Assembly (NCBI GenBank): GCA_016839365.1
Contig: JAEOUH010000075.1
Coordinates: 1-12,509, forward strand
Source of the DNA: Candidatus Hermodarchaeota archaeon
GTDB taxonomy: Archaea; Asgardarchaeota; Hermodarchaeia; Hermodarchaeales; Hermodarchaeaceae
DNA: 12,509 nucleotides
Reading direction: 5' to 3'
Shown: positions 1-12,509 of the stretch, piece after piece
Layout: each line of letters begins with the position of its first letter
Position numbering within the stretch: the first letter of the stretch is position 1
Program-made: the position numbers and the translations under genes
The notes under the pieces: model-generated
Database searches by the model: none
Told to the model about the DNA's origin: nothing
The model's input: the letters and a program-made list of their open reading frames with translations, nothing else

Positions 1-386
1 AGTTTCTTTGCCACCGGAATGGGGGGTAAGGTTTGGCCTAACATACTCCCTAAAACGATTGTATCATCACCTTTCTCTAATAGAACACCTTCCTCTTCAG
101 ACACCCAGACTTCAAGGTCCTTTAATCGTCCTTTAAACTCAGGGGTTGACCCGGAATGGTCCAGATGGGTGTGTGTAAGGATTAGCCGATCCATTTGCTT
201 GAGTTTCAATCCAAGATCTTCGATGGCAGCAACGGTGTCTTTGAAGAAATGTTGGATTCCTGCATCAAAGAGCACAAAGTGATCACCGTCTTTGACTAAG
301 AAGATGTTACTATCAGGAAGCATCCCTTCACGTGCAACAATCCAGTAGAAACCATCTAACACTTTATGAACCAGTTTTGCAGCCAT
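1..386 (-). CDS. MBL-fold metallo-hydrolase, N-terminal part (runs off the window's left edge)
   Basis: Not in the ORF track. My translation from ATG 386 (in-frame alternatives at 401 and 407) is MAAKLVHKVLDGFYWIVAREGMLPDSNIFLVKDGDHFVLFDAGIQHFFKDTVAAIEDLGLKLKQMDRLILTHTHLDHSGS..., open to position 1. It has the SN-x-FL, hhhDAG and THxHxDH metal-binding motifs. Confidence 0.9.
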   Translation of the reverse strand, partial: MAAKLVHKVLDGFYWIVAREGMLPDSNIFLVKDGDHFVLFDAGIQHFFKDTVAAIEDLGLKLKQMDRLILTHTHLDHSGSTPEFKGRLKDLEVWVSEEEGVLLEKGDDTIVLGSMLGQTLPPIPVAKK

Positions 387-492
387 AATCAACAACGCCA
401 TAATCATGAGGGGTAATGCGGAGCGGGGGAATCATCTAGCGCTCTGTCCGTTGACCTCCATCAAAAGCTTTTGCCACTAACCGGGTATGATT

Positions 493-692
493 TTAACCTC
501 TTTTCTTTATATGCCCCCATAATATCCAGACCTAGAACAAGATGATATCTGGGCACATATCAATGGAGTACCCACCCTTATACTCAAATTACCCACAGGG
601 AGGTTGAGCTCTCCCAGATCCGCAACGGATCAGAAGAGGTACAAATCTCTTCGTCCCAGTCCTTAAGGCCCGCAAGGGCCTTAACCTCTTTT
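493..692. repeat. 12-bp direct repeat TTAACCTCTTTT at 493-504 and 681-692
   Basis: Two exact copies are visible in the sequence, each followed closely by TTAT. Confidence 0.75.
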
Positions 693-694
693 TT
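543..694 (+). ncRNA. candidate structured non-coding RNA (multi-hairpin, unknown family)
   Basis: Six stem-loops in 152 nt: 543-562, 566-585, 598-615, 617-631, 633-652 and 663-684. G.U extensions, the GCAA tetraloop and the trailing T6 all favour the + strand. TTTATAT at 506-512 is a possible TATA box. Confidence 0.5.
663..694 (+). terminator. GNRA-capped hairpin followed by a T-tract
   Basis: TTAAGGCCC-GCAA-GGGCCTTAA is a perfect 9-bp stem, followed by CCTC and TTTTTT (689-694), just before the stop of the convergent gene at 701. Confidence 0.6.
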
Positions 695-700
695 ATGATG

Positions 701-1273
701 CTATTGGTTCGAGAAGCGTTGGCAGAGCCATGGGTCAGCGCCTTGGTGGTAGCCGCGTTGTTCCCAATAACCGAGGACGACCTCTGTGAGGAAGCTGATG
801 CGGCGTACCCACTTTACGCTTTTCCAAGCATAGAGGCGGGGGACAACCAGGCGGACTGGCCACCCATCTTCGACGCGGAGGGGTTCATCGTTGCGGTTCC
901 ATGCCAGGAGAACGTCCTCTTCCATGGACACGTCTAGGTCAATACCTGACGTGTATTCATGTTCGGCATGGAACAGCACGAATGTCGCCGAGGGTTTCGG
1001 CTTGACAATTTTTGCGATTTCTTTGAACTGGACTCCTTCCCATTTGTTATCGGGAACTGACCAGGTTTCTACGCAGTGAAAATCGCTTAGCTGGGTTGTG
1101 ACGGGTAATGCTCGAAATTCGTTATATGAGAAAACGTGGGGATTTTCGACCTCTCCATCCACGGTGAGCGTCCAGGAATTAGGGTCGAAGGGTTCGGGCA
1201 TAGGTTCCGCCGTACGTACGAGGAACCCCGTGATCCATCGTTGACCCGGGGGAAGGCGTGGCTTGTGAGACAT
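701..1273 (-). CDS. sulfite oxidase-like molybdopterin-dependent oxidoreductase (Oxidored_molyb domain, YuiH-like, cytoplasmic)
   Basis: Motifs are RLPPGQ at the N-terminus, DFHCVETWS with the Mo-ligating Cys, WEGV, GWPVRLVVP, YAWKSVKW and GYWEQRGYH. There is no Tat signal. ATG 1273 (MSHKPRLPPGQ) is preferred over the track's TTG at 1339. Confidence 0.9.
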   Translation of the reverse strand: MSHKPRLPPGQRWITGFLVRTAEPMPEPFDPNSWTLTVDGEVENPHVFSYNEFRALPVTTQLSDFHCVETWSVPDNKWEGVQFKEIAKIVKPKPSATFVLFHAEHEYTSGIDLDVSMEEDVLLAWNRNDEPLRVEDGWPVRLVVPRLYAWKSVKWVRRISFLTEVVLGYWEQRGYHQGADPWLCQRFSNQ

Positions 1274-1428
1274 AGTTATCGCCTCAGCAGGTGTTTCGCA
1301 CGCTCTAAGTTCATATAGCCTTCGGATTTCTTCATACAATCAGTTTTACTCAAGTCTCTGGATGCCGCATTGAGTAGTGATAAAAAGCCGTTGAACAGGT
1401 TTCAGGTAATCCTGGAGGCTTTGACAAC

Positions 1429-1659
1429 ATGAAAAGTTACCTGAAAATCTATGTGAGTAGCGAAGGCGCTGCCCCAAGTGAAGTGGTTGAACGATTAATG
1501 CGAATGGGCTTTCAACCAGTAGCCGGTAACTATGACTTCGTCATTGAATGGGATGAGAATGGTTCGGTACAGGACATGATTGAAGTCGCAAATCAAGTCC
1601 ATGCTACACTCAAAGGATGCAAAGTCATTTTCAAGATGGAAACTGTGCCAACGAGATGA
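1429..1659 (+). CDS. small hypothetical protein (76 aa), resembles an uncharacterised archaeal family
   Basis: ATG preceded by GGAGG at 1414-1418. It has a protein-like alternating beta/alpha pattern (SEGAAPSEV, GF.P..GNYDF..EW, LKG..V.FK.ET) and fills the gap between opposite-strand genes. Confidence 0.85.
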   Translation: MKSYLKIYVSSEGAAPSEVVERLMRMGFQPVAGNYDFVIEWDENGSVQDMIEVANQVHATLKGCKVIFKMETVPTR

Positions 1660-1671
1660 ATTTGCTGTGGT

Positions 1672-2784
1672 CTACTGTTCAATGACTTTCGTGACAAATT
1701 TGCCATTCTTGTAGAAGAGCTCGTTATCGGCGTAGATCTTGCCATCCTTGGTCATATCGGCGAGAAGATCCCAATGAATCGCGGATTCATTCTTGCCCCC
1801 GCTTTCTTCAAAACCGTTACCAAGTGCACAGTGGATGGTTCCGGTTAGTTTCTCGTCAAACAAGATATTCTTCGTAAACTTCGTAATCCCTGGGTTCGTA
1901 CCAATGGCGATTTCACCTAAGCGTTTCGCGCCCTCATCGATCCCAAGAATGTGATCTAGGAGATCCTGACCCTTCTCAGCAGTAGCTTTGGTTACAAGTC
2001 CCTTCTCAAAGGTGAGGGAGACATTTTGGACTTCCTTTCCCATGAAAATTCCTGGATATGAGAAGCGGATTGTCCCTTCGACACTATCTTCAATGGGAGA
2101 TGTGAAGATTTCCCCATCAGGCATATTCAAGTGTCCATCAGCATTGACCCAGTTACGACCGGTGACTTTGGCAGTGAAGTCAACGTCTGCACTTTCAAAT
2201 CGGATGATGTTTTTTGTGTTGAGGTACTTGGTGATTTTAGCTTGGGTTTGGCTGATTTTTTGCCAAAGCTTCACTGGATTAGGTTTGTCGACCAAGCAGG
2301 CACCATACACGAAGTCTTCGTATTCTTCGGTTCCCATATTGCCCTCTTGTGCAAGGCTGGGAGAGGGATATGGGACTAACGCATACCAGCCTTGTTTGAG
2401 CCGGGCCGTGAAGCGTTTTTGCAGTTCGGTTTGGGCCTTAGCAGCGCGGGCTTGTTTGGCTGGATCGACATTAGCCATGGCTTTTCGGTTATCCGATGAG
2501 TAGATGACAATGTAGCTGTCGATTTTGTCAATCATATCAAGAATGAGAGGATTCACATAATCGAGTTGGTGGTCTTGGGCGTATTTATAAAAGATTTCTT
2601 GGGCGCGTGGGAGATAGATTCGGGTGAATGGATGACCACCAGCTTTCATGATTTCTCGGGTGAGTTCAAGGACGAGGGGTTCGCTGAAGGCGGGGGCGCT
2701 GATGCCGACGAGGTCGTCTTTTTTGACTCCCAGGGAGTATTCGACGATCAGTTGAGCAAGTCGTGATATTCGATCATCAACCAT
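1672..2784 (-). CDS. aminopeptidase, peptidase family M29 (AmpT/AmpS type)
   Basis: Metal-ligand motifs NMPDGEIFT, RLGEIAIG, LFDEK, GTIHCALG and SAIHWD are present. SD AGGTGG lies at 2791-2796 on the minus strand. Confidence 0.95.
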   Translation of the reverse strand: MVDDRISRLAQLIVEYSLGVKKDDLVGISAPAFSEPLVLELTREIMKAGGHPFTRIYLPRAQEIFYKYAQDHQLDYVNPLILDMIDKIDSYIVIYSSDNRKAMANVDPAKQARAAKAQTELQKRFTARLKQGWYALVPYPSPSLAQEGNMGTEEYEDFVYGACLVDKPNPVKLWQKISQTQAKITKYLNTKNIIRFESADVDFTAKVTGRNWVNADGHLNMPDGEIFTSPIEDSVEGTIRFSYPGIFMGKEVQNVSLTFEKGLVTKATAEKGQDLLDHILGIDEGAKRLGEIAIGTNPGITKFTKNILFDEKLTGTIHCALGNGFEESGGKNESAIHWDLLADMTKDGKIYADNELFYKNGKFVTKVIEQ

Positions 2785-2842
2785 AATTTTCCACCTTTGA
2801 AGGAATGCCCTTCATAGGTGATTGGGAGAAAAAGGTTTGGTT

Positions 2843-4072
2843 TCAGGAAAGGTTAGAAAGTAGTTCACTGGGTCTTTTTGTACGATTGAGGAACCGACCA
2901 CTGACACGTTGGGCGATGTGGTTAACAGTCTGGCTAGCCTGCGCTCGAACTCCACCCACTCCGTTACTGATGCCCCCCGCAATGCGGCTAAGCTGTTTGC
3001 GGACAATTGCCCAGCTGACGAAGGGTTCAAAGTCGTCAATGCGATCATAGATAGCATTGGTAAGCACAGAGGGGTGCGTGACAGTTAAATGCGCATTAAC
3101 CTGGTAGTCTTGGTCTTGAGCCTTGGATATGAAGGCTGCAACACTTTCCCTTGTTAAAATCGGTGCTACATGGGCACGGTCAAATTTTGCCAGTCGGTGA
3201 GCGTTGGTAGCTTGTTCAATGTGATTATCGAGAGGATTGAGATAAATGTGCTTTTTAAGCAGGATAGCTTCCCAGGAAGATGAGAAGCCCGCATGCATGA
3301 GGACGCCCTTGCTTGAAGCCATGTCTTGAAGGAAGGTTTGCCGACCTGTGGGTTCAAAGGAGACATGACCAAGTGTTTCCTTTCGGTGGTAACCATAGAC
3401 TTTGAACCGCTCCTCGGGGAACTTCTTCAAGACTTTGAGGACATGCTGTTCCCGAAGATAGGGGAGATATACACAATAATGGTCTTCCACTGTTGGGGTG
3501 TAGTCAAGTAATTCGAATTTCTCAAATAGTGGAAATAGGGTACCAATTCCTGATCGTTCCAATTCTTGGACAAAGTCGATGGCAAAATAATGATTACAGA
3601 GAGGCGTGCAATACAGAACTAAACCCATGCCCACGATTAAATCGTGGACTTGAACGGGTGGCAACACCTGTTTGAAGTGAATCAAGGAATGTTGATGATC
3701 AACGGAGATAACAGGTTTTTGAGTAGCCAACCCGGCCATACAGGAAAAGCCTTCAAAATCAGTAATAATGGCGTCATAATCTTCCTGCTTCACGAGCCGT
3801 CGAACATTTTCAAAAATTCGGGGGAAGTTACGAAAGTGTAACAGATTCTGTAGCAGTGTTTCAGGGACATTGATTCCTTGACCTGAAAATTTGATCTTAT
3901 ATCCAGGGATATGTCGCCAGCGACGGACTAGTGATTTAGCATACAATGGCGGTGTTGGTCCACTGAATAGACAGTCAACTTGGTGGCCATCAAACAGGAG
4001 TTGTCGAATGACATCACGGGCACGGTTGATATGTCCCTGCCCGTTTGTATTTATCCCATAGAGAAGTCTCAT
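2843..4072 (-). CDS. GT-B fold glycosyltransferase, MJ1255/VC2487 family
   Basis: N-terminal MRLLYGINTNGQGHINRA, then IITDFE, ISVDHQH, CVYLP, HAGFSSSWEA and EQATNA. ATG 4072 fits the family start better than the track's TTG at 4087. Confidence 0.88.
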   Translation of the reverse strand: MRLLYGINTNGQGHINRARDVIRQLLFDGHQVDCLFSGPTPPLYAKSLVRRWRHIPGYKIKFSGQGINVPETLLQNLLHFRNFPRIFENVRRLVKQEDYDAIITDFEGFSCMAGLATQKPVISVDHQHSLIHFKQVLPPVQVHDLIVGMGLVLYCTPLCNHYFAIDFVQELERSGIGTLFPLFEKFELLDYTPTVEDHYCVYLPYLREQHVLKVLKKFPEERFKVYGYHRKETLGHVSFEPTGRQTFLQDMASSKGVLMHAGFSSSWEAILLKKHIYLNPLDNHIEQATNAHRLAKFDRAHVAPILTRESVAAFISKAQDQDYQVNAHLTVTHPSVLTNAIYDRIDDFEPFVSWAIVRKQLSRIAGGISNGVGGVRAQASQTVNHIAQRVSGRFLNRTKRPSELLSNLS

Positions 4073-4310
4073 CAAGACTCGCCGCAATGCATTTTCTAAT
4101 TACTTAATGAGCAGGAAGTGTTCTCCCTGTATTCGACTACCATGAGTCTGAAGTGGGAACCTCGTTTCTCTCCAGGCTTTGCCACATCGTACACGGTTTA
4201 TTCCACTCAATATGGGCTAAGGTTATAGTCTCTGGGTTGACGTTTTAGTTTTCCCTATATATTAATATCCGACATAATCTCTATAGAAGCCGTAGACCCC
4301 TGGAAACAGG

Positions 4311-7157
4311 CTAAAAGTGGATTTCCCGGGTTCTAGCCACCCATTTTATAAGTTCCATTCCGACAACTGCGGGTACTGCAAGGGCGATAACAACGAGCCA
4401 ATCCAGGATGTTGAGGGGAACAAAGTAGAAATTAATTCCAATCCCTGCAAGAACTTCATTGAGTAGGGGACTGTACATGACTGCCAAGACCATGAGGAAT
4501 ACGAACGCAAGCATAAGATAGATGAACCAGTAGCTTTCGTCTCGGATTGAGTGAATGGCAGATCGATTGATGCGACGAATGCTTATTATCATTAGCGATT
4601 CGGTTATGACTAGGACGCATATAGTCATGACCGGAGCTTTCATAATATTGAGAGGATCTCCCGGAATTGTTCCGGGGAGTAGGGCGTAGAGAGTGCCAAA
4701 ATAAGCGATTGCGGCCCCGACGAATATGAGGATGGCGTTGATAATTAGGTAAGTGCCTAAGGGTCGTGTTATGACACCTTCGGTGTCACGGGGAGGTTCT
4801 GCCATGACGTATTTGGGATTAAGATCAAAGGTGAGGGCAAGCCCTGGCCAAGTGTGGCTGGAGATAGCCAAGAAGATATGTTGCCAGGAGGTCAAGAACC
4901 GGAGCCCAAGGTAGAAGGTTGCGAAGAAGATGATGGACTCTGCCACATTGATGGCGATGTAGAACAGAATCATTGCGCGGATTTTGTTAAATAAGCCACG
5001 GCCTTGTCGAACGCCTTCAACGATGGAATTGTAGCTATCATCAGCGATGATTAAGTCCGATGCTTCTTTAGCCACATCCGTGCCTGTGATCCCCATAGCA
5101 ATACCGACATCACTCATGCTCAGTGCCAAAGCATCATTAACCCCGTCACCTGTCATCGCCACAGCGTGTTTCGCTTTTTGGTACCGTTCGACGATTACTT
5201 GTTTATCTTCAGGATTAACGCGTGCGAATACACTTACTCTCCTGAAGTCATCGTCACTGATGGCAGGAGCTTCTTTTCCTTCAACAACGAGGTCCTTCTC
5301 GTTGACAATGGCAAGCTGTCGCCCAATGGTTTCAGCCGTTCCCGCAGCATCACCAGTGATCATGACAGTTCGGATGCCTGCATTTGCGACTTCTTCGACA
5401 GCATCACGAATTCCTTCACGTGGTGGGTCAACGATACAAACAAAGCCCAGATAGGTAAGTTGTTGTTCTATCTTATCTCGTGGATCCATGCCCTTTCCTG
5501 AGGGTAGTTCATCTAGATGCCGGATGGCGAAGGAAAGGACACGGTACCCGCCTTTAGCATAGGTGTCCGCGTACTTGTTGATTTCCTTGACTTGCTTCTT
5601 TGCTAGTCGTTTACTAGTACGGTCATCACCGATTGCCGTTGATCGCTCGAGGAGAACATCGGTTGCCCCTTTTACAAAGGCGATGTGTTCGCCTTCAGGA
5701 TTTCGGAACACACGGGTCATGCGTTTCAACCGAGAGTCAAAGGGATAATCTTGTTCTAACTGATAGGCTGAGTGGAGACTACTTTCGGGGATACCGCTCT
5801 TTCGAAGGAGGACAATGAGGGCGGCTTCGGTAGGATCGCCGATGACCTTCCATTGATTTTCAAACTCCGATTCTTCATCGAGGAGGACTTGCGCATCGTT
5901 GTTTAAGGCGCCCACGCGAACGAGTAATGACAATGTATTGTAATCTTCAATCTCAATAGGTTTTTCAAGACCTTTTTTCTCCACAACCAACTGAATTGTT
6001 CCTTTGGGACTATATCCTTCGCCAGTTACATGGAAAAGATTTGAGCCATCCCATACTAGGCTTACCATCATTTCGCTCCGTGTCAAGGTTCCTGTTTTAT
6101 CAGTGCAAATGACACTGACCCGACCAATGGTTTCGACTGCAGTTAGGTCACTGACGATAACACCCAGGGTAGCCATTCCCAGCACCCCAGTAAGGAGGAT
6201 GATTGTGGTGAGAAGGGGTATGTTGATTGGCGCTACGGTCATTGCGTTGATGATGGCTTCCATCGCGAGCTCTGGCGGTGTTAGGAAAAGCCCGTCTACA
6301 GGTCGGGGAAATACGATATAGGAGACAAATCCTAAAATTCCTAAGAAGAGAGCAGCTACACCCAGATAAACCGCCAAGCGATTGACCTTGCGTCGAAGAG
6401 GTATTTCCCCGGTGTTGAGGGTTTCAAGCCCTTCACTGATCTGACCTATTTCAGTATTCTGACCGATATTGGCTACAAGACAGCGTCCTGATCCTGTTGC
6501 GATATAAGTTCCACTATACACCATGTTCGACCGTTCATGCAGCGGAATAGCTCGGGGTAATGGGTTTATACTGACTTCTTTTTCTACAGGAGCACTCTCA
6601 CCGGTAAGTGAAGCTTCGACTACTGACAGATGGTTAGCCTCAATGAGCCGGCCGTCAGCGGGAATCTTGTCTCCTTGAGAAAGGACAACAACGTCACCAG
6701 GAACCACATCCTTGGTGTCAATCTCCTTCTTCAGGCCTTCGCGAATGACTATCGTTGTATCTGCCGTCAGAGATTGCAGGGCTTCCAGTTTCTTTTGCGC
6801 ACGATACTGCTGGATGATGGCCAAGATGGCATTGAAAACAATGACGACTACCCAGATAAGAGCCTGCTCTATACCAGGGGTGTTGAAAACCAGCACAAGG
6901 ACTGCCATCAAACAAATTGCAACCAGATAAATGAGAATCAACCCATTCAGGATGGGAGCTAGATAGACGCGCCAGAAGGAGCCACGAATCCTTGGGAGTT
7001 GATTTGACCCAAAGATGTCCAACCGCTTTTGGGCTTCTCCACTCATGAGCCCGTTCTCCAAATCAGCGTGCAGTTGTTGTGCTAGTTCTTCTAGGGGTTG
7101 GCTGTGTGGGTCGTGAATACCCTCTTGTTCTGATTGAGATTCTCCGCTGGAAGACAT
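4311..7157 (-). CDS. P-type ATPase, P2A/SERCA-like scaffold with a non-canonical transport site
   Basis: Motifs are VPGD, PADGR, LTGES, DKTGTLT (D353), GDPTE, FDSRLKRM, KGA, DPPR, MITGD, FARVNPEDK and TGDGVND, with about 10 hydrophobic segments. SD AGGAGTG lies at 7162-7168 on the minus strand. Confidence 0.96.
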   Translation of the reverse strand: MSSSGESQSEQEGIHDPHSQPLEELAQQLHADLENGLMSGEAQKRLDIFGSNQLPRIRGSFWRVYLAPILNGLILIYLVAICLMAVLVLVFNTPGIEQALIWVVVIVFNAILAIIQQYRAQKKLEALQSLTADTTIVIREGLKKEIDTKDVVPGDVVVLSQGDKIPADGRLIEANHLSVVEASLTGESAPVEKEVSINPLPRAIPLHERSNMVYSGTYIATGSGRCLVANIGQNTEIGQISEGLETLNTGEIPLRRKVNRLAVYLGVAALFLGILGFVSYIVFPRPVDGLFLTPPELAMEAIINAMTVAPINIPLLTTIILLTGVLGMATLGVIVSDLTAVETIGRVSVICTDKTGTLTRSEMMVSLVWDGSNLFHVTGEGYSPKGTIQLVVEKKGLEKPIEIEDYNTLSLLVRVGALNNDAQVLLDEESEFENQWKVIGDPTEAALIVLLRKSGIPESSLHSAYQLEQDYPFDSRLKRMTRVFRNPEGEHIAFVKGATDVLLERSTAIGDDRTSKRLAKKQVKEINKYADTYAKGGYRVLSFAIRHLDELPSGKGMDPRDKIEQQLTYLGFVCIVDPPREGIRDAVEEVANAGIRTVMITGDAAGTAETIGRQLAIVNEKDLVVEGKEAPAISDDDFRRVSVFARVNPEDKQVIVERYQKAKHAVAMTGDGVNDALALSMSDVGIAMGITGTDVAKEASDLIIADDSYNSIVEGVRQGRGLFNKIRAMILFYIAINVAESIIFFATFYLGLRFLTSWQHIFLAISSHTWPGLALTFDLNPKYVMAEPPRDTEGVITRPLGTYLIINAILIFVGAAIAYFGTLYALLPGTIPGDPLNIMKAPVMTICVLVITESLMIISIRRINRSAIHSIRDESYWFIYLMLAFVFLMVLAVMYSPLLNEVLAGIGINFYFVPLNILDWLVVIALAVPAVVGMELIKWVARTREIHF

Positions 7158-7190
7158 CCGGCACTCCTAGATGGGCTTGTGTGATAAATG

Positions 7191-7197
7191 CTTAAAA
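7191..7197 (-). promoter_or_regulatory. putative archaeal TATA box for the P-type ATPase
   Basis: TTTTAAG on the minus strand, about 35 nt upstream of ATG 7157, leaving room for a short leader containing the SD. Confidence 0.45.
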
Positions 7198-7216
7198 GTG
7201 AATTGCGAGGTGCAAT

Positions 7217-9613
7217 TTATCCAGCTGGACGGTTATGTTCTCGCATGATGTTTGCCATTTCTCGGAGTCGTTTATCGACTCGCCCGAAAATGGAATCCTC
7301 TGGATAGGAGCCATTAACCTTTTTTTGACCGGCTGGAACGCCTGTCAGTAGTTCGATACCTTCACGGATGGTTCGGACCGAATGGATGTGGAATTTTCCA
7401 GCTTCGACCGCCTCAATCACCTCATCTTTGAGCATGAGGTTTTGGACGTTCGATTCGGGCATCAAGACCCCTTGATCACCGGTCAAACCCATTTCCTTGC
7501 AGACGGCAAAGTACCCTTCGATTTTTTGGTTGATTCCTCCGATGGCCTGCACTTGACCATGTTGGTTGACGGAGCCTGTTACCGCGAATCGCTGTTGAAT
7601 TGGAACCCCTGAAAGAACTGAGAGTAGAGCATAGAGTTCGGTGCTGCTCGCACTATCACCGTCGACACCACCATAACTTTGTTCAAAAGTGATCCGTGCT
7701 GACAAGCTCAGGGGTTTGTCTTGTCCAAATGTTTCATGGAGGAACCCGGTGAGGATTTGGACCCCTTTGATTTGAATGGGCCCACTGAGTTGAGCTTCCC
7801 GTTCAATGTCGATGACCTGCCCCCGTCCTGGAGCCACAGTTGCGGTGATACGTGATGGTTGTCCGAAGCTAAAATCGCCTAATGAGAGGACGGATAATCC
7901 ATTGATTTGACCGATAGCTTCGCCTTTTGTGTCGATGAGGATGACACCTTTCTTGATGTATTCACGTACCTTCTCCGCATAGAGACTCGATCGGAAGAAG
8001 CGTTCATCCAAGGCTTTCTTGATATGAGCTAGTTCAATGGTCTTTTTCCTGGCTTTTTTCGCATAGAAGTTCGCTTCACGAATAATATCAGAAACAACGT
8101 CAAAGCGAGTTGATAATTTATTTTGATCATCAGCTAGCCTTGAACTGAAATCGACAACTTCGGCAATAGCTTCTGCAGTGAGGGGAAGAAGATCTTCTTT
8201 TTCCGTGAGTGTGCAAACAAAGTCCCCATAAATTAATACGGCATCTTTATTCCTATCCATAGAGGTATCAAAATCAGCTTTCACCTTGAATAATTCACGA
8301 AAATCGGGATCTAGCTGATACAGCTGCTGATACCATAGTGGCTCACCTATCAAGATGACTTTAACTTTTAATGAAATTGGTTCTGGATGCAACGTTTTTA
8401 CCGAAAGAAAGCCCAAGGCGGCGACTGGTTCCTCAATGACAATCTCGTCGTTTTGGAGCGAACGTTTCAAGGCTTCATATGATGCGGGTGCTAAAAGTAG
8501 TTCGCGGACAGGAATCACGATATAACCACCGTTAGCTTGGTGGATGTAGCCAGCGCGAATCATTGTTGTGTCGGTTACAAATGCGCCAAATCGAGGTTCT
8601 TTTTCAATGACGCCAAAAAGCCGATTATACGCAGCATTAGTCACTTCAACAATAGGGACACCCTCGGTTTCGGAATTGTCCACAATGAGATTGACCTTGT
8701 AACGTTTAGCAAAATCCTCAGGTGAGGGCAAGCGCTGGAGCAGCTCAGGAGGAAGACCCTGAGGGACCCGTCCAATAAACTCGTTCAGATTCTCAATCAT
8801 GTCATCAGCAAGTTGGTTGAGCCACGCGACGGCTTTTTCATTTCCCGCAAATTCCTCTTCAATTTCATTAATCAGTGGGTCAAGGGTAAAGCGGACACCT
8901 TTCTCTTCCATCTGCTTAAGTTCTTCACGTAGATCCCGCTCAAAAGCCCGGAGTTTTCGAAAGGCAGACCGTAATTCGGATTCCAAAGCAGTACGCCTTT
9001 CTTCGATTTGCTTTCGAACTTCTGGTTTCAGTTTGGGAATCATATCGGGTGTAATCGGTTTCCCTTGGATAACTGGCACCATCAGTAACCCAGTTTGGGT
9101 ACCCTGTAGCACGAATCCAGCTTCTTGAGCTTTAGCCCGCATCTCTTCAGTGAGCTCATCACGTTGGGCTTCATAGGATTGGGTCACTTCTTCTCGTTGC
9201 TGGGCATATTCTTCGCTTTCCATCATACGTTGGATTGAGGTGCGCGCCGCTTCAACGAACTTATCGATTTTCGTGACAAATACCCTTCCCATCCCCGCAG
9301 GAAACTCCAAGGCCGTGGGCTTGAACTGGTTCTTATAATTAGTCACATAACACCAATCGGATGGAACTTCACGCACCTTGGCTGCAAGCTCTTTTAGGTA
9401 ACGGCTCACTGCAGTGGTACGCCCCGTGCCAGGACTACCTGCCACATAAATATTGAAGCCCTTATCAGGAATTTCCAGACCAAATTGCAGGGCATTTAGA
9501 GCACGAGGCTGGCCCACAACTCCTTCTAATGGTGATAACTCAGCGCTAGTTTTACACGTAAATTCCATTGATTTGCATCTTGCCCGAAGTTGATTAGATT
9601 GTAATTCCGGCAT
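7217..9613 (-). CDS. LonC-type Lon-like protease (degenerate AAA+ module, coiled-coil insertion, S16 protease domain)
   Basis: N-terminal GQPRA; Walker A-like GSPGTGRTT; DWCYV.N; long coiled coil; HQANGG; FEQSYGGVDGDSAS (catalytic Ser); AVTGS; GGINQKIEG (catalytic Lys). It lacks the transmembrane insert of archaeal LonB. Start is ATG 9613 or TTG 9619. Confidence 0.92.
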   Translation of the reverse strand: MPELQSNQLRARCKSMEFTCKTSAELSPLEGVVGQPRALNALQFGLEIPDKGFNIYVAGSPGTGRTTAVSRYLKELAAKVREVPSDWCYVTNYKNQFKPTALEFPAGMGRVFVTKIDKFVEAARTSIQRMMESEEYAQQREEVTQSYEAQRDELTEEMRAKAQEAGFVLQGTQTGLLMVPVIQGKPITPDMIPKLKPEVRKQIEERRTALESELRSAFRKLRAFERDLREELKQMEEKGVRFTLDPLINEIEEEFAGNEKAVAWLNQLADDMIENLNEFIGRVPQGLPPELLQRLPSPEDFAKRYKVNLIVDNSETEGVPIVEVTNAAYNRLFGVIEKEPRFGAFVTDTTMIRAGYIHQANGGYIVIPVRELLLAPASYEALKRSLQNDEIVIEEPVAALGFLSVKTLHPEPISLKVKVILIGEPLWYQQLYQLDPDFRELFKVKADFDTSMDRNKDAVLIYGDFVCTLTEKEDLLPLTAEAIAEVVDFSSRLADDQNKLSTRFDVVSDIIREANFYAKKARKKTIELAHIKKALDERFFRSSLYAEKVREYIKKGVILIDTKGEAIGQINGLSVLSLGDFSFGQPSRITATVAPGRGQVIDIEREAQLSGPIQIKGVQILTGFLHETFGQDKPLSLSARITFEQSYGGVDGDSASSTELYALLSVLSGVPIQQRFAVTGSVNQHGQVQAIGGINQKIEGYFAVCKEMGLTGDQGVLMPESNVQNLMLKDEVIEAVEAGKFHIHSVRTIREGIELLTGVPAGQKKVNGSYPEDSIFGRVDKRLREMANIMREHNRPAG

Positions 9614-9654
9614 ATTCAAACCTTCTCAGAATTGGAATTGTTAGGATTTGCTTC

Positions 9655-9662
9655 TATTTAAG
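9655..9662 (-). promoter_or_regulatory. putative TATA box for the Lon-like gene
   Basis: CTTAAATA on the minus strand, about 42 nt upstream of ATG 9613, with an AAGGT SD-like motif between them. Confidence 0.4.
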
Positions 9663-10016
9663 CCCGTTGAGAACATGCCACTCACCTTATCGAACGAGTT
9701 AATACTTCGATTATCAGTTGCACAAAACAAACTCAGCTCACCACGCGATCAATTGCATATTCGATAACCCACCATTCAAGGAGTTAACGCCGTAAATGGT
9801 TGTGAAAACTAAAATCCCTTAAGGAAATCGCAGGTCAAACCCAAACTTCCTTGGTCACAAAAGGTCAAACAAGAACTCGTTTCGTAAATTTTTAGACCAA
9901 CACTCAGGCTACAATCCTAAAACTTGGAAAAGAATTAAATTTGTCATAGAAAAATTTGAACTAACCGGTTTATGAAGGTATTTGTATATCTTTCACTTGT
10001 TTTGTCTTGAAATATT

Positions 10017-10844
10017 ATGACACTTGAAACGACCGACTCTGAAACACAGATATCCTCGAGCGGATCTGTTCTCTTGTGGTTCTTTATTCTAACTTTTGTA
10101 CTTTTCATCGTGGCAATTGGTATTTCGGCAGCAATACCACTTTTTGTGCTCCAACTTTTTCCTCCCTGGGCACCAAGTATTGCCGCGTTCATCGTGATAT
10201 TATTAGTTCTGAAAGAACGGAACGGAATTAGGAAATTAGTAGGAAAATTAGGGATATGGAGAATCGGAATTGGTTGGTACCTGGCAGCTCTTTCGCCCTT
10301 CGCGATTTCCCTCCTAGCAATAGGGCTATACATTGGTCTGGGTAATCCAATCCCTGGACCACATATGCCCTTTGACTGGAGTATTGGTTTGTTTTGGTTA
10401 ATTGGTAGTGTGGTGATTGGTTCCATTGGAGAAGAATTGGGTTGGCGGGGATTCGCATTACCACATCTGCAATCACGGTTTAGCGCCCTAGGTTCAAGCC
10501 TCATCCTTGGAGTATTCTGGGGATTCTGGCATTTACCCATTTATCTGTTAATTGGACTTGAGGAGGGGCAATTTGATCTCCTTAATTTTCTAAGTTTCAT
10601 CCTGTTAACCGTGTTCATATCCATCATCATCACATGGATTGTGAACAACACCAATGGAAGCGTCTTGGGTGCCATAATTTTCCACGCTTCCTTTAACTTC
10701 TCACTCGCCCTATTCGTTGAAATCTTAGGTCTCATTCAGTTACAATGGTACTTTCTAGCTATCATCATACTGTACTCTATCTATGCCATCACCTTAGTCA
10801 TTATCTACGGCTACACACGTCTATCAACAAAACCAAGCACCTAA
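10017..10844 (+). CDS. CPBP family intramembrane glutamic endopeptidase (CAAX prenyl protease 2 / Rce1 / Abi-like)
   Basis: Polytopic hydrophobic protein with motifs GEELGWRG, FWGFWH and HASFN. Confidence 0.93.
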   Translation: MTLETTDSETQISSSGSVLLWFFILTFVLFIVAIGISAAIPLFVLQLFPPWAPSIAAFIVILLVLKERNGIRKLVGKLGIWRIGIGWYLAALSPFAISLLAIGLYIGLGNPIPGPHMPFDWSIGLFWLIGSVVIGSIGEELGWRGFALPHLQSRFSALGSSLILGVFWGFWHLPIYLLIGLEEGQFDLLNFLSFILLTVFISIIITWIVNNTNGSVLGAIIFHASFNFSLALFVEILGLIQLQWYFLAIIILYSIYAITLVIIYGYTRLSTKPST

Positions 10845-11023
10845 GCGGTTACGTTTTGAACCACTTCGTTTCATTTTTTGTACGTTAACAGTGGAATGAG
10901 ATTCTGACCTAGGACCTTGAAAAGTCTAGTCTCAAATCGCTTACGCTATGTGGTAATAACCCCTTACTTAAACAGCATCTATACTATTTTGGAATTAGCT
11001 CGGTTGTGTTCGTTTTTTGTCTC

Positions 11024-11043
11024 CAGGCTATAAAAACAGCCTG
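11024..11043 (+). promoter_or_regulatory. TATA box enclosed by an inverted repeat, upstream of the hydrogenase
   Basis: CAGGCT-ATAAAAAC-AGCCTG, with TATAAAAA at 11029-11036. Confidence 0.4.
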
Positions 11044-11129
11044 CTGTATCATAGTTTGATGGTTAATTTCTTAAGGAAGAACCTGGCATGAACACACTAC
11101 ACTGAAACCTTTCAGGTAGTTGACCCACC

Positions 11130-12335
11130 ATGGCCAAAACACCCACAACCATGACCATCCCCATCGGACCCCAACACCCCGCGCTCAAAGAGCCGGAAAA
11201 CTTCACCGTCACCATCGACGGAGAAATCGTCGTCGATGTCGCTGCCCGTATCGGCTACGTCCATCGCGGCATCGAAAAGGCTTTCGAAAGTCGCACGTTT
11301 AGTCAAAACGTCTATCTTGCTGAACGAATTTGCGGTATTTGTTCCCAATCCCACACGACCGCCTACGTACAGGCCGTTGAAGAGATTCTTGGTTTAGATG
11401 TGCCAAAACGTGGTCTCTACATCCGTGCCATCATGAATGAATTGAACCGAATTCACAGCCACATCCTATGGCTCGGTGTAGCGGGGCACGAGATAGGCTG
11501 GGATACTTTGTTCCATTATTCCTGGCGGGATCGCGAGTACAGCATGGATATCATCGAAGAGATTTGTGGGAACCGTGTCAACTATGCTAACAACATCATC
11601 GGTGGCGTTCGCCATGATATCGAAAAAAGCCAAGTTCCTGGCATGGTGGAACGCCTCGAGAAAATCAAAGCACGTATCCATAACTACATCAACCTTATTT
11701 TGAAAGAACAGACCATCCTTGATCGGGCAGTTGGTGTAGGTATCCTCAAAACCGAAGTCGGCAAAGCCCTCTGCGCCACCGGCCCCACAGCCCGCGCCTC
11801 CAACATCGACTGGGACGTCCGCGTCACCCAGCCCCGCACCCCCTACAAAGAAAGCTTCGGCAAACACTGGGAAGTCCGCCTCTCCGACATGTGCGACGTC
11901 GCCGGTCGCGTCGTCGTCCGCATGCTCGAAACCCTCGACGCCTGCAACTGCGTCATCGACTGGCTCACCCACCTCCCCTCCGGCGACATCAGCATCCGCG
12001 CACCCAAACGCGTCCCACCCGGCAAAGCCCTCAGCACCTTCGAAGCCCCCCGCGGCGAAGTCGTCCACTTCGTCGTCAGCAACGGCACCGACAAACCCGA
12101 ACGCCACAAAGCCCGTGCCCCCACCCTCGGCAACATCCCCAGCGTCATCGAAATGCTCAAAGGCGGCAAAATCGCCGACATCCCCATCGCTCTAGCTAGT
12201 ATTGACCCCTGCTTCTCCTGCACTGACAGAATTATACTTTCATACCATGATGGAAGGCAGGAAGAGAAGCCGTGGGCGTGGTTCCAGCAGAAGAGTCGTG
12301 AAGAGCGGGAACACGTGAAAGCCTGGCGTCGTTAA
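11130..12335 (+). CDS. group 4 (energy-converting type) [NiFe]-hydrogenase large subunit, MbhL/EhbN-like
   Basis: IPIGPQHPALKEP, GYVHRGIEK, L1 motif ERICGICSQSH, ELNRIHSH, EAPRGE, RAPT and L2 motif DPCFSCTDR; all four Ni/Fe cysteines are present. A 34-aa C-terminal extension follows the Arg. Confidence 0.93.
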   Translation: MAKTPTTMTIPIGPQHPALKEPENFTVTIDGEIVVDVAARIGYVHRGIEKAFESRTFSQNVYLAERICGICSQSHTTAYVQAVEEILGLDVPKRGLYIRAIMNELNRIHSHILWLGVAGHEIGWDTLFHYSWRDREYSMDIIEEICGNRVNYANNIIGGVRHDIEKSQVPGMVERLEKIKARIHNYINLILKEQTILDRAVGVGILKTEVGKALCATGPTARASNIDWDVRVTQPRTPYKESFGKHWEVRLSDMCDVAGRVVVRMLETLDACNCVIDWLTHLPSGDISIRAPKRVPPGKALSTFEAPRGEVVHFVVSNGTDKPERHKARAPTLGNIPSVIEMLKGGKIADIPIALASIDPCFSCTDRIILSYHDGRQEEKPWAWFQQKSREEREHVKAWRR

Positions 12336-12509
12336 ATCGCTTTGTCCCCACTAAGCGTTGTCTTTGTCGAATTTCCTGAAGTCTTCCCTTTATATTTGAT
12401 AGACCATTCCCTTACTGCGCTCTGTGAGGAGGAGAGTTGGCTACCTCCGAGCATAATTATTCCAGGAGAGGCAAAGGTCGAAAACCAATTCTAATTAAAG
12501 CAACCTAGG

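Follow-up and report, generated by a model that had tools for sequence, protein, structure and literature searches.

A small RNA gene is predicted on the plus strand of an intergenic spacer in a Candidatus Hermodarchaeota archaeon, within the 12,509-nt stretch of DNA analysed here (the window), and its product is judged, by a modest balance of probability, to be a trans-acting base-pairing RNA that is confined to one genus and dedicated to a single operon headed by a 67-codon gene. This functional assignment is carried by a C-rich seed complementary to early codons of that gene, by the suppression of synonymous change in those codons, by a matched change in RNA and target, and by a distribution that the two genes share. 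The small RNA family and the RNA-target pair are new, while trans-acting base-pairing small RNAs are already known as a kind; a literature search found no regulatory small RNA described for Hermodarchaeota or for other Asgard archaea.

The initial annotation of this spacer had proposed a standalone plus-strand RNA of about 150 nt, a reading that is supported by a conserved unit running from a TATA box to a U-tract, by the presence of one copy in each of 15 genomes, and by compensatory base pairs. The TTTATAT word that it had placed at 506-512 is present and forms part of a TATA box conserved in the aligned genomes, appearing as the CTTTATAT box in the genus alignment (Table 1). In the SRP RNA gene of the same genome, the TATA box is centered about 27 nt before position 1 of the model and the 3' end lies at a T-run. 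With the same TATA spacing, the small RNA would start near 534-537 and end in the U-tract at 689-694, giving a predicted length of about 158-161 nt. A terminator scan found the 9-bp hairpin with its GCAA loop and T-run on the plus strand only. The sole ORF in the RNA, 21 codons from an ATG at 541, loses its start codon in the closest relative. The conserved TATA box, the hairpin with its U-tract, and the lack of a conserved ORF are together consistent with an independent transcription unit, whose expression and ends we infer from these signals.

Table 1. Predicted features of the small RNA locus (window coordinates) and cistrons of the proposed target operon
Feature	Position	Strand	Remarks
Archaeal-type promoter, T-rich stretch and TATA box (CTTTATATG)	501-513	+	CTTTA[T/A]A[T/A] in all aligned genomes
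Conserved block between TATA box and predicted start (ATAATATCCAGACCTAGAA)	519-537	+	GACCTAG nearly invariant in 19 variants
Predicted small RNA (long form)	534-694	+	About 158-161 nt; match to covariance model R1 and fold z = -3.83
Hairpin TGATAT/ATATCA, variable 5' domain	543-562	+	71% of cells paired; covariation weak
Hairpin B, GAGTA/TACTC, presenting conserved loop ACCnAnCCUUAUAC	566-585	+	83% paired; no covariation
Hairpin GGGAGG/TCTCCC	598-615	+	60% paired; 5' arm variable, 3' arm invariant
Candidate seed UGAGCUCUCCCAGA	605-618	+	Best-conserved stretch outside the conserved helices; GCUCUCCC invariant in 19 variants
Hairpin 2, GAUCCG-CAA-CGGAUC	617-631	+	92% paired
Hairpin 3, GAAGAGGT-ACAA-ATCTCTTC (GAAGAGG-loop-UCUCUUC), with G.U pair	633-652	+	90% paired; stem nearly invariant in sequence
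Linker GUCCCAGUCC, second UCCCAG word, long forms only	653-662	+	Invariant among long forms
Terminal 9-bp hairpin, GCAA loop	663-684	+	96% paired; one compensatory pair
U-tract, T6 (T6-T9 in relatives), archaeal termination signal	689-694	+	T at at least 5 of 6 positions in every variant; sixth T in >90%
67-codon ORF	L061:279-482 (G000:C48)		First cistron of operon; 4-nt overlap with 93-codon ORF
93-codon ORF			Second cistron; four-cysteine protein, 93 aa
AAA_22 / ORC-like ATPase with MarR-type winged helix, 386 aa			After 93-codon ORF

The RNA is confined to, and ubiquitous in, the sampled genomes of one Hermodarchaeota genus. By BLASTN, the spacer was detected at 69-94% identity in 13 of the 14 other genus members, and four genomes from the sister genus gave no match. 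A covariance model (R1) built from 14 sequences identified a single copy per genome in all 15 genomes of the genus (102-196 bits), none in the same four sister-genus genomes, and chance-level matches only among 132 other sampled Asgard genomes (best, 23 bits). A pattern scan of metagenomes contributed three further variants, for a total of 19 distinct sequences. These occur in two forms, of 166-170 nt (long) and 144 nt (short) in model coordinates; the short form, 139-144 nt, characterizes four lineages, and in it hairpins 2 and 3 and the linker are replaced by a single hairpin, GACUCCn-ACAA-nGGAGUC. Across the genus alignment the 5' part is variable and UGAGCUCUCCCAG is invariant, followed by three conserved hairpins and a run of T6-T9.

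The predicted fold is more stable than expected for its composition. For the plus strand at 535-700, the minimum free energy was -53.2 kcal/mol, compared to -37.6 ± 4.1 kcal/mol for dinucleotide shuffles (z = -3.83), and none of 200 shuffles was as stable; the minus strand of the element gave z = -1.82. Support for each helix was scored on the 19 distinct homologues as the percentage of cells paired together with covariation. All of the hairpins listed in the initial annotation were found in the window sequence, and their fates across relatives differ: hairpins 2 and 3 and the terminal hairpin have been retained, hairpin B has been retained loosely, its stem being shifted in register in some lineages while its loop is almost unchanged across the aligned variants, and the hairpins at 543-562 and 598-615 are not conserved. 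The pairs of the former are broken even in the closest relative, and the latter would partly mask the seed. Likewise, a pseudoknot that had been suggested between CTGGG (549-553) and CCCAG (655-659) is paired in only 43% of cells across the 19 homologues, and the single adenine said to join hairpins 2 and 3 at position 632 is AU, GU, or AA in most relatives. As judged from the alignment, these two hairpins and the pseudoknot are particular to the source genome and its nearest relatives. RNAalifold predicted no common fold for the 5' domain, and the best duplexes for long-range helices within it were no better than those of shuffles (mean z of -0.3 over 19 variants). One such candidate, a long-range helix around hairpin B, can be drawn in some genomes (GCAGAU/AUCUGC in G002) and was rejected on the same comparison over the 19 variants.

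Compensatory changes were found in two of the retained helices. In hairpin 2, two pairs have changed on both sides (U-A to C-G in six variants and C-G to U-A in four variants), and in the terminal hairpin, the sequence of which is unique within the genome, the basal pair has changed from U-A to C-G in four variants, with G.U pairs in three. Hairpin 3 retains its seven pairs in 15 of 15 long forms, with pair 7 alternating between G.U and A-U in a manner that fits the plus strand only; in three of the four short-form variants, the replacement hairpin has U.G, U-A, or C-G as its pair 7. Since G.U pairs would become A.C on the opposite strand, the plus strand is the functional one, and the sense of transcription originally proposed is thus borne out by both the G.U pairs and the compensatory changes.

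No known RNA class accounts for the element, in keeping with the original failure to recognize one. At the gathering score, Rfam 15 gave no matches over the whole window, ARAGORN detected no tRNA or tmRNA gene in the window, and a search of positions 380-760 at E <= 10 returned only a meaningless 13.6-bit match to a microRNA hairpin. RNase P RNA, SRP RNA, and 5S rRNA were ruled out by above-cutoff copies elsewhere in the genome (G000:C80:3030-3407, C19:70307-70647, and C19:57678-57796, respectively), and these three RNAs are also located elsewhere in the genomes of relatives. That the element is instead a divergent member of such a class, or of the C/D or H/ACA guides, the ribozymes, or RNAs resembling U6 or group II domain V, is extremely improbable. 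A few words in the sequence do point in that direction: ACAGGGAGGUUGAGC, which we take to resemble the ACAGAGA...AGC region of U6, occurs as such in the source genome alone; GAGCUCUC can alternatively pair with GAAGAG, again in the source genome; and AGAUGAUAU is loosely C-box-like. However, neither the U6-like and C-box-like words nor their spacing is conserved. The U6-like box reads ACAAGAA, GCAGAAA, UCAGUGG, or UCAGGAC, among others, in relatives, the distance to AGC varies by several nucleotides, and no Rfam U6 or group II model matched. Box C/D guides carry a C box (RUGAUGA) toward the 5' end and a D box (CUGA) toward the 3' end; in relatives, the C-box-like AGAUGAU at 539-545 is replaced by GAUAAUA, GAUAUUA, or GGCAUCA, among others, and the alignment contains no conserved CUGA near the 3' end. 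An H/ACA guide would have a hairpin that contains an internal pocket and precedes a conserved ACA; no conserved hairpin comes before the only semiconserved ACA (CACAUA, 554-559), and reading of the alignment found no conserved hairpin that is followed by a conserved ACA.

The position of the element also raises the possibility of action in cis. As originally described, both flanking genes lie on the minus strand, opposite to the RNA: one encodes a metallo-beta-lactamase (MBL)-fold protein (start, 386-407) and the other a PF00174 molybdopterin oxidoreductase (end, 701). The terminal hairpin begins 17 nt past the stop codon of the Mo-oxidoreductase gene, no run of at least four Ts follows that stop on the minus strand within the element, so that this gene has no T-run of its own there, and the neighborhood is conserved across the genus. 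The element might therefore be a bidirectional terminator or a 3' UTR structure for this convergent gene, or an antisense to its read-through. Such a role is nonetheless improbable. The claim that the element has more structure than a terminator needs is upheld by some 130 nt upstream of the terminal hairpin, which are conserved above the level of the flanking coding sequence and include blocks that are invariant across the 19 variants, ruling out a plain terminator, and to which a separate TATA box is added; moreover, the G.U pairs and the U-tract work on the plus strand only, and the Mo-oxidoreductase ortholog of the sister genus manages without the element at the orthologous locus. In that genus (L059:2040-2640 and L058:1670-2270), the place of the small RNA after the Mo-oxidoreductase ortholog is taken by a convergent gene whose product is a surface protein with repeats and a membrane anchor at its C-terminus.

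Several other observations were made around this locus. A segment at 460-478, ATCAAAAGCTTTTGCCACT, contains the palindrome AAAAGCTTTT, is conserved in the genus, and lies some 55-70 nt upstream of the minus-strand MBL-fold gene; it is probably the promoter or operator of that gene. A 76-codon ORF with no Pfam match occupies 1429-1659 of the plus strand, between the genes for the Mo-oxidoreductase and an M29 peptidase and on the strand opposite to both. The end of a second contig (L002, G000:C87:77884-79510) repeats window bases 1-534, as read from the sequence (BLAST scored only 408-534 of this overlap, at 98% identity), and breaks off immediately ahead of the position at which the small RNA is predicted to start. 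An assembly overlap between strain variants seems a better explanation of this repeat (C87/C55) than a second copy. In two relatives (G003:C45/C63 and G005:C12/C27; L098-L100 and L103), the assembly breaks inside the 67-codon gene and the contig ends overlap. The overlaps at the RNA locus and at the target locus suggest strain heterogeneity at both.

To search for targets, the genome was scanned for complements of the conserved single-stranded stretches of the small RNA. The seed is perfectly complementary over 14 nt to UCUGGGAGAGCUCA (G000:C48:303-316), corresponding to codons 9-13 (+25 to +38) of the 67-codon gene, and the sole complement of its 12-nt core in the 2.2-Mb genome lies at G000:C48:304-315. 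Complements of 14 nt to the RNA as a whole number three in the genome, approximately the chance expectation, so the case for this target stands on conservation and not on the length of the match. When the seed was replaced by composition-matched shuffles, a perfect complement was obtained with p = 0.011 for the genome at large and with p = 0.0012 for the interval from -30 to +60 around any ORF start. The other mapped seed complements of 10-13 nt fall 315 to 1251 nt within long ORFs, with one of 12 nt on contig C85 in short ORFs only. Across the genome, gene starts show no enrichment of the seed complement, which argues for one dedicated target rather than a regulon and rules out a broad anti-Shine-Dalgarno regulon. 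For loop B and the second UCCCAG linker, the target search gave weak or unconstrained matches only. A G-rich stretch close to where the 93-aa gene ends was considered as a target of loop B or the linker and was rejected, its third codon positions varying freely, and a pattern match in genome G004 was attributed to chance, since it lies inside a membrane-protein gene.

The predicted target site is constrained at the nucleotide level. In 13 genomes it reads GC[G/A] TCT GGG A[G/A][A/G] GC[T/A] C, with the third positions of TCT and GGG invariant, GCG kept in 12 of 13, and GCT in 11 of 13. By comparison, variation is seen at each of the 21 codons with four- or six-fold degeneracy in the conserved part of the gene (Fisher p of about 0.004 versus the site). 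The only other stretch with suppressed synonymous change comprises the Shine-Dalgarno sequence and start region of the overlapping 93-codon gene, where nucleotide-level constraint is known. In G010 and G013, the target codon GCT has become GCA, and the RNA of the same two genomes carries AUGC in place of GAGC, restoring the pair. A possible intramolecular partner within the mRNA, UGAGC just before the AUG, is unchanged in these genomes, which places the compensation between the two molecules; G010 and G013 being close relatives, it represents one evolutionary event. Elsewhere in the site, an AGA-to-AGG change in G001 and G005 yields a G.U pair with the RNA, and an AGA-to-AAA change in G009 and G006 leaves an internal A.C mismatch for which the RNA does not compensate. 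A conserved seed with a compensated site is thus supported by the 14-nt match, by the constraint at synonymous positions, and by one matched double change, set beside two lineages with an uncompensated mismatch. Local RNA-target duplexes, computed in 12 genomes, have energies of -24 to -38 kcal/mol; duplex predictions between the whole RNA and the mRNA were set aside, as they yielded unrealistically long duplexes. The predicted unpaired probability of the seed ranges from 0.17 to 0.81. Seed and target are predicted to pair in vivo.

The gene carrying the site encodes a hydrophilic, helical protein of 67 aa. In a survey of 400 Asgard genomes it was recovered from this genus alone (13 of 15 genomes), matching the genus-only distribution of the small RNA; the RNA is present in the two genomes in which the target gene was not found, G004 and G008, both of which are 72-77% complete. 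The 67-codon gene is preceded by five AATGA repeats spaced at 10 nt (L061:215-290), placed downstream of its TATA box, the fifth of which contributes the UGAGC immediately 5' of the AUG. These repeats are conserved in every genome of the genus (L063-L076 in relatives) and in the sister genus. The sister genus has kept the 93-aa gene and the AATGA repeats, and its first ORF is a different one, of 33 codons, with neither the target site nor the RNA. Among metagenomic homologues of the 67-aa protein (P0018-P0025, alignment A4), residues 20-53 are almost unchanged, and the N-termini differ (KNGRAQ, KTGRAQ, VESRAQ, and VSERAQ) exactly at the predicted RNA-pairing site. A type I toxin-antitoxin arrangement was ruled out, given that the 67-aa product is hydrophilic and that, throughout the genomes examined, the RNA is encoded on a different contig from its target.

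In the proposed mechanism, the small RNA would be transcribed from its own TATA promoter and would end at the hairpin and U-tract. Its three invariant 3' hairpins would form a stable body and possibly a protein handle, and the C-rich seed would pair with the early codons of the 67-codon mRNA. Pairing inside the coding region would lower expression of the translationally coupled operon, the sign of regulation being a guess, either by impeding initiation or the first steps of elongation or by rendering the mRNA susceptible to cleavage. Further points count against this model: the site at codons 9-13 is beyond the window in which bacterial small RNAs directly block initiation, and seed-target pairing does not explain the invariance of hairpin 3, the terminal hairpin, and loop B.

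The latter point leads to a different view, in which the small RNA is real and mainly binds protein, as a scaffold, a sponge, or an RNP subunit, the match to the 67-codon gene being secondary or fortuitous. On this view, proteins would recognize the invariant hairpins, loop B, and the recurring UCCCAG words. The sequence of hairpin 3, like that of the terminal hairpin, is indeed invariant beyond what structure alone needs, loop B is nearly invariant without a detectable RNA target, UCCCAG occurs twice in the long forms, and the seed is only moderately accessible. This view is regarded as rather unlikely: it leaves unexplained the suppressed synonymous change, the matched A-to-U and U-to-A change in RNA and target, and the shared genus-only distribution, and no candidate protein partner was found. 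A combination of the two can also be envisaged, with the small RNA as the dedicated RNA partner of the matched operon, its 3' hairpins bound by the 67-aa, 93-aa, or AAA+/winged-helix protein and its seed serving as a guide. Such an RNA-guided or RNA-gated ATPase circuit, arisen with its own leader cistron within one Asgard genus, is highly improbable.

As a trans-acting, base-pairing regulator, the Hermodarchaeota RNA can be compared to characterized bacterial and archaeal small RNAs. The bacterial MicC-ompD pair and RsaE/RoxS use a C-rich, exposed seed that is sometimes repeated, and MicC pairs with ompD downstream of the initiation window and acts via mRNA cleavage rather than by blocking initiation. 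A C-rich seed and pairing within a coding region are features that the Hermodarchaeota RNA would share with them. In contrast to RsaE, its seed complement is not concentrated at gene starts. To our knowledge, small RNAs of the MicC and RsaE type depend on Hfq or RNase E, both of which are missing in archaea.

Among archaea, the closest likeness is to the Methanosarcina mazei RNAs sRNA162, sRNA41, and sRNA154, which are structured RNAs from independent intergenic genes that pair with mRNAs (PMC5867862). For sRNA162, a potential target is a bicistronic mRNA whose products are a transcription factor and a functionally uncharacterized protein; sRNA41 acts within polycistronic mRNAs, where it masks ribosome binding sites (PMC5867862). 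The mRNA that the Hermodarchaeota RNA appears to target is likewise polycistronic, with a DNA-binding regulator encoded last. In contrast, the Hermodarchaeota RNA has no sequence or Rfam relationship to the M. mazei RNAs, its predicted site lies inside the first cistron and not on a ribosome binding site, and both the RNA and its target cistron are confined to one genus of an uncultured Asgard lineage, known from sequence alone. The Haloferax volcanii RNAs sRNA132 and SHOxi are likewise archaeal intergenic small RNAs with identified mRNA targets (PMC6560208, PMC8583180); they are unrelated to the present RNA in sequence and were characterized by genetics, whereas the Hermodarchaeota RNA has been characterized by comparative genomics only.

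Asgard archaea are mostly uncultured, and their regulation must therefore be read from sequence. An RNA-mRNA pair with a defined seed and defined target nucleotides is a concrete and falsifiable proposal, open to tests in vitro or in a surrogate host. If the preferred assignment as a dedicated trans-acting RNA holds, it would add a post-transcriptional layer to an Asgard-specific AAA+/winged-helix operon with a phased AATGA operator, and the occurrence of the RNA and its matched leader cistron in one narrow distribution would be a compact and clear case of a regulator that arose together with its target site.

Follow-up and report, generated by a model that had tools for sequence, protein, structure and literature searches.

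A putative single-site cation pump of Candidatus Hermodarchaeota typifies an apparently undescribed, mostly Asgard archaeal subfamily related to P2A-type Ca2+-ATPases

Introduction

P-type ATPases comprise the families P1 to P6. According to a 2023 review, prokaryotes still hold undescribed diversity of these enzymes (PMC10654040). The window analyzed here, a stretch of 12,509 nucleotides from Candidatus Hermodarchaeota archaeon (contig JAEOUH010000075.1, positions 1 to 12,509), encodes a P2A-like ATPase, hereinafter P0001, in which several positions that correspond to the Ca2+ ligands of SERCA are occupied by other residues, and this locus raises the question which substrate, if any, such a pump carries. 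The clade to which it belongs is large and old, occurs in the majority of genomes of the archaeal phylum that is closest to eukaryotes and is routinely mislabeled as 'Ca2+-transporting ATPase'. In the literature on Asgard transporters, such labels have been used as evidence for Ca2+ signaling (PMC7997004). Identification of the ion of this clade would correct the models of Asgard ion homeostasis and show how P2 pumps shift their specificity.

An intact P-type ATPase gene

The gene is a single open reading frame with no interruption, and the 948-aa translation product contains the Pfam domains Cation_ATPase_N, E1-E2_ATPase, Cation_ATPase, Hydrolase and Cation_ATPase_C; a homologue with 93% identity to P0001 has the identical length. 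All catalytic motifs (TGES, DKTGT, KGA, TGD and GDGVND) are intact within this one frame, in agreement with the initial annotation, which held that the gene is not decaying (Table 1). The catalytic residues are all invariant in 30 divergent clade members, i.e., the representatives of 50%-identity clusters that served for all column comparisons and trees. Following GDGVND, P0001 has ALAL in place of the APAL of canonical pumps (P to L677).

Contigs from four runs of four other studies carry M4 and His codons identical to those of the window, so the substitutions described below are not an assembly quirk. Across the whole gene, all seven differences among the contigs of these studies, some of which cover the gene only partly, are synonymous. 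The catalytic machinery of P0001 is complete and evolves under purifying selection.

Table 1. Sequence features of the P-type ATPase gene and protein (window coordinates)
Feature	Coordinates	Strand	Remarks
P-type ATPase gene (P0001), 948 aa	4311..7157	-	Single open frame
M1 entry region Y65-N71 (YLAPILN)	6945..6965	-	Clade vs canonical columns; LMCA1 alignment
M2 Q117 (SERCA E109 position)	6807..6809	-	Glu in canonical pumps
A-domain TGES, aa 185-188	6594..6605	-	G186 and E187 invariant in 30 clade representatives
M4 PINIP, aa 310-314	6216..6230	-	I311 at E309 position, N312 at G310 position
DKTGT phosphorylation motif, aa 353-357 (D353)	6087..6101	-	Translation; clade conservation
N-domain KGA, aa 496-498 (K496)	5664..5672	-	Translation; clade conservation
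TGD, aa 601-603 (T601-D603)	5349..5357	-	Translation; clade conservation
GDGVND hinge motif, aa 670-675	5133..5150	-	Translation
M5 NVAES, aa 737-741	4935..4949	-	N737 at SERCA N768 position, E740 at SERCA E771 position
M6 SSHTWP, aa 766-771	4845..4862	-	His768 (4854-4856) at D800 position; A764 at N796 position
M8 VITES, aa 850-854	4596..4610	-	E853 at SERCA E908 position
AT-rich TATA-like stretch, 27-40 nt 5' of ATG	7184..7197	-	By eye; possible own promoter of the gene

Substitutions in the membrane core

The HMMER alignment of P0001 with LMCA1 of Listeria places P-I-N-I-P over P-E-A-L-S in M4 and A..S-H over N..N-D in M6, and the same columns of an alignment with 105 canonical relatives hold E (0.99), G (0.90), N (0.97) and D (0.91). 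The spacing of 43 residues between P310 and D353 is that of P308 and D351 in SERCA. The manual alignment of the initial annotation, with His768 at the D800 position and Ala in place of N796, is thus borne out by both comparisons; its M4 motif is also present, except that the coordinates given there for VAPINIPLL span PINIP only. Additional changes affect M1, where the canonical F-L-E-Q-F-x-D is replaced, with Q becoming P68 and the Lys of LMCA1 becoming L70 (the SERCA E58 position), and M2, where the E109 column (E, 0.97 in canonical pumps) is Q in 25 of the 30 clade representatives. In general, the clade-specific substitutions are concentrated in M1, M2, M4 and M6.

Not all of these positions are conserved within the clade. 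The E309 position is occupied by I, V, F, W or L, the N796 position mostly by hydrophobic or aromatic residues (Y/F/V/I/A), and the T799 position varies. Across the clade, five polar residues are retained, namely N312 in M4 (new; 27/30 representatives, 0% of canonical pumps), N737 and E740 in M5 (the latter invariant, 30/30), H768 in M6 (new; 29/30) and E853 in M8 (at least 90%). The ligands of Ca2+ site II, along with those of its cytoplasmic entry funnel in M1 and M2, have thus given way to non-ligating residues. The coordinated loss of site II proposed initially on the basis of M4 and M6 is thereby upheld and extends to M1 and M2, and site I was correctly described as remodeled, with the M5 and M8 residues retained and His substituted for Asp. 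The sole representative without His (P0145, with Gln instead) also differs at N312, N737 and the M8 Glu, which fits a joint action of these residues with the His.

The substitutions are not unique to P0001: close homologues, like the contigs of the other studies, carry PxN and His, not PEGL and D800. All 120 closest homologues (93-46% identity) share P-x-N-x-P/V in M4, Glu in M5, His in M6 and Glu in M8, and both the catalytic and the new membrane residues are strictly conserved in clade members down to 34% identity.

Distribution and phylogenetic position

Within the Asgard phylum, the family is represented in approximately 290-300 of 400 genomes, often by two paralogues, and in 73 of the 90 high-quality genomes; all 27 full-length ATPase ORFs from 21 loci have P-I-[NT]-x-[PV] together with the His. 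One clade member is labeled Korarchaeota, the range outside the Asgard phylum being judged from how a few cluster members are named (Odin-, Kor- and Promethearchaeota). A search of genome contigs with the clade alignment and the universal DKTGT/GDGVND patterns retrieved only canonical pumps with 29-37% identity, and a search of the ESM Atlas with the divergent member P0154 yielded generic P-type clusters only. We found no paper describing the PINIP/His clade.

P0001 exceeds the cut-off of the P-type superfamily model (TIGR01494, HAD-IC; 257 vs 62.3 bits) and falls below those of both P2A equivalogs (TIGR01116, 436 vs 703.4 bits; TIGR01522, 445 vs 798.3 bits), of P3A (TIGR01647, 307 vs 615.5 bits) and of P4 (TIGR01652, 95.7 vs 431.25 bits); the P5 model gives 224 bits, above the P4 score. 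TIGR01106 (P2C) had no match in five genomes, nor in the controls. The best sequence matches are P2A Ca2+-ATPases (E ~1e-115, ~29% identity) and the best fold matches of the P0001 model are SPCA1, SERCA and LMCA1 (E 1e-59 to 1e-56), with no P4 structure among the top 50.

The 30 clade representatives are monophyletic in both trees (SH-like support 0.93 in the first, SH-aLRT 99.2 in the second). A node with a support of 100 unites the clade with canonical PEGLP pumps, leaving P3A and P3B outside, in trees built without P2B, P2C, P2D, P4, P5 or any eukaryotic P2A-D references; monophyly of the canonical pumps is weak (77.9 in the second tree, 0.08 in the first). We conclude that the clade, suspected from the start to be P2A-like and perhaps undescribed, is an apparently undescribed, mostly Asgard archaeal subfamily that either is the sister group of the prokaryotic P2A-like Ca2+ pumps or branches off early among them.

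Genomic context

The same genome encodes two additional, canonical PEGL/NLVTD pumps, which points to a separate function for P0001 as their paralogue. In the gene neighborhoods of the 21 loci, neither a metal regulator nor a chaperone is seen, and no neighbor is conserved across the phylum. The genome also encodes three CDF-type exporters, VIT1-like metal exporters and NhaA Na+/H+ antiporters, so that there is no obviously vacant role; searches of this genome, which is 84% complete, for PF00999, the Mrp subunit MnhG and NhaC gave no hit. The transporter inventory does not discriminate between the candidate ions.

Proposed function and alternatives

P0001 is probably a P-type pump (E1/E2, with an aspartyl-phosphate intermediate) with a single cation site, hydrophobic residues plugging site II. 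By homology to SERCA site I, we propose that N312, N737, E740, H768 and E853 form one site-I-like binding site, which a single cation would enter from the cytoplasm in the E1 state; phosphorylation of D353 would then occlude the bound cation, and E2P would let it go outside, under the assumption that transport is directed outward. H768 could serve as a ligand and, in its protonated form, provide E740 with an intrinsic counter-charge, a role that by analogy would parallel the parts played by His in P1B-4 pumps and by the TM5 Lys/Arg in P1B-2, P3A and P4A pumps. Transition-metal sites typically combine His with carboxylates and amides, a combination seldom seen at sites for Ca2+, Mg2+, Na+ or K+. 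A precedent for His as an internal counter-ion exists in P1B-4 pumps (PMC10654040).

Ca2+ is unlikely to be the transported ion. If the single-site assignment is correct, a divalent transition metal (Mn2+, Fe2+, Co2+, Ni2+ or Zn2+) can be tentatively suggested as the likeliest cargo, followed by H+, a more doubtful candidate to about the same degree as the group of Na+, K+ and Mg2+. With about three quarters of the phylum carrying the family, a housekeeping ion fits better than detoxification. On balance, we lean slightly towards the view that this new P-type subfamily, a sister of P2A present in most Asgard genomes, retains a His/Glu site-I-like pocket only and moves a cargo that P2 pumps are not known to carry, for example, a transition metal or His-borne protons.

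That P0001 has remained a Ca2+ (or Ca2+/Mn2+) pump, with one Ca2+ held at site I by N737, E740 and E853 and His768 merely tolerated, appears improbable, even though these three oxygen ligands are retained, the relatives are labeled 'Ca2+-transporting ATPase' in databases and the top HMM, sequence and fold matches are all Ca2+ pumps. The scores are far under the cut-offs of all curated Ca2+-ATPase models (445 vs 798 and 436 vs 703), and two canonical pumps already serve Ca2+ in this genome. Furthermore, the known single-site Ca2+ pumps (LMCA1, SPCA and PMCA) retain site II, which is the one erased here, and D800, the ligand common to both sites, is His in all but one of the representatives. The clade can also be regarded as a natural experiment in which the SERCA site discarded by known single-site Ca2+ pumps is kept and the shared Asp is turned into His.

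The initial annotation considered the Ile at the E309 position a signature of P4 enzymes and suggested a link to lipid flippases, and a flippase for lipids or other bulky substrates, convergent with or ancestral to the eukaryotic P4 ATPases, would indeed accord with this hydrophobic residue (PINIP vs PISL), with the hydrophobic packing of site II and with a host lineage among the archaea closest to eukaryotes. Nevertheless, such a function is highly improbable. The position is variable in the clade, and the corresponding residue of archaeal P3A pumps is Ala or Val, so that Ile here is not diagnostic of P4. The A-domain carries TGES, not DGET, and M5 has N..E and no Lys, in line with the caution already expressed at the outset that this is not a true P4 enzyme; the two buried Glu residues of the membrane core, E740 and E853, are conserved. 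The P4 score (96 bits against a cut-off of 431) lies below that of the P5 model, none of the 50 best folds is a P4 structure whereas SPCA1, SERCA and LMCA1 lead the list, and the clade groups with P2A-like pumps, in a tree without P4 references. No CDC50-like gene was found beside the 21 clade loci, and Cdc50-type PF03381 had no match in the 84%-complete genome, which counts weakly given that the control genomes were likewise silent. The bolder version of this idea, that the clade marks the passage from ion pumps to the P4/P5 pumps by which eukaryotes move large substrates, has every tested feature arguing against it, in an analysis whose trees held no eukaryotic references.

The idea that P0001 no longer transports, and instead senses or regulates or is a paralogue in decay that only cycles ATP, is equally hard to credit: the canonical ion ligands are gone and no partner or regulon is visible in the neighborhoods, but the catalytic and new membrane residues are strictly kept down to 34% identity, some three quarters of the phylum carry the family with duplicates retained, and the differences between populations are synonymous only.

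Comparison with known P-type ATPases

The putative single-site pump shares with the P2A Ca2+-ATPases (LMCA1, 9euq/6zhf; human SPCA1, 8iwt/7yag; SERCA1/2) the domain order, the ten-helix layout, the TGES, DKTGT, KGA and GDGVND motifs and the M5 N..E and M8 E of SERCA site I. It differs from them in PINIP for PEGLP, A..SH for N..TD in M6, the changed M1/M2 entry residues, ALAL for APAL and an insert in loop 5/6, as well as in falling under every curated equivalog cut-off and forming a separate clade (99.2). A non-acidic E309 position is also found in archaeal P3A pumps (L144-L146; P-A-A-L-P, P-A-G-L-P and P-V-A-I-S), and at the M6 D800 position the P3A H+-ATPases, exemplified by plant AHA2 and fungal Pma1, likewise build the core of the site on one protonatable residue; however, in P3A this residue is Asp, accompanied by an M5 Arg, and P3A and P3B branch outside the P2-like group. 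With P4 flippases (ATP8A1/Drs2p), the likeness is confined to the hydrophobic residue after the M4 Pro, whereas these enzymes are characterized by DGET, Lys in M5, association with a Cdc50 subunit and the absence of buried carboxylates.

The P1B-4 metal pumps (CoaT/PfeT type) resemble P0001, by analogy and without sequence comparison, in a membrane-site His, which in those pumps is said to serve as an internal counter-ion (PMC10654040), and in the pairing of His with Glu, which there are ligands for transition metals, but they form an unrelated subfamily whose M4 carries an SPC motif and whose helices are fewer. The P6 ATPases, a proposed separate family, are, like P0001, prokaryotic and P2-like and, judging from the description of Mycobacterium CtpE, have the M6 Asp replaced, in this case by Ile; unlike P0001, with its PINIP and K496, they have PEGL in M4 and lack the N-domain Lys (PMC10654040).

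A conserved clade of archaeal P-type ATPases

The pump gene is a single open frame of 2,847 nt, and its product contains the complete P2-type set of Pfam domains (Cation_ATPase_N, E1-E2_ATPase, Cation_ATPase, Hydrolase and Cation_ATPase_C). Each motif reported in the initial annotation was found in its place (see the table). The manual alignment of M4 and M6 with SERCA is also correct because the HMMER alignment with LMCA1, a Ca2+ pump of Listeria, pairs P-E-A-L-S with P-I-N-I-P and N..N-D with A..S-H, and the 43 residues from P310 to the phosphorylated Asp match the SERCA register. Near-identical DNA is present in metagenome runs from nine studies (marine-sediment, mangrove, sediment and soil). 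The codons for M4 and His768 are unchanged in the contigs of four runs, which belong to four other studies, and all 7 differences across the whole gene are synonymous. The M4 and M6 substitutions are genuine, and purifying selection acts on the gene.

Features of the window and motifs of the pump
Feature	Position (nt)	Strand	Position (aa)	Remarks
Molybdopterin oxidoreductase domain protein	701-1339	-		downstream of pump
M29 aminopeptidase	1672-2784	-		downstream of pump
Glycosyltransferase (Glyco_trans_1_3)	2843-4087	-		downstream of pump
Pump	4311-7157	-		948 aa
TGES		-	185-188	pump motif
PINIP (M4)	6216-6230	-	310-314	pump motif
DKTGT		-	353-357	pump motif
KGA		-	496-498	pump motif
TGD		-	601-603	pump motif
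GDGVND		-	670-675	pump motif
NVAES (M5)		-	737-741	pump motif
SSHTWP (M6)	4854-4856 (His768)	-	766-771	pump motif
VITES (M8)		-	850-854	pump motif
LonB/LonC-like protease	7217-9619	-		800 aa; 59 nt upstream of pump, same strand
ORF without Pfam match	9944-10540	-		overlaps CAAX protease ORF
Rce1-like CAAX protease ORF	10017-10844	+		overlaps opposite-strand ORF
Complex1_49kDa and NiFeSe hydrogenase domain protein	11130-12335	+		large subunit of membrane-bound hydrogenase or complex-I-like module

The expectation that PINI combined with an M6 His would define a conserved clade was borne out by 120 homologues and ~30 divergent representatives, so that the pump is not a one-off. All of the best 120 homologues (93% to 46% identity) have PINIPLLTT in M4 and N..ES in M5, and the M6 His lies within [ST][ST]H[ST][FW]P in every homologue where the script located M6 (84/120); those with names are Promethearch-, Hod-, Thor-, Loki- or Hermodarchaeota. 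When 1.8 billion cluster representatives were searched exhaustively with HMMER, with 150 matches listed, a sharp edge appeared. The ~30 full-length representatives of this family (hereinafter PIN/His), whose scores run from 1242 to about 480 bits, share M4 P-[IVFWL]-N-[IFL]-[PVI], M5 N..E, His at the SERCA D800 position and the M8 Glu; the lower-scoring full-length matches among the 150 all have Glu (or Ser) where SERCA has E309 and nearly all combine PEGLP with N..D. Since the named outliers include one Odinarchaeote and one Korarchaeote, the family is archaeal but not strictly Asgard. Within the window's phylum, 301 of 400 genomes have a match at E<=1e-150 (~290 after dropping about a dozen borderline scores), as do 73 of the 90 high-quality genomes.

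In one large Asgard family, there are usually two paralogous pumps, often in tandem and both of the PIN/His type, which points to an old duplication kept in most genomes of that family. Such tandem or near-tandem pairs, combining a PINLP...HSLPS type with a PINIP...TLHxFPG type of the same clade, are seen in locus L124 (1187-4135 and 4574-7495) and in loci L125, L126, L130, L131 and L134.

No description of the PIN/His family was found in the literature searched. A 2023 review of P-type families recognises P1 to P6 only and does not mention Asgard archaea (PMC10654040), the sole listing of the kind in a survey of Asgard transporters is "a putative Ca2+ ATPase", and a study of how the ER Ca2+ system evolved gives SERCA a bacterial origin.

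Phylogenetic position

In a FastTree phylogeny (LG+G) of 135 P2-like representatives rooted with the P1B pumps of the same genome, the 30 PIN/His members form a single clade (SH-like 0.93). An IQ-TREE analysis (LG+G4, SH-aLRT), whose references were prokaryotic, included five bacterial P3B pumps of the MgtA type and three P3A pumps from archaea whose scores exceed the TIGR01647 cut-off. The P3A and P3B pumps are placed outside (support 84), and the PIN/His clade (99.2) and the canonical PEGLP pumps (just 77.9) are joined at 100. The trees therefore put the family on the P2 side, where it appears to be either sister to the prokaryotic P2A-like pumps or one of their early branches. The scores of the pump against curated models agree with this placement (PMR1-type 445 bits, SERCA-type 436, IID 391, IIB 358, IIC 314, IIIA 307, IIIB 274, P5 224 and P4 96); it exceeds the cut-off of the generic superfamily model only and is under the cut-off for all the others. 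The nearest folds to its AlphaFold model (pLDDT 82.5, pTM 0.74) are SPCA1, SERCA and LMCA1, followed by Na,K- and H,K-ATPases.

Kinship with P4 flippases, which the initial annotation had entertained, was not upheld. The sole likeness is a hydrophobic residue that follows Pro in M4; this position varies within the PIN/His clade, and archaeal P3A pumps have Ala or Val there. The pump lacks DGET, the M5 Lys and an HMM score at the P4 level and, contrary to P4 flippases, has buried carboxylates. No P4 structure is among the top 50 fold matches, and a search without a positive control gave no match to a CDC50 gene.

Pumps of methanogen MAGs (L137 and L140; PEGLP, M6 NIIMDGPP) score ~488 bits on the P3A model, under its cut-off, and fall inside the canonical P2A-like group of the tree, so this model draws in non-P3A pumps.

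The rebuilt membrane site and its possible cargo

In SERCA, site I consists of N768, E771, T799, D800 and E908, and site II of E309, N796 and D800. Column-by-column comparison of the 30 PIN/His members with 105 canonical relatives reveals Pro68 in M1 where canonical pumps have Gln, L70 at the E58 position, Gln117 in M2 in place of Glu (E109 position), I/V/F/W/L at the E309 position in M4 and mostly hydrophobic or aromatic residues (Y/F/V/I/A) at the N796 position in M6. These non-ligating replacements remove site II together with its cytoplasmic entry. Asn312 occupies the G310 position in 27 of the 30 members and in 0 canonical pumps, and His768 the D800 position in 29; E740 is retained in all 30, E853 in at least 90% and N737 in most members, and the T799 position varies. 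The single-site Ca2+ pumps known so far retain site II, whereas the PIN/His family does the opposite, keeping site I-like residues. The catalytic residues are invariant across the 30 members; the sequences are those of an intact machine of the Post-Albers type whose membrane site has been rebuilt.

The single member without the M6 His, P0145, which represents one 50%-identity cluster, has Gln there and also carries Ser for the M4 Asn, Ser for the M5 Asn and Gln for the M8 Glu. This is a second, coordinated remodelling of the site, and the joint change suggests that N312, N737, H768 and the M8 Glu act as one unit.

We propose that one cation would bind from the cytoplasm at N312/N737/E740/H768/E853, become occluded upon phosphorylation of D353 and be released outside from E2P. 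His768 could be a ligand that, when protonated, provides a built-in counter-charge to E740 and triggers dephosphorylation. The same counter-charge role has been described for a His in P1B-4 pumps; in P1B-2, P3A and P4A pumps it is assigned to a positive TM5 residue, typically Lys (PMC10654040). Judging from residue chemistry, a divalent transition metal would fit best because the five conserved ligands include one His and two carboxylates; a proton at a His-based site comes second, Na+, K+ or Mg2+ are possible, and Ca2+ is unlikely.

Genomic context

The genome (2.2 Mb, 84% complete) encodes five P-type ATPases: the PIN/His pump, two canonical PEGL/NLVTD pumps, one CPC pump and one CPH pump, so Ca2+ and copper export are covered by other pumps. 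With three CDF, VIT1-like proteins and NhaA also present, the transporter set shows no obvious gap hinting at the ion. Of the canonical pumps, that on contig C91 is fully SERCA-like (PEGLP, NAGE, NLVTDGLP), and that on C79 has M5 TTLAES and M6 NLVTDGMLD.

Across 20 related loci with 7-kb flanks, there is no phylum-wide conserved neighbour. Adjacency of the pump and the Lon-like gene (AAA_32 LonB-like AAA, LonB LID, LonC helical and Lon_C domains; longest ORF begins with TTG) is limited to the window's own family (the window and L116-L118), as is synteny with the M29 aminopeptidase and the molybdopterin oxidoreductase, and another group of loci has ketopantoate hydroxymethyltransferase and a subtilase near the pump. 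The surroundings of the pump contain neither a metal regulator nor a chaperone or small subunit. The ORF opposite the CAAX protease is probably not a gene. The GC content climbs from ~0.42 to 0.55 over 10-12.5 kb of the window.
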